A stretch of 64,000 nt of DNA from Armatimonadota bacterium (GTDB lineage: Bacteria; Armatimonadota; Fimbriimonadia; Fimbriimonadales; GBS-DC), in contig JBBIJY010000005.1 of the NCBI GenBank assembly GCA_037445735.1, forward strand, positions 1-64,000, read 5' to 3'. Under the pieces are notes generated by a model. It worked only from the letters and a program-made list of their open reading frames with translations. It searched no databases and was not told where the DNA came from. Both the position numbers and the translations under genes were made by a program. This document shows positions 1 through 64,000 of this stretch, piece by piece (positions within the stretch are counted from its first letter, which is position 1; every line of letters begins with the position of its first letter).

Positions 1-358
1 CCTCCATACTACGCCCCGTCGCCGCGTTGTAGCCGTACCCCACGATATAGCGCCCATCAGGGCTAATGCCGTAAGCAATGACCAGCACCGAGCCGTCAGA
101 GAGCAGGCTGGTGTAGGTCTGGTTCAGGTCTTCCATCCCGGTCTCCCGCGTCCAGCGAAAGGCGCGAAGATAACCGCTGGTGTTGCGTGCCCTGCCAACG
201 ACCACTGCGCCGTCCGCTGAAACGCCATAAGCCCAGCTCTCATTGCCGCCAAGCGTGCCTAACCAAGTGATAGACTGCGACCAGCCTGCGGTCGCCACTA
301 CCGACAGCACCCCTGCGCTCACAAGCGCCCAGAACCGATTGGTTGCGCATCGCGTCAT
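1..358 (-). CDS. Secreted HAF-repeat family protein, N-terminal part (runs off window edge)
   Basis: Manual translation MTRCATNRFWALVSAGVLSVVATAGWSQSITWLGTLGGNESWAYGVSADGAVVVG...AFRW; signal peptide, GGAGG RBS; not in ORF track. Confidence 0.8.
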   Translation of the reverse strand, partial: MTRCATNRFWALVSAGVLSVVATAGWSQSITWLGTLGGNESWAYGVSADGAVVVGRARNTSGYLRAFRWTRETGMEDLNQTYTSLLSDGSVLVIAYGISPDGRYIVGYGYNAATGRSME

Positions 359-679
359 CGTTGTACCTCCCCTCATCTGATTTGCCCCGCACCCAGGCAG
401 TGCACAGGCTACCATAATGATAGCATGCTTTTCGCCCAGTGTCAGGGGGTCAGGGGCAAATCGGGGCAATCGCCCGCGCGGAGAGCGCCCCAGCGTCGCC
501 AGGGAGGCTCCCAAAGTCGCGCGGGACACAGCGTGCAGGAATGGGGGCGTCGGAGGCGAACCCCATAAAGCGGAGGGAAGCAGCGATGCGACGAGACTAT
601 GTAAAGCATTTTTGACGCCCAGCTGCAAACGCGCAAGAGCCGCTTATCGTGCTGAGATTCGTTCACACGGGCACAGGAA

Positions 680-2017
680 ATGGATGTGATTGTGGTGGGT
701 GCGGGCGTGGCGGGGCTGGTCGCCGCGCGCGAGCTGGTTCGGGCGGGCAGGGCGGTGCTGGTGCTGGAAGCCCGCGACCGCGTGGGCGGGCGACTGCTCA
801 GCCATGAAATCGCGCCGAACCTCTGGATCGATTTAGGCGGTCAGTGGCTCGGTCCGACGCAGGAGCGCGCCTACGCCCTGGCGCGCGAGCTGAGCGTTGA
901 GCTGTTCCCCACCTATCACGAGGGTGATAGCCTCATCTATCAGGCGGGGCGACTGCGCCGCTATAAGGGCGTGGTGCCGAACATCGGGCTGCTGGCGTTG
1001 CTCGATTTTGGGCGCAGCATCGCGCGGCTGGATCGGATGGCGCAGGAGGTGCCGCTGGACGCGCCCTGGAACGCGCCGCGCGCCCGCGAGTGGGACTCGC
1101 TCACCTTTGCCACATGGATTGAGGGCTTCACGCGCACCGCTATCGGGCGGTGGGGACTCTCCCTGTTTGCGGAGGCGGTGTTCGCCGCCGAGCCGTGCGA
1201 GTTCTCGCTCCTGCACGCGCTGTTCTACATCCGTTCAGGCGGCGGCGTGGAGCGGTTGAGTGGCATTCGCGGCGGCGCGCAGCAGGATCGATTCGTGCCA
1301 GGTGCGCAGAGCCTCGCGAAACGCCTCGCAGAAGAGCTGGGCGAGCGCGTGCTGCTGAACCGACCCGTGACGCTCATTCAGCACGATTCGACGGGCGTGA
1401 CGGTGCATGCGGGCGGTCAGGCGTATCGGGCAAAGGCGGCGATTGTGGCGATCCCGCCCACGCTCGCAGGGCGCATCCAGTATGACCCGCCCATGCCGCC
1501 CGCGCGTGACCAGCTCACCCAGCGACTGCCCAACGGCTCCGTCATCAAATGCTTCGCCGTGTACCCGACCCCCTTCTGGCGCGAGCAGGGGCTGAACGGC
1601 TTCGTGACCAGCGACACGGGACCCGTGCATCTGGTGTTTGACAACTCGCCGCTCGACGGCTCAGTTGGCATTCTGCTGGGCTTTATGGAGGGCGCCGACG
1701 CCCGCCGCATGAGCATGGTTCCATCAGCGGAGCGGCGTCAGGCGGCGTTAGCCTGCTTCACCCGTTACTTTGGCGAGCGGGCGGCGAACCCCGAACTCTA
1801 TCTGGATCACGACTGGAGCGCGGAGGTGTGGACGCGCGGCTGCTACGGCGCTCACTTCCCGCCTGGCGCATGGACCCAGTTCGGACACGCCCTGCGCACG
1901 CCTGTCGGACGCATCCACTGGGCAGGCACGGAGACCGCCACACGCTGGATGGGCTACATCGACGGCGCCATCGAATCGGGACAGCGCGCCGCACAGGAGG
2001 TATTGCAAACGCTATGA
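680..2017 (+). CDS. Flavin monoamine oxidase family protein
   Basis: GAGVAG FAD motif, EARDRVGGR, DLGGQW, C-terminal HWAGTETA...GYIDGAIESG. Confidence 0.9.
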   Translation: MDVIVVGAGVAGLVAARELVRAGRAVLVLEARDRVGGRLLSHEIAPNLWIDLGGQWLGPTQERAYALARELSVELFPTYHEGDSLIYQAGRLRRYKGVVPNIGLLALLDFGRSIARLDRMAQEVPLDAPWNAPRAREWDSLTFATWIEGFTRTAIGRWGLSLFAEAVFAAEPCEFSLLHALFYIRSGGGVERLSGIRGGAQQDRFVPGAQSLAKRLAEELGERVLLNRPVTLIQHDSTGVTVHAGGQAYRAKAAIVAIPPTLAGRIQYDPPMPPARDQLTQRLPNGSVIKCFAVYPTPFWREQGLNGFVTSDTGPVHLVFDNSPLDGSVGILLGFMEGADARRMSMVPSAERRQAALACFTRYFGERAANPELYLDHDWSAEVWTRGCYGAHFPPGAWTQFGHALRTPVGRIHWAGTETATRWMGYIDGAIESGQRAAQEVLQTL

Positions 2018-3237
2018 GGACACTCTACATCGATTGTATCGGCGGCATCGCGGGCGATATGATGCTTGCCGCGCTGATTGAGGTGGGTGTGCCTGAATCG
2101 GCGCTCGTGGAGACGCTGCGCTCGCTGAACCTCACGGGCTGGGAGTGGCGCTCGGAGCAGGTGGAGGTGGAGGCGGTGTATGCGCGGCGCGTGCAGATTC
2201 GCGTCGTGGAAGACCAGCCCCATCGCCACCTGAGCGATGTGCTGGCGATTATCGAGCGTGCGCCGCTCTCGGAGCGGGTGCGCCAGAACGCGACGGCGGT
2301 CTTTCAACGGCTGGCGGAGGCGGAGGCTGCCGTGCATCGCACCACGCCCGACCGCGTGCATTTTCACGAGGTGGGCGCCATCGACGCCATTCTGGATGTG
2401 GTGGGCAGCTGCTGGGGGCTGGAACAGCTGGGCGTCGAGCGAATCGTCTGCTCGCCGTTGCCGATGGGGCGCGGCTTCGTGAAGGCGGAACACGGTCATC
2501 TGCCTCTGCCCGCGCCCGCGGTGGTGGAGCTGCTGCGCGGCGTGCCGACCTGCGGTATTCCGATCGAGGGCGAGACGGTGACGCCGACGGGCGCGGCGCT
2601 CGCCGTCGCGCTCAGCGATTCGTTCGGGGTTCAGCCCCCGATGCGCTACGAGGCGGTCGGCTACGGCGCGGGCGCCGCCGTGCGTCCCCTGCCCAACCTC
2701 CTGCGCCTGTTCGTCGGCGAAGCGTACGGATTGCAGGACGCGCAGGGCAACTGGCAGAGCATCGTGCAGATTGAAACCAACCTCGACGACGCGACGCCCC
2801 AGCTGATAGGCTATGTGCTGGAGCAGGCGCTGGCGCAGGGCGCGTTAGACGCCTTCCTCACGCCCGTGCAGATGAAGAAGAACCGCCCGGGTGTGTTAAT
2901 CACGCTGCTGGCGCCGCCGGAGCGCGCCGACGCGCTCATTAACTTACTGCTGACCGAGACGCCGACGCTGGGCGTGCGCTACACCCTGCTCCATCGCCGT
3001 TGTCTCCAGCGCGAGATTCGGGAGGTGCAGACACCCTATGGTGCGGTGCGGGTCAAGCTGGCGCGGGATGGCGAGCGCGTGCTGCATGTCGCGCCCGAAT
3101 ATGAGGACTGCGCCCGCCTCGCCCGCGAACAGAACATCCCCCTCCAGCAGGTATGGCAGGCAGCCCTTAACGCATGGCATAAAAACAATCCCCCACGCCT
3201 TCAGCAGGGTGGGGGATTGGGGAAGGAAGCGGGGTGA
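2014..3237 (+). CDS. larC: Nickel pincer cofactor biosynthesis protein LarC
   Basis: MRTLYIDCIGGIAGDM, VHFHEVGAIDA, TPTGAA, ETNLDD, MKKNRPG, PEYED; ATG overlaps upstream stop. Confidence 0.9.
   Translation: MRTLYIDCIGGIAGDMMLAALIEVGVPESALVETLRSLNLTGWEWRSEQVEVEAVYARRVQIRVVEDQPHRHLSDVLAIIERAPLSERVRQNATAVFQRLAEAEAAVHRTTPDRVHFHEVGAIDAILDVVGSCWGLEQLGVERIVCSPLPMGRGFVKAEHGHLPLPAPAVVELLRGVPTCGIPIEGETVTPTGAALAVALSDSFGVQPPMRYEAVGYGAGAAVRPLPNLLRLFVGEAYGLQDAQGNWQSIVQIETNLDDATPQLIGYVLEQALAQGALDAFLTPVQMKKNRPGVLITLLAPPERADALINLLLTETPTLGVRYTLLHRRCLQREIREVQTPYGAVRVKLARDGERVLHVAPEYEDCARLAREQNIPLQQVWQAALNAWHKNNPPRLQQGGGLGKEAG
3186..3219. terminator. Hairpin at convergent gene ends, likely terminator
   Basis: CAATCCCCCAC / GTGGGGGATTG 11-bp inverted repeat preceded by an A-run. 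Confidence 0.5.
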
Positions 3238-3243
3238 GCGGGG

Positions 3244-3966
3244 TTAGCCGCCGAAGCCGCCGGCGCGTCCGCCGCCGCGGGGCGCGCCGCCAAAGCCGCC
3301 GCGACCGCCGCCGAAGAAGCCGCGCCCGCCCTGAAACTCGAACGGCTTGCCCGTCATCTGCTGCCACTTCTCGCGCTGGGCGGGGGTCAGCACCTCCAGA
3401 ATCTTCTTCTCGGCTTGCTCGCGTGCCTTCTGCAGCTCCTGAATCCGCTCACCGGGCTGAGGGGGTTGACCCGGCTGACCGCGTGTGGACTGGAAGGTCT
3501 CCTGCACGATGCCGCGAATCTTCGCCTGCTGCTCCTGGGTCAGCCCCACCTCGCGGGCAATGTTGGGGTCGAGCAGTGCCATTGGGCCCTGCCACTGGAG
3601 TTCCAGTTCGCGCAGGCGCTTGCGCTGGGCGTCGGTCAGGATGCTGGTCGGGTCATACTTCTGGCGCAGCTGTTGCATCTGCTCGCGGCGCTGCTCTGGC
3701 GGCAGGTTGCGCGACTCCTGCATCGCCTGCCTCATCTCCTGTTGCATCTGGTTGAGCTTTGTTTTTTGCTGCTCGGAGAGGTTCAGCTCCTTCTGCACAT
3801 CGTCGCGCATGAGCAGCGTCCAGGAGAGGTTCGCACCCATGCGTCCGCCGAAGCCGACACCGGGTAGCCCCGGTCGGCGGGGTCGTTCAGGTTGCTGTGC
3901 CAGCGCAAGGCTGGTCATTACCAGCGCAGCCACTCCAAGCCATAGCCATCGGGTTCGCATTGTCAT
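3244..3966 (-). CDS. Spy/CpxP-like periplasmic protein with Gly-rich tail
   Basis: Signal peptide; repeated LNLSEQQK, LTDAQR, LTQEQQ, LTPAQR (LTXXQ) motifs. Confidence 0.7.
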   Translation of the reverse strand: MTMRTRWLWLGVAALVMTSLALAQQPERPRRPGLPGVGFGGRMGANLSWTLLMRDDVQKELNLSEQQKTKLNQMQQEMRQAMQESRNLPPEQRREQMQQLRQKYDPTSILTDAQRKRLRELELQWQGPMALLDPNIAREVGLTQEQQAKIRGIVQETFQSTRGQPGQPPQPGERIQELQKAREQAEKKILEVLTPAQREKWQQMTGKPFEFQGGRGFFGGGRGGFGGAPRGGGRAGGFGG

Positions 3967-4037
3967 CTCCTCCTCGCCCCTCTTAGACGCCCTCCGATGG
4001 GTTTTGTTCGGCAGGAAAGATTCGAATGGGCGCGAAA

Positions 4038-5681
4038 ATGGAGACCATGCTTAAACGGGAAATCTGGCAGGTTCCCACAGGGATGTGGGTTTTGTGCATT
4101 ATTTATACGCTGATAGCGATGGTGCTGCGGGCGTCTTATGTGGATGCGGAGGGCGTGCGGCAGGCGGCGACGCTCAGTGAAGGGCTGAACCGCGCTTCGC
4201 TATTCTTCTGGAACGGGCACGCGCCGCTGGGACTGCTCTTGCTGTGGCTGATTGTGAAGCCGCTCTCGCTCGTGATGCCGGTGCTGGAGGCGACCCAGCT
4301 GCTGGCGGCGGTCGCGATGGGGCTGACCGGGCTGGTGCTGTATCGGCTCCTGCGCCTCACGGGGCTGGCGATGGGGCTATGTGGCTGGCTCACCTTTCTG
4401 TTCCTGACGGCGAATGTGGCGCTGGTGAGCGCGACGATGCTGGGCTACGCCTCGTTCACCCTGCTGCTGATGGCGCTCTGGGCGCGTTCCGCCGTGCGCT
4501 TTCTGACCCTGCGCGAAACGGAGCCAGCTGTTGCCATCCGCATGGGAGTTGCCAGCGCGCTGCTTGGCGCGATCAATCTCTTCGCGCTGGTGCCCGCGCT
4601 CGTGCTGGGCATGCTGGCGCTGCGCCGCTTTCGGGCGGGCGCGTACTGGGTTGCCCTGCTATCGCTCACCCTGCTGGTCTATCTGGGCGTCTACTTCCTT
4701 GTGCTGCCGGCGCAGGTTCAGGCAGGCGGTGTGGAGCGGGCGAAACCCTCGCTCATCAGCTGGCTCTGGACAGGCGATGGCGGCTCCCAGTTTGACCCGC
4801 CTGCGCTGTCGGGCGCATACTGGCTGGCGATGGGCGAGCAGGCGCAGAACTGCCTGCTCGCGCTGGGGCGACCTTTCCGCGTGCGCGATGTGTATCAATA
4901 CTTTCTGGGCGGCACTTTCATCACGCTGTTGAAGGGCGCGTTCCTGGCGCTGGTCGCCGTCGCGGTGCTGATGCTGATTATTCTGCAGACGAGCGGTGAG
5001 CGCATCCCGGTGGAGCGCTCCGCGCGGGCACTGCAACAGCTATCGGGCTGGAGCCTGCTCATGATGCTCGCTGTGCTGATCCTCTGGCAGGGCGAGCGGC
5101 AGGCGTTCTATCTGTGGACTGGCTTCTGGGCGGTGCTGGCGCTGGGGAGCTGGCTCGCCAGCTATGCGCCCGAAGAGACGGCACGATTGAACTACGCGCT
5201 GGCGCCGCTGGTGCTGGTGATGGCTATCTTCGGACTGATGAAAATGGGCACTCTGCGCTCGCCTGACCACGATTCGGAGCATCAGGAGGTGGTCGCTGCG
5301 TATGGAGGCATTCAGCAGGGCGATATCGTGATTGCGGCGGGTCGGCTGGCGGATTTACTTCGCTGCTACACCGCTCCCCGTGCCCGGGTGATTGCCACCG
5401 AATACTGGCGCGATCCCGAATCGGAGCTGAAGCGACTGCTGGAGCTGGCTCGCCAGCAGAGGCGACGGGTCATCCTGTGGCAGTACGCGCTGAACCCGGA
5501 CTACTTCCGACACGCCCGTGCACGCGCCACCGCCGCATGGCTGCAGAGCCTGCAACGCGCCCAGCAACTGTGGAACCAGGCTGGCGGCGCCCTCTATCGC
5601 CCCTACAGCAAGGTGGTCGCCTACCCAACCCTGATCGAATGGTCAGGCGAGGCGCAGCAGCTGGAACCGCCCAGACCCTGA
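4038..5681 (+). CDS. Polytopic membrane protein (possibly GT-C-like)
   Basis: Many hydrophobic helices; start uncertain. Confidence 0.55.
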   Translation: METMLKREIWQVPTGMWVLCIIYTLIAMVLRASYVDAEGVRQAATLSEGLNRASLFFWNGHAPLGLLLLWLIVKPLSLVMPVLEATQLLAAVAMGLTGLVLYRLLRLTGLAMGLCGWLTFLFLTANVALVSATMLGYASFTLLLMALWARSAVRFLTLRETEPAVAIRMGVASALLGAINLFALVPALVLGMLALRRFRAGAYWVALLSLTLLVYLGVYFLVLPAQVQAGGVERAKPSLISWLWTGDGGSQFDPPALSGAYWLAMGEQAQNCLLALGRPFRVRDVYQYFLGGTFITLLKGAFLALVAVAVLMLIILQTSGERIPVERSARALQQLSGWSLLMMLAVLILWQGERQAFYLWTGFWAVLALGSWLASYAPEETARLNYALAPLVLVMAIFGLMKMGTLRSPDHDSEHQEVVAAYGGIQQGDIVIAAGRLADLLRCYTAPRARVIATEYWRDPESELKRLLELARQQRRRVILWQYALNPDYFRHARARATAAWLQSLQRAQQLWNQAGGALYRPYSKVVAYPTLIEWSGEAQQLEPPRP

Positions 5682-5701
5682 AGGGGGGTATACTCACAGA
5701 T

Positions 5702-7384
5702 GTGATTCGGCAGACGATTCGGAGCTGGCTGGAGCAGGCGTTGCGCGCGGCACAGCAGGCGGGCGAGCTGCCCGAAACCCCAGCGCCCGCCTTCGAGGTC
5801 GAAACCCCACGCAACGAGCAGTTCGGCGACTATGCGACCAACCTGGCATTTGTGCTGGCACGCTCGGCACGGCGCAACCCGCAGGAGGTCGCTCGCCTGC
5901 TGATGCGCCACCTGCCCCCCGAAACCAGCGACTGGCTCCAGCGCGTCGAAATCGCTGGCGCAGGCTTCATTAATTTCTATCTGAAACCGGGCTGGACAGG
6001 CGCCGTTGTGCGCCACATTCTGGAGCAGGGCGAACACTACGGCACAGCCACGCTCGGCGCCGGTCAGCGCGTTCTCATCGAGTTCGTCAGCGCGAACCCC
6101 ACTGGACCGCTCACGCTCGGACACGGACGCAACGCCGTCATCGGCGACACGCTCGCCCGACTGTTCACCGCGCTCGGCTATCAGGTCGAACGCGAGTTCT
6201 ATATCAACGACGGCGAACACTCCACCCAGATTCAAAACTTTGCCCTCTCGGTGCTGACCCGCTATCGCCAGCTGCTCGGCGAGTCTGTCCCGATGCCCGA
6301 CGACGCCTACCACGGCGAATACATCACCGAACTCGCCCAGCTCATCCACCAGCAGTACGGCGACCAGATCCAGCTCAGCGATCCCGACCTGCTCAAGCGG
6401 TTCGAATCATGGGCAAAAACGCTGATGCTGCAGGAGCAACAGCGCGACCTGAGCGATTTTGGCGTCCTGTTCGACCGCTGGGTCTCCGAGCAGAGCCTGT
6501 ACGAGAGCGGCGCTGTCGAACGCACTTTGCAGCGCCTGCGCGAATCGGGCTACGCCTACGAATCGGACGGCGCGCTCTGGCTGCGCTCCACCGCCTTCGG
6601 CGACGAAAAAGACCGCGTGCTGGTACGCGCCAACGGCACACCCACCTACCTCGCCTCCGATGTCGCCTATCATATCCACAAATACGAACGCGGCTACGAC
6701 AGACTGATTAACCTCTGGGGCGCCGACCACCACGGCTATGCAGCGCGACTGAAAGCCGCCATCGCTGCGCTCGGCTACGACCCTGACCGCCTCACCATCC
6801 TCATCTACCAGCTGGTGCATCTGTACAGAGGCGCGGAGCCCGTGCGCATGTCCAAACGCACCGGCGACCTGATCACCCTGCGCGAGGTGATGGATGAAAT
6901 CGGCACCGACGCGCTCCGATTCTTCTATCTCCTGCGCTCGCACGAGAGTCATCTCGATATCGATATCGAGCTGGCAAAGGAGCAATCCGAGAAAAACCCT
7001 GTCTACTATGTGCAATACGCGCACGCTCGCATCCGCAGCATTGAGCGGGTCGCTGCCGAGCAGGGCGTCCCGATGCCCGCCCCGAACGAAGCCAGCCTGC
7101 AGAGGCTGACCCACCCCGAAGAAGTCGCCCTCGTCAAACGCCTGGCAGAGTTCCCTGAAGAGGTACGCCTCGCAGGTCTGCAACTTATGCCGCATCGGCT
7201 GACCGCCTACGCCCTCGATTTAGCACGCGCCTTCCACAGCTTCTACACCGAGTGCCGCGTGCTGGGCGAAGACCCGGAATTGACCCGCGCACGCCTGCTG
7301 CTCATTCGCGCCACCCGAATCACCCTGCGCAACACCCTGAACCTGATGGGCGTCTCCGCACCCGAACGCATGGAATCACCATGA
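5702..7384 (+). CDS. argS: Arginine--tRNA ligase
   Basis: FGDYATN, EFVSANPTGPLTLGHGR, MSKRTG, YVQYAHAR; GTG start 7 nt after TATACT. Confidence 0.95.
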   Translation: MIRQTIRSWLEQALRAAQQAGELPETPAPAFEVETPRNEQFGDYATNLAFVLARSARRNPQEVARLLMRHLPPETSDWLQRVEIAGAGFINFYLKPGWTGAVVRHILEQGEHYGTATLGAGQRVLIEFVSANPTGPLTLGHGRNAVIGDTLARLFTALGYQVEREFYINDGEHSTQIQNFALSVLTRYRQLLGESVPMPDDAYHGEYITELAQLIHQQYGDQIQLSDPDLLKRFESWAKTLMLQEQQRDLSDFGVLFDRWVSEQSLYESGAVERTLQRLRESGYAYESDGALWLRSTAFGDEKDRVLVRANGTPTYLASDVAYHIHKYERGYDRLINLWGADHHGYAARLKAAIAALGYDPDRLTILIYQLVHLYRGAEPVRMSKRTGDLITLREVMDEIGTDALRFFYLLRSHESHLDIDIELAKEQSEKNPVYYVQYAHARIRSIERVAAEQGVPMPAPNEASLQRLTHPEEVALVKRLAEFPEEVRLAGLQLMPHRLTAYALDLARAFHSFYTECRVLGEDPELTRARLLLIRATRITLRNTLNLMGVSAPERMESP

Positions 7385-8100
7385 TACGACTGATTGACCG
7401 AACAGGCTGGACCGGCGCGCCGGAGCAACTCTATGAACAGGTGGAGTTCCCACCTCCACCTGCTGACCGACCCTACATCTTCACCAACACCGTCACCACG
7501 CTCGACGGCAAACTCATTCTCGGCGAGCCAGGCTCCACCGCGAAGGGACTGGGTAGTCCAACTGACCAGCTCCTCATGCACCGCCTGCAGACGCACGCCC
7601 ATGCCATCGCGATTGGTAGCGGTACCCTGCGAGCCGACTGGCACCTCAACTACCCGCCCGAACCGTATCGGGTGGTGCTGACCACCAGCGGCGAACTGCC
7701 ACTGGAACATCCTTTCTTCAGCAACCCGCGCCGCGCGCTCGTGTTCGCGCCCACCCACCTGCCGCCCGACCGCCAGCAAGCCCTCCAGCGCGTCGCCACC
7801 CTCCACCTCACCGGCGAAACGCAGGTCGATGTGCGCGAAGCCGTGCGCATCCTTCACACCACCTATGCGGTACGCTATCTGCTGGTGGAAGGCGGTGGCA
7901 ATCTGAACTTCTACTTTTTCGATGCGGGGCTGGTCGACGAGGTCTTCCTGACGCTGGCGCCGAAGATAAAGGGCGGCGCCCACCTGCCCACAATGGTCGA
8001 TGGCGCGGGCTTGCCCCGCGAGCGCATCGCTGAATTCGAGCTGATCTCCGCCTACCTGGAAGGCGATGAACTCTTCCTGCGCTACAGGAGGCGAACATGA
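7381..8100 (+). CDS. RibD C-terminal-domain (DHFR-fold) reductase
   Basis: TTLDGK, IGSGTLRAD, LLVEGGG, LVDEVFLTLAPKIKGG. Confidence 0.85.
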   Translation: MIRLIDRTGWTGAPEQLYEQVEFPPPPADRPYIFTNTVTTLDGKLILGEPGSTAKGLGSPTDQLLMHRLQTHAHAIAIGSGTLRADWHLNYPPEPYRVVLTTSGELPLEHPFFSNPRRALVFAPTHLPPDRQQALQRVATLHLTGETQVDVREAVRILHTTYAVRYLLVEGGGNLNFYFFDAGLVDEVFLTLAPKIKGGAHLPTMVDGAGLPRERIAEFELISAYLEGDELFLRYRRRT

Positions 8101-8519
8101 CACTGCGTGAGTTCGTTCGGGAACAGATTCAGCAGATTTATGAGGCGCTGCAGCGGGGTCAACCCCCGCCCGTCGGCGAGTATGAGCCTGCCACACTCAA
8201 AGAGTGCATGCGCCGTGCCACCATCCAGATCGGCACCACCCACTACCGACCCGACAGCATCCTGCTGGAGTTCATCTTCACCGAGCCGAGCATGCCACCC
8301 GCCATCCTCACCATTCGCATCCCCGCCCCAGAACCCATCGTCTATATGCCCGTGCCCGACTGGGTGATTGAAGATGTGTGGCAGGGCGAGGTTACAGGCT
8401 CCTTCCGATTCGCCTCCGAAGCCCAGCTGCTGCTCAAAAAGCTGCAGAACCAGATTTTCTCGGAGGCGAACCTGCTCTATTTTGACGAGCGACCCCAGCT
8501 CAAACACCGCGACCGATAA
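8097..8519 (+). CDS. Hypothetical protein
   Basis: ATGA overlap with upstream gene, GGAGG RBS, host-like codon usage. Confidence 0.7.
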   Translation: MTLREFVREQIQQIYEALQRGQPPPVGEYEPATLKECMRRATIQIGTTHYRPDSILLEFIFTEPSMPPAILTIRIPAPEPIVYMPVPDWVIEDVWQGEVTGSFRFASEAQLLLKKLQNQIFSEANLLYFDERPQLKHRDR

Positions 8520-8542
8520 CCGCATCAGGTATCCTTGAGGGG

Positions 8543-9841
8543 ATGGAGCATTCGCGCCGAACACGGATCGAATTTCGGGAGTTCCAGCTGCCAAACGGAT
8601 TGCGCGTGCTGTTCTCGCCCCATCGCGCGGCGCCCGTCGTCGCCATACTGGTGATGTACAGGGTCGGCTCGCGCGATGAACCGCCTGGCAAAACGGGCTT
8701 CGCCCACCTGTTCGAACATATGATGTTTCAGGGTTCCGCCAATGTGCCGCGCGGCAAACACTTCGAATATGTGGAATCGAACGGCGGCATCCTGAACGGC
8801 TTCACCAGCTACGACTGCACCGCCTACTTCGAACTGCTGCCCGCCGCCAAGCTGCCGCTCGGACTGTGGCTCGAAGCCGACCGCATGCGCTCTCTGCAGG
8901 TCTCACAGGAGAATTTAGAGAACCAGCGGGCAGTGGTCAAAGAGGAGCGACGACTGAGCATCGACAACCGTCCCTACGCGCGCGCTCTGGAACGCCTGCG
9001 CGAAATCGCCTGCGATAACTTCGCCAACCAGCACTCGGTCATCGGCTCGATGGACGATCTGGATCGTGCGACGCTGGAGGATGTGCAACAATTTTTCCGC
9101 ACCTACTACGCGCCGAATAATGCGGTGCTGGTAATCGTGGGCGACTACGATTTGCGGCGCGACGGGCGCCTGGTTCGCGAGCTGTTTGAAGATATTCCAC
9201 CGCAGCCGTCGCCGCCATCTGTCGACCTCACCGAGCCAGAGCGCGGTGAGCGACGCGAGCTGTTTCACGACCCGCTGGCGAGCGTGCCCGCAATCGCCCT
9301 CACATGGAAAATCCCACCACGCTGCTCGCCTGACAACGACGCCCTGCAGATTGCAGCCGAAATACTGGTCGGCGGGCGCGCCTCACGCCTCTATCAGCGA
9401 CTGGTCAAACAGGAAGCGGTCGCCGTGAGCGTGTCGGGCGGCGCGGAAGCGCGCCCCGCGCCCAGCCTGTTCCAGCTGTTTATCCTGCACCGCCCCGATG
9501 TGCCTCCTGAGCGAATCGAACGCATTGTTTATGAAGAAATCGAGCGCCTTGCCAGCGAGGGTGTCCCCGACCCGGAACTGGAGCGCATCCGCACGCAACT
9601 GATTGCCCGGCGCTGGAGCGATAACCTCTATTACGGTCTGCAAAGCCCGCTGGGACGCGCGCTGGGGCTGGCGTTCGCAACCGTGTTCGATGGCGACCCC
9701 GACGCCATCAACCACGAGCTGGAACGCCTGCTCGCTGTCGACAGCCCGCGGGTGCAGCAGGCGGTGCAGCACTACCTGAACACCGAACGCAACCGCACCG
9801 TGATGACCATCGTGCCAGGCGCCACAGGAGGTGTCGTATGA
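8543..9841 (+). CDS. M16 family zinc peptidase, catalytic subunit
   Basis: LPNGLRV, GFAHLFEHMMF (HXXEH), VVKEERR. Confidence 0.92.
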   Translation: MEHSRRTRIEFREFQLPNGLRVLFSPHRAAPVVAILVMYRVGSRDEPPGKTGFAHLFEHMMFQGSANVPRGKHFEYVESNGGILNGFTSYDCTAYFELLPAAKLPLGLWLEADRMRSLQVSQENLENQRAVVKEERRLSIDNRPYARALERLREIACDNFANQHSVIGSMDDLDRATLEDVQQFFRTYYAPNNAVLVIVGDYDLRRDGRLVRELFEDIPPQPSPPSVDLTEPERGERRELFHDPLASVPAIALTWKIPPRCSPDNDALQIAAEILVGGRASRLYQRLVKQEAVAVSVSGGAEARPAPSLFQLFILHRPDVPPERIERIVYEEIERLASEGVPDPELERIRTQLIARRWSDNLYYGLQSPLGRALGLAFATVFDGDPDAINHELERLLAVDSPRVQQAVQHYLNTERNRTVMTIVPGATGGVV

Positions 9842-11142
9842 GCTTCCCCACCACGCCACCACCCGATCATCCGATGGGCGAGCTGCATCTGCCGCTGCCA
9901 GAGGAGCAGATACTGCCCAATCGCCTGCGCCTGCTGATGATCCCCGATTCGCGGGCGCCGCGCGTGGAAATCCGGCTCATCATCCCCACCGCTGGACGCG
10001 CCTTCGACGACGAAACAATGGTTGGTCTGGCAGCGGCGACCGCACGCCTGATGACCGCAGGCACACGCCGACGCACCAGCCTCCAGATTGAAGAGGAAGC
10101 TGACCGCTGCGGTGGCGCGCTTGCCGTCAGCGCGAACAGCGAGACCGCCCTGCTGCAGGCGCACTGCCTGAGCGACCACCTGCCCGCGATGCTCGACCTG
10201 ATCGCCGATGTGCTGCTGAACCCGACCTTCCCACCCGAAGAGGTGGAGATCGATCGGGCGAACACCCTCCAGCGACTGCGCCTGCAACGCACTCAGCCCG
10301 ATTTTCTGGCGGAGGAACGCCTGCGCAAAGCCCTGTTCGGAACGCATCCCTACCATCGCATTGCGCCCGATGAAGACGCCCTCCAGCGCTGGCAGTCGGA
10401 GCATCTGCAGGCGTTCCATGCCGGGCGCTATCGCCCCGCGGGCGCAACGCTGATCGCAATAGGCGACTTCCGCATCAGGCGCTTTAGAACTCTCATAGAG
10501 AACTCTCTGGGCGAATGGCAGGGCGAGCCGCCCGATGATAAACTGCCCGCGCCGTTCGGTGAGCCTGCCGAACGGGGTGAGCAGTTTGTGCCACGCGACG
10601 GCTCCGTGCAAAGCCATTTGATGCTGGGCACGCTTGTGCCCCCGCGCAACGCGCCCGATAGCCTCCCCCTGCTGATCGGGGTGAACCTGCTGGGAGGTGG
10701 CGCCAGCTCCCGCCTGTTCCGAACCGTGCGCGAGCAGTACGGCTATGCCTACAGCGTCAGCGCCCACATCGACTTCTATCGGCGCATCGGCGCCTTCATC
10801 GCCGAGGCGCAGACTGCCACCGAAAACACACGCGACGCCCTGCGCCAGATTCAGCACGAAATCGAGCAGCTCATCGCTCAGCGCATCCCCGAATCGGAAC
10901 TGCAAGCCACCCGAAACTACATGCTCGGACGCCACATGATGGGCTGGATCACGCTGGGCGGCATCGCCGATCGCTTCGTGCAAGCCGTTGTGCATCGCCT
11001 GCCGCTGGACTACTGGCACCGCTACCCGCAGATGGTGCAGGCGGTCTCCGCGGACGCCATTCAGCACGCCTGCGCCCGCTACCTGCCGCTGGACCGCATG
11101 AGCGCGGTCATCGTCGGCGAGCCGAGCCTCACCGCGGCCTGA
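9838..11142 (+). CDS. M16 family peptidase, non-catalytic partner subunit
   Basis: M16 fold, SSRLFRTVRE..GYAYSV, no HXXEH. Confidence 0.85.
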   Translation: MSFPTTPPPDHPMGELHLPLPEEQILPNRLRLLMIPDSRAPRVEIRLIIPTAGRAFDDETMVGLAAATARLMTAGTRRRTSLQIEEEADRCGGALAVSANSETALLQAHCLSDHLPAMLDLIADVLLNPTFPPEEVEIDRANTLQRLRLQRTQPDFLAEERLRKALFGTHPYHRIAPDEDALQRWQSEHLQAFHAGRYRPAGATLIAIGDFRIRRFRTLIENSLGEWQGEPPDDKLPAPFGEPAERGEQFVPRDGSVQSHLMLGTLVPPRNAPDSLPLLIGVNLLGGGASSRLFRTVREQYGYAYSVSAHIDFYRRIGAFIAEAQTATENTRDALRQIQHEIEQLIAQRIPESELQATRNYMLGRHMMGWITLGGIADRFVQAVVHRLPLDYWHRYPQMVQAVSADAIQHACARYLPLDRMSAVIVGEPSLTAA

Positions 11143-11161
11143 GCGTCTCGCTCAAGCTCCT

Positions 11162-12520
11162 TCACAACGCTCGCACCGTCACCAGCGGGCTGATAGCGCG
11201 AGTTGACTTATCGTTGCTGAACGCCAGCACCACGATGTAATAGTTGCGCCCCGAAATGAAGGGCGGTCCCGTGTAGACCAGGCTCGTGTTCGGCGCGAAC
11301 ACCTTCGCCGCGCCCGGATTATTCAGATCCGACGGATAAAACGGCTGAACCTGATAGTCGGGGAAACGGTCATAAATCAGCACCAGATAGTAGTCGGCAC
11401 GCTCGACAGGCGTCCACGAGATAATCAGCGAGCGCCAATCGACCCTCTCGTCGGGGAGCGGCGCCGTAATCTGAATCGGCGCAAACGGTCGCGCCGCCGC
11501 CCGATTGCTGCGCCCCGACGAGGAGCCAGGCAGGTCATCCAGATAATCGGTGTTGAGCGCGACCATCTCATAGTAGTAGGTCACATTCGGCTGCAGGGCA
11601 GGGTCTAAATCGGCGAAGAAGTCGGCTAATGGGTCGCGCAGGAAGGCAATTGCGTTCGTTTGCAGCTCCGCCTGCGTGCGCCCGCGATAGATACCATAGC
11701 CCAGCAGGCTGATCTGTTGCTCAAAATCCCACGAGAGGTCGATCTCGATCCAGTAGTCGCCGTTAGCGCGGGATGGTGGACGCAGCGGGCGATTGCGAAG
11801 GCGTTCATCGAACAGCGCACGGATCGCGTTACAGGCACGCAGCTGGCGATTGTCGCGCGTGGCGGCGAGCGCCTGTGGCATCGTCCACGCCGTCGCCGTC
11901 AGATTCTGCGGCGCGTTCACCGGGCGATTGCTCGAATAGTTCAGTGTGAAACTCATGATGCTGGTCTCGCGGGCGCGAATCACCACCGTGCGGCGGTCGT
12001 TCTCATAGCCCGGCGCAGAGGCGACAATCGGGTACTCGTAGCCCGATGGCAGCCCGTCGATGCGATAGTAGCCGTTGCGGTCGGTGATGGCGAGCGCGCT
12101 GCTCAATGCGCCACCTGCGAACACGCGCGCTCGCTCGATACCCCTTCCCAGCGGGTCGCGCACGAAACCCTCCACCGAACCCTGCTGGTCCGCAGGCGCA
12201 ATCATAATATTAATATTCTTGCTCTGCTCATCAGGGAACACCTGCGCGATCTGGCGCCCGGTGTATTCCGTGCCGTTGATGCGGGCGCGCGCGATGATGG
12301 GCGTGAAGCCTTCCGGCACATTTGTCAGATAAAAGGTGCCGTTGTGGAGCGTGCGGGTGGAGCTGACGAAGTTGCCCTGCGCAATCACTTCGGCGTTCGC
12401 CACCGGGTTGCCCTCCACATCGGTGACGGTGCCTGAAATAATGCCGACCCTCTGCTGCTTGCCGCAGCCTGCCATCAACAGGCAGAGCGTCGCTGCCCAC
12501 AGCCCGATTCGCGTCATCAT
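11162..12520 (-). CDS. Lipoprotein with carboxypeptidase-regulatory-like and FN3-like domains
   Basis: Lipobox MAGC; ISGTVTDVEGNPVANAEV and second similar repeat. Confidence 0.75.
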   Translation of the reverse strand: MMTRIGLWAATLCLLMAGCGKQQRVGIISGTVTDVEGNPVANAEVIAQGNFVSSTRTLHNGTFYLTNVPEGFTPIIARARINGTEYTGRQIAQVFPDEQSKNINIMIAPADQQGSVEGFVRDPLGRGIERARVFAGGALSSALAITDRNGYYRIDGLPSGYEYPIVASAPGYENDRRTVVIRARETSIMSFTLNYSSNRPVNAPQNLTATAWTMPQALAATRDNRQLRACNAIRALFDERLRNRPLRPPSRANGDYWIEIDLSWDFEQQISLLGYGIYRGRTQAELQTNAIAFLRDPLADFFADLDPALQPNVTYYYEMVALNTDYLDDLPGSSSGRSNRAAARPFAPIQITAPLPDERVDWRSLIISWTPVERADYYLVLIYDRFPDYQVQPFYPSDLNNPGAAKVFAPNTSLVYTGPPFISGRNYYIVVLAFSNDKSTRAISPLVTVRAL

Positions 12521-12594
12521 CTCGATTCGACGGTTCTCCTTCGCCAGCGTTGCTTCGGAACCGTAGCCTGGGCCGGATGCCCAGGCTTGCCGAT

Positions 12595-13881
12595 TCAAAT
12601 AAGGGGCGTTTTGCCGGGCATCGGCACGGGGTCCACTGGCAGCGGCGCGTCGAAGCGAGCATTCATTGCCCGCTTCACCAGATTCAGTTTGGAGTTCATC
12701 GCCTGTTCCCAGCTGACCTCCTTGCCTGTGTAAGCCGACATGCGTCCCATGATGGCGGTGAGCGTGCTTTCCGCAATACGCTTCGCCTCGTTGATCGGCT
12801 CGCCCCGCCGAATGCTCTGGATCAGGTCGCGATGCTCCAGCACATAGGGGTTCGGCCAGTCGGTGCCGGGCTCCCAGCTCACCTTGCCGCGCACATAGAA
12901 GTGGGTGAACTGCTCCAGCAGCGCCTCGCCCTCTGTGCCGACCACCGTGTTGGACACCTTGAAGGTGGTGTTGTCCATCTGGCGGCACATCGCCAGCACC
13001 CGAACGCCGCCGGGATATTCGTACTCGATGGCGAAGTGGTCGTACACATCGCCGTATTCGGGCGCAGTGCGCACCTGCCGTCCGCCCATCGCCAGTGCTC
13101 TGACGGGCACACTGCCCATCACCCAGTTCATCACATCGATGTTATGCACGAACTGCTCCACAGGCTGATCGCCCGCCAGCCAAATGTAAAAGAGCCAGTT
13201 GCGCAGTTGGTATTCCAGGTCGCTCCAGTTGGGCTGGCGCGGTTTGACGCCCGGGCTGCCCGCGAGGTAATAGGCGTAGGCGGCACGAATCGTGCCGATA
13301 TGCCCCTCCCGAATGCGCTCGATGACCCCGATGTAGCCTGGATGGTGGCGGTACTGGGTGCCGGGCACGACGCCCAGCTTTTTCTGACGGGCGATTTCCG
13401 CGCCCCGCAAAATCATGCGCACGCCCTCCGGGCACACGGCGACAGGCTTCTCCATAAACACATGCCTGCCCGCTTCGACAGCCGCCAGAAAGTGGATGGG
13501 ACGGAACGCTGGCGGCGTGCAGAGCAGCACAATATCTACCCCGCTGTTGATCACATGCTGATAGGCGTCCAGCCCGATAAAGCAGCGGGTGGCGGGCACA
13601 TCGGCGCGTGCGCCAAACTCGGCTTTCAGCCCCTCGCGACAGGCGTCGAGCCGATCCTGGAACACATCGCCCAGCGCGTGGATGACCACGCCCTCGTCGG
13701 CACGCAGGCAGTCCATCGCTGCACCCGTGCCACGCCCACCACAGCCAATCAGTCCGGCTTTCAGCGTGTCGGAACCCGCCGCGTGCGCAAACAGCTCAAC
13801 AGGCAGCGCGCCGAGCGCAATGGTCGCGCCCAACCCGACCGCGCCCCGCACAAACTCGCGCCGCGAAAAAGTCACGCTCAT
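12595..13881 (-). CDS. Tat-exported Gfo/Idh/MocA oxidoreductase
   Basis: SRREFV Tat motif, GLIGCGGRG, HVFMEKP. Confidence 0.9.
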   Translation of the reverse strand: MSVTFSRREFVRGAVGLGATIALGALPVELFAHAAGSDTLKAGLIGCGGRGTGAAMDCLRADEGVVIHALGDVFQDRLDACREGLKAEFGARADVPATRCFIGLDAYQHVINSGVDIVLLCTPPAFRPIHFLAAVEAGRHVFMEKPVAVCPEGVRMILRGAEIARQKKLGVVPGTQYRHHPGYIGVIERIREGHIGTIRAAYAYYLAGSPGVKPRQPNWSDLEYQLRNWLFYIWLAGDQPVEQFVHNIDVMNWVMGSVPVRALAMGGRQVRTAPEYGDVYDHFAIEYEYPGGVRVLAMCRQMDNTTFKVSNTVVGTEGEALLEQFTHFYVRGKVSWEPGTDWPNPYVLEHRDLIQSIRRGEPINEAKRIAESTLTAIMGRMSAYTGKEVSWEQAMNSKLNLVKRAMNARFDAPLPVDPVPMPGKTPLI

Positions 13882-13985
13882 ATCTGAACTCGTTCGCTCC
13901 TTCATCACGAACATCCCTGTTCGAGCCATGCCCGCCGACTCCTGCATGGTATAATGAATTGCTGGGGCGAAAGGAGAAAATCGCC

Positions 13986-15659
13986 ATGCGCTTCTATTCG
14001 ATTCTGGCAGGCATACTGGGTGTGATGGTGTGGGCGGATGCTCAGATTCGGATGGTGCTGGTTGCGGAGCAGGAGCCGAACAGTTCTCTAACCGCGCCAC
14101 AGATCCTCAGCCCGTCGCTGAACGCCTCACGCGGCGTGGTGCTCTATCCGGCAACGATCTCGCCTGCGGGCGACCGCGACTATTACCGGTTCCATGTCGA
14201 TTCGGCAGGCATCTATTCCGTGCGCGTGGACACCAACCGCGACACGGTGCTGAACCTCTATAACGGTGCAGGCACTTTGATTGCCAGCAACGATAATGGT
14301 GGCAATCCCGACATCCCGAACGCGATGGCTTCGGGACTCAGCCTCGCGCTGGAGCCAGGCGATTATGTGGTGGAGGTGCGTTATGTTTTCTGGAGCGGCG
14401 TCTGCCGCTACGCGCTGCGCCTTTTTCCGGGTGTGCAGGCGCCGGATGCTGACCCGACCGAACCGAATAACGACACGGATCAGGGCATCTGGCTGGGCGC
14501 TTTCACAGGCGGTGAACTGTTTTCCGATGTCGGTTTCAGCACCTATGGCGGCGGCGATGTGGATGTCTATCTCTTCAAAAGCGCGATGCCCATCTCGGGG
14601 CTGCGCATTCGTACCGAGACCTATGTCGATACGGTGCTGCGGGTTACCGCGCCCGACGGCACCATTTATGACAACGATGATTCATCATGGGACACACTCA
14701 ACGGCAGCGCATCGGAGGTCTACATTCCGCTGGGCGGCGCGGGCACATATGTGGTTGAAGTGCGCACTTATGGTCGATGGGGCGGCTATTATCGGCTACA
14801 AATTCTGGCGCAACTGCCCTCGGAGATCACCCTCCAGGATGGAGGCACACTATTTCGGCTGCGCAATCTCACAGGGGGACGCGACCGAATCCCCAGCAAT
14901 GATGCCGACTGGCTGTATAGCGGCGCCGACCACCTGTTCCAGCTGGGCTGGTGGTATCGTCTGGAGGGCATCAATGGCAGAGAGTACGCACCGTCCACGC
15001 TGAACATGGTCGCGCAGGAGGAGCCAAACCGCGCGTTTCTCATCTATCAGGAGCCAGAGGGATTGTTCATGGCGTTCCACTATGAGCTGCGCGAGCGCTC
15101 AGCGGGCGGCACTATTCTGGAATGCACCCTCTATGCTTACAATCTGCGTACCGAGCGCGTCACGCTCCATCTGTTCCACTACTTCGATCCGGATATAGGC
15201 GGTTCTGCCACCAATCGGGCAGACGGGAGCGGGCAGCACATCCGGGTTCATGGCGCAGAGGGACATTATGCCTCCCTCACCCCGTTTCCCAGCCCGGCAC
15301 ACTGGGAAGTGACGCCCTATCCGCAGACCCTGCTCACCCTGACCGATTCAATGCCCTCCACGCTGATGGATGGAACCCTGCCATTTGAAGGCGATTTAAC
15401 GGGCGCGTTCCAGTGGAGTGCATCGCTCAATCAGGGTGGTCTGCTTGCTGCGCGGGTTCACTATGCGCTTGATACAGAAGCCGTGCCCCTGCAGGGCGAT
15501 GTGGACCGCAACGGCTGTGTGGATGACAGCGACCTGCTCGCCGTGCTGTTCGCCTTTGGCGAGCGCGGGCTATTCCTGCCCGAGGATGTGAACATGGATG
15601 GCGTTGTGGATGACAGCGATATGCTCGTCGTGCTTTTCCAGTTCGGTGCCGGCTGTTGA
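13986..15659 (+). CDS. Secreted PPC-like domain protein with C-terminal dockerin-like domain
   Basis: EQEPN, GDRDYY, ASNDN repeats; GDVDRNGCVDDSDLL...FGAGC tail. Confidence 0.75.
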   Translation: MRFYSILAGILGVMVWADAQIRMVLVAEQEPNSSLTAPQILSPSLNASRGVVLYPATISPAGDRDYYRFHVDSAGIYSVRVDTNRDTVLNLYNGAGTLIASNDNGGNPDIPNAMASGLSLALEPGDYVVEVRYVFWSGVCRYALRLFPGVQAPDADPTEPNNDTDQGIWLGAFTGGELFSDVGFSTYGGGDVDVYLFKSAMPISGLRIRTETYVDTVLRVTAPDGTIYDNDDSSWDTLNGSASEVYIPLGGAGTYVVEVRTYGRWGGYYRLQILAQLPSEITLQDGGTLFRLRNLTGGRDRIPSNDADWLYSGADHLFQLGWWYRLEGINGREYAPSTLNMVAQEEPNRAFLIYQEPEGLFMAFHYELRERSAGGTILECTLYAYNLRTERVTLHLFHYFDPDIGGSATNRADGSGQHIRVHGAEGHYASLTPFPSPAHWEVTPYPQTLLTLTDSMPSTLMDGTLPFEGDLTGAFQWSASLNQGGLLAARVHYALDTEAVPLQGDVDRNGCVDDSDLLAVLFAFGERGLFLPEDVNMDGVVDDSDMLVVLFQFGAGC

Positions 15660-15731
15660 CCTGCGAGTCGGTTAAATTGGGTACACTTAGAGGTGGCAGG
15701 GCGAGGGCGCCTGCCGGCAAGGGAGGCAACC

Positions 15732-16871
15732 ATGAGCGACAGGGAGATTATTCCGTACCGTCCGGGACTGGAAGGCGTAACGGCAGGTATCAGCCAGATT
15801 TCGGATGTGATTGCGGCGGAGAATCGTCTCATCTATCGCGGGTACGACATTCGCGATCTGGCAGCGCACTGCGAGTTCGAAGAGGTCGCCCATCTCATCC
15901 TGCTGGGCAAACTGCCGAACCGTCAGGAGTTGAACGATTTTAAGGCGCAGCTGGAACAGCATCGCGAGTTGCCCGCCGAAGTGTATCGGGTGCTGCGCGC
16001 GCTGCCATCGGGTGCGAACCTGATGGCAATGCTGCAGGTGGGTGTCGCCACGCTGGGGATGCTTGACCCGCAAGCCGATGTGAACACGCATGAGGCGAAC
16101 CTGCGCAAAGCGATTCGGCTGACCGCCTGCATGCCCACCCTGGTGGCGAACGGCTACCGCATCGTGCAGGGTCAGGAGCCAGTGCCGCCAAAGCCCGGCA
16201 TGCCACACGCCAGCAACTTCCTCTATATGCTCTTCGGGCGCGAGCCAGACCCGCTGCACGCGCGCGTGATGAACCTCACCTTCATCCTCTACGCCGAACA
16301 TGGCTACAACGCCTCGACCTTTACCGCGCATGTGATTGCCTCCACACTGGCGGACATGTACTCGGCGGTGGTGGGCGCGATTGGCGCCCTGCGCGGTCCT
16401 CTGCACGGCGGTGCCAACGAAGCCGCGATGGAAAGCATCCTTGAGATTGGCTCGCCCGACCGCGCCGAAAGCTGGGTGATGGACAGGCTTGCCCGAAAAG
16501 AGCGCATCATGGGATTCGGGCATCGCGAGTACAAAACGGGCGACATCCGCGCCGTCATCCTCAAAGCCTATGTGCGCCAACTCGCGGAGCAGGCGGGGCG
16601 GATGGACCTGTTCGAGATCCAGGAGACGATGGAGCGCGTGATGCTGCGCGAGAAGAACCTGCACCCGAATGTGGACTTCCCTGCCGCCGTCGTCTACTAT
16701 CTGATGGGCATTCCCATCCCGCTCTACACGCCCATCTTCGCCGCCGCGCGTATCGTCGGCTGGACCGCGCATGTGATCGAACAGCACGACGATAACCGCC
16801 TCATCCGCCCGCGCAGCGACTACACCGGTCCGCGCGACCTGCCGTTCGTGCCCATCGATCAACGGGTATAA
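15732..16871 (+). CDS. Citrate synthase / 2-methylcitrate synthase
   Basis: GLEGV, LIYRGY, AEHGYNAST, GPLHGGANE, GFGHR, PNVDF. Confidence 0.93.
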   Translation: MSDREIIPYRPGLEGVTAGISQISDVIAAENRLIYRGYDIRDLAAHCEFEEVAHLILLGKLPNRQELNDFKAQLEQHRELPAEVYRVLRALPSGANLMAMLQVGVATLGMLDPQADVNTHEANLRKAIRLTACMPTLVANGYRIVQGQEPVPPKPGMPHASNFLYMLFGREPDPLHARVMNLTFILYAEHGYNASTFTAHVIASTLADMYSAVVGAIGALRGPLHGGANEAAMESILEIGSPDRAESWVMDRLARKERIMGFGHREYKTGDIRAVILKAYVRQLAEQAGRMDLFEIQETMERVMLREKNLHPNVDFPAAVVYYLMGIPIPLYTPIFAAARIVGWTAHVIEQHDDNRLIRPRSDYTGPRDLPFVPIDQRV

Positions 16872-16872
16872 G

Positions 16873-16904
16873 TCTGAGTGCGGAAGCTGCGCTTCCGCAG
16901 TCCA
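16873..16904. repeat. REP-like palindrome, family A
   Basis: TCTGAGTGCGGAAGC-TGC-GCTTCCGCAGTCCA; near-identical inverted copy at 30607-30638. Confidence 0.7.
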
Positions 16905-16922
16905 TAGCATGGAGGAAAACCG

Positions 16923-17681
16923 ATGAGTATCAAAGTGGGTGTTCAGCTCTATTCGGTACGGGAGGATTGCCAGCGCGATCTGCCGGGCACGCTCCGAGCG
17001 ATTGCCCGAATCGGCTATGCTGGCGTCGAGTTCGCAGGCTACTACGGCTACGACGCGAAAACGCTGCGCCAGATGCTGGACGATAACGGTCTGCTCTGCT
17101 GCGGCACGCACATCGGCATTGACCAGCTGCTGGGCGACAACTTCGAGCGCACCCTCGAGTTCCATCAGACGCTCGGCTGCCCCTATCTCATCGTGCCGGG
17201 ACTGCCCGAATCGTACCGCAGCTCGCGTCAGAAGTGGGTCGAGACCGCCGAGCTGTTCAATCAAATCGCTGCGCGGCTGGAGCCTTACGGCTTCCGCACA
17301 GGCTATCACAACCACTGGATCGAGTTCGAGCCGCTGGAAGGTGAGCTGCCGTGGGACATCTTTTTCAGTCGCACCCGCCCCGATGTGATTATGCAGATCG
17401 ACACGGGCAACGCGCTGCATGGCGGTGCGGAGGCAGCACCCTTCGTGCGCAAATATCCCGGTCGCGCCATCACAGTGCATGTGAAGGAGTTCTCGCGCAC
17501 GAACCCCAGCGCGGTCATCGGCGAGGGCGAGGTGAACTGGAGCGACTTCTTTGAGGCGTGCGAGACCGTCGGCGGCACCGAGTGGTACATCGTGGAGCAG
17601 GAGACCTATGCCCATCCGCCGCTGGAGACCATCCGCCTCTGCTTTGAGGCGATGAAGCGCATGGGCAAGGTGGCAGGCTAA
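16923..17681 (+). CDS. Sugar phosphate isomerase/epimerase (xylose isomerase-like TIM barrel)
   Basis: GVQLYSVR, GYHNH, DTGN, HVKE, YIVEQE. Confidence 0.88.
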   Translation: MSIKVGVQLYSVREDCQRDLPGTLRAIARIGYAGVEFAGYYGYDAKTLRQMLDDNGLLCCGTHIGIDQLLGDNFERTLEFHQTLGCPYLIVPGLPESYRSSRQKWVETAELFNQIAARLEPYGFRTGYHNHWIEFEPLEGELPWDIFFSRTRPDVIMQIDTGNALHGGAEAAPFVRKYPGRAITVHVKEFSRTNPSAVIGEGEVNWSDFFEACETVGGTEWYIVEQETYAHPPLETIRLCFEAMKRMGKVAG

Positions 17682-17698
17682 TGGGAGGTGAAGCGAGC

Positions 17699-18988
17699 AT
17701 GCGGGCGAAGCTGGCTCTGGGACTGTGGCTTCTAACGGTAGCGTTCGCAATCGCGCAGACGCCGCTGGACGACTACTTCAAACGCTCCGAACCCGCCTAC
17801 CGCTGGGAGAAGCGCGACGAGAAGCGCGTGTCAGGCGGAACCATCTACACCCTGTTTATGATCTCGCAGACATGGCAGGGCATTGAATGGGATCACTTCG
17901 TGCAGATTTTCTATCCGGACAAGCCGCGCTTTCCGCGCTTCGCCACCCTGCTTAACACCGGTGGCACGCCCAGCGCGGGCAACGAAGCGATTGGCATGCT
18001 GGTCGCCCAGCGCAGCGGTGCGCCGTTCGTGATCCTGTACGGCATCCCGAAGCAGCCCCTCTATGGCGGTCTCTACGAGGACGCGCTGATTGTCTACACC
18101 TGGCAGAAGTTCATCGAGACGGGTGACCCGACCTGGCCGCTGCATTTCCCGATGGCGAAGGCGGTGCTGAAGTGCCTGGACACTGTGCAGGCTTTTTTGA
18201 AGCAGGCGGGCAAGCCCGCGCCGGAACGGTTTCTCATCACAGGCGCATCGAAGCGTGGCTGGACGACCTGGCTGGTGGGCGCAAGCCGCGATAAGCGCGT
18301 GGCGGGCATCGCACCGATGGTCATCGACACGCTCAACCTGCCCGCGCAGGTGCCACACCATCTGGAGTTCTATCGTGGCGTGCCCAGCGAAGAGATCAGC
18401 GACTATACGCAGGCGGGCATGCTGGAGAAGCTCAACACGCCCGAAGGACGCAAGCTGGTCGCGCTGGAAGACCCCTACAGCTATCGCGAGCGCTATACGA
18501 TGCCCAAGCTCATCATCAACGGCACCAACGACCGCTACTGGGCGCTGGACGCGCTCAATCTCTACTGGGATGGGCTACCCGAACCGAAGTGGGTGCTGTA
18601 TGTGCCTAACAGCGGGCACGGGCTGGAAGACCGCGTGCGTGTGTATAACACGATGGCGGCGTTCGTGCGCACGCTGGCGCAGGGACGCTCGCTGCCCCGG
18701 CTCAAGTGGGAGTTCCGCACCAGCGAGCAGGGGCTGGAGCTGAGCGTCCAGAGCACACCCCCCGCCAGAGAAGCCTACCTGTGGACCGCCAGCACGCGCG
18801 TCCACGACTTCCGCGATGCCCGATGGCAATCGCGCCCGATGGAGCGCACGCGCGATGGCTGGCGTGCCATCGTGCCCAAACCGAACGAGGGCTGGTCCGC
18901 TGGCTTCGCCGAGCTGGTGTTCGAAATCGACGGACAAAGCTACACGCTCTCAACCCAGCTGCAAATCATCGGTGCATCGGACAAGTAG
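17699..18988 (+). CDS. PhoPQ-activated pathogenicity-related (PqaA-like) alpha/beta hydrolase
   Basis: SQTWQGIEW, EDALI, GASKRGWTTW, PNSGH. Confidence 0.85.
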   Translation: MRAKLALGLWLLTVAFAIAQTPLDDYFKRSEPAYRWEKRDEKRVSGGTIYTLFMISQTWQGIEWDHFVQIFYPDKPRFPRFATLLNTGGTPSAGNEAIGMLVAQRSGAPFVILYGIPKQPLYGGLYEDALIVYTWQKFIETGDPTWPLHFPMAKAVLKCLDTVQAFLKQAGKPAPERFLITGASKRGWTTWLVGASRDKRVAGIAPMVIDTLNLPAQVPHHLEFYRGVPSEEISDYTQAGMLEKLNTPEGRKLVALEDPYSYRERYTMPKLIINGTNDRYWALDALNLYWDGLPEPKWVLYVPNSGHGLEDRVRVYNTMAAFVRTLAQGRSLPRLKWEFRTSEQGLELSVQSTPPAREAYLWTASTRVHDFRDARWQSRPMERTRDGWRAIVPKPNEGWSAGFAELVFEIDGQSYTLSTQLQIIGASDK

Positions 18989-18990
18989 GC

Positions 18991-19830
18991 TCATTGCACA
19001 TCGCGCCGCTGAAAAATGATAAGCCCCACAATCAGCGCGATGACGATGTAAAGCAGAACATAGGTTATATCTAACGCACGCACAGGCGGCTTAAGGAACA
19101 TCAGCACCGCTTCACTGCCGAATGGGGGCGCCTCGTCCATGCCAGGCGGCACGAGCGCGTCCACCCGTGCTTGCACCAGCCGCTTCAGCACCGCCATCGG
19201 CACCACCCACTCCGACAGATAGACCACCGTCTGCAGCAGCTTCACATCAAAAAAGGCGGCAAGCGGGCGCAGGAAATGGTCCGCAAAGTAGGCGAACGCG
19301 CCTGCTGCCACGGTGAGCATCGACGCGATCGCGGCGCTGCAGAAGCTGGAGAGCGCCATCGCCAGCGTGCCGTACAGCACAGGGTAGAGCAGCACCCACG
19401 GCAGTGCATGCCACATCTCCGCGCGCGGCTTCGTCTGCAACGCGACCGACAGCCACAGCATCGCTGTCCACACCACCACATTCGCGCTGCAGAAGAGCAT
19501 CACACCCAGCCACTTGCCCACAAACAGCTCGAAACGGTGCAGCGGGCGCGGCAGGATCGCCGCCAGATAGCCTCGCTCAATATCGCTGGTGATGGCGCCT
19601 GCACACAGCAGAATCGCCAGCACCGACGAGAAGAATTTGATGATATCGACGCCGAATAGAATCATCAGATTGACGCCCATCTCGAAGCTTTCGGGTCTGC
19701 CGCCGAACGCCTGATGGAACGCTTTCGGCAGGAAGCTCAGCCCGTAGAAGGCAACGAGCAGAATGAGCGTGCCGATGAAGGCGCGACGGCGCAACGCCTC
19801 CTGAATGGTCAGCATGGTAATCGTGAGCAT
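18991..19830 (-). CDS. ABC-2 type permease
   Basis: DIERG..ILPRP..GKWLG, terminal FQRRDV. Confidence 0.85.
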   Translation of the reverse strand: MLTITMLTIQEALRRRAFIGTLILLVAFYGLSFLPKAFHQAFGGRPESFEMGVNLMILFGVDIIKFFSSVLAILLCAGAITSDIERGYLAAILPRPLHRFELFVGKWLGVMLFCSANVVVWTAMLWLSVALQTKPRAEMWHALPWVLLYPVLYGTLAMALSSFCSAAIASMLTVAAGAFAYFADHFLRPLAAFFDVKLLQTVVYLSEWVVPMAVLKRLVQARVDALVPPGMDEAPPFGSEAVLMFLKPPVRALDITYVLLYIVIALIVGLIIFQRRDVQ

Positions 19831-19832
19831 CG

Positions 19833-20762
19833 CTACTTGCCCTCCTCCTCGATGGTCTGGATGAAGAGGTCTTCGAGCGTTTCGCGCTGTGCCTGAAAGC
19901 TCCAGAGTTCGCCGCCCGCCGCCACCACCGCGCGCGCCAGCTCGGGCACCCGCTGCTCCTGCTCCACCTCCGCCACGATGCGTCGCCCATCGAGCGGCTG
20001 CACCTTGCGGGCGACGCGCTGCAGGGCTTCCATGATGGCAGGCGTGATCTGGCTCACCTCGATGGTGACCACCGAGCGGTTGACCAGCAGTTCCTCCAGC
20101 GGACCCTGCTTCACCACACGCCCCTTGTTCAGAATCGCCACATAGTCGCAGCTCAGCTCCACTTCAGAGAGCAGGTGTGAGTTGAGAAACACGGTCTTGC
20201 CGCGCTGTTTGAGGTACTGAATGACCTCGCGCACGCGCCGTCGTCCCAGCGGGTCGAGGGCGGAGGTCGGCTCGTCCAGTATCACCAGGTCGGGGTCGTG
20301 CAGGATAGCCTGTGCCAGCCCGATGCGCTGTTGCATACCTTTGGAGAACTCGCGAATTTTGCTTTTGCGGCGTTCCGCCAGCCCCACCAGCTCCAGCACC
20401 TCGTCGATGCGCCGCTGGAGCCGACCCCGCTCCATGCGGGCTAAGCGCCCATGCAGGCGCAACAGCTCTTCGGCGGTGAGAAAGTCGTGAAACTGGAACT
20501 TTTCGGGCAAAAAGCCGAGTCGCCGCTTGGCGGCGATGGAGCCAGCAGGATAGCCCAGCACCCACGCCCTGCCCGCTGTGGGATACACATTGCCAATCAG
20601 CATCTGGATGGTGGTGGTCTTGCCCGCGCCGTTGGGTCCCAGAAAACCGAACACGCAGCCGACGGGCACCTGCAGGTCCAGATTATCCACCGCCACAATA
20701 GGGTTGCCCCCGATCAGCGGACGGAACACCTTGCGCAGCCCGCGCGTCTCGATAGCCCACAT
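19833..20762 (-). CDS. ABC transporter ATP-binding protein
   Basis: GPNGAGKTT, FSKGM, LDEPT, SH. Confidence 0.93.
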   Translation of the reverse strand: MWAIETRGLRKVFRPLIGGNPIVAVDNLDLQVPVGCVFGFLGPNGAGKTTTIQMLIGNVYPTAGRAWVLGYPAGSIAAKRRLGFLPEKFQFHDFLTAEELLRLHGRLARMERGRLQRRIDEVLELVGLAERRKSKIREFSKGMQQRIGLAQAILHDPDLVILDEPTSALDPLGRRRVREVIQYLKQRGKTVFLNSHLLSEVELSCDYVAILNKGRVVKQGPLEELLVNRSVVTIEVSQITPAIMEALQRVARKVQPLDGRRIVAEVEQEQRVPELARAVVAAGGELWSFQAQRETLEDLFIQTIEEEGK

Positions 20763-20792
20763 GGAATCGAACTATACCTTTTCTGGGGCGAG

Positions 20793-22496
20793 CTATCGCA
20801 GGCGAAAGCCGTAGAACCGTCCCCGATTGGGATCGTTGCCGCTCCAGCACCAGACCAGGCAGAGCGCGTCTGGCGTGTCGCCCGTGAAAAGCAGACTATC
20901 GCCCAGCAATGCGCCGTCCACTACATCAAGGCTATAGAAGCGATTGAAGGGGTTGCTTGCCGTGATGAACATCACGCGGGTTTTGGGCGTGCCATTCTCC
21001 GCCCACTGGGCTGCCACATACACATACGACACCTTGCGGTCGGAACGGTTGACGACAGCGATGTTCGCTTTGATCAGGGCGACGCCCGTGAGAATGGGCT
21101 GTGGATAGAGCGGGCAGAGGTCGCCAGCAGAAGCGTTCAGCGCATAGAGCCAGCCGTCCTGGGTGAGAAGATAGACACACTCCGTTCGGACATCGTAGGC
21201 GGGCGCGGTGATGACAGGCGCGTGCAGGCTGCTTTGCCAGAGCCACAGATTGCGCAGGGGGCTGTAACAGCCGACCCATGAACCGCTCACGATAATCACA
21301 TTGCCACGCCGCTCATCCAGGGCAGCCCCTGTAACGCCAGCGGAGCCGTTCGTCGCAATGCCGCTCGCAAGCGCCACCCCCTGATAGAGCAGATCGAAGC
21401 GCCCATCCGCACGCCCTACAAACACCAGCCCATTCGGTAAAGCCTGCAGCTGTACAATCGGGCTGGTGCGGGTGAACAGAACTACCCGAGCCACATTCGT
21501 TGCCAGCTCATAAACGCCGATATGCTGGTTGGGCAGCGCGAAGTAGAGACGGCTGCCATCCGAGAGGAGGGGCAGATTCGGGTTCGCCAGCAACCCGTTC
21601 AGCGGTAACCACTGGACGGCGACCGTTGCCCCGCCTGTCGCCTGCGTCCAGTCGAAGCAGGCAATCGCCCCCAGCGTGTTGAACAGATACCAGCGTGCTC
21701 CCACCACTGTGCCCCGTCCGCTGGGTAGCAGCCCCGTCACTTTTGCCTCGTAACGGATGTTATTCTGGAAGGTGCTGTTGGTGCTGAGCGGCTGGGGTGT
21801 TGAGAAGAGGCGTATATCGCTGCCACTCGCCGCAAGCCAGAAGAGTCGCCCGTTCAGCAGCTGCGGCGGACATGCGAGGGGATAGTTCTGCCAGGTGGAT
21901 GCCGTGGTGTGGGCAGAAACGCTGGCTTCTATACCCGCCACAAATTCCAGCGAGTTCAACCACTGGGAGTTGCTGACCGCCATCGCCTTCAGGGTCAGAA
22001 AGACCCCATCGGTGTTGCGATCCGACGGTGGACGCGCCTGAATGAATAGCCGCCGACTCTCAGAGGGCATAAAGGGGCTCATTTCCTCTCCAATCGCGGT
22101 TGCCTCGTTAAAGAGGTCATTCGCATCCCGCTGTTCGTAAAGATTGATTTGCCATGGGGTGGTGCCGACACCTTCGCTGGTGGCGGTTTTGAGCCGCAGG
22201 GTATCCACACCGTTGCCCTTATTGCGCACCAGCACCGAAAGCCAGCCGTCGCCTGATGGCACGGTCAGGTAGGGTGGGGATTCGTGCTCCCACTGCCAGC
22301 GCACGAGTTGCCCCACCCGTACCTGAGCGCTGTTGGAGAGGCTCAGTGGCTGCCCCGATGCGCTTGTTGCCACCGCCTGCAAGGTAAGGGTCGTTCCTGC
22401 CCACAACTGTCCGTCGGGCGTGCGTGGCGGCTGGGCAAGGGTCGTTGCCACCAGCACGCTGCCCATCATCCCTGCCATCAATCGCTTCGCTCTCAT
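20793..22496 (-). CDS. Secreted protein, Ig-like plus beta-propeller-like regions
   Basis: Signal peptide, VRNKGNGVDT, DGWLYALNA; function unknown. Confidence 0.65.
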   Translation of the reverse strand: MRAKRLMAGMMGSVLVATTLAQPPRTPDGQLWAGTTLTLQAVATSASGQPLSLSNSAQVRVGQLVRWQWEHESPPYLTVPSGDGWLSVLVRNKGNGVDTLRLKTATSEGVGTTPWQINLYEQRDANDLFNEATAIGEEMSPFMPSESRRLFIQARPPSDRNTDGVFLTLKAMAVSNSQWLNSLEFVAGIEASVSAHTTASTWQNYPLACPPQLLNGRLFWLAASGSDIRLFSTPQPLSTNSTFQNNIRYEAKVTGLLPSGRGTVVGARWYLFNTLGAIACFDWTQATGGATVAVQWLPLNGLLANPNLPLLSDGSRLYFALPNQHIGVYELATNVARVVLFTRTSPIVQLQALPNGLVFVGRADGRFDLLYQGVALASGIATNGSAGVTGAALDERRGNVIIVSGSWVGCYSPLRNLWLWQSSLHAPVITAPAYDVRTECVYLLTQDGWLYALNASAGDLCPLYPQPILTGVALIKANIAVVNRSDRKVSYVYVAAQWAENGTPKTRVMFITASNPFNRFYSLDVVDGALLGDSLLFTGDTPDALCLVWCWSGNDPNRGRFYGFRLR

Positions 22497-22793
22497 TGCC
22501 GTCCCTGCCGTTATTGGCGCGCGTGGCAAATCAGCTCTCCACGCCCGCGCCCTGTCCAGCAGGCACGGGACCGGAAGAAAGACGAGCGACCCACACCGCG
22601 CCATATGCATGCCCATACAGGAGCATCCCCTGTATGAACGCCCCAGTTACCAGGAAACCGCAACTACAGCCAAATGGAGCCTCTCAGCCCCACCCTTTCG
22701 GTATAAAGAAGCAGAAGGTGGCTTCGTTTTAGATTATACCCCATCCGCGCGGCGATTCCTGCTTAATGCGCGCGGAAAATCGCGCTTTTGCGG

Positions 22794-23000
22794 TCAGATG
22801 CCCGGAATCAGCCGCTGCAGACCCGATTTGAGGTCGCTCATGTGCTGGTTCGTCTTCTGCATCTCCTGCCGAATGGTGTCCAGTCGCTCGATGATGGCTA
22901 ACTGTGCGCGGTAGATAAACCAGAACCCGACGACCAGTGCGATCAGCTGCACCAGCATCAGCACCGTCAGCATGCGCCCGATTCGACCTGCGGTCTCCAT
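22794..23000 (-). CDS. Small single-TM coiled-coil protein
   Basis: GGAGGG RBS, METAGRIGRML..., one TM helix then heptads. Confidence 0.65.
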   Translation of the reverse strand: METAGRIGRMLTVLMLVQLIALVVGFWFIYRAQLAIIERLDTIRQEMQKTNQHMSDLKSGLQRLIPGI

Positions 23001-23037
23001 GTTTCTCCCTCCACGCGGAGAGGATACCCGCTGGCTC

Positions 23038-25656
23038 TCAACAGCCGTTGCCGAACTGGAACAGTACGCGTAGCAGGTCGGCATCATCGACCACATCGTC
23101 GCCGTTCAGGTCCGCATCGCCGCCTGCACTGGAGCCAAACGCCTGCAGGACAGCGAACAGGTCGGCGTCGTTCACACAGCCGTCCCCGTTCACATCCCCT
23201 GGCAGCGACGGGCGCAGCTGCATCACAAAGGCATCGGTATCCCCTGTCTCACGGGTGAAGGAGCCAGCAATCAACACGCGCCCTGCCGAATCGACGCGGA
23301 TTGCAGAGAGGATGGTGCGCCCCTCCGGGTGCAGGGTGGACACCAGACGCCACTGCTGATTCCCCACAGGGTTCAGCTGGCGCACCACCATCGTGTTCGC
23401 ACCATCGTGCCCATCGAGCCAGCTGGAGGTCGCTATATAGAAGTTGCTGGCGCTATCGGTGGCGACCGTTACCTGATCGCCGATGGTCAGCCATCCGCGG
23501 AGCCAGCGCAGCGCGCCGTCCGGTGTTATCCGATAGGCAAGCAGGCGTTCAGGTTGCTGCACCGCGCCGTACAGGTCTCCGGAAGGCGCCACCACCTGCG
23601 CGAACCGCCCGGAGTTAATTGGCAGCCGATTTTGCCAGAGCAACTCCCCTGCGGGGCTGATCTTGATAATGGTCAGAAACGAGCGACCCGCCTCTGCATC
23701 GTTGACAAAGCTGCTGACAAAGGCATTATCCTGACCGTCTGTCAGCAAAGCAGGTAAGAAGAGGGGCACAACGACTCGCCACTGCTCGGCTCCGTCCGCC
23801 GTGTAGCGGATCAGCAGCGTTCCGCCATCGGGCTCTGCGCGAGCCAGCAGATACGCGCCGCCATCGCGTGTTGCCCGCACGAATTCGTTCAGCGGAGTGG
23901 TGCTGAAGGGTTGCGTAAAATGCCAGACACGCTGCCCGTTCGAAGCGAGTTTCAGCAGGAACGACTGCTGGGCATTTCCCTCGATGTGGCTGCCTCCCAC
24001 AAAAATCGAGCCGTCAGGCGCAATCGCCATCGACACAAAGCTCTGCGTGCCGCTGAGACGCTCGGTGCGATCCCAGAGCCGTTGCCCGCTGGGGGCATAT
24101 TTCATCGCACGCGGGTCGCTCCAGGTCGTGGAATCGGTGAGCCAGCTGCCTGCTGTCACCCAGTTGTCTGCACCATCGATGCCTGCCTGCTCCAGTGCGG
24201 GAACCTGCCAGCGCAGAGTACCTCCTGGCGCATAGCTCAGCCCCTGAAAGTCGCCCCCTGCATCGACCAGCACCGCGCTATTGTCGGCACGATCGAGCGA
24301 TAAGCCCCGCGCTGCATCCGATGGTGAGCGCTGCTGGCTGACCCGCTGACTATAGAGCAGATCACCCATAACATCCAGACTGACCACAAAAACTTCGCTG
24401 GAGAATACCTTCCCCAACCCAACACTCTGACCCGCAGCGTTAACCAGAATCTTGATAGCATCGAGGGAGAAGTTGCCGGGACGAACCGTGCGAGTCCATA
24501 TTGTGCTGCCGTCCCATGCCAGACGATAAACATCGAAACTCCATGCAGTGGCTGCAGGCAGCATCACCCAGGTTTCTCCTGAGGGGTGAGCTGCTATCGC
24601 GACGCGCCCGCCTAATAAGGTGCCGAAGTCGTTGCGTAGCCAGCCGAGTGCCAGTGAAGGGTTCAACCGCGCCACAAGGCGTGTTGACCCATCAGAACCG
24701 CCCAGAAAGAGGTTGCCCGCTGCGTCGATGTGCGCACTCCAGGTGATTGGGCGCGAGCCAGAATAAGCCCACTGTGCCAGCCGGCTGCCGTCAGGCGCAT
24801 ACTTCTCGACCCTCAGATCAGGGTAAACCCCATACAGATTGCCGAACCGATCCGCCCCGGCAGCCCATGCGGGCCTCGCCGGCGGAAAACCTGAACTGGG
24901 TGGGAGCGGTATATCAGACAGAATCTGCCAGAGGACGGAACCCGTTGCGCTGAGCCTCGCACGGGCATAAAAAAGACCTGAGGGTCTCTCAAGATTATAG
25001 CCCGAACCGATCAGAAACAGCCCTCCGTCGCTATCCACAGAGGCGGCGCCGACATAGAACGCGGGCAGGAACCGTCTCCACGCCAGCCCCCATGTAGGGG
25101 TCAACTTGACGAGAACCGTACCCGCAGAGCGACCCTCCGCATCCATACACATGATGTACCGATTACCCGCTTGATCGATAAAGGCCACATCTGTGCCGTA
25201 GGTCCCGAACGGAGCAATCGTGCTGCTGATAGGGAACCGATATGAATGCACATCAAGCAGCTCGCCTGATGGCAGAAAGCGCACCACACCGATTCGGTTG
25301 AGGTCGGGATTACTCTGGCTCACAACAACCTTCACGAAAAGGTTCACATTCCCTGATGAATCGAGGGCGGCTCCGATGAGGGTGTGGTAAAGTCCCTGTG
25401 GATACCGCCACTCCCGCTGCCAGACTATCTGTCCGGAGGCGCTGAACTTCTGGACTAAAATCACGGGACCGGAAAACAAGTCTGCAACGAGATAGAAATT
25501 GCCCGACTCATCTATCAGGCTATGGGAGACAGTTAGAGAGCTGAACCGCGGCTCGCCGTTGAAGGTGTTGATCCATGCAGGGCGCGGCGCCTGTGCCAGA
25601 GCGGGTGCCATCCCCAGCATAATCAGTCCCGCCACCACGACGCCGATTCCTCGCAT
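23038..25656 (-). CDS. Secreted beta-propeller repeat protein with C-terminal dockerin-like domain
   Basis: Repeated KY/F..xG...W units; GDVNGDGCVNDADL...FGNGC. Confidence 0.8.
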   Translation of the reverse strand: MRGIGVVVAGLIMLGMAPALAQAPRPAWINTFNGEPRFSSLTVSHSLIDESGNFYLVADLFSGPVILVQKFSASGQIVWQREWRYPQGLYHTLIGAALDSSGNVNLFVKVVVSQSNPDLNRIGVVRFLPSGELLDVHSYRFPISSTIAPFGTYGTDVAFIDQAGNRYIMCMDAEGRSAGTVLVKLTPTWGLAWRRFLPAFYVGAASVDSDGGLFLIGSGYNLERPSGLFYARARLSATGSVLWQILSDIPLPPSSGFPPARPAWAAGADRFGNLYGVYPDLRVEKYAPDGSRLAQWAYSGSRPITWSAHIDAAGNLFLGGSDGSTRLVARLNPSLALGWLRNDFGTLLGGRVAIAAHPSGETWVMLPAATAWSFDVYRLAWDGSTIWTRTVRPGNFSLDAIKILVNAAGQSVGLGKVFSSEVFVVSLDVMGDLLYSQRVSQQRSPSDAARGLSLDRADNSAVLVDAGGDFQGLSYAPGGTLRWQVPALEQAGIDGADNWVTAGSWLTDSTTWSDPRAMKYAPSGQRLWDRTERLSGTQSFVSMAIAPDGSIFVGGSHIEGNAQQSFLLKLASNGQRVWHFTQPFSTTPLNEFVRATRDGGAYLLARAEPDGGTLLIRYTADGAEQWRVVVPLFLPALLTDGQDNAFVSSFVNDAEAGRSFLTIIKISPAGELLWQNRLPINSGRFAQVVAPSGDLYGAVQQPERLLAYRITPDGALRWLRGWLTIGDQVTVATDSASNFYIATSSWLDGHDGANTMVVRQLNPVGNQQWRLVSTLHPEGRTILSAIRVDSAGRVLIAGSFTRETGDTDAFVMQLRPSLPGDVNGDGCVNDADLFAVLQAFGSSAGGDADLNGDDVVDDADLLRVLFQFGNGC

Positions 25657-25760
25657 CGCCTTATCCTCCCCTGGTGCTGATTGTTAGACGCCTCGCCACT
25701 TATCGGGTTTCACAGGATGCAGGAATCGCCCGCGCTGCATGGAATAGTTCTGGCGTGGGA

Positions 25761-26801
25761 ATGCGCTGGTGGTTAATAGGTTCTGGGTTGATGCTGTTGA
25801 TGGCGCAGGCGTCGGCGCAGGAGCTGGAGCGCTATCTGCATCTGCGGCGCCTGCATAAGGTGCAGGGCGTTACGCCGATTGCCGCGCTGGAGATTGCCGT
25901 CGGCAAGCGCGTGCTGGAGGTGGAGGGCATCGTGCGCGGCTCGATTGCCGTGGATAACCAGCAATCGATTCTGCTGGAGGTGGAGCCGTCGCGCAGCCTG
26001 GTAATCCAGATTGGCAAGGGACATAACTGGCTCACGCGCGGGCAGGTTCGCATCCGTGCGCTGGTGCAGGTCGCCCGCGCGAGCGAGCTGGTGACGCCCG
26101 ATTATCGGCTGGTCGATGCCATTTATGCCGATATGATGGCGCGTTATGAGGCGCAGGTGCGCTCGCGCCCGCCCGCCGAGCCGCCGGCGAAGCCTGCTGC
26201 CCGCAATACCACGGTACGGGCGCGGTCGCCGCGCCCATCGCTCTCCAGTCGTGGCGCAGCCGCTCAGCCGCCCACCATCACCGACTGGCAGACCTTCGCG
26301 GCAAACCTGGAACTCTATGTGCCGTACTACTATCAGGCGATTCGGCGGTTCAATCCGCGCCTGCCCGCCGATCAAGCTGAACAGATTGCCCGCGCCATCC
26401 TGCGCTTCAGCGCGCACTACGGGGTTGACCCGCGCTTTATCGTGGCGATTGTGCTGGTCGAATCGGGCTTCAATCCGAAAGCGACCTCGCGCAAGGGCGC
26501 GATGGGACTGGGGCAGCTGATGCCCGGCACCGCGCGCGGGCTGGGCGTGGTGGACCCCTATGACCCCATTCAGAACCTGGCGGGCACGGTGCGACTGGTG
26601 CGCGGGCATCTGGAGCGCTACTGGCGACAGGTGGGAGGCGACCCGAACACATGGGAGCATGTGGTGCTGATGCTGGCTGCCTATAACGCGGGTTCGGGCG
26701 CCGTGCGCAAGCACGGCGGTGTGCCACCCTACAGGGAGACGCAAAACTATATCCGCAAGGTGATTGCCGTCTACAAGCGGCTGTGCGGGATCAGGGAGTA
26801 A
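25761..26801 (+). CDS. Lytic transglycosylase (SLT domain)
   Basis: VESGFNPKATSRKGAMGLGQLMPGTA, AAYNAG, ETQNY. Confidence 0.92.
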   Translation: MRWWLIGSGLMLLMAQASAQELERYLHLRRLHKVQGVTPIAALEIAVGKRVLEVEGIVRGSIAVDNQQSILLEVEPSRSLVIQIGKGHNWLTRGQVRIRALVQVARASELVTPDYRLVDAIYADMMARYEAQVRSRPPAEPPAKPAARNTTVRARSPRPSLSSRGAAAQPPTITDWQTFAANLELYVPYYYQAIRRFNPRLPADQAEQIARAILRFSAHYGVDPRFIVAIVLVESGFNPKATSRKGAMGLGQLMPGTARGLGVVDPYDPIQNLAGTVRLVRGHLERYWRQVGGDPNTWEHVVLMLAAYNAGSGAVRKHGGVPPYRETQNYIRKVIAVYKRLCGIRE

Positions 26802-26810
26802 AAGAGGCGA

Positions 26811-26979
26811 CCCTCTCCCCCGCTGGGGGAAAGGGGCTTCAGAAACCCCCTCACCCGTACCCTCTCCCCCGCTGGGGGAGAGGGGTTCGGAGGCTCCCTC
26901 TCCCCTCTGGGGAGAGGGTACAGATGAGGGGGCATTCCGGGGTGAGACGCCCAAGTCACGCGAGGGTACGGGTGAGGGG
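26811..26979. repeat. Cluster of CCCTCTCCC..GGGAGAGGG palindromes (REP-like family B)
   Basis: Three hairpins at ~26811, 26860, 26896 plus CCCCTCACCCGTACCCTC / GAGGGTACGGGTGAGGGG inverted pair. Confidence 0.75.
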
Positions 26980-26990
26980 TGCATGCAAAA

Positions 26991-27033
26991 GCGGGTATAA
27001 TTAAGCGCAGAGCGCCAGCCTTCCAGGCGAGCG
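26991..27033 (+). pseudogene. Degenerate 5' half of tRNA-Gly(TCC)
   Basis: About 33/44 positions match the intact tRNA-Gly 92 bp downstream by manual alignment, including CCAGCCTTCCA. Confidence 0.6.
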
Positions 27034-27082
27034 CCCAGACAGCCCTGCTGCTGACCAGCAGCAGGGAACTGACAGGAAGCGA

Positions 27083-27156
<74 letters not shown>

Positions 27157-27341
27157 TACTCCCTGTCGTTTCTGATACCCCTACCTGTTGTGCTTCTCAT
27201 ACCTCGCGCCTCTTGCGAAACGCACGAGGCTGAGATTCCTCGAACACGCCTTGCCTGTTTGTAGGGTCAGGCTCCCCCGATTTTCACTGCAGAGGCGTCT
27301 CACAGGTGGGGCGAAAAGGGGGGCTGTGCCACAGCATAGAG

Positions 27342-27418
27342 TGGTAGCGGCGGGCGGATTCGAACCGCCGACCTACCGGGTATGAGCCGGTCGCTCTCAC
27401 CAACTGAGCTACGCCGCC
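27342..27418 (-). tRNA. tRNA with CAT anticodon (probably elongator Met)
   Basis: ACCGG-CTCATAC-CCGGT, GGTTCGAAT, CCA; lacks the initiator GGG/CCC stem. Confidence 0.9.
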
Positions 27419-27422
27419 AGAA

Positions 27423-27509
27423 TGGTGCGGGCGGAGGGACTCGAACCCCCACGGGCGAACGCCCACTAGAACCTGAATCTAGCGTGTCTACCAATTCCAC
27501 CACGCCCGC
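27423..27509 (-). tRNA. tRNA-Leu(CAG)
   Basis: CTAGA-TTCAGGT-TCTAG, long variable arm, CCA. Confidence 0.95.
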
Positions 27510-27524
27510 ACCTTGCTCGCTATT

Positions 27525-27554
27525 AATATACCCTCTCGCTGGCGAAAAAGTCAA
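27525..27554 (-). promoter_or_regulatory. Sigma70-type promoter for tRNA-Leu/Met pair
   Basis: TTGACT-N18-TATATT immediately upstream of tRNA-Leu. Confidence 0.65.
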
Positions 27555-27570
27555 GTACGGAGGAGGAGAA

Positions 27571-27687
27571 ATGAAATACATCGGGCTCGACATTAGCGGG
27601 AACATCACCGCGTACGCATGCCTGTTGCCCGTCACGGGCAGCACCATGCGCCCTCCCCCCTTTGTCAAGGGGTCAGGCGGGTTATGA
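27571..27687 (+). pseudogene. Possible IS110/RuvC-like N-terminal remnant
   Basis: GGAGGAGGAG RBS, then MKYIGLDIS; only 38 codons. Confidence 0.4.
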
Positions 27688-28485
27688 ACCGCTTGCGCGT
27701 CGGACCGCCTGCTCGATCAGCGGCTTGATGGTGGCGGCAGGCAGGACAAAGAGCGTGGTGCCGCCCTGACCGCCAAAACTCATGGAGAAGCCGAAATCGC
27801 TCTCGTCGTCCTGTTTCAAGCCGTGCCCCATCAGCACGGCGACACCGACCGCCTCGCCCGTAAGCGTGTAGACGGGCAGCCCCACCTCGCTGATGTTGCC
27901 CTCCATCAGGAACGCCCTGCGCGGCTTGCTCACCTCCCCAATCACGCGCCCGCTGGAAAAGTAAGGCGCGTAATCAAAACCCTTCGGCAGGCGCGACACG
28001 GTGAACAGCTCCTGCCCAATCGACGGCGGCGCGTCGCGAAACTGCACCGGCGTCAGCGTGCGACCCTCCAGCTCCTTGATTTTCAAAAATGCCAGTCCCA
28101 GCTGCGAATCGGTCGCCACCAGCGTCGCCTCGTACTCCTTGCTCTCCTGACCAAAGATAACTTTGAAGCTCTGGGGGGTCAGCTTGAAGTCGAAGCGGTC
28201 CTCCTGATCCGATTCGTCGACGCCCATCATCTGTTTGAGGCTCTCAGCCGACAGCGGCATCGCGGAAAGCAGAATCAAGCCGTCGGGCGAGACGACCGCG
28301 CCCTGCATGCTGAACTTCTGCTCGGTCGACTGGCTCTCTTCACCCGACTTGAACTCGTACTTCATCACCACACGCACCGTGACGATGCTCGGCGCGATTT
28401 TATCGAGCAGCTGCTTCGGACCGCTGGACGGCTCCTGCGCGCACAGCACGCTCAAACTCATAAGCCAGAGTGCGATCGGTTTCAT
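27682..28485 (-). CDS. Trypsin-like protease-fold protein, probably inactive
   Basis: PSIVTV, GAVVSPDGLIL, LAFLKI; no TNxH or GNSGGP. Confidence 0.7.
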   Translation of the reverse strand: MKPIALWLMSLSVLCAQEPSSGPKQLLDKIAPSIVTVRVVMKYEFKSGEESQSTEQKFSMQGAVVSPDGLILLSAMPLSAESLKQMMGVDESDQEDRFDFKLTPQSFKVIFGQESKEYEATLVATDSQLGLAFLKIKELEGRTLTPVQFRDAPPSIGQELFTVSRLPKGFDYAPYFSSGRVIGEVSKPRRAFLMEGNISEVGLPVYTLTGEAVGVAVLMGHGLKQDDESDFGFSMSFGGQGGTTLFVLPAATIKPLIEQAVRRASGS

Positions 28486-28499
28486 CTGCGTTTTTCCTC

Positions 28500-30569
28500 C
28501 TACAGGTTCAGTTGTTTCCAGTCCGGCTCGAGGAACACGAAGTGGGTGTCATCATCCCGCCGGACGAAGAGAATGAGAACGGGCGGGCGCCGTTTGAGAA
28601 TCTGTTCCATCACCTGCTGGAACGCTTTTGTGTCACGGATGGGCTGTTCGTTGATGGCGAGGATGAGGTCGTTCAGGCGCAATCCGCCCAGTTGCGCCCA
28701 GCCGCCGTTCGCCACCTCCGTCACGATGACGCCCATCTGATCCGGGCGCCAGCGGTTGCGCATCCGATCCATCGGCGTCACATCGCGCACGGCGAACTCC
28801 AGCTCCTTCTGGCGCACGATTCGGCTGGTCTGGGCGGAGTCGGGCGTCGGCTCCAGTCGGACCGCGATTTTGAGCGTCTGCTCCCCGCGCAGGATGGTCA
28901 GCGTCGCTGTCTCGCCAATCGTGAGCTGTTCGATGCGCCGCTCCAGATCGCGGGCGTCCTGCACGCGCGATGCCTGCAGCGGCTCGCCGTTGAGCGCGAG
29001 AATAATGTCGCCCACGCGCAACCCCGCCTTGCTCGCCTCCGACCAGGGCAGCACTTCGGTGATCCGGAAGCCCTTGAGGTCAGGCTTGCCCAGCGATTCG
29101 GCGACCTGCCGGGTGATGACCTGCGTGCGGATTCCCATCCACGGTTTGGGCAGCTCGGTGCTGGGATTGGGTTCGCTCGGTGGCTTGTTGCGCACCGCGC
29201 TGATGATGATTTCCTCTTTGCGCTGGAAGGTGATGGGGATCAGCTCTTTGCCTTTGAAGGCGGCGAGCGCGGCTTGCAGGTCGCTCAGGGTGCGGATGGG
29301 TCGGTCGCCCACCTGCAGGATCACATCGCCCACGCTGAAGCTCGGCTCCGCGTTGTCCAGCGGGTAGCCCGGTCGGATGCCGGTGATATACGCGCCCTGC
29401 CGGGGTAGCTTGCGCGCGTAGGCGAAGGGGCGGGTGATCTCCCGCGCAGTGAAGCCCAGCTCGCGGAACTCGCGCTCCTGACCATAGTACGGCTCCATCG
29501 GGGCGACGGTGAGCGTCAGGCGCAACCGCTTCCCTTTGCGCTCCAGCTCGGCAACCACCTGCTTGCCCACAGGCAAATCGGCTATCTGCTGATAGACCAG
29601 CGGCACCTCTTCCAGGAAGCGCACGCGCACAGGCTTGCCATCCAGCTTCAGCAGGATATCGCCGGGCAGAAGACCGGCGCGCTCCGCGGGCGATTCGGGC
29701 GTGACGGAGGCAATCAGCGCACCCGTCTGACGCCGCAGTTTCTCCACTGGCAGCACCGAGATGCCCAGCCAGCCGCGCCGAATCGTGCCCGTTTGCAGAA
29801 CCTGTCGCAGCACCTTGCGAGCGATATTGGACGGGATGGCGAAGCCGACGCCCCGGCCGCCCAGCTGATTGATGCCGATGACCTCCCCACGAAGGTTCAC
29901 CAGCGGTCCGCCAGAGTTGCCCGGCAGGATCAGCGCGTCGTGTTGAATCCAGCGGGTGAGCATGCCAGAGCGGTCACCCCGCTCAAACTCGGCTGCCTCG
30001 ATCTGGGAGCCGACCACATCGGTGAACACGCGGCGCGGGTTGGAAACAATCCCCAGCGTCACCGACGACGAGAGCAGCAGCGGATTGCCCATCGCCAGCA
30101 CATAGTCGCCTGTCTGCACCTTATCGGAGTCGCCCAGCGGCGCAAAGGGCAGAATTCGTTTTGCCCGCCTGCCGCCCGCATTCTCTTGCGGGAACTGAAT
30201 CTGCAGGATGCTGAGGTCGGTGAGGGGGTCGTGCGTCACCACGCGCGCTTCGAACCGCTCGCCCGTGCTGAGGGTGCAAAAGATTCGCACGGCATCTTCC
30301 GCCACATGGTAGTTGGTCAGCACGACGCCGCCAGGCGTTACAATCACGCCGCTGCCGCCGCTCAGCCCGTACTGGGCGCGCCCACCCTCGTAATAGCGCG
30401 TGACGGTCAGGATATTCACCAGTGCGGGAAACACCCGGTCGCGCGCCCGCTCCAGATCGCGGCGAAGCGTATCGCTGATGGGGCGCCGGCTCTGAATCGG
30501 CTGCGCCGTCGTCAGCCCCAGCGCCACCATTAGCAAGCCTCCTATCAGGGCAACTCTCATCGGCTTCAT
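28500..30569 (-). CDS. HtrA/DegP-like serine protease with multiple PDZ domains
   Basis: LTNYHV, TDLSIL, PGNSGGPL, about four PDZ repeats. Confidence 0.92.
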   Translation of the reverse strand: MKPMRVALIGGLLMVALGLTTAQPIQSRRPISDTLRRDLERARDRVFPALVNILTVTRYYEGGRAQYGLSGGSGVIVTPGGVVLTNYHVAEDAVRIFCTLSTGERFEARVVTHDPLTDLSILQIQFPQENAGGRRAKRILPFAPLGDSDKVQTGDYVLAMGNPLLLSSSVTLGIVSNPRRVFTDVVGSQIEAAEFERGDRSGMLTRWIQHDALILPGNSGGPLVNLRGEVIGINQLGGRGVGFAIPSNIARKVLRQVLQTGTIRRGWLGISVLPVEKLRRQTGALIASVTPESPAERAGLLPGDILLKLDGKPVRVRFLEEVPLVYQQIADLPVGKQVVAELERKGKRLRLTLTVAPMEPYYGQEREFRELGFTAREITRPFAYARKLPRQGAYITGIRPGYPLDNAEPSFSVGDVILQVGDRPIRTLSDLQAALAAFKGKELIPITFQRKEEIIISAVRNKPPSEPNPSTELPKPWMGIRTQVITRQVAESLGKPDLKGFRITEVLPWSEASKAGLRVGDIILALNGEPLQASRVQDARDLERRIEQLTIGETATLTILRGEQTLKIAVRLEPTPDSAQTSRIVRQKELEFAVRDVTPMDRMRNRWRPDQMGVIVTEVANGGWAQLGGLRLNDLILAINEQPIRDTKAFQQVMEQILKRRPPVLILFVRRDDDTHFVFLEPDWKQLNL

Positions 30570-30606
30570 CCAGGTGAAAGTTTACCCCATGTGGAGGCTC
30601 TACCTC

Positions 30607-30638
30607 TGGACTGCGGAAGCAAAGCTTCCGCGCTCAGA
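30607..30638. repeat. REP-like palindrome, family A
   Basis: TGGACTGCGGAAGC-AAA-GCTTCCGCGCTCAGA. Confidence 0.7.
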
Positions 30639-30873
30639 GACTGTCCAATCTCCCGAAGCGGGTGGAATACCAGCAGTGCAATAGCCACCTATCGCTGGCG
30701 GCTCAAGCCGTGCCTGTACCCGCGAAGCCGACCTTCGTCGGCTGATAGCCAGCGCAGGTGGGCTTTGTCTGTGCAGGAATCTTCCTCTACCTGCCGAACC
30801 TATCCCTACACAGGAGGTGAGCGTAGCGGCAAAGGGTATCCAGCGGACACCGCCCTCGCTTGCCCGATGAATT

Positions 30874-33800
30874 TTGAGCGCGAGTGGCGCAACAAATGAG
30901 AGCGGGCAGTCAACCCGCGTGCAATGCGGCGCGAGGGGTGTCAAGGGCTTTCCTGATACAAGAGGCAGTTTAGCCATCATCGAAGCCAACAAGGGGCTGC
31001 AAAGCGACACGGTGTGGGAAGGTTCTTTTCCCGCGCCAGCAGGCTGGTATCGGCTGCAGTTTGCGGTGCAGCTGGGCGATTACAACGGGTCAGCCGCGGG
31101 GCTTGCTGTGCGCATCCAGCTGCAGGATAGCGTGACGGGGCAGACCTTTGCGCTGGCGCAGCCATTTGGCACTGCCCCGCTGCTGGTGGTGGATGTGGGG
31201 GTGCCGACGCCCAACGCTTATATCGTGCAGGTGGTGGCGCCAGCGAATGAGCGGTGGCTGACGATTACACGCAAGGAGGTGCCAGCGACGGCGCCCGTGC
31301 CCGACACCTATGGGGCGCCGTTTGGGTGGCAGGGGAGCCTGCCTGTACCCTATGGGGTGCTGAATATCTGGAACGGCAACCTGCATCTGAGTTTGCCGCT
31401 GTTTGGCTGGGGCGGTCAGGCGGGGGTGGCGTTTGGGCTGTTTTATAATGCGCAGGATAGTCGTGAAGGGGTTCTGGGCGTGGGCTGGCGGCACAGTTAT
31501 GAGGCATCGCTGAGCTTTGTGCCCCAGAACAATCCGCCGCTGGTGGTGGTGAACGAACCCGATGGGCGGCAGCTGGCGTATGCGCAGCAGCCGGATGGGA
31601 GTTATGTGGCGATGCGGGGGGTCTACGCGCAGTTGCGCTTCAAGGACGGGCAGTATGAGCTGGTTCGTCCGTCGCAGGAGCGGTGGGTGTTTGACAGCAC
31701 AGGTCGGCTGGTGGCGATTCGGGATTTGCACAATCAGGGTGTGGTGTTGAGTTATGATGGGTCTGGGCGTGTGGTGCAGATAACAGATAGTGTGAACCGT
31801 TCGGCGGTGCTGGCGTACTATGAGGCGTCGGATCGGGTGCCGGGCACGAACACGCCTGTGCCTGCGGCGTGGGTAGGGAAGTTGAAGAGCGTGCAGGATG
31901 CGCTGGGGCGTGTGTGGCGGTTTGTGTATGAGCCGCTGCCAGCGGATGGTGGCAGTGGGGGTGGAGGTGGGACAGGTGGGAACACAGGGGGCGAAGGGGA
32001 ACCGAGCAGGGTTTATTTGCAGCGGGTGATTTATCCCGATCTGGCATACGGTGGCGTGGTGGAGAGCTCGGGCGCAGGGTATCGGCTAGAATACCTGGAC
32101 GGTCAGCTGGAGTATCAGCGGCTGACCCGTGTGGTGGATCGGGCGGGTTATGCGACCAGTTATGGCTACAGTGGGGCGCGCTGTGTCTGGTTCCAGTATG
32201 AGGGGCGTCCGCCGGAGGGTAACGAGTTGCGAGCGAAGGTGTTGCCGGAGGGTCGGGTGGTGGCATACACCTATGATTTAGAGGGGCGGTTGTTGACGAT
32301 GCAGGAGGCGGGACGGACGACGACCTGGACTTATCAGGATAGCACAGGCTTTTTGGAGAGCGTCTCCTCGCCTGAGGGCACGATAGAGTACAGCTGGCAG
32401 AACGGGCTGTTGCACACGGTGGTGGTGCAGCCTGCGGGTGGGACGCGACAGGAGTGGCAATATACTTACAACGCAGCAGACGAGCTGGAGCGAGTGGATC
32501 GTCTGGTGAACGGTTCGTGGCAGGTGGAGGTGCAGTATGAGCGGGATGGCTTTGGGCGATTGTGGCGAGTGCGGTATGGGAACGGCACGGTGGTGGAGTA
32601 TGGGTATGATGGGGCGGATCGGGTGCGGAGCGAGACCTACAAGGTGGGCAGCACGCCCTATCGGGCGGTGGAGTATGAGCGGGATGGGTTAGGGCGGCTC
32701 TGGCGCAAGCACGAGTATGTGTGGCAGGGGAGCCGTCGGCAGTGGCAGGCGACAGTGGAGTATACTTACGACCATCAGGGTCAGCTGGTTGGGGAGGTGC
32801 GGAGGGGCACGAATGCGTACACGATAGCATATGGGTATGATAAGGTGGGCAATCGGTTGACGCGCACGCGCGTGGTGAACGGGCAGAGTTTTGAGGATGC
32901 GCTGGTGTATAACGAGGCGAACCAGTTGGTGTCGTGGAACGGTCAGAGCTGGGAGTATGATTTAGATGGGAATGGGGTGGTGCGTCGGGCGAACGGGGAG
33001 ACCTGGTTGCTGGGTTATGATGCGGAGGGGAACCTGGTGAGTTTACAGAAGCAGGGCGAAGCTGTGGGTTGGGTGTATGAATATGATGGTTTAGGTCGTC
33101 GGGTGCGTTCGGTGCGTGGCACGCTGGAGGTGGCGTATCTCTATTCAGGGGATACGCTTGTTGCCGAGCGCACTAACGGCAACTGGGTATACTACGGCTA
33201 CGGTGGTGCGATGTACGCCCAGACATCCAGCACAGGGATGGAGTATAAACACTGGAGCTGGCGTGGGGACCTGATGGCGAAGTCGGGTGCCAGTGGTGCA
33301 TATTCGCCTGCGCCGATTACGGACGCTTTTGGCGATTTGGTGAGTGAGACAGCGCGGGATACCTATGACTGGAACGGTGCGTGGGGTTATCGGAACGAGG
33401 CGTTCACGGGCGGGTTGCAGAAGGTAGGGGTTCGGTGGTATGACCCTGCAGTGGGTCGGTTTTTGCAGCTGGATCCGTGGGTTGGGGTCTCTTTATGCGC
33501 CGCTGACGCTGAATGCGTATGGGTATTGCTTGAATGATCCGCTAAAATGGGTCGACCCAGATGGTGAGCAGGTTGCGGAAGCGGTTGCTGTCGGTGGAAC
33601 TTTGGCACTTGCTGATGGACCTCTGCCGGTTGGTGAAATTATCGGGGCAGCTGTTGTGATTGGTGCGATTATAGTTTGTTTGGCAAGGGGAAGAAGCGGA
33701 GGTGATGACCCTGCTAAGGATAGGGCGCGTGAGCGAGAACACGGACGTCGCAAGTACGAAGAAAGGCGAAAACACAAAGATGAAATGGAAAGGCGGCTTC

Positions 33801-33892
33801 GGGAAGGGGATGAGCGACCTGCCCCTCGCCCCAGATACAAGCAACCGCGCAATATTCGTGATGATGAGTTACCACCTGACCGCCTACCCTGA
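30874..33892 (+). pseudogene. RHS/YD-repeat toxin, frameshifted just before the core end; start uncertain
   Basis: [10 protein letters not shown] repeats, [16 protein letters not shown]; continues in another frame as [19 protein letters not shown] plus ~80-aa tip. Confidence 0.85.
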
Positions 33893-33901
33893 CTTTGCTC
33901 A

Positions 33902-34669
33902 ATGAGTGCCGAACTGGTATCATGTAATGTGGAGGCTTATCGAATGAGGGGCAGTCGCAACGGAAATAAGGCAATTATGGGCTTGGGCACATTGGCAGCC
34001 ATAATAGACCATCGTGCAGCGCGATCTACAGTTCTGTCAGGACGTGCATGCGACATGGCCGAGCGCCTACTGGCAGAGGGTGATTTCGGGGAAGCACTGA
34101 ATATGGTACTTCCCGTGATCGTGAAGGGCGATGATGGGATAGTGGAGCGAGCCAGGAAGATCGCCGCGCTTGCCCTAGAAGCACTGGCAGATCAGAGTCA
34201 CGATCAAGGCGACGCGGAAGGTGAACTGGGTTATCTGGAACAGTGGTTAGCCATTCAGCCCAACGCGCTCTATCCTCAGATCAGGCGTGCAGAGATTCTA
34301 TGGTTGGAGATGGAGAACGGGCAAAAGGCGTACCGTGCTTACAGAGAAGCTGCTGAAAAGCATCCATGCAGCATAGAAGCTTGGCTTGGTTTAGCGCAGA
34401 TTGATCTAGCACAAAATCATCTGCATAAAGCCGTGCGCCATTTGAAAAGAGCATGGGGTTGCCTGAAAAACGCAGAGTGGGGCTATCCGCCAACAGCAGG
34501 GGTTGTTATGAATGTGCTTGAGACACTTTATGTGCTAACCGCGCGTGTTTATGCTGCTTTTGATGAGAAGGATCTGGCAGAGCAAGTACTTTTACAGGGT
34601 ATCCAGATTCTGGATGAGCCATCTTTGTACATCAGCGATTACTTAAAGGATTTACGTGCGAACCAGTGA
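33902..34669 (+). CDS. TPR-like protein, candidate immunity protein
   Basis: Directly follows RHS tip, lower GC, EAWLGLAQI TPR-like helices. Confidence 0.65.
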   Translation: MSAELVSCNVEAYRMRGSRNGNKAIMGLGTLAAIIDHRAARSTVLSGRACDMAERLLAEGDFGEALNMVLPVIVKGDDGIVERARKIAALALEALADQSHDQGDAEGELGYLEQWLAIQPNALYPQIRRAEILWLEMENGQKAYRAYREAAEKHPCSIEAWLGLAQIDLAQNHLHKAVRHLKRAWGCLKNAEWGYPPTAGVVMNVLETLYVLTARVYAAFDEKDLAEQVLLQGIQILDEPSLYISDYLKDLRANQ

Positions 34670-34813
34670 GAGGCGGTCCAGTAATTCCGTGCCTGATGAA
34701 GACGGCCGAACCTGTTCCTAATAGACGAAGCTAGCCTTCGCTGACCATCACGACTCGGTATGCCTGCACCCCAAGCCAGCTGACGCAGGTCGGCTTCGTC
34801 GCATAGGAACGGC

Positions 34814-34940
34814 ATGAGATGGCTCATAGACGCGCCGCTGCCGATGCGACTGGCGGCTTACTTGAGATAGCGGGGAGTAGAGGTGCTTCATCCTGCTGAG
34901 ATGCTTCTGGGCAACCACACGCCAGACGACGCAATCAAAA
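34814..34940 (+). pseudogene. DUF5615-type PIN-domain remnant
   Basis: MRWLIDAPLPMRLAAYLR*RGVEVLH...GNHTPDDAI with in-frame TAG at 34868. Confidence 0.7.
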
Positions 34941-35090
34941 CCGACCAGTACCCCTCCGTGAGGTTCCCCCTGCCAGCAGGGAAACCTGCAGGAGGGGGCG
35001 CGCTGGTTTCCTGTGCTTGTCGGCAAGACCTCTCAGACCGAAGGGGAGCGACAATTCATAGGTCGCTTCTCAGAGGGTACACTTTCCTGG

Positions 35091-35729
35091 ATGGGCGATT
35101 GGAAGCGTGAGCGTTTGCGCGGCGTGTATGTGATCACTGACCCGCAGTTAGGTGGGGGGCACCTCGCTGGGGCGCGGGCGGCGCTGCAGGGCGGCGCACG
35201 CATCATTCAGCTGCGCGATAAGCACGCCACCACGCGCCAGCTCATAGAGTACGCTCTGGCACTGCGCACGCTCACCCGCGACTATGACGCCCTGCTGATT
35301 ATCAACGACCGCCTCGATGTGGCGTTAGCGGTGGAAGCCGACGGCGTGCATCTGGGTCAGGACGACATGCCCATTGCGCTGGCGCGGCGGCTGACAGGCG
35401 AAGGGCTGATTATCGGCGTGTCGGCGGAAACCGTCGAGGAGGCAGTGCGTGCCGAAGCGGACGGCGCCGACTATTTAGGGGTCGGACCGATGTTCACCAC
35501 CGCCACCAAGCCCGACGCCGGCACGCCCGTCGGACCTGAACGCCTGCGAGCAATCAAGCAGCGCGTGCGCATTCCTGTGTTCGGCATCGGCGGTATCACG
35601 CTGGCGAACGCCCCGCAGGTGCTGCAGGCGGGCGCGGACGGCATCTGTGTGATTTCAGCCGTTTTAACGGCGCCCGATCCTGCCGAAGCCACACGCCAGT
35701 TAGTGGCTCTCTTCGAGTCGCACCGTTAG
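35091..35729 (+). CDS. thiE: Thiamine-phosphate synthase
   Basis: YVITD, QLRDK, INDRLD, GVHLGQDD, TKPDA, IGGI. Confidence 0.95.
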   Translation: MGDWKRERLRGVYVITDPQLGGGHLAGARAALQGGARIIQLRDKHATTRQLIEYALALRTLTRDYDALLIINDRLDVALAVEADGVHLGQDDMPIALARRLTGEGLIIGVSAETVEEAVRAEADGADYLGVGPMFTTATKPDAGTPVGPERLRAIKQRVRIPVFGIGGITLANAPQVLQAGADGICVISAVLTAPDPAEATRQLVALFESHR

Positions 35730-38218
35730 CGGCTCTCCACGCGGTGAACCGTCGCCCACACATGGCGATAAGCGTCCAGATTGCGCGGCTGCTTGCGTGC
35801 CTGCACGATGTCCAGATAGAGCGTGGCAATCTCGTAGGGGCGCATCTTCAGTTCCAGCTGGCTGCAGGGGTGAATATCCCCCGTCGGGGGCGATTCGGAC
35901 ACCATGAGCGACTCGATGGGTTCACCTAACAGGTTGGTGCGGATGGCGCGGGCGACCTCGCCCGCCACGCGCAGGCGCACGCGCGTCGCCTCGCCGTTAA
36001 ACTCCACCAGCCGCAGCACGATGGGAAACTCCATCCCGCGCCCGGCGTAATCGCTCAGGTTCATCCCTGCGAACCGCTCCGATTCGCGATAGAGCGCCGT
36101 CAGCAGCACATTGGGCGCGTCGCACCAGACGCAGCCGAAGGATGGTGGCAAATCGCCCGATGGCGTCTCGCTTCGCGCTACCAGCACGGGGCGATTGAAC
36201 TCCTGCGCCAGCCGCCACCGCTCAGCGTGGGTCAGCGCGCGATGGGGCAATAGACGCACGCGAACCTCCAGCGTGTCCACGAAGTAATCCTCATCCCAGG
36301 GGTCATACAGGGTCAGGATGTGGCGCACGCGCTCGCCATCGCGCAGGAACGCCTGACTCCCGTCATGCAGGTAGAGCAGTCCGCGCTCGCCCGCGTCGAA
36401 ATCGAGCAGTTGCAGCGCGGTGAAGGGGTTGCGCACCTCTTCAAACACCTGCGGGGAGGTCATCCAGTCGCCGGTGGGGTACTTGCGCAGGTAAGTTCCT
36501 TCCGCCCGAATCGGGCTGACGCCGTAGGGATGGTCATGAATGAGGCGGTATTCGGGCAGATTGGGCGCGAGCGTGGTCATCAGCGCGTTTCGGATGCCCC
36601 CATCAGGGCGCGGCAGGCGTTGTGCCCGATAGCATAAATCGAGCGCGTCGCATTCGGGTGCGAGGCTCACCTCCATCTGAATGCGGGCGCCCGCCCTGCC
36701 GTTGCGCTCGATGAGAACCGTTTCGCCCTGCACGCGCACGAATGCCTCCTCAAAGCGCTCCACCTCGCCCTGGCGTATCATCTGCAGCGTGCCGAGCGGT
36801 TCGTCGGGGCGCAGGATGCCTTCGGGGAACTCCGCGCTGAATAGCTGGGTGATGACGCCGCGAGCGCGGTCGATAACCACCTGCAACGCGCCGCGTTGTA
36901 AGCGCACGGTGGCGCCATCTGCTTCGATCTGCACGGGGCGGGGCGATTCAGAATCGTCAGAGGGTTGCACCACGCGATAGCCGAAGGGTGGCAGCGAGCG
37001 CAGGAGTCGGCGCTGCCCGGTGGCGGGGTCGGTGATGCAGGCGTCGCGTTGCCAGCCGAGCGGGTTGTAGACCACGAGTCGCCCTGCTGCGCCCGTTGTT
37101 CGCGTCGCGAGCAGGCGCATCGTGCGCTCAAGCACATGCCCGCTCAGCGCGAGGCTGCGCTCGTAGGAGCGTCGCCCGATGTGCCCGCACAGCCCCTCGC
37201 ATTCATCGTTATCATGGTGCTGGGCGGCAAGCAGTTCCCACCACGCCTCCTCCAGCTCCCACACGGGATAGACATCCCAGTGCGCGTAGGGTCGCCCGAA
37301 AAGCCCCATCAGTGCGCACACGGTTTCAGCGGCGAGCAGCGACTGCTCCGCGCGACGGCTCAACCGCCGAAACAGGTCGCCGTTCTTGCCCAGGCTCAGC
37401 CCGTGAAACACATCATCCAGCGTGTAGCGGCGCGGCTGTGCCAGCTCGCGAGCCTGCTCCAGATATTCAGAGAGGGTCACGAAGCGCAGCTCAAACTCGG
37501 GTCGGCTCATCAGCGCGCGCAGGGGCGGTAGCATCAGCTCCGCACGGCACATCCAGTCGGGTGAGGGCATCAACTCCAGCCATTGCACGATGCACGGCAT
37601 CGGCATCTGATGCAGCTCAGGGCTATCTAACAGCGCGGCGAAATCCTCGGGCCACTGGTGCAGATTGAGCTGATGGCGCGGCGCGGTCAGCAGGCGCGAG
37701 CCGTCCTGACCCTCCCAGTAGATGGCGGGCACCTCCTCGACAGGCAGCGCGGGCGTGTGCCATGTCCACTGGAAAAAGAGGCAGGCATACTCGTAGCCCA
37801 CACCCCGCAGAATCTGGGGCAGCTGCGGGAAGAAGTCGAACTCCTCTTCCCAGAAGGTACGCGGGCGGATACCAAGCAAGCGCATCACCGTCCGCACGCC
37901 ATACACACGCTGGCGAATGTTCGACTCGCCCCCGTGAAACAGCCCGTAGGGTTGACCGTATGATGCGCCCACCACCTCAATCTGCCCGCGCTGGATGGCA
38001 TCACGCAGCTCGGCGAGCGCATCGGGCGCCTCCGCTGCCATCCGCTCGTAGCCGACCGCATCGAAGTTGATATTGCCTTTCGCGCCCGTTTCCGCACAAA
38101 AACGCAACATATCGCGCACCGAGTCGGGCAGCACACCGTAGCCCCACAGCCACTCCATATCGACCCAGTGCATATGGTTGCCAAAGGTATAGAAGAGGGT
38201 TGTGCGGGTATTAGCCAT
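35726..38218 (-). CDS. GH38 alpha-mannosidase-like glycoside hydrolase
   Basis: HMHWVDMEWLW, GESNIRQ, PQLPQIL, AQHHD, YNPLGW. Confidence 0.8.
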   Translation of the reverse strand: MANTRTTLFYTFGNHMHWVDMEWLWGYGVLPDSVRDMLRFCAETGAKGNINFDAVGYERMAAEAPDALAELRDAIQRGQIEVVGASYGQPYGLFHGGESNIRQRVYGVRTVMRLLGIRPRTFWEEEFDFFPQLPQILRGVGYEYACLFFQWTWHTPALPVEEVPAIYWEGQDGSRLLTAPRHQLNLHQWPEDFAALLDSPELHQMPMPCIVQWLELMPSPDWMCRAELMLPPLRALMSRPEFELRFVTLSEYLEQARELAQPRRYTLDDVFHGLSLGKNGDLFRRLSRRAEQSLLAAETVCALMGLFGRPYAHWDVYPVWELEEAWWELLAAQHHDNDECEGLCGHIGRRSYERSLALSGHVLERTMRLLATRTTGAAGRLVVYNPLGWQRDACITDPATGQRRLLRSLPPFGYRVVQPSDDSESPRPVQIEADGATVRLQRGALQVVIDRARGVITQLFSAEFPEGILRPDEPLGTLQMIRQGEVERFEEAFVRVQGETVLIERNGRAGARIQMEVSLAPECDALDLCYRAQRLPRPDGGIRNALMTTLAPNLPEYRLIHDHPYGVSPIRAEGTYLRKYPTGDWMTSPQVFEEVRNPFTALQLLDFDAGERGLLYLHDGSQAFLRDGERVRHILTLYDPWDEDYFVDTLEVRVRLLPHRALTHAERWRLAQEFNRPVLVARSETPSGDLPPSFGCVWCDAPNVLLTALYRESERFAGMNLSDYAGRGMEFPIVLRLVEFNGEATRVRLRVAGEVARAIRTNLLGEPIESLMVSESPPTGDIHPCSQLELKMRPYEIATLYLDIVQARKQPRNLDAYRHVWATVHRVESR

Positions 38219-39695
38219 TGTTGTTCCCCCGTCCGTTCTCGGCAGTGGTCGGCTCCTCAGGTGGCAGGGGTATCGCCTGCACCAGTCGGATGCGGTGTCC
38301 TTCCACTGCATGCACGCGCAGTTGCCAGCCGTTGGCGATCACCACATCGCCCTCGCTCGGCTGATGCCCCAGCATGCCGAACACGAAGCCACCGAGAGTG
38401 TCGAACTCTTCTGACTCCAGGCGCGTATTGAGCAGTTCGCTGGCGTCGTCGAGGTGCATGCGGGCATCGATGAGCAGCGAGCCGTCGGGCAGTGTTTGCA
38501 CAGGTTCCTCCGGCTCCACATCGTACTCGTCCTGAATCTCACCGACGATCTCCTCCACGAGGTCTTCAAGCGTTACCAGCCCTGCGGTGCCGCCGTACTC
38601 GTCCTGCACGATAGCCATATGGACGCGCTGGCGGCGTAGCTCCTGCAGCAGCTCCACCACGCGCTTGCTTTCGGGCACGAAGTAGGGCGGACGCATCATT
38701 TCGCGGATGGAGAGCTTCGGCGGTGCGCCCTCGCACAGGCGCAGCAGGTCCTTCGCGTGCAGGATGCCCAGAATGTTGTCCACACTGCCCTCATACACAG
38801 GGATGCGCGAGTGCCCTGTCTTGCGAATGAGCGCAATCGCCTCCTGCGGTGTGGCGTCGGCAGGGATGCACTTCATATCGACGCGCGGGGTCATCACCTC
38901 GCGGGCAATCGTGTCGGTGAACTCGAAGATGGACTGGATCATCTCCTTCTCCTGCTCTTCGATCACACCCTGCTCCTCGCCCGCTTCGACCAGCACGCGC
39001 AACTCTTCCTCGCTCACAACGGGCGCCAATCGCTGCGGCTGGATGCCGAACGGTCGCAAAATAAGGCGCGTGAGCGTGTTCACCAGCCACACGGGCGGCG
39101 CCAGCACCCGATCAATGAACACCATCGGCGCCGCGATGACGAGCGCGACCCGCTCCGGATAGGTCACCGCGATGCTTTTGGGCACAATCTCGCCCAGAAT
39201 GATGCTCGCGAAGCCGGTGAGCAGCGTGACGACGATCACGCTCAATCCGTAGAGCAGGCGCGACTCGATGGAGGCTTCTAACGGTTTAAGTGCGTGATAG
39301 AGCGGCTCAGCGAGATTGGTCGCCGCCACTGCTGATGCCAGGAAGCCCAGCAGCGTCACGCCCACCTGCACGGTGGAGAGGAAGCGTGTTGGCTCGCTCT
39401 TGAGCGCGTTCAAATGCGCCGCCATGCGGTGCTTCTGCTCCATCAGCAGGCGCACATAGCTGTGGCGAATGGAGATGAGCGCGGTCTCCGCCAGCGCAAA
39501 GAAGGCGTTGCCCAGCAGTAGCACCAGAATCAGCAGCAGGCTGGTGGTCGGGGTCAGCCCGCCCGCCGGAGGGGTTGCCCCACTCTCAACGGGCGATTGC
39601 CCATAAAAGAGCCAGATGAGCAGCCCTGCAAGCAGCGCGGTCAGCAGAAGGCGTTTCCGCCCCCTTCCGCTCACTCGGACAGAACTGTCTTCCAT
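38211..39695 (-). CDS. Hemolysin/CNNM family protein (DUF21-CBS-CorC)
   Basis: FFALAETA, GEIVPK, VMTPR, HSRIPV, DEYGGTAG, GEIQDEYD. Confidence 0.92.
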   Translation of the reverse strand: MEDSSVRVSGRGRKRLLLTALLAGLLIWLFYGQSPVESGATPPAGGLTPTTSLLLILVLLLGNAFFALAETALISIRHSYVRLLMEQKHRMAAHLNALKSEPTRFLSTVQVGVTLLGFLASAVAATNLAEPLYHALKPLEASIESRLLYGLSVIVVTLLTGFASIILGEIVPKSIAVTYPERVALVIAAPMVFIDRVLAPPVWLVNTLTRLILRPFGIQPQRLAPVVSEEELRVLVEAGEEQGVIEEQEKEMIQSIFEFTDTIAREVMTPRVDMKCIPADATPQEAIALIRKTGHSRIPVYEGSVDNILGILHAKDLLRLCEGAPPKLSIREMMRPPYFVPESKRVVELLQELRRQRVHMAIVQDEYGGTAGLVTLEDLVEEIVGEIQDEYDVEPEEPVQTLPDGSLLIDARMHLDDASELLNTRLESEEFDTLGGFVFGMLGHQPSEGDVVIANGWQLRVHAVEGHRIRLVQAIPLPPEEPTTAENGRGNNNG

Positions 39696-39712
39696 AGGGC
39701 GTCTCAACCTCC

Positions 39713-40528
39713 TCAGCGGGGCACGAGCCAGTAGATAAGGGCAGCCAGCCCGATGCCCAGCAGACTGCCCAGAATGACCTCCCGCAGGGTATGCACCTTC
39801 GCCTCCACACGGCTCTGCGCGACCAGCGTCGCCAGCAGCAGCGCCAGGATCGACGCCAGCAGGTTGCCCGACACGATAATAATGGCAATCGCGAAGAAGA
39901 AGCCGAGCGCGCTGTGCCCGCTCAGCACCCCGCCGTGAAACAGGCGCACCCGACCCTGCGTGGAGAGCACCTTCGCCAGCGACACAATCACAAAGATGAG
40001 GATGGTGCCGATGGTGACGGCGACGGTCATCGTCGGCTCGGCCCGCTCCATGCGCAGCCGAATCTGCTCCAGGCGCAGGTCGCCCATAAATAGCACCCAC
40101 GCGACCACAATCGCGTTCAGTGTGGCGACCAGCACCGCGCCCGCCGCGATGTCTTTGGCGAACTTCGCGCGCGGGTCATACTCCTGCGTTGCCAGATCAA
40201 CGGTGGCTTCAATCGCGGAGTTGAACATCTCGGCAATCAGCACGATGGAGATGGTGAACAGCAGCACGAGCATCTCGCGCTTATCGAGGCGGAACAGGAA
40301 ACCCATCAGCAGCACCAGCACCACGCTGAAGAAGTGGAACCGCATGTGGCGCTGGGTGCGCACGACGGCGATGATGCCCTCCAGCGCGTAGCGGAAGCTA
40401 TCCAGCGCATTGCGCCGCCACGGATGCCCCGTCGACGCCGAATCGCTCAACTCCGAGCCATCACTCGATGGCTCCGTCAGGTCGGATGGTTCTGGGCGTT
40501 CCACCGTTTCGCGCGAGTCATCTCTCAT
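39713..40528 (-). CDS. dgkA: Diacylglycerol/undecaprenol kinase with PAP2-like C-terminus
   Basis: EMFNSAIEATVD, AKDIAAGAV, SGHSA, QSRVEAKVH. Confidence 0.88.
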   Translation of the reverse strand: MRDDSRETVERPEPSDLTEPSSDGSELSDSASTGHPWRRNALDSFRYALEGIIAVVRTQRHMRFHFFSVVLVLLMGFLFRLDKREMLVLLFTISIVLIAEMFNSAIEATVDLATQEYDPRAKFAKDIAAGAVLVATLNAIVVAWVLFMGDLRLEQIRLRMERAEPTMTVAVTIGTILIFVIVSLAKVLSTQGRVRLFHGGVLSGHSALGFFFAIAIIIVSGNLLASILALLLATLVAQSRVEAKVHTLREVILGSLLGIGLAALIYWLVPR

Positions 40529-41111
40529 AATGGCGTGAGTACCACTCCTCCCTTGCTGCGTAGCCCAGCTCGCGCAGGGTCTCGACGGCGAGGCAGTTCA
40601 TCTGCGCACGCTGGGCGTCGGTCTCATCCTCGTAGCCGAGCAGGTGCAGGGTTCCGTGCAGGCACAGCATCAGGATCTCGGTGATGAGGTCGTGCCCGTT
40701 CGGTTCCGCCTGTTGCGCCGCCTGTTGAATGGAAACCACCACCTCGCCCAGCTGCAGCGCTTCACCGAACGGGTGGCTCAGCAGAATAACTTCGCCGTCC
40801 GTTATTAGCGGAAAGCTCAGCACATCGGTCGGCTGGGGCACACCCCGATAGCGGGCGTTCAGCGCGGCAATCGTCTCGCTAATGGTCAGCCAGATGCTGA
40901 TCTCCCACCGCGTGGCAGAGGGGATGGAGGTGAGGGTCGGCAAACCTGCACGCGCCACCAGACGCTGAACCGCCTGCGGAATCGCCACCGTCAGCAGGTG
41001 CTGAATCAGCGACTCTCGCTCGGCAGACGATGGGAGCAGCTGGGCGAGATAACGGTCGGCGTCCGGGTCGAGTTCCGCCGACACGCTCACCTCAGGGCAG
41101 ATGGGCAACAT
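40518..41111 (-). CDS. ybeY: rRNA maturation factor YbeY
   Basis: LNARYRG..PTDVLSFP, HGTLHLLGY; start approximate. Confidence 0.88.
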   Translation of the reverse strand: MLPICPEVSVSAELDPDADRYLAQLLPSSAERESLIQHLLTVAIPQAVQRLVARAGLPTLTSIPSATRWEISIWLTISETIAALNARYRGVPQPTDVLSFPLITDGEVILLSHPFGEALQLGEVVVSIQQAAQQAEPNGHDLITEILMLCLHGTLHLLGYEDETDAQRAQMNCLAVETLRELGYAAREEWYSRHYER

Positions 41112-42612
41112 AGACAGGTTCACTCTCCGATCGAACGCCAGGATACTCCACGCGCCGATGGCGCAGGGCGACCAGCACGCGCACGAACGCCTCCTCAATC
41201 CGTTTCAGGTCGCGAAAAGTGAGCGTGCTTTCGTCCAGCTGCCCATCCTGGCGACGCATCTCGATGAGTTCATGCACATAGTTGGCAAGGCGGGCAGGGG
41301 TTGGGTTCTCCAGGCAGCGGGTAGCGGCTTCCACTGTGTCCGCCAGCATCACCAGCGCGGCTTCGCGCGTCTGCGGCTTGGGTCCGTCATACCGAAAGTG
41401 CTGTTCCAGCACCGGGTCATGCCCATCGCTGACCGCCTGGTGATAGAAGTAGGTGATGAGCGAGGTGCCGTGATGCTGGGCGATAATGTCGCACACAGCG
41501 GTGGGCAGCCGATGCTGGCGTGCCAGCTCCAGCCCATCGCGCACATGGGAGGCAATGATGCGTGCCGAAAGCGCAGGATTGATGCGCTCATGCGTATTGG
41601 GGCCCGTCTGGTTCTCGATGTAGAAGTCGGGTCGGGTGAGCTTGCCGATGTCGTGATAGTAGCCGCCGACTCGCGCCAGCATCGGATCGGCGCCGATGGC
41701 TATCGCGGCTTCTTCCGCCAGCTGCCCCACATACTGGCTGTGGAAGTAGGTGCCGGGCGCTTTATCGCGCAGCTCGCGCAGCAGCGGATGCTCCAGCGAG
41801 GCAAGCTCCATCAGCGCCATCGGGGTCGCCAGTCGGAACGGTCGCTCCAGCAGGGTCAGCCCCAGCCAGAAGAGCGCCATCGTGCCCGTGCCGCTCACAG
41901 CGCCCCAGAACGCGCCGACGCCCGCCCGAAGCCACTCGCCGTGCGTATGCAGTTGCGCGGCGAACGCGCCCGCCACCAGCAACCCGCTCAACAGCGTGCC
42001 AGTCAGCAGAAGGTCGGTGCGCCGTCGCAGTGAGGCAATCGCGAACATCGCGATCCAGCCAGTCAGCCCCACGATGCCCACCGTCAGCACGGGCAGATTC
42101 AGCGCGACGGCAACCCCGCCCAGCAGCACCGCGAAGGTCAGCACCGCCAGCAGGGGATGAATCAGCACGCTGAGCATCATGCCGCCCGCCATCAGCGGCG
42201 CGAACGCCACAAAGCCGCGCTCACTGCCCAGACTCGGCTCATTGCTTAACGCAGCCAGCACCCGCACGCCCAGCAGGCTCAAAAAGCCAATCAAAATGAG
42301 CAGGATCAGCCCCACTTCCCGCGCGCTGGGCGCAATCGGCGAGCGCAGTGCCAGCCCCGAGGGCGTCAACAGCCCCAGCTGGCGAATCAGCATCATCACC
42401 AGCGCCACCTGCGTAGCGGCAATCGCCACACGCTGGAGCCACTGCTGCGGCAGCGCGGTGATCTCACCGTTCAACACGGTCAGGGCGAGCAGGCTGAGGA
42501 TGCCCATCAACAGCGGCTCCCAGCGCAGCGCGGGCAGCCACCGCTTGCGGGACGCGGTTCGAACATTGCTGCGCCTGCGACCCTGCCTCAGAGCCGCCCA
42601 ACCGATACGCAT
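41092..42612 (-). CDS. 7TM-HD phosphohydrolase (PgpH-like)
   Basis: APGTYFHS, YYHDIGK, QHHGT, MLADTVEAA. Confidence 0.88.
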   Translation of the reverse strand: MRIGWAALRQGRRRSNVRTASRKRWLPALRWEPLLMGILSLLALTVLNGEITALPQQWLQRVAIAATQVALVMMLIRQLGLLTPSGLALRSPIAPSAREVGLILLILIGFLSLLGVRVLAALSNEPSLGSERGFVAFAPLMAGGMMLSVLIHPLLAVLTFAVLLGGVAVALNLPVLTVGIVGLTGWIAMFAIASLRRRTDLLLTGTLLSGLLVAGAFAAQLHTHGEWLRAGVGAFWGAVSGTGTMALFWLGLTLLERPFRLATPMALMELASLEHPLLRELRDKAPGTYFHSQYVGQLAEEAAIAIGADPMLARVGGYYHDIGKLTRPDFYIENQTGPNTHERINPALSARIIASHVRDGLELARQHRLPTAVCDIIAQHHGTSLITYFYHQAVSDGHDPVLEQHFRYDGPKPQTREAALVMLADTVEAATRCLENPTPARLANYVHELIEMRRQDGQLDESTLTFRDLKRIEEAFVRVLVALRHRRVEYPGVRSESEPVYVAHLP

Positions 42613-42628
42613 AGCCCTCCCAAACGCC

Positions 42629-42796
42629 TCACTTCTTCCGACGGCGCTGCTTCTGACGCCGCCGACGCTCGCTCGGCTTCTCATAGTGGGCATGCCGCTT
42701 GTACTCCTGCAAAATCCCACTCTGCTCCAGCAACTTCTTAAAGCGCTTGAGCGCGCTGTCCAGCGACTCATTCGGACGAACCTGTATCTGTGCCAA
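42629..42796 (-). CDS. rpsU: 30S ribosomal protein S21
   Basis: TTG start; MAQIQVRPNESLDSALKRFKK...GILQEYKRHAHYEKPSERRRR; not in ORF track (55 aa). Confidence 0.95.
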   Translation of the reverse strand: MAQIQVRPNESLDSALKRFKKLLEQSGILQEYKRHAHYEKPSERRRRQKQRRRKK

Positions 42797-42963
42797 CGCT
42801 ATCGTGCCTCCTTCCTCCTTCTCAAGATTATACCCATCGATTCGCGATGAATCGTCACCCTCCTGCCAATTGCCCCAGATTATATCGGTTTCCCGCGCGA
42901 AAAATCAAGAGGGCGGTTCGCCTGCAAGGAACCGCGCCCGCCGCGCCGAAAATGCATATCACG

Positions 42964-43629
42964 ATGAACCTCGTGACTCTGGAGCAGGTGCGCAACGACC
43001 CGACCGTTCGCGCCTATATTCGGGCTGCCAATCAGGCGTTATACGCGATGGGCTACACGGAACATGGCTTGCGCCACGCGGGTATCGTCGCCAATAACGC
43101 CCGCCGCCTCTGCCTCAAGCTGGGCTACACCGAGCGCCAGGCGGAACTCTCCGCGATCGCGGGCTTCCTGCACGATATCGGCAATGTGATTGCCCGCGAC
43201 CACCATGCGCAAATCGGTGGCGTGATTGCGTTTCACATCCTCACCCAGATGGGCATGCCCGCCGAAGAAATCGCCATCATCATCAGCGCGATTGGCAATC
43301 ACGAGGAGACATCCGGCTACCCCGTCAACTACGCCGCCGCAACCGTGATCTTAGCCGATAAGTCCGATGTCCACTTCTCGCGCGTGCAGAACCCGCACCG
43401 CGAGCAGTTCGACATCCACGATCGGGTCAACTTCGCCACCCAGCGCTCGCGCCTGCGCGTGCTGCCCAAAGAGCGTATCATCGAACTCAATCTGGAGATC
43501 GACACGACGGTCGCCAGCCTGATGGAATATTTCGAGATTTTTCTGGAGCGGATGGTGATGTGCCGCCGTGCCGCCGAAGCCATCGATTGCCGATTCCATT
43601 TGACCGTTAATGGCTCCCCAATTGGTTAA
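42964..43629 (+). CDS. HD-domain phosphohydrolase
   Basis: GYTEHGLRH, LHDIGN, ILADKSDVH. Confidence 0.85.
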   Translation: MNLVTLEQVRNDPTVRAYIRAANQALYAMGYTEHGLRHAGIVANNARRLCLKLGYTERQAELSAIAGFLHDIGNVIARDHHAQIGGVIAFHILTQMGMPAEEIAIIISAIGNHEETSGYPVNYAAATVILADKSDVHFSRVQNPHREQFDIHDRVNFATQRSRLRVLPKERIIELNLEIDTTVASLMEYFEIFLERMVMCRRAAEAIDCRFHLTVNGSPIG

Positions 43630-43727
43630 GCACTGAACAATTGACCCCTGTTCATCGTCTAACAGTATGGCAGGGACATCCCCTGAAATTTGTGGGTGTT
43701 CCTGACTATCGGAAGGAGGGATGTACG

Positions 43728-44237
43728 ATGCGCAAACTCTGGTGGATGGCGGTGCTGGCGCTAACAGGCGCCATCGCGGTGGCGCAGGATTGCACCGTTG
43801 AAGGCGCCTTCGGCGCGGGCACAGCCGTGTCGGAGCATTCCGATCGCCCGAACGCCCGTTTCGGGCTGAATGTGATCCATGCCACCTGCGGGGATCGGGA
43901 GTTCCGCGCGGGTGCATTCTGCTTCGAAGCGCGGGTTGAGAACCGCCTGGTGGAGATTCGCATGGTTCGCCTGACCCAGCTGGCGGTCAACGCCGAGCAT
44001 CGGGTGGCGGAGTTCGCCGGGCATGCCGTGATGACGGTTCGCACGCGCGAGGGCGTGCGCCATGTGCGCGGGCTGGTGCGCGTGCGGGTCCAGGACAACC
44101 GCCCGCGCGATAGCGACGAGGGCGACCCCGATACCATCGCGGTGGCGTTCTTCGTGCCCGATCGCACCGATCCGGTGTTCGCCTATCGGGGCACACTGGC
44201 ACGCGGCGATATCCTCGTGTTCCGCCGCGAACACTAA
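43728..44237 (+). CDS. Secreted hypothetical protein
   Basis: GGAGG RBS, signal peptide, beta-rich. Confidence 0.7.
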   Translation: MRKLWWMAVLALTGAIAVAQDCTVEGAFGAGTAVSEHSDRPNARFGLNVIHATCGDREFRAGAFCFEARVENRLVEIRMVRLTQLAVNAEHRVAEFAGHAVMTVRTREGVRHVRGLVRVRVQDNRPRDSDEGDPDTIAVAFFVPDRTDPVFAYRGTLARGDILVFRREH

Positions 44238-44255
44238 TCCCGATCTCACCCCTCA

Positions 44256-44289
44256 AATCGCCCCTTCCTGTATGCAGGAGGGGGCGATT
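44256..44289. terminator. Hairpin between convergent CDS and tRNA-Ser
   Basis: AATCGCCCCTTCCTG / CAGGAGGGGGCGATT. Confidence 0.7.
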
Positions 44290-44298
44290 AATTCTTTC

Positions 44299-44389
44299 TG
44301 GCGGAGGGGGAGGGATTCGAACCCCCGTCCCACACGAGGTGGGATGCGGTTTTCAAGACCGCCGCCTTCAACCACTCGGCCACCCCTCC
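44299..44389 (-). tRNA. tRNA-Ser(TGA)
   Basis: GCGGT-CTTGAAA-ACCGC, long variable arm, G73-CCA. Confidence 0.95.
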
Positions 44390-44412
44390 GCGCCTTTAAA
44401 TTATATACCCAT

Positions 44413-45189
44413 TCAGGGCGTCACCTCTGGGGTCAGGCTCTGTAAGTATTGTGCCACCACCGTTTCCGAATCGCCGTCGGCACGCAAAATCCCTTTGTCC
44501 AGCCAGAGGGCGCGGGGCGCAATCTGGCGCACCGCCGCCATATCGTGCGACACGAACAGAATCGTGCGCCCCTGCTGCTGAAACTCGCGGATTTTGCGGT
44601 AGCATTTTTGCTGGAAGTGGGCGTCGCCCACCGCCAGCACCTCGTCCACCAGCAGGATGTCGGCGTCCACATACGCTGCGACGGCGAAGCCCAGTCGCAT
44701 CAGCATCCCCGACGAGTAGGTGCGCACCGGCGCGTCGATATACTCCTCCAGCTCGGCGAACTGGATAATCGCGTCGAGCCGCTCGCTAATCTGTCTGCGG
44801 CTCAGCCCCAGAATGACGCCGTTGAAGTAGATATTTTCCAGCCCGGTGAGGTCGGGATGGAAGCCTGCGCCCAGCTCCAGCAGGGGCGCCACCCGCCCGT
44901 TCACCTCCAGCGTGCCACTGGTCGGGCGGTACACGCGCGCAATCAGCCCCAGCAGGGTGCTTTTGCCCGATCCGTTCTGCCCGATAATCGCAACGGTCTC
45001 GCCGCGATGGACCGTGAAGCAGACGGCGTTCAGCGCGACGACATGCTCCACCCGCCGGGGCAGGAACGAGAGCAGCAGCCCCTTGAGCGACGAGTAGGGC
45101 TGATGGGTCAGGCGGAACTCTTTGGTGAGCTTCTCGGCGCGGATGGCAACGGGCGCCATCGCAGCGGGTTCATTGACCGCCGCCGCCAT
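44413..45189 (-). CDS. Wzt/TagH-type polysaccharide export ABC ATPase
   Basis: GQNGSGKST, LELGAGFHPDLTG.EN, YSSGM, DEVLAVGD. Confidence 0.88.
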   Translation of the reverse strand: MAAAVNEPAAMAPVAIRAEKLTKEFRLTHQPYSSLKGLLLSFLPRRVEHVVALNAVCFTVHRGETVAIIGQNGSGKSTLLGLIARVYRPTSGTLEVNGRVAPLLELGAGFHPDLTGLENIYFNGVILGLSRRQISERLDAIIQFAELEEYIDAPVRTYSSGMLMRLGFAVAAYVDADILLVDEVLAVGDAHFQQKCYRKIREFQQQGRTILFVSHDMAAVRQIAPRALWLDKGILRADGDSETVVAQYLQSLTPEVTP

Positions 45190-46699
45190 AGCCCCCGCGT
45201 CCGCCACCGTAGCCACCTCGCCCGCCACCCGATGACGGCTGCTGCTGACCCGTCGGGCGCGGCACGCTCTTGCTCAAACTGTTATCCACATAGATGCCCC
45301 AGTTGAAGCGCAGGCTGTTGCCTGCCCAGTCGCTGGCAATGACGGTGAGCGTGTGGCGTCCATCGGGCAGGGGCTTTGCCGTGCTGCCACCACCCGCTTT
45401 CAGCTCCGCCGTCAGCTCTCCAGTGGACGGCTCATACACGAACGCAAGCGGCTCATCGTTCAGCAGCAGCTTGAGCGAGTCGGGATTGATGCCGCTCTGG
45501 TCGTCGCGCAGGCGCGCCCCGAAGGTCAGCGGCAACTGACCCGACATCATCTCGCCAATCGCCGGCGTCGTGCGCAGCACCACTGGCGGGATACGATCAA
45601 GCCAGTCGTAGGCGAAGGCGGTCAGACTGCCATCATCGCTGGCAATCACCAGACCCTCCTCCATGAAGACGGGGTTGCGGTTGATCGGCAGATAATACAG
45701 GGGACGGTTGTTCGCGTCGCGTGTGCCTTCGGGCGGGCGCAGCGTGTAGAGCCAGCGTATCTGTAAATCGGGCAGGGTGTAGACCACCACCGTGCCCCGC
45801 ACCGTGCTGACCCACAGGTCGCCCCTGTGGATGATCGGCGCGACCAGCGGTGGGTAGCGCGTCTCAACAGGAGTCTGGTCGCCTGCCACGATTCGCCCGT
45901 TGTGGTCAAACACATAGAGGCGGTTCTCGCGCGTGATGACGACCACATAGTTCTCGTCGGCAGCGGGCGCCAGGCGCAGCTCGGTGGTGAATCGGCGTGT
46001 CCAGCGCGGCGAGCCGCTGTTCGGATTGAGCGCAATCAGCTGGTCGTTCGCCGTCACATAGAGGCTGTTGCTGGCGTAGACGGGCTGGGCGTCATACACA
46101 GGGCTGGGCAGATTGAGCGCCCAGCGGCGGCGACCACCACTCGCAGTGATGGCGTGCAGGCTGCCACCGTTCGTGCCGAACACGATCAGATCGCCCACCT
46201 TGACCAGCCGCCCTGTGATGTAATCGCCCGCGCGGTAGGGTTCCTTCCAGAGCGGTTCCCCGCTGCGGGCATTGAGAGCGTACACCTCCCCGCGCCCTGT
46301 GCCGATATAGAGCGTGCCCTCCTCCAGCACAGGGATGGCTGTGGGCGCACTGTCGGCGGTGAAGACCCAGCGCAGCTTGCCTGTCTCAATATCCAGCGCG
46401 TATACATTCCCGTTGCTGGCGCCAATGTAGACCAGCCCCTCACCCTCCACCGGCTGCCCCAGGAAGTTAGCGTTCAGGGGCGCATCCGCAGGATACTGCC
46501 AGCGCAGCGTGCCATCCGCCCGATTAACGGCATAGAGGCGATTAAGGCACGGGTAGTAGATGGTGCGACTGCCCACACCCGGCATCGCGGGGTTATTGCG
46601 GGCAGGATTGCCGAAAAACTGCCAGGTCACCGTGGGCACCTGTGCCGCCGCCATCAGCCAGAGCCATCCGCCCAGTAAGCATAGCGTCCATCGGTTCAT
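45170..46699 (-). CDS. PQQ-like beta-propeller (BamB-like) protein with Ig-like C-terminus
   Basis: Repeated LYA.n...G...W blades; DGRHTLTVIASDWAGN. Confidence 0.8.
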   Translation of the reverse strand: MNRWTLCLLGGWLWLMAAAQVPTVTWQFFGNPARNNPAMPGVGSRTIYYPCLNRLYAVNRADGTLRWQYPADAPLNANFLGQPVEGEGLVYIGASNGNVYALDIETGKLRWVFTADSAPTAIPVLEEGTLYIGTGRGEVYALNARSGEPLWKEPYRAGDYITGRLVKVGDLIVFGTNGGSLHAITASGGRRRWALNLPSPVYDAQPVYASNSLYVTANDQLIALNPNSGSPRWTRRFTTELRLAPAADENYVVVITRENRLYVFDHNGRIVAGDQTPVETRYPPLVAPIIHRGDLWVSTVRGTVVVYTLPDLQIRWLYTLRPPEGTRDANNRPLYYLPINRNPVFMEEGLVIASDDGSLTAFAYDWLDRIPPVVLRTTPAIGEMMSGQLPLTFGARLRDDQSGINPDSLKLLLNDEPLAFVYEPSTGELTAELKAGGGSTAKPLPDGRHTLTVIASDWAGNSLRFNWGIYVDNSLSKSVPRPTGQQQPSSGGGRGGYGGGRGGYGGGGQ

Positions 46700-46796
46700 G
46701 CTTGCCTCCACACGCCACTGGTTAGACGCCGGATGCGCGTTTCCTGCTACAGGCCGTTTCAATCCTCACTTGCCCGTAAGGGCGAGTGCAGTACTG

Positions 46797-47138
46797 CTAC
46801 AGGCTGAACGAAGTGCCACATCCGCACTGTCGCTTCGCGTTCGGGTTATTGAATCGGAACCCGCCACCGATGAGTTCACCCGTGTAGTCGATGGTGGTAC
46901 CCTGCAGGATGCGCGCACTCCTGGGGTCGATCAGGATACGCAGCCCATCCAGCTCGAACTGGAGGTCGTTGGGGCGCGGCGACTCTTCGGGCTGCATCAC
47001 ATACTCCAGCCCGGAGCAGCCACCCGCGCGCACGCCGATACGCAGGTAGGCGTCGGGTTTGCCCCGCCGCGCCAGTAGCTGCTTGATCCGCGCCACTGCC
47101 CGCGCCGTGATCTCCACTGGCATCGCCGTCTGTCGCAT
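46797..47138 (-). CDS. iscA: HesB/IscA Fe-S assembly accessory protein
   Basis: GGCSGLEY, NPNA..CGCGTSF. Confidence 0.92.
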   Translation of the reverse strand: MRQTAMPVEITARAVARIKQLLARRGKPDAYLRIGVRAGGCSGLEYVMQPEESPRPNDLQFELDGLRILIDPRSARILQGTTIDYTGELIGGGFRFNNPNAKRQCGCGTSFSL

Positions 47139-47257
47139 CGTAAACAATTATACCCGACTGGCTCCGCGCTGATTCTGGGAGCGGAAACAGTTTGTGGCTG
47201 ATCCACGAGGCGACACCTGAAAGTATGAATGGCTCCCTGCCAGGCTGCGCGGCACGG

Positions 47258-48148
47258 CTACGCGGTTAGCATCACTTCCAGCAGCAGGCGCGCGGCGATC
47301 AGAGCGCTGTTGCCGCTGGGGTCGAGCGCAGGGGTGAGTTCCACAAGGTCGGCACCGAGCAGGGTGTTGCGCCGGGCGACCAGCTGAATAATCTGCGCCA
47401 CTTCACCGAAGCTCAGTCCGTCGGGTTCAGGGCTGCTGGTGGCGGGCAGAACGGCGGGATCCAGCGCATCCACATCCAGCGAGAGATAGACTGGCTTGCC
47501 CGCTGGCAGAGCGTCTGGCGAGGGTTGCTGGCGCCACTCATCACAAAAGAGGAGCGTGTGCCCGCGCGCCTGCGCCGCCTGAACCGCCTCAGGGTCGAAC
47601 CGCACACCGCGCAGCCCAATCGTGGTGATATGCGCAAGGTTGGGCATCGCCTCCACCGCGCGGCGGAACGGGCTGGAGTTGGAATAGCGCGTGCCATCCC
47701 GCTCGTCGCTGAAGTCGAGGTGCGCATCGATCTGTACCACATGCAGGCCGGGCACATCGTCGAAGGCGAGCAGCAGCGGGTAAGTGATGCTGTGGTCGCC
47801 GCCGATGAAGAGGGGCAGCTTCACACGCTGGCGCAGGGTGCGCGCCGCCGCCGTGATGCGGTCAAATGCCAGCTCGTAGTTCAGCGTCGGGATGTCCACA
47901 TCGCCCGCGTCGATCACCTGCACCCCGCGCAGTCGCCAGCCCTCGCGCGGGTGATAGTAGCCGTCGGGCGAGAGCGCGTAGCGCAGGCTCGTCTGCCGAA
48001 CCGCCTGCGGCGCGAAGCGTGCGCCCGGACGGTAGCCGACAGTGATGTCGAACGGCACGCCCAGCACGCCCACATCCGCCTGCCACGATTCGCTCAGCGG
48101 GCGATGGGGCGCCCGCAAAAAGGTCGCAATGCCGGCAAACGGCAACAT
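47258..48148 (-). CDS. Agmatinase/arginase family protein
   Basis: GGDHSIT, DAHLD, SLDVDALDP. Confidence 0.88.
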   Translation of the reverse strand: MLPFAGIATFLRAPHRPLSESWQADVGVLGVPFDITVGYRPGARFAPQAVRQTSLRYALSPDGYYHPREGWRLRGVQVIDAGDVDIPTLNYELAFDRITAAARTLRQRVKLPLFIGGDHSITYPLLLAFDDVPGLHVVQIDAHLDFSDERDGTRYSNSSPFRRAVEAMPNLAHITTIGLRGVRFDPEAVQAAQARGHTLLFCDEWRQQPSPDALPAGKPVYLSLDVDALDPAVLPATSSPEPDGLSFGEVAQIIQLVARRNTLLGADLVELTPALDPSGNSALIAARLLLEVMLTA

Positions 48149-49594
48149 TCAGAGAATTATATCCTCAATCACGCGCCCGGCGACATCGGTCAGGCGGAAG
48201 TTGCGACCCTGATACCAGTAGGTCAGGTGGGTGTGGTCGATGCCCATCAGGTGCAGGATGGTGGCGTGCAGGTCATGCACATGCACGGGGTTCTCCGTCA
48301 CATGGTAGCCGAGTTCATCGGTGGCGCCGTAGGTGATGCCGGGCTTGACCCCACCGCCTGCCATCCAGATGGTGAAGGCGCGCGGGTGATGGTCGCGTCC
48401 GAGATAGGTGGAGCCGCCGCGCCCCTCTTTCATCGGCGTGCGCCCGAACTCACCGCCCCAGATGACCAGCGTATCCTCCAGCAGCCCGCGCTGCTTGAGG
48501 TCAATAATCAGTGCGGCGCAGGCGCGATCCACCTCGCTGCAGAGGCGCGGCAACGCTTTGGAGATGCTGTCGCTTTCGAACGCGCCGTGATGGTCCCAGC
48601 CACGATGGTAGAGCTGCACAAACCGCACGCCGCGCTCCACCAGCCGTCGCGCCAGCAGGCAGTTGTTCGCGAACGAGGGCTTGCCCGGCGTCGTGCCGTA
48701 CAGCTGGTGGATATGCTCTGGCTCCTTGCTGATGTCCATCAGCTCAGGCACGCTGCTCTGCATGCGGTACGCCAGCTCGTAGGCGTTGATGCGCGTCTCG
48801 ATTTCGGGGTCGCCCACCGATTCGAACTTCATGCGGTCGAGGTCGCTGATGGCTTCGACGGTCTCGCGCCGCACTTCGGCGTCGATGCCGTCGGGGTTGG
48901 ACACATACAGCACAGGGTCACCCTTGCTGCGGAACTCGACGCCCTGATAGACAGTGGGCAAAAAGCCGCTGCTCCAGCAGGCGTGCCCGCCGTCGGGTCG
49001 GTTCGCGCCAGAAATCAGCACCACGAAACCTGGCAAATCCCGATTTTCCGTGCCCAGCCCGTAGGTGAGCCATGACCCCATGCTGGGACGCCCTGGCAGC
49101 TGGTGTCCTGTGTTCATGTAAATCTGCGCGGGCGCGTGATTGAACTGATCGGTCTGCATCGAGCGGATGATACAGATGTCGTCAGCAATCTGGGCGATAT
49201 GGGGCAACAGCTCGGAGATTTCCTGACCCGACTGACCGTGCTTGCTGAACTTGTAGGGCGAGCCAAGCAGAGTCGGACGCCCCTTGATAAAAGCGAACCG
49301 TTCGCCCTGCAGTAAACTTTCAGGACATGGCTGACCGTCATAGCGCTGGAGCGTGGGCTTGTAATCGAACAGGTCGAGCTGGGACGGCGCACCTGCCATA
49401 AACAGGAAGATAATCCGTTTGGCGCGCGGCTTGAAGTGCGGTTGTTTCGGCGCGAGCGGGTCAATCGCGGCGAACAGCTTCTCATTCAGCAGGGCGTTCA
49501 GCGCAAGCGCACCGATGCCATAGCCGCACATCCGGAAGAAATGGCGGCGCGTAATCTGCTTCAATGTCTCCTGATCCAGTTTTTGTGAGCGCAT
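48149..49594 (-). CDS. DUF1501 family protein
   Basis: [47 protein letters not shown]. Confidence 0.88.
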
Positions 49595-49600
49595 GGTTTT

Positions 49601-52483
49601 TTACTCCTTCGTGATTGTTTCGTCCAGGTTGAGCATCACATGGGCAACCATGGTGAGCGCGGCGAGGCTGGCGTCGTCGTTGCCGACGAGTTTGCGCGCC
49701 GCCTCCCGATTGGTGCGGTAGCGTTCGAGCATGCGGTCGTAGAGCTGGCGCAATCGGTTCAGCTCCTGCGGCTGGGGGAAGCGCGCAGTGCAGCAGCGGA
49801 AGCCGTACCGGATGGCTTTTTCGACGGAGCCGCGCCCTGCTTTCTGCATGCGTTTCGCCAGCCCCTGCGCCGCCTCAATATATACAGGGTCGTTCAGCAG
49901 CACGAGCGCCTGCAGGGGCGTGTTGGTGCGCGGGCGGTTGGCGGTGCAGACCTCGCGCGAGTTGGCGTCAAACGCGACAAACGACGGATAGGGCGCCGAG
50001 CGCCGCCAGAAGGTGTAAATCCCGCGCCGATAGCGATCCTCACCCTCGCTCATCACCCAGCGGTCGGCATTGTACGGGATGTCCCACACGCCTTCAGGCT
50101 GATAGGGGAACACGCTCGGACCGCCAATCTTGCGGCTCAACAGCCCGCCAATTGTCAGCGCGTTATCCCGAATCAGCTCGGCTTCGAGACGGTGGCGCGG
50201 ACCACGGGCGTAGAGCGTGTTTTTGGGGTCGCGTTCCAGCAGTGCGGGCGTGACGCGCGACGATTGCCGATAAGTTGAGCTGGTGACAATCAGCCGATAG
50301 ATGGCTTTCATGCTCCAGCCGCGCTCCATGAACTCCACGGCGAGCCAGTCGAGCAGTTCGGGATGGGTGGGGTAGGCGCCCTGCGTGCCGAAGTTATCGC
50401 TGGTTTCGACCAGCCCGCGCCCGAAACAAGCTTCCCACATGCGGTTGACCTGCACGCGCGCGGTGAGCGGGTTCTCGCGCGAGACGAGCCACTTCGCCAG
50501 CCCCAGCCGATTGCGCGGCGCATCGGGCGGGAAGGGATTCAGCACCGCTGGTGTGCCCGCTTCCACCTCCTCGCCTGGATGGGTGAACTCGCCCCGAATG
50601 CGGATGGCAGCCTTCAGTGATCCATTTTGCGGGTTATCTTCCATCACCAGCGTGGTGGGGATTTGCGCCTCCAGCTGGCGTTTCGCTTCCTCCACCTCGC
50701 GCACCTGCAGGGCGTCGGAACCTGACGCGCTGACGCGGAACCGCCCCAGCACATGCTGCTTCCAGCGCTGCGATTCGAAGCGCAGGGTCAGCTCCAGCAC
50801 GCCTTCGCGCCGAACACGCACCGGTTTCTCAAACAGTAAGCCCAGCTCGTGCGGCTCACTCACGCGCGGAACGATTGCCCAGCCCTGCTCCTGCTGCGGC
50901 TCGGTGCATGTCAGCACGCTGATATCGAAGCCGTCCTGCACGAAGTCGGCGAACGCCACGCGCAGGCGCAACGGCTCGCCGTTCAGCGCGACCGACACAC
51001 CCGTCAGAATGAAGTTGCCGCTGACCGCACGCCCGGAACCTTTCTGCGGGAAGCTCTCATCAGGGATGGCTTCAATCCGAATCGCCCGATAGCGCCCCGC
51101 TAACAGACGCAGCTTGAGATGATAAATCTCCTGGTCCGATGTGTCGCCTTCAGCTTTGAGGGAGCCATCGGGGAGCGACTTCAGCAGGCTTCCCTTCTCC
51201 GCTTTGACCGCCAGCACGGACAGCGTTCGCCATTCAGGTGGGTTCGGGTATCGCTGGCGCAGCTGCGCAAGGCGTTTTTCGAGTGCCTCCAGCTGGCGTT
51301 GCTGTTCGGGCGTGGGCGCCCTGATCTGGGCTTCCAGCCACTTCTCTTCACCGACGCTCGCATCGCCCACAGGGTAAATCTTTGAGTTGTTAAAAAACGC
51401 CAGCATCGCATAATAGTCGCGCTGGGTGAAGGGGTCGTACTTGTGGTCGTGGCAGCGGGCGCAGCCCAGCGTAATCCCCAGCCACACCGTCGCGGTGGTG
51501 TCCACCCGGTCCACCAGCTTCATGAAGTGCGCTTCTGCCTGATCCACGCCCCCTTCCAGGTTCTGCATCGTGTTGCGGTGGAAGCCTGTCGCGATGCGTT
51601 GTTCCAGCGTTGGATTCGGCAGCAGGTCGCCCGCAATCTGCTCGATGGTGAACTGGTCAAACGGCATATCTTTGTTGAACGCCTCAATCACCCAGTCGCG
51701 GTAGCGCCAGATGGAGCGTCGCAGGTCTTTCTCGTAGCCGTCGGTGTCGGCGTAGCGGGCGAGATCCAGCCAGATTCGCGCCTGACGCTCGCCATAGTGC
51801 GGCGACTGAAGCAGACGATCGACCAGCCGCTCGTAGGCGTCGGGACGCCTGTCGCGCAAAAAGGCGTCCACCTCCTCGGGGCTGGGCGGCAGACCAATCA
51901 AATCGAGATAGACGCGCCGTATCAGCACCTCTTTAGGCGCTTCGGGCGACGGTTGCAACCCTTCCTGCTCCAGCCGATGCAAAATAAACGCATCGATGGG
52001 GTTGCGCACCCATGCGCGGTTCTTCACTTCGGGAATGGGCGGGCGTTCGGGCTTGATGAACGCCCAGTGCCTGGCGTTCTCCGCGCCTTCGGGCCACTCC
52101 GCACCCTCGTTGATCCAGCGTTTGATGGTCTCAATCTGTTCGGGTGAGAGCGCGGTCAGTCCCTTCGGCATGCGGGGTCCCAGCTCCTCGCCGCTGATGC
52201 GTTTCACCAGCAGGCTGGCTTCAGCGTTGCCAGGAATAATCACGGGTCCGCTGACGCCGCCCTTGAAGGCGTCCTCGCGGTTCGACAGGCGCAGACCGCC
52301 GTTGCGCCGGGTGGGTCCGTGGCAGGGGAAGCATGAGGCTTTGAAGATGGGCAGCACCTCGCGGGCGAAGTCCACCCTGCGCGGGGCGGGTTTGGGCGCA
52401 GGCACGGGCGTCTGCCACACCAGCCCCATCAGCAGCGCGGGCAAGCCACCATAAAGCCACCATAACACCGCACCGCTTTTCAT
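49601..52483 (-). CDS. Planctomycete-type cytochrome c / DUF1549 / DUF1553 protein
   Basis: CFPCH, CARCHDHKYDP, NPIDAF, PTHPELLDWLA, TPLQAL.LLN. Confidence 0.9.
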   Translation of the reverse strand: MKSGAVLWWLYGGLPALLMGLVWQTPVPAPKPAPRRVDFAREVLPIFKASCFPCHGPTRRNGGLRLSNREDAFKGGVSGPVIIPGNAEASLLVKRISGEELGPRMPKGLTALSPEQIETIKRWINEGAEWPEGAENARHWAFIKPERPPIPEVKNRAWVRNPIDAFILHRLEQEGLQPSPEAPKEVLIRRVYLDLIGLPPSPEEVDAFLRDRRPDAYERLVDRLLQSPHYGERQARIWLDLARYADTDGYEKDLRRSIWRYRDWVIEAFNKDMPFDQFTIEQIAGDLLPNPTLEQRIATGFHRNTMQNLEGGVDQAEAHFMKLVDRVDTTATVWLGITLGCARCHDHKYDPFTQRDYYAMLAFFNNSKIYPVGDASVGEEKWLEAQIRAPTPEQQRQLEALEKRLAQLRQRYPNPPEWRTLSVLAVKAEKGSLLKSLPDGSLKAEGDTSDQEIYHLKLRLLAGRYRAIRIEAIPDESFPQKGSGRAVSGNFILTGVSVALNGEPLRLRVAFADFVQDGFDISVLTCTEPQQEQGWAIVPRVSEPHELGLLFEKPVRVRREGVLELTLRFESQRWKQHVLGRFRVSASGSDALQVREVEEAKRQLEAQIPTTLVMEDNPQNGSLKAAIRIRGEFTHPGEEVEAGTPAVLNPFPPDAPRNRLGLAKWLVSRENPLTARVQVNRMWEACFGRGLVETSDNFGTQGAYPTHPELLDWLAVEFMERGWSMKAIYRLIVTSSTYRQSSRVTPALLERDPKNTLYARGPRHRLEAELIRDNALTIGGLLSRKIGGPSVFPYQPEGVWDIPYNADRWVMSEGEDRYRRGIYTFWRRSAPYPSFVAFDANSREVCTANRPRTNTPLQALVLLNDPVYIEAAQGLAKRMQKAGRGSVEKAIRYGFRCCTARFPQPQELNRLRQLYDRMLERYRTNREAARKLVGNDDASLAALTMVAHVMLNLDETITKE

Positions 52484-52527
52484 CAGATCGAATTATACAC
52501 CATCTCGCACCCGATTCCTGCTCGAAA

Positions 52528-54042
52528 TTAGATTCCATCGATATCGTACAGTGCGTCCAGATAGCGCAGAAGCACTTCGTCGATTATGCCACGCAGGGGC
52601 AACGAGTTCGCCATGCCATAGATAGGCGCCATGCCCGCCTCTTTGCTGGCGCTATCACCGCGCTTCACTTCGTCAACCGACTCGCGCAGGTCGTTCAGGA
52701 ACCGCTCGGCGACACCAGGCTGCGTGTGGCGCAGGGTGATGGCAATATGCGCGCCGGGCGGACGCTGAAGCGCGACCAGATGCCAGCCCCGCCGCGCCAT
52801 GCCGTCCAGCACCGAATAGATGTTGAGCGTGTCGGAAGTGAAGGCGATCAGAAAAAGCGGCTCGCCCATGAGTTTCAACTCTGGCATCGTCTCGATGCCT
52901 CTGCGAATGGCGGTAGCGGTCTCCATAATGCGGCGGGCGGCTTCAAGGTAGCCCGATTCACCCAGCGTGACCATCGCTGCCCAGCCCGCCGCGCTGAGCG
53001 CACCCGGACGACTGCCCGGCAGGGTGGGCGAGGCATAAAGCCCGCCCGGCCAGTCGGTGCAGGTGAAATACTGATAGCGGCGCAGCGACCGCCCCCGATA
53101 CAGCACCACCGATAAGCCTTTGGGCGTGTAGCCGTATTTGTGGGGGTCAACCGACATCGAGGTAACGCCCCGCACGCGAAAGTCGAACGGCGGTACAGGG
53201 TAGCCCAGCCGCTCGATGAAGGGCAGGATGAAGCCGCCCAGACAGGCATCGACATGCAGTCCGATTCGGTACGCCTGTGCCAGCTCCGCTATCGCCGGGA
53301 TAGGGTCTATCACACCGTGCGGGTAGCCAGGTGCGGAGGCGACCAGCGCAATCGTGTGGCGCGTGATGGCGCGACGCATCGCGTCCACATCGGCGCGGAA
53401 CTGGCTGTCCACTGGCGTGCGCACCAGCCGAATGCCGAACAGGTGCGCTGCCTTGTCGAAGGCGGGATGCGCCGTGACAGGTACAATCACTTCGGGCTGG
53501 GGAATGCCCCGCTCGGCACGCGCCCGGTCGCGATAGGCTTTCATCGCCAGCAAGATGCTCTCCGTGCCACCCGACGACACCGTGCCCACAATCTGCTGTT
53601 CGGGGTCATCGGTCGGCTCGGCGCCAAGCAGATGCGCCGTCATCGCGACGATCTCCGCCTCGAACTTGATGGTGCTGGGGAACAGGTCCGCGTGCAGCGG
53701 GTTGCTCTGCGAATGGAGCGCGTAGACGCGATTGAGGAACTCGATATGCGCCTCGCCGCCGTGATAGACCGTGCCCGAAGTTTGCCCCGCCTGCCATGCG
53801 GATGCCTCGCGCTCCCGCAGCGCCTGCATCCATCCCAGCACCTGCGCCTGGGACAGCCCCGTTTCTGGCAGGCGGGTGAAGGAAGGCAGCTCGCCCGTGT
53901 AGGGGTGCAGCTGTTCACGCACAACCGCGCTGACGCGCTCGTACTCGCGTTCCAGCCGCTGACGCACGCCAGGCATCTGGTGCACGGCGCGCTCCGTCGC
54001 CCGCCAGAAGCCTTTGTTGAGCTGCTGCCACCAGTTAGCCAC
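52528..54042 (-). CDS. PLP-dependent sphingosine-1-phosphate lyase-like protein
   Basis: [44 protein letters not shown]...GSRPG; GTG start inferred. Confidence 0.85.
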
Positions 54043-55384
54043 CCGTTCCACCTCGCCTCGCGGTCGACTCGTGCCGATTAAGATAATCGAGAGCCGCCTG
54101 CAGGATGGGGTCGTCGCTCTGGCGGAAGGCGTCGCGCGTGAGCGCGACCGCGATGTTGGGCTTGATGCCGACCCCTTCCAGCCGTCGCCCTTTCGGTGTG
54201 CGATAGTCGGCAATCACGCACTGCAGAAGCCCACCATAGGGCAACTGTACGGCTTTGGACGGCAGCGCGTAGCCCGGCGTCGGGCGGCCGATAATCACCG
54301 CGCGGCGCACCTCCTGCAACGCGCCTGCCATAATCTCCGCCGTGCTGACCGTTACTTCGTCGGTGAGGATTATCACAGCCCTGGTATACGCGCCCGGCTG
54401 GGGGTTCGCCACGATGGGGATAGCGCCCTCGCGCAGGCGCATCACGCCCATCGGGATCGCTTTATCGGTCAGCAACCCGGCAATGCCGCCCGCCATGATG
54501 CCAATCCCGCCGATGTTCTCCCGCAGGTCAATAATCAGCGCGCGGGTGTCGCTCAACTCACGAACGGCTTTGCGCACAGGCTCCATAATCGCGGGCATGA
54601 AGGCGTTGAAGGCAATATAGCCGATATTGCCCGTCAGCCGTCGGCTCTCCACACGCACGGGCAGCGGCGGCAATAACCCTATCTGCTGGCGCACGCCCTC
54701 TATCGGGACGCGCGTGAGCGTGACCTCGCGCTCCTCGTCTGTCAGCGTGCGACAGCGCAAACGCACCTGGCTGCCGGGCGCACCGTTCAACAGCGTGAGC
54801 ATCACATAGTAGGTCAGGAAACGGTTGACCACAGGTGAGTTGCTGGAACGGTTCGGCAGAGACAGGCGCATGGGGTCTTCCAGCTCGTTCAACCACTGCT
54901 GGACGGGCGTGCCGTCGATGGCGAGAATCTGGTCGCCCGGTCGCAGACCAGCTCGGGCGGCGGGGCTATCGGGGCGAACACGCACAATCAACACCATCCC
55001 ATCGACCAGCTGCGCGGTGATGCCGACCTCACCCTCCGTTAGTCGCCCGCGCGTCTGCCGGGTGGCAATCAGGCTGGTGGGTGGGATGACCGCGATATGC
55101 GACTGCTTCAGTTCACCCACCATCTCGTTCAGCAGGCGATAGAACTCGCTATCGCTTCGGGCGGTGCGAACTTTCGGCTCATAGCGCCGACGCACCGCCT
55201 GCCAGTCCAGCCCGCCCATCTTCGGGTCAAAATGCGAGTCGCGCACCGTGCGCCAGACGAAATCGAACACCTCCAGCCGCTGCTGCTCGTTCAGTTCGGG
55301 CTTCGGGCGCGGCGCGAGGCACAGCCCGACCCCAATCAACAGCACGGCAAGGCACAGCGGCAACAGGTTTATCGCACGATTCAT
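54035..55384 (-). CDS. S41 family C-terminal processing peptidase
   Basis: [32 protein letters not shown]. Confidence 0.9.
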
Positions 55385-55971
55385 GGCGGACTCCCTTCGA
55401 TTTCTTCAAAGGTCTGAACAATCAGCTGCCTGGCGAGTTCCCAGAGTGCAGGCGCGCCCTGTTCGATGCGTCGGTCGAACTGAAGCACGCGCTCCAGGGG
55501 TATGCTGTTCTCACGCCAGCTGCCGCCGTTTGTGTGCGCGTTTGCCAGCACGCTCACGAGGCTATCGAGCGCAGCGGCGAACTGCGCTTCGGGCGTGCGC
55601 CGCTCGATAAACTCCTGCCAGAGCGCGCGGAACTCCTGCGCCTGTTCCAGCGGCAGCAAGCCGAAAATGCGCTCCGCCGCCCGCGCCTCCCGCTCATGCT
55701 GGGTCTGACGGGCGTCCTCGTCAAACACGAAGGTGTCGCCCGCGTCGATCTCCACAATATCGTGAACCAGCGCCATCTTCACCACGCGGAACAGGTCCAC
55801 TGGCTCATGGGCATATTCGGACAGCACCAGCGCCGCGACGGCAAAGTACCACGAATGCTCCGCGCTGTTCTCATAGCGCGAGCCGTCCATCAGGCGCGTG
55901 CGCCGCAATATCCCCTTCAGCCGATCGATCTCCACCAGAAACGCAATCTGTTGCTGGAGTCGTTCGCTCAT
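55381..55971 (-). CDS. HD-domain hydrolase (YfbR/HDDC2-like)
   Basis: ENSAEHSW, HDIVEIDAGD. Confidence 0.88.
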   Translation of the reverse strand: MSERLQQQIAFLVEIDRLKGILRRTRLMDGSRYENSAEHSWYFAVAALVLSEYAHEPVDLFRVVKMALVHDIVEIDAGDTFVFDEDARQTQHEREARAAERIFGLLPLEQAQEFRALWQEFIERRTPEAQFAAALDSLVSVLANAHTNGGSWRENSIPLERVLQFDRRIEQGAPALWELARQLIVQTFEEIEGSPP

Positions 55972-56621
55972 CGCCTTCCGGGTTCCTCCAGATGTTTCTC
56001 GCGGGTGTAGCGTTCCAGAATGCGGCGAGCGAGGTTCTGGAGCATGTCGGGCAGCTCGCGCCCGCGCAGGACGCCCTCTGGCTCGCGATAGAGGGGTGAC
56101 TCCGCACCCACCCACGCGCCCTCCGCCAGATATTTGAGCGCAGAATAGGCAGGATGTCGAGGGGATAGGGCGATGCGCGGCTGGGTCTGGAAGCGCGTGC
56201 GACCGACAGGCTCACCCACCTGCGCCCGCATGCGCGCATCGAGCCGCTGCGCATAACGGGCTAACAGGATGCCCACCTGATAGCGTCTCATCGGCTTGTG
56301 CCCATCAAAATCGCGCGGAATCAGGTCGCGCCGCTTGAGCTCGATCAGCGCGTCGCGCGCCCATGCAGGATGCCTGCCCGTGAGCGCGACCTCACCCGCG
56401 CCCGCCGTGCGAATCGGCTTCTCGAACGCCTCGCTCAGCCCGCGCTCCAGATTCTGAATGAACTCCGCAGTCAGCACGGCGACCTCATAGCCCGTGAGGG
56501 GCTGATCGAGGGCGGAAGTCGCTTTTGGGGGCGATTTATGTAGACGCGGCTCCCGCGACGGCGCCTGCACCAGCATCAGCAATACGCCCGCCATACTCAG
56601 CCAGACAAGTATCGTGTTCAT
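55968..56621 (-). CDS. Secreted protein with SLH-like repeats
   Basis: HPAWARDA, FDGHKPMRRYQV, HPAYSALKYL. Confidence 0.6.
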   Translation of the reverse strand: MNTILVWLSMAGVLLMLVQAPSREPRLHKSPPKATSALDQPLTGYEVAVLTAEFIQNLERGLSEAFEKPIRTAGAGEVALTGRHPAWARDALIELKRRDLIPRDFDGHKPMRRYQVGILLARYAQRLDARMRAQVGEPVGRTRFQTQPRIALSPRHPAYSALKYLAEGAWVGAESPLYREPEGVLRGRELPDMLQNLARRILERYTREKHLEEPGRR

Positions 56622-56883
56622 TCTCCGATCTCCTCAATGCCTGTTATCGGCTCCTGCGCGGCTGCTATCCAGAGGCAGCAACCTTCCGAATCGCCCGCTG
56701 GAGCCACGCCCTGCCTCTTTTGCTGTCCACCATGCGCACCGCTCGCAGCCCTCTGGCTCCATCCCCACTTTCCCTCCCCCTATTATGGCACACAGGCTTG
56801 CCGTCTATCGGTATATGGATTGCTGAAGCAGGGCTTCAGCAGTCCAGAGGTAATATTAGCCAGGAGGTGATAGATAGATCGAC

Positions 56884-57292
56884 ATGGAAGTCAATACGGA
56901 AGTCAATACGGCAAACGCGGCTTTACAGACGGATGATCTGCAGGAACGGTTCACAGGCTTGAAACCCGACGACAGCTGGGCGTTCTGGCATCTGACCCAG
57001 CGCGAGACCAGATACGCCACGCACGGCTATCATCGCTACCCCGCCAAGTTCATTCCCCAGCTAACGGCGCGGCTGATAGAGGAGCTTTCCAGCGAAGGCG
57101 ACCCTGTGCTGGACCCCTTTATGGGTTCAGGCACGACGCTGGTCGAAGCGAAACGGCTGCGGCGACCCAGCATCGGCGTCGACATCAATCCCGTCGCCTG
57201 CTGGATTGCGCAGGCGAAGGTGAGCGCGATCGAACCCAACCGATTATGTCGCCTACCCAACGGAGTATATCGTGATTCTGCGCCAGCAATAA
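56884..57292 (+). pseudogene. Amino-DNA methyltransferase with internal deletion
   Basis: THGYHRYPAKFIPQ, LDPFMGSGTT, GVDINP; then out-of-frame terminal segment YPTEYIVILRQQ*; no SPPY. Confidence 0.75.
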
Positions 57293-57313
57293 AGGTGCGG
57301 TATAATCTCGCTG

Positions 57314-57901
57314 GTGAGAGCGATGAGCGTTTCGGTGAAGGCACGCCGAATACCGATGAGCCGCGAGCAGTTCCTGCAACTGCCCGAAGGTCCGCCCTTC
57401 TACGACTATGTGAACGGGGAGGCTATCGAGGTGAACAAACCGACGGTTCAGCACCAGTATCTCCTCATTCGGCTGGCAAGTTTGCTGATGAACCATGTGG
57501 AATCGCGTCAGCAGGGGCTTGTGGTCGGCGATTGCAATCTGGAACTCCCCAACGGCAACATCTATGCGCCCGACATTCTCTATCTGAGTCGCGAGAATCT
57601 GGGGGCTTATGACAGGGCGCGCGGCTATGTGCGGGGTGTGCCCGATTTGATTGTGGAGATACTATCGCCTTCCACCGCCGATTATGACCGCACGCAGAAG
57701 ATGGGCGATTATGCGGCGTGCGGAGTGCCGTGGGTGTGGCTGGTGGATCAGGAGACGCTGCTGCTGGAAGAGTATCAGTGGACGCCTGAAGGCTACCTGC
57801 GACGGCAGGCAGTGGACGCTCAAACCCCCTTCACGCCCCACCTCTTCCCCGAACTCATCCTGCTGATGGCACAGCTGATCCCGCCTTCAGAAGGGGGCTG
57901 A
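57314..57901 (+). CDS. Uma2 (DUF820) family endonuclease, copy 1
   Basis: YAPDI, PDLIVEILSPST..YDR..K..Y...GVP..WLVD. Confidence 0.9.
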   Translation: MRAMSVSVKARRIPMSREQFLQLPEGPPFYDYVNGEAIEVNKPTVQHQYLLIRLASLLMNHVESRQQGLVVGDCNLELPNGNIYAPDILYLSRENLGAYDRARGYVRGVPDLIVEILSPSTADYDRTQKMGDYAACGVPWVWLVDQETLLLEEYQWTPEGYLRRQAVDAQTPFTPHLFPELILLMAQLIPPSEGG

Positions 57902-57953
57902 ACGGACAGAAATCTGCCATGCGCGTGAGGCATCAAGCGGTATCATGGGGATG

Positions 57954-58565
57954 GTGAGAGCGATGAGCGTTTCGGTGAAGGCACGCCGAATACCGATGAG
58001 CCGCGAGCAGTTCCTGCAACTGCCCGAAGGTCCGCCCTTCTACGACTATGTGAACGGGGAGGCTATCGAGGTGAACAAACCGACGGTTCAGCACCAGTAT
58101 CTCCTCATTCGGCTGGCAAGTTTGCTGATGAACCATGTGGAATCGCGTCAGCAGGGGCTTGTGGTCGGCGATTGCAATCTGGAACTCCCCAACGGCAACA
58201 TCTATGCGCCCGACATTCTCTATCTGAGTCGCGAGAATCTGGGGGCTTATGACAGGGCGCGCGGCTATGTGCGGGGTGTGCCCGATTTGATTGTGGAGAT
58301 ACTATCGCCTTCCACCGCCGATTATGACCGCACGCAGAAGATGGGCGATTATGCGGCGTGCGGAGTGCCGTGGGTGTGGCTGGTGGATCAGGAGACGCTG
58401 CTGCTGGAAGAGTATCAGTGGACGCCTGAAGGCTACCTGCGACGGCAGGCAGTGGACGCTCAAACCCCCTTCACGCCCCACCTCTTCCCCGAACTCATCC
58501 TGCTGATGGCACAGCTGGCTCCGCCATCAGACGCGGGGAGTTCTGAAGCCACAGAGCAGGTATAA
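57954..58565 (+). CDS. Uma2 (DUF820) family endonuclease, copy 2
   Basis: Apparently identical to copy 1 over ~565 bp, different C-terminus. Confidence 0.9.
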   Translation: MRAMSVSVKARRIPMSREQFLQLPEGPPFYDYVNGEAIEVNKPTVQHQYLLIRLASLLMNHVESRQQGLVVGDCNLELPNGNIYAPDILYLSRENLGAYDRARGYVRGVPDLIVEILSPSTADYDRTQKMGDYAACGVPWVWLVDQETLLLEEYQWTPEGYLRRQAVDAQTPFTPHLFPELILLMAQLAPPSDAGSSEATEQV

Positions 58566-59376
58566 TGCACTCAATGCAGCCTTACTTTGCCATCAGCGAG
58601 CCAGAATGTCGGCTCTATAACGCCGATGTCCTGACGGTTGAGATCGAGCCCGAATCGGTCGATCTCATCGTCACATCACCGCCGTACAATGTGGAGGTGG
58701 TGTACGGCGCCCATCGGGATGATTTGAGCTATGAAGAGTATCTGGAGTTCTCGGAAGCGTGGCTGAAACGCTGCTACGAGTGGCTCAAGCCCGATGGTCG
58801 CTTCTGCCTCAATATTCCGCTTGATAAAAACAAAGGGGGTCAGCAGAGCGTCGGCGCCGATTTGACAACGCTGGCAAAACGACTGGGCTTTCACTACCAT
58901 GCGACCATCGTCTGGAATGAGGGCAACATCTCGCGCCGCACAGCGTGGGGTTCATGGCTGAGCGCATCGGCACCCTATGTCATTGCCCCTGTGGAGCTGA
59001 TCGTGGTGCTTTACAAGCACGAGTGGAAAAAAAGCTCCGGCTCGCGCATCTCCGACATCACACAGGACGAATTTATCGAGTGGACAAATGGGCTGTGGAC
59101 TTTCAACGGTGAGAGCCGGAAACGGGTGGGGCATCCGGCGCCGTTCCCGCTGGAGCTGCCCCGACGCTGTATCAAACTGTTCAGCTATGTGGGCGACACG
59201 GTGTTGGATCCCTTCGCAGGGAGCGGCACAACCCTGCTGGCGGCGATTCAGAACCATCGCAAAGCGATTGGTGTGGAGATTGAGCCTGCCTATTGCGCCA
59301 TCGCCCGCCAGCGCATCGAGGAGTACCTCCGCTCCCGACAGTACGCTTTACAGATTGGCGAGGGACAGGCAGTGCC

Positions 59377-59395
<19 letters not shown>
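58565..59395 (+). CDS. Beta-class N4/N6 DNA methyltransferase
   Basis: TSPPY before HPAPFP and LDPFAGSGTT. Confidence 0.92.
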
Positions 59396-60533
<1,138 letters not shown>

Positions 60534-60546
<13 letters not shown>

Positions 60547-61163
60547 TCGGGCAGTGTCGCCCGCTCCTGCTCGCTCAGGTGGAGCTGCACTTCGGCGTCC
60601 GCCAGCTGAATCACCGTGTGTTCGTTGCTGTTGCGCAGCTCCTCTATAATCGCGTCGATCTTTTCGGGGGTGAGCTGTCGGCAGTAGATGTCGCCCACCT
60701 GCATCACGGGCGCGTCACCACAGTTGTTGAGGCATTCCACTTCGGTCAGCGTGAACAGCCCATCGGGTGTGGTCTCGCCCAGCTGGATGCCGAGCTTCTG
60801 CTGCAGATATTCCAGGATTCGGTACGCGCCGCACAGCATGCAGCTCAGGTTGGTGCAGACCTCCAGCATATATTTGCCGACGGGCTGCTTGTTATACATC
60901 GTGTAGAAGGTGGCGACGCCTTCCACTTCGGCGCAGGAGCGTCCGAGCCGATAGGCGACTTCGGCAATCGCTTCAGGTGGCAGGTAGCCGCCGTACTCGC
61001 GCTGGGCAATCCAGAGGGCGGGCAACATCGCCGACTTGCGGTCAGGGTAGTGCTGGAGGATCAGCTCCAGCTCACGGACGGCGCGTTCGGAGAATCGCAG
61101 GGTCAGCTCCTGCGGGCGTGGTGGGCGCAGTTGCGCCGAGAGCCGAATCGGTTGCTGTTCCAT
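60534..61163 (-). CDS. nuoE: NADH-quinone oxidoreductase subunit E
   Basis: VATFYTMY, C..LSC, ECLNNC..AP. Confidence 0.9.
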
Positions 61164-61190
61164 CGCTGGAATTGTACCTGATAGGGAGAT

Positions 61191-61518
61191 AAAAAAGAGC
61201 CCGAGCGAATCGGTCTGCCCTTTTCGGTTCCGCCTGGCTTGCTGCCGTCCTGCGGACTCGGTGCCCCGACCGACATTGCTGCCGATCCTGAGGCGCCGCC
61301 ACTCCACGAGTGAGCAGCAGGCTTCGGGCGGTTCCTATCCGCCGTTCACGCGCGCCCAACACTGGGGCGCGGGCTGCGCGTGTTGCTCCCCGCACGGTCT
61401 CTCCATCGGCTGCCCGTCGCCGGCGCAACGGGCGTCGATGGCTCCGAGCAAGGCTCCCGACGGCAGGGACACCTGCCTTCGCTCGGGCGACGGTCATCGA
61501 GTTTCCCCGATAACCATC
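61191..61518 (-). ncRNA. Putative large structured ncRNA, family unrecognised
   Basis: Consensus promoter, 11-bp closing stem, many hairpins with G-U pairs and GNRA loops, U-tract. Confidence 0.75.
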
Positions 61519-61521
61519 CCT

Positions 61522-61551
61522 ATTATACCACACCGATGACGGCTTTGTCAA
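61522..61551 (-). promoter_or_regulatory. Consensus sigma70 promoter
   Basis: TTGACA-N18-TATAAT with extended TG. Confidence 0.85.
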
Positions 61552-61668
61552 GGGGTCGAGGGGGAATCGGGGGGTTTTCGAGGGCGAATCGGGGGAAATT
61601 TCGGGCAAAATCGGGAGTTTCGGCGCTCGAAGCCGTCGCGCAGGTGCGCGTGGGGTACACTCTGGGGG

Positions 61669-62190
61669 ATGGCGGAGGCGAGTCAACCCGTGCGGCGGGC
61701 AATCTACCCTGGCAGCTTCGACCCGCCCACGATGGGGCATCTGGATATTATCACGCGGGCAGCGCGACTGTTCGACGAACTCATCGTCGCGGTCGCCATC
61801 AACAGCGACAAAAAGCCCCTCTTCAGCCTGCAGGAGCGGGTCGCCATGCTGGAGGAGTGCTGCAGGCAGCTGCCGAATGTGCGCGTGATGCCGCTGGAAG
61901 GTCTGCTGGCACGCTTCGCGCAGCAGGCAGGCGCATGCGCCATCGTGCGCGGGCTGCGAGCCGTATCCGACTTCGAATACGAGTTCCAGATGGCGACCAT
62001 GAACCGCCAGCTGGCGCCCGAAGTGGACACCTGCTTCCTCATGACGCATCAACAGTACGCCTTTCTGTCGTCGTCCATCGTGAAGGAGGTGGCGCGGCTC
62101 GGCGGCGATGTGAGCCAGCTGGTGCCCCCCAATGTGCAGACCCGCCTGCAACAAAAATTTGCTCCACCATCGGCAGGAGACGGTCACTGA
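61669..62190 (+). CDS. coaD: Pantetheine-phosphate adenylyltransferase
   Basis: YPGSFDP.T.GH, RGLRAVSDFEYE, SSSIVKE. Confidence 0.96.
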   Translation: MAEASQPVRRAIYPGSFDPPTMGHLDIITRAARLFDELIVAVAINSDKKPLFSLQERVAMLEECCRQLPNVRVMPLEGLLARFAQQAGACAIVRGLRAVSDFEYEFQMATMNRQLAPEVDTCFLMTHQQYAFLSSSIVKEVARLGGDVSQLVPPNVQTRLQQKFAPPSAGDGH

Positions 62191-62239
62191 ACCGCGAATC
62201 AACCATTTAACCCTGGCGCAAGCGACGGAGGATCGGGCG

Positions 62240-62791
62240 ATGATTAACACGGATGTCATAACTATCAGGCGATGGCTGCGTGAGCTGGATCAGATGCTGG
62301 AGAACAGTCGCAGTTTCGGACCCATCGTGTTCGGCTTGAACAAAGGCGAATGCCTGAACCTGGTCCAGCAGATTCTGGCGAATCTGCCGTCGGATCTGGA
62401 CAAGGCGGAGCGGGTGCTGCGCGAGTCGGATCGGCTGGTGGGCGGTGCGCAGGCGGAGGCGCGCATGACCCTCGAACAGGCGCGGGAGGAAGCCCAGCGG
62501 ATTATCGAGCAGGCGCGACAGCAGGCGGAGGCGATTCTGGAACGCGCCCGCGCCGAGCAGGAGCGCATGCTGGCGCAGACTGAAGTCTACCAGCTGGCAG
62601 AGGCGCAGGCGCGCGAAATCGTGGAGACCGCCCGCCAGAAGGCACAGCAGATTCGACAGGGCGCCGATGAGTACGCCTATGAGGTGCTGACCCAGCTGGA
62701 GGGCGCACTCGCCAAAGTGATGAGCACCGTGCAGAACGGTAAGGCGCTCCTGGAAGACCATCTCAAGCAGCGCGTGGGCGCACGCCGCTGA
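62240..62791 (+). CDS. Coiled-coil (DivIVA/ATPase-b-like) protein typical downstream of coaD
   Basis: A..EA..I heptads, GADEYA..VL..LE. Confidence 0.75.
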   Translation: MINTDVITIRRWLRELDQMLENSRSFGPIVFGLNKGECLNLVQQILANLPSDLDKAERVLRESDRLVGGAQAEARMTLEQAREEAQRIIEQARQQAEAILERARAEQERMLAQTEVYQLAEAQAREIVETARQKAQQIRQGADEYAYEVLTQLEGALAKVMSTVQNGKALLEDHLKQRVGARR

Positions 62792-62795
62792 CGGC

Positions 62796-62820
62796 GCAGG
62801 GCAGGCATCCCCTGCCCTGC
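62796..62820. terminator. Hairpin between convergent genes
   Basis: GCAGGGCAGG / CCTGCCCTGC. Confidence 0.6.
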
Positions 62821-62822
62821 CG

Positions 62823-63515
62823 CTAAATCAGCCGCAGCCAGTCGCGCAACAGGAACTCCACGCGCTCCAGAAACACTGCCAGGCGCGTCATCACCGTGTT
62901 GCCGAAAAACGCGCCAAAGCTCAACATCAGCAGCCATCGCCCAGCTCGCGCTGCCCCCCGCACCGGCTTCGAACGATGCTCAAACGAAAAGAGGAAATAG
63001 ACCATCACGCACACCAGCGTCGCCACGAAGATAAGGTTATTCAGCGACATCGCCAGCGAGAAGGGCGCGGGCGAGTCGCTCACCAGCGGGGAGCCGTCCG
63101 CACGCGCCAGCAACGGGCGCAACGAATCGGCAAACTGCGGCATGTTGAGCAACAGCTGCTGCTTGAACACCACGCCCGCGCTCGCGCCCAGCATCAGCCC
63201 GATCACGATCCGCGCCAGCCAGAAGTAGCGACGGCTCAGCTGAAAGTACCAGAGCAGACCCAGCAAGCCCACCAGCAGCCATAGCGCCTGTGCACTGCCC
63301 GGCGCGAACCCCTGCCCGATCGCCGCAAAGCCCGCCACCATCGGCTGCCACCACAACGGCGCCAGCACCTGCTTCCAGGTAATCACGAAGTTGTAGCCCA
63401 CGCCCAGCCCGATCATGAGATGTAGCAGCAGGCGATAGAATCGATTCTCGCGCCACAGATACGAATAGATGCCCAGCGTTACAATCGCCGCCAGCCAGAC
63501 CCCGACCCGTTCCAT
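62823..63515 (-). CDS. Membrane protein, hypothetical
   Basis: SYLWRENRFYR, FGAFFGNTVMTR, multiple TM helices. Confidence 0.7.
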   Translation of the reverse strand: MERVGVWLAAIVTLGIYSYLWRENRFYRLLLHLMIGLGVGYNFVITWKQVLAPLWWQPMVAGFAAIGQGFAPGSAQALWLLVGLLGLLWYFQLSRRYFWLARIVIGLMLGASAGVVFKQQLLLNMPQFADSLRPLLARADGSPLVSDSPAPFSLAMSLNNLIFVATLVCVMVYFLFSFEHRSKPVRGAARAGRWLLMLSFGAFFGNTVMTRLAVFLERVEFLLRDWLRLI

Positions 63516-63535
63516 CTCCACAGGCAGCACCTCCT

Positions 63536-64000
63536 CTAACGCGCGCGCCCGCGCGCACCCCAGTAGCCCAGATTGCCAATCAAAATCGCCAGAATCACCA
63601 TCAGATGCCCGAACGATTGAGGCACAATCAGGCGTGTGGCGCGACTGGTGCGCTCGCGCGGGTTCGGATGCAACAGCGCGTCGTATTCCGCCGCGCCCCG
63701 CACGCCCACCAGCATCCCCGTCAGCTGACCCGACAGCAGATAGCGGTAATAAGTGGTGGACTGAATGCCCGCGCACCCGAAGGCAATCGGCGTGCCGTAG
63801 ACCTCATGCACGAACGAAATCCAGTCCTCCATCGGCGAGTAGGTCACCGAGTAGATGAGGTAGATGTCGTTGATGTTGCGCACGCGCTGCATCAGGGGCA
63901 GGTGCCGGGCGTCGTCCAGTGAATAGCCGCGCGTGTCCTGCCGGTACTGCAGGCGAATATCTTTGGCGATTTGCTGCATCGCGCGCCAGCCGCCCCGCGT
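63536..64000 (-). CDS. Hypothetical protein, C-terminal part (starts beyond window)
   Basis: GQLTGMLVGVRGAAEY, QSFGHL..ILIGN; open to window edge. Confidence 0.7.
   Translation of the reverse strand, partial: TRGGWRAMQQIAKDIRLQYRQDTRGYSLDDARHLPLMQRVRNINDIYLIYSVTYSPMEDWISFVHEVYGTPIAFGCAGIQSTTYYRYLLSGQLTGMLVGVRGAAEYDALLHPNPRERTSRATRLIVPQSFGHLMVILAILIGNLGYWGARGRAR

Follow-up and report, generated by a model that had tools for sequence, protein, structure and literature searches.

A candidate gene for a large, structured non-coding RNA between coaD and nuoE in a Fimbriimonadales clade of the Armatimonadota

The stretch of DNA analysed here (the window, 64,000 nucleotides in all) contains a gap of ~500 bp between coaD and nuoE that holds a candidate RNA gene on the minus strand. 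The original prediction had placed such a gene between these two neighbors, which proved correct. A correction concerns coaD, which is not co-linear with the RNA gene but lies on the plus strand and diverges from it. The 5′ end of the RNA was set from the geometry of the promoter together with the first conserved paired base, and its 3′ end was taken to be the U-run. The genes and transcription signals of the locus are as follows:

61669–62190, plus strand: coaD (Pfam CTP_transf_like), divergent from the RNA gene
61522–61551, minus strand: promoter TTGACA-N18-TATAAT, with TG before the −10 and CCCC upstream, 12/12 matches to consensus
61191–61515, minus strand: the RNA gene, ~325 nt, both ends placed from sequence, fold and homologues
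61191–61198, minus strand: U-run UCUUUUUU, a terminator-like end immediately 3′ of stem P1 (below)
61163, minus strand: ATG of nuoE (Pfam 2Fe-2S_thioredx)

The promoter that had been read from the sequence at 61551–61522 stands, since a promoter scan of positions 60900–61900 finds it as the one and only sigma-70-type site there (shuffled sequences give a mean of 0.1 such sites), and it is kept in 16/16 aligned homologues. The genome contains 51 CCCTTGACA sites, 39 of which are correctly spaced from a −10, and four CCCTTGACA promoters directly precede tRNA genes, which begin 11–19 nt downstream. Judged by its sequence, the RNA promoter is of the strong consensus type of this clade, a type it has in common with tRNA genes. 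The conserved hairpin at the 5′ end of the RNA begins 7 nt after the −10, at ~61515, so the outermost three of the 13 bp seen in this genome are probably upstream of the transcription start. At the other end, a T-rich run follows P1 in the aligned homologues as well. A scan of 60900–61900 for terminators with short loops called none at the RNA 3′ end, which is expected of a stem that closes 290 nt; such a stem departs from the classical form of an intrinsic terminator, so a considerable share of transcripts may continue into the next gene.

The minus strand of the locus (330 nt) folds to a minimum free energy of −189.4 kcal/mol (z −6.5), and 0 of 100 dinucleotide shuffles are as good, while the plus strand reaches −159.8 kcal/mol (z −3.2). 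The difference between the two z values indicates that the fold signal is real and strand-specific, and together with the invariant G-U pairs of helix P7 it bears out the earlier argument that G-U pairs on this strand point to selection on its fold. The helices, placed from the sequence, the minimum-free-energy fold and the comparative model (below), are:

61489–61518, minus strand: P0, the 5′ hairpin GAUGGUUAUCGGG-GAAA-CUCGAUGACCGUC, 13 bp, seen in the sequence and in the minimum-free-energy fold, outside P1
61478–61488, minus strand: 5′ strand of P1, GCCCGAGCGAA, the closing stem (11 bp in the genome of the window, G000), from sequence and fold
61199–61209, minus strand: 3′ strand of P1, UUCGCUCGGGC, pairing with 61488–61478
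61334–61467, minus strand: domain A, in which P2 encloses P3 and P4/P4a (helices 3–8, 82–99% paired, all with compensatory changes)
61467–61458 with 61344–61334, minus strand: P2, the long-range helix that encloses P3 and P4/P4a
61453–61388, minus strand: P3 of domain A, with a variable, GNRA-capped extension
61382–61347, minus strand: P4/P4a, with the near-invariant P4a loop GCGCCCCAG
61230–61331, minus strand: domain B, in which P5 and P5′ enclose P6, P7 and P8
61331–61327 with 61234–61230, minus strand: P5, tentative, only 70% paired
61319–61314 with 61245–61240, minus strand: P5′ of domain B
61312–61300, minus strand: P6 of domain B
61294–61263, minus strand: P7, with a GCAA loop and invariant U-G and G-U pairs
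61257–61247, minus strand: P8 of domain B, a hairpin that in two genera forms a perfect palindrome of 10 nt
61219–61227, minus strand: conserved junction CCGAAAAGG (consensus), linking domain B and the 3′ tail
61214–61212 with 61473–61471 (G000 coordinates), minus strand: P9, tentative (helix 2; 69% paired, with compensatory changes in 5/5 pairs)

The two strands of P1 are ~270 nt apart and the stem closes a core of ~290 nt; among 38 sequences P1 (helix 1 of the model) reaches 100% pairing, and changes on both sides are seen at 6 of its 10 pairs. The conserved part of P0 consists of 10 bp from ~61515, 3 of which (alignment columns 8/31, 11/28 and 12/27) have changed on both sides, and P0 is found also in the divergent variants of the RNA in genomes G027 and G004 (below). 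The hairpin with a GAAA loop at 61518–61489 and the perfect 11-bp long-range stem followed by UCUUUUUU had both been described in the original prediction, and both are present in the sequence and in the calculated fold. The ten further helices that it listed fared unevenly. Four of them, GCCCGUUGC/GCGACGGGC, CACUC/GAGUG, GAUCGGCA-GCAA-UGUCGGUC and GUCC/GGAC, occur in the fold and in the comparative model, and a fifth, CCAUCG/CGAUGG, occurs in the fold, where it is part of the variable extension that lies outside the comparative model; another four (GGCAGG/CCUGCC, GUCGG/CCGAU, GGCGG/CCGCC and UUGCUC/GAGCAA) are displaced by alternative pairings that covary, and GCCU/AGGC could not be placed. 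In the comparative model CCUGCCGUCG makes a long-range pairing with CGGCGG-A-UAGG, the partner of CCGCC is a GGCGG downstream of it, and CCUUGC pairs with GCGGGG. The joining strands GGGAGCC, GGAGUAA, GAUAGGAAC and CCGAAAAGG are near-invariant, and a pseudoknot scan of the unpaired columns found no stack of at least three pairs at 85% or more. In the core, two domains of several helices each, with GNRA loops, meet at a junction whose joining strands are near-invariant and rich in purines.

RNAalifold applied to a plain MAFFT alignment of 16 homologues gave 72 pairs, of which 26 carry compensatory changes. A scan for covariation between single columns was swamped by phylogenetic signal, and scans for stacked helices and duplex folding were used instead; the additional long-range helices come from duplex folding of each sequence and inspection for register shifts, and their inclusion yielded the model that we call R2 (13 helices, 78 pairs). 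Across 38 distinct sequences 92.7% of the 2901 cells of R2 are standard pairs and 55 of the 78 pairs have changes on both sides, as counted on an alignment that was fitted to the model. In control runs, 0/500 column shuffles reached any of the five measures used, and when the pairing partners were slid by 1–3 columns only 34–40% of cells were paired and 17–25 pairs covaried. Because the 38-sequence alignment had been fitted to R2, the 3′ domain was counted again on an unfitted MAFFT alignment, where standard pairs make up 92.0% and 14 of 27 pairs show changes at both positions, a level that 1/500 shuffles also reached. The weakest helices are P5 and P9, at about 70% paired. Given the 3′ domain by itself, RNAalifold found P7 and, out of register, P8, but no other helix, because of one-column register shifts between genera; the proposed pairs were then tested explicitly. 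The pattern of substitutions indicates that the fold is maintained by compensatory changes. Lack of conservation or covariation among relatives had been named beforehand as evidence that would speak against the RNA; it is instead kept in relatives, with abundant changes of this kind.

The RNA is single-copy in its own genome, and relatives that have it give one match per genome. BLAST finds it in 18 of 40 relatives (19 of 41 when G000 itself is included), with identities of 98% between near-identical species, 75–78% within genus g1 and 66–72% between genera, and the homologues found by nhmmer are full-length, with cores of 277–298 nt. A covariance model restricted to the core, with the 5′ hairpin left out (R1), was positive in 27 of 151 genomes of the order, including 25 of 28 in the host family (f1). 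It had no match in three sister families (0/98, 0/20 and 0/3), absences that are bounded by the sensitivity of the model (see G004 and G027, below) in a set where many genomes are incomplete MAGs, and it gave one weak full-length match in a fourth family, in genome G027. On its sequence this last match is genuine: the G027 copy has the same promoter type, the GAAA hairpin, covarying P1 and P2, the P7 hairpin and the U-run, is 48% GC, and lacks the GCGCCCCAG loop. Genome G004, a member of f1, carries a shortened variant of which the models detect a 22-nt hairpin only, so the limits of detection are real.

With R2 and lax filters, the genomes related to G027 were positive in 11/11 cases for f1 and 1/1 for f4, and in 0/13 for f3 and 0/12 for f5; a single match of 29 nt to R2 in f2 was taken as spurious. 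A class-wide search with R2 found the RNA in 0/120 genomes of the largest sister family, f3, and a further search found it in 0/150 other genomes spread over the phylum. A three-motif pattern run against one genome per species (185,579 species) hit 27 loci, 24 of which match the model, and the record titles of those 24 name Fimbriimonadales or Armatimonadota/Armatimonadetes, except that one says only “Bacterium HR15”. Loci L071, L076 and L085, which belong to other phyla, have no model match and were set aside as chance matches to the pattern. As far as searched, then, the family is confined to one family-level clade of Fimbriimonadales and one sister lineage. JP3_11, one of the RNA-bearing MAGs, is described as coming from a hot-spring mat at 46 °C (PMC5629042), and the family GBS-DC, which is probably the host family, is presented as a group of uncultured moderate thermophiles (PMC12731048).

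When the 64-kb window was searched with Rfam 15 (4227 models) at the gathering score, only 4 tRNAs were found, and a search of positions 61050–61750 at E ≤ 10 with permissive filters returned just three chance-level matches. The best of these is to c-di-GMP-II-GAG (18.7 bits against a cut-off of 40, E 0.81; non-significant), and a match to the raiA hairpin (14 bits, E 10) is noise. Beyond that, no model of RNase P, 6S, tmRNA, SRP, OLE, raiA, ROOL, GOLLD or HEARO matches the RNA locus at E ≤ 10, and the distant G027 copy matched no Rfam family. The genome has its RNase P RNA at C3:109574–109914 (263.1 bits), its SRP RNA on C21 (70.3 bits), its tmRNA on C26 (177.8 bits) and a 6S candidate on contig 25 (31.3 bits, below the 46.4 cut-off, with a −10, paired ends and a terminator); because these sit on other contigs, the RNA described here is an extra gene and not a displaced housekeeping RNA. 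The earlier remark that no hallmarks of RNase P, tmRNA or SRP RNA are seen in it agrees with these results, and so does the outcome of the Rfam scan itself, in which a strong hit had been named as a possible refutation. Such an RNA was not found described in the literature on Armatimonadetes, Armatimonadota and Fimbriimonadales (supplements outside the scope of the survey), and the literature on large non-coding RNAs yielded known classes only.

The RNA is longer than ~200 nt, has many covarying helices, is non-coding (below) and has its own transcription signals, all of them marks of large structured bacterial non-coding RNAs. Our main reading, to which we give a probability of roughly 0.8, is that the locus is an independent gene for a stable, highly structured, trans-acting non-coding RNA of ~325 nt, the first described of a new family. 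The suggestion in the original prediction of a possible new large RNA class is supported to the extent that the RNA is unmatched in Rfam and kept in its family. Under this reading the RNA would be a discrete, highly transcribed molecule; P0 would shield its 5′ end, P1 would clamp both ends of the core, and its tertiary fold would be organised by the three GNRA loops and the purine-rich junctions. By analogy with other large RNAs it would act in trans via its folded shape, most likely within a ribonucleoprotein or by binding a protein or some other cell component, and it would be neither a base-pairing regulator nor a leader of nuoE. GGA is frequent by eye in the RNA, and a CsrB-like protein sponge was considered; this idea was rejected since the RNA has a fixed long-range fold and not repeated hairpins.

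Several known RNAs offer comparisons for such a molecule. OLE (RF01071) is a large ornate RNA of narrow extremophile or thermophile lineages. The RNA described here, also from a bacterium, is likewise large and ornate, stands alone as a gene and has many helices that covary, and in both cases the distribution is confined to few lineages of extremophiles or thermophiles and the gene context does not reveal the function; it differs in having no match to the OLE model, in being about half the size of OLE, in belonging to another phylum, and in that no oap-type partner gene was seen beside it when the neighboring ORFs were inspected for conservation. The raiA motif is an orphan large structured RNA. 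Like raiA, ROOL and GOLLD, which also emerged from comparative analysis as orphan large structured RNAs, the RNA has its own promoter and terminator-like end and is rich in GNRA loops; it has no sequence or structure match to them, no phage association, and a distribution limited to a single Armatimonadota clade. OLE is treated as a class of large bacterial RNA in PMC3413148, and ROOL, GOLLD and OLE are reported to form RNA-only homo-oligomers (PMC12286853). Formation of homo-oligomers is a testable possibility for the Armatimonadota RNA as well.

A further step, which we think rather less likely than not and put forward tentatively, is that the RNA might be the first of a new class that has its own biochemical activity, as a ribozyme or as an RNA-only or RNA-protein assembly like OLE, ROOL or GOLLD, and that this activity might be tied to life at elevated temperature. 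In a bolder variant, the stem that joins the two ends could make termination depend on correct folding of the 290-nt core. Large intricate bacterial RNAs without a known job are rare, and RNase P, OLE, ROOL, GOLLD and raiA each opened new biochemistry or structural biology. The RNA is well defined: its promoter and 3′ end are clear, it has 13 helices with strong covariation, and ~40 distinct sequences are available. Its length is within reach of in vitro transcription, chemical probing and cryo-EM. As it is restricted to one moderately thermophilic family, the close relatives in which it was not found form a natural comparison set for a search for partners or phenotypes. If its role should turn out to be modest and clade-specific, it would still give RNA databases and genome annotation a clean new family; as long as databases lack such an entry, the 500 bp between coaD and nuoE stay unexplained.

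In 17 of 18 loci an ORF of ≥100 aa in the same direction begins 20–68 nt past the U-run, an arrangement that would also be expected if the RNA were a cis-acting leader or attenuator, in which the core would bring the P1 strands together, P1 plus the U-run would terminate transcription, and a ligand, a protein or temperature would set the level of read-through. The U-run directly after P1 in aligned members, the fact that the long-range P1 is the only terminator-like stem, and a size and junction conservation compatible with a large aptamer are all in accord with this idea, and so, weakly, is the non-significant resemblance to c-di-GMP-II-GAG (18.7 bits, E 0.81; above), with a PilB/GspE-like gene (by eye) downstream in genus g3. 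We nonetheless regard a leader as unlikely, since the downstream genes are unrelated between genera and show no recurrent functional class. Gene nuoE is downstream only in G000 and G002, which are 98% identical (locus L086 is the public record of G002), and coaD adjoins the RNA only within genus g1; the next gene is the PilB/GspE-like one in g3 and a 401-aa ORF in g5, and elsewhere lipoprotein-like, glycosyltransferase-like or other ORFs follow. Within ~10 kb of the RNA no gene is common across genera, bar one scattered ORF family that occurs in four genera, at distances of 16 nt to 13 kb from the RNA. With a different gene downstream from one genus to the next, the RNA is not a leader of nuoE, in line with the earlier remark that it need not be one.

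Several of the downstream genes have a −10 of their own. The sequence GGTACAAT or GGTATAAT is found 6–8 nt before an ATG that has no Shine-Dalgarno sequence in 3 of 18 loci (L001, L009 and L061), where the downstream genes have what reads as their own leaderless-type start, and the −10 that had been proposed for nuoE itself fits this pattern. In g3 a weaker GGAATAAC is present at the same place before the ATG. With the ATG lacking a Shine-Dalgarno sequence and adjoining its own −10, a read-through transcript would translate such downstream genes poorly, which argues against a leader, as do a 5′ hairpin that lies beyond P1 and a promoter of the tRNA type, both of which fit a stable RNA. The leaders of cobalamin, lysine and T-box riboswitches resemble the RNA in being structured 5′ elements with a stem and a U-run just upstream of an ORF, but the RNA lacks a conserved class of downstream gene, is present in one copy per genome, matches no family, and has its closing stem as its sole terminator-like stem. 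The co-orientation of the following ORFs is therefore read here as tolerance of read-through from a strong promoter.

Returning to an independent gene for a trans-acting RNA, we think it very improbable that the RNA is a highly divergent RNase P, 6S/Ms1-like, tmRNA, SRP, OLE, raiA, ROOL, GOLLD or HEARO RNA that the Rfam models have missed. Its size and its GNRA-rich, multi-junction architecture are like those of RNase P-sized RNAs, and class A RNase P RNA (RF00010) in particular shares with it length, a multi-domain junction, GNRA tetraloops and paired termini. In addition, the 20-nt sequence of the P7 hairpin is present inside the class A RNase P RNA of one metagenome contig, but that match is the hairpin alone (24 nt, 23 bits), the true RNase P RNA of this genome is on contig 3, the RNA has no RNase P match at E ≤ 10, and the GAGGAAAGUCC motif is missing from it, as the original prediction had remarked. 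The RNA also resembles 6S (RF00013) and Ms1 RNAs in that it stands alone, is single-copy, has a strong promoter and a U-run, and pairs its 5′ end with its 3′ end; 6S RNA, however, is a rod with a central bubble, whereas the Armatimonadota RNA is a branched, two-domain junction. The three chance-level Rfam matches, the failure of the distant copy to match any family, and the RNase P, SRP, tmRNA and 6S candidate genes found elsewhere in the genome (above) all weigh against this explanation.

The flanking genes differ between genera, as they might if the RNA belonged to a mobile element, a phage or a defence system (a guide or omega RNA, a retron RNA or a bridge RNA). We consider this, too, highly unlikely, because exactly one copy is present in nearly every genome of the family, similarity tracks the genera, no nuclease, reverse transcriptase or transposase recurrently adjoins it, and 0 of 10 viral contigs with the 20-mer of P7 hold more than the hairpin. 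The viral contigs come from a search with that 20-mer as a probe, which hit 10 viral and >117 metagenome stretches. Among the 80 metagenome loci examined, 17 have the RNA and 63 have the hairpin at most, as is true of all 10 viral loci (10/10); 18 loci with the P7 20-mer that were scanned with Rfam include E. coli-like contigs and the one class A RNase P RNA (above). P7 as a widespread element in its own right was considered and rejected, and the loci with the hairpin only are read as chance occurrences or as repeatedly sampled ones.

That there is no RNA gene here at all, and that the locus is protein-coding or a chance GC-rich palindromic stretch, deserves hardly any credence: high-GC DNA does yield long spurious ORFs here, and low folding energies in general, but the variability of the alignment columns has no period of three bases (permutation p 0.40), indels break the frame (21 of 221 gap runs are divisible by three), no reading frame is open throughout 16/16 sequences, a Pfam search of the ORFs that overlap the RNA locus gave no match, and the compensatory changes are strand-specific, in a fold 6.5 standard deviations better than that of shuffled sequences. 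A spurious long ORF of the kind found in high-GC DNA is present on the plus strand, for example at 61261–61539.

Divergent forms of the ~325-nt structured RNA encoded between coaD and nuoE are found in one genome of the host family (G004) and in a genome of the sister family f4 (G027):

L062, about 1450-1725, minus strand: G004 form
L063:1440-1830, plus strand: G027 form

The G004 RNA is a shortened version of ~250 nt that retains the 5' hairpin P0, the closing stem P1, the GCCCCAG loop and helix P7, and the G027 RNA, with a GC content of 48%, has an enlarged P3 arm and a closing stem that is ~7 pairs longer, and it is without the GCGCCCCAG loop.

Two of the hairpins have features of their own, as follows:

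L150:8453-8472 (also L157): exact P7 hairpin 20-mer (GGAUCGGCGGCAACGUCGGU type) inside RNase P RNA (8244-8675)
Window 61247-61257, minus strand: P8 hairpin (homologues in genera g3 and g5, e.g., L090 and L088)

The RNase P RNA that contains the P7 20-mer is a class A RNA of a metagenome contig, and the hairpin (24 nt) is all that it and the RNA under study have in common. The P8 sequence of g3 (GCUUCGAAGC), and of g5 in most cases (GCUGUACAGC), forms a perfect 10-nt palindrome, so in these genera it could pair between two molecules; in g1, the genus of the genome holding the window, it is not palindromic.

Genes downstream of the RNA have common features at their start regions:

Window 61163-61198, minus strand: start region (homologous positions in L009, L061, L014 and L018)

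An extended -10 (GGTACAAT, GGTATAAT; the weaker GGAATAAC in g3) lies 6–11 nt upstream of the start codon, and these five loci lack a Shine-Dalgarno sequence, which suggests that this lineage makes use of leaderless mRNAs.

The clade's strong promoters, seen across the whole genome, consist of CCCCTTGACA, 15–19 nt and (T/G)GnTATAAT, for example:

Window 61546-61554, minus strand
Window 27663-27671, minus strand

An A/T-rich TTTTCGAACA-like block is often present ~10 nt upstream, and the spacer is also partly conserved (e.g., AAGCCGTCATCGATGTG at two sites). Of the 51 CCCTTGACA sites genome-wide, 39 have a -10, and tRNA genes directly follow four such promoter sites. The window has four tRNA genes (at 27083-27509 and 44302-44389), three of them grouped, on both strands, at the former.

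A 6S-like RNA gene lies on another contig:

C25:13084-13265 (L027), minus strand

The gene, which scores only 31.3 bits versus the Rfam cut-off of 46.4, carries a GGGTATAAT -10 and a GGGGTTTTT terminator, and its 5' and 3' ends are paired; the 6S model of Rfam apparently under-calls members of this clade.

Finally, a stretch of 79 nt or more is present in three identical copies in the genome:

Window about 30939-31010, minus strand
C6:32008, plus strand
C32:27236, minus strand

Each copy starts with a CTGTCTCTTGTATCAG-like end and contains CCCTTGACAC, and they look like the terminal portion of a repeated element, possibly an insertion sequence.
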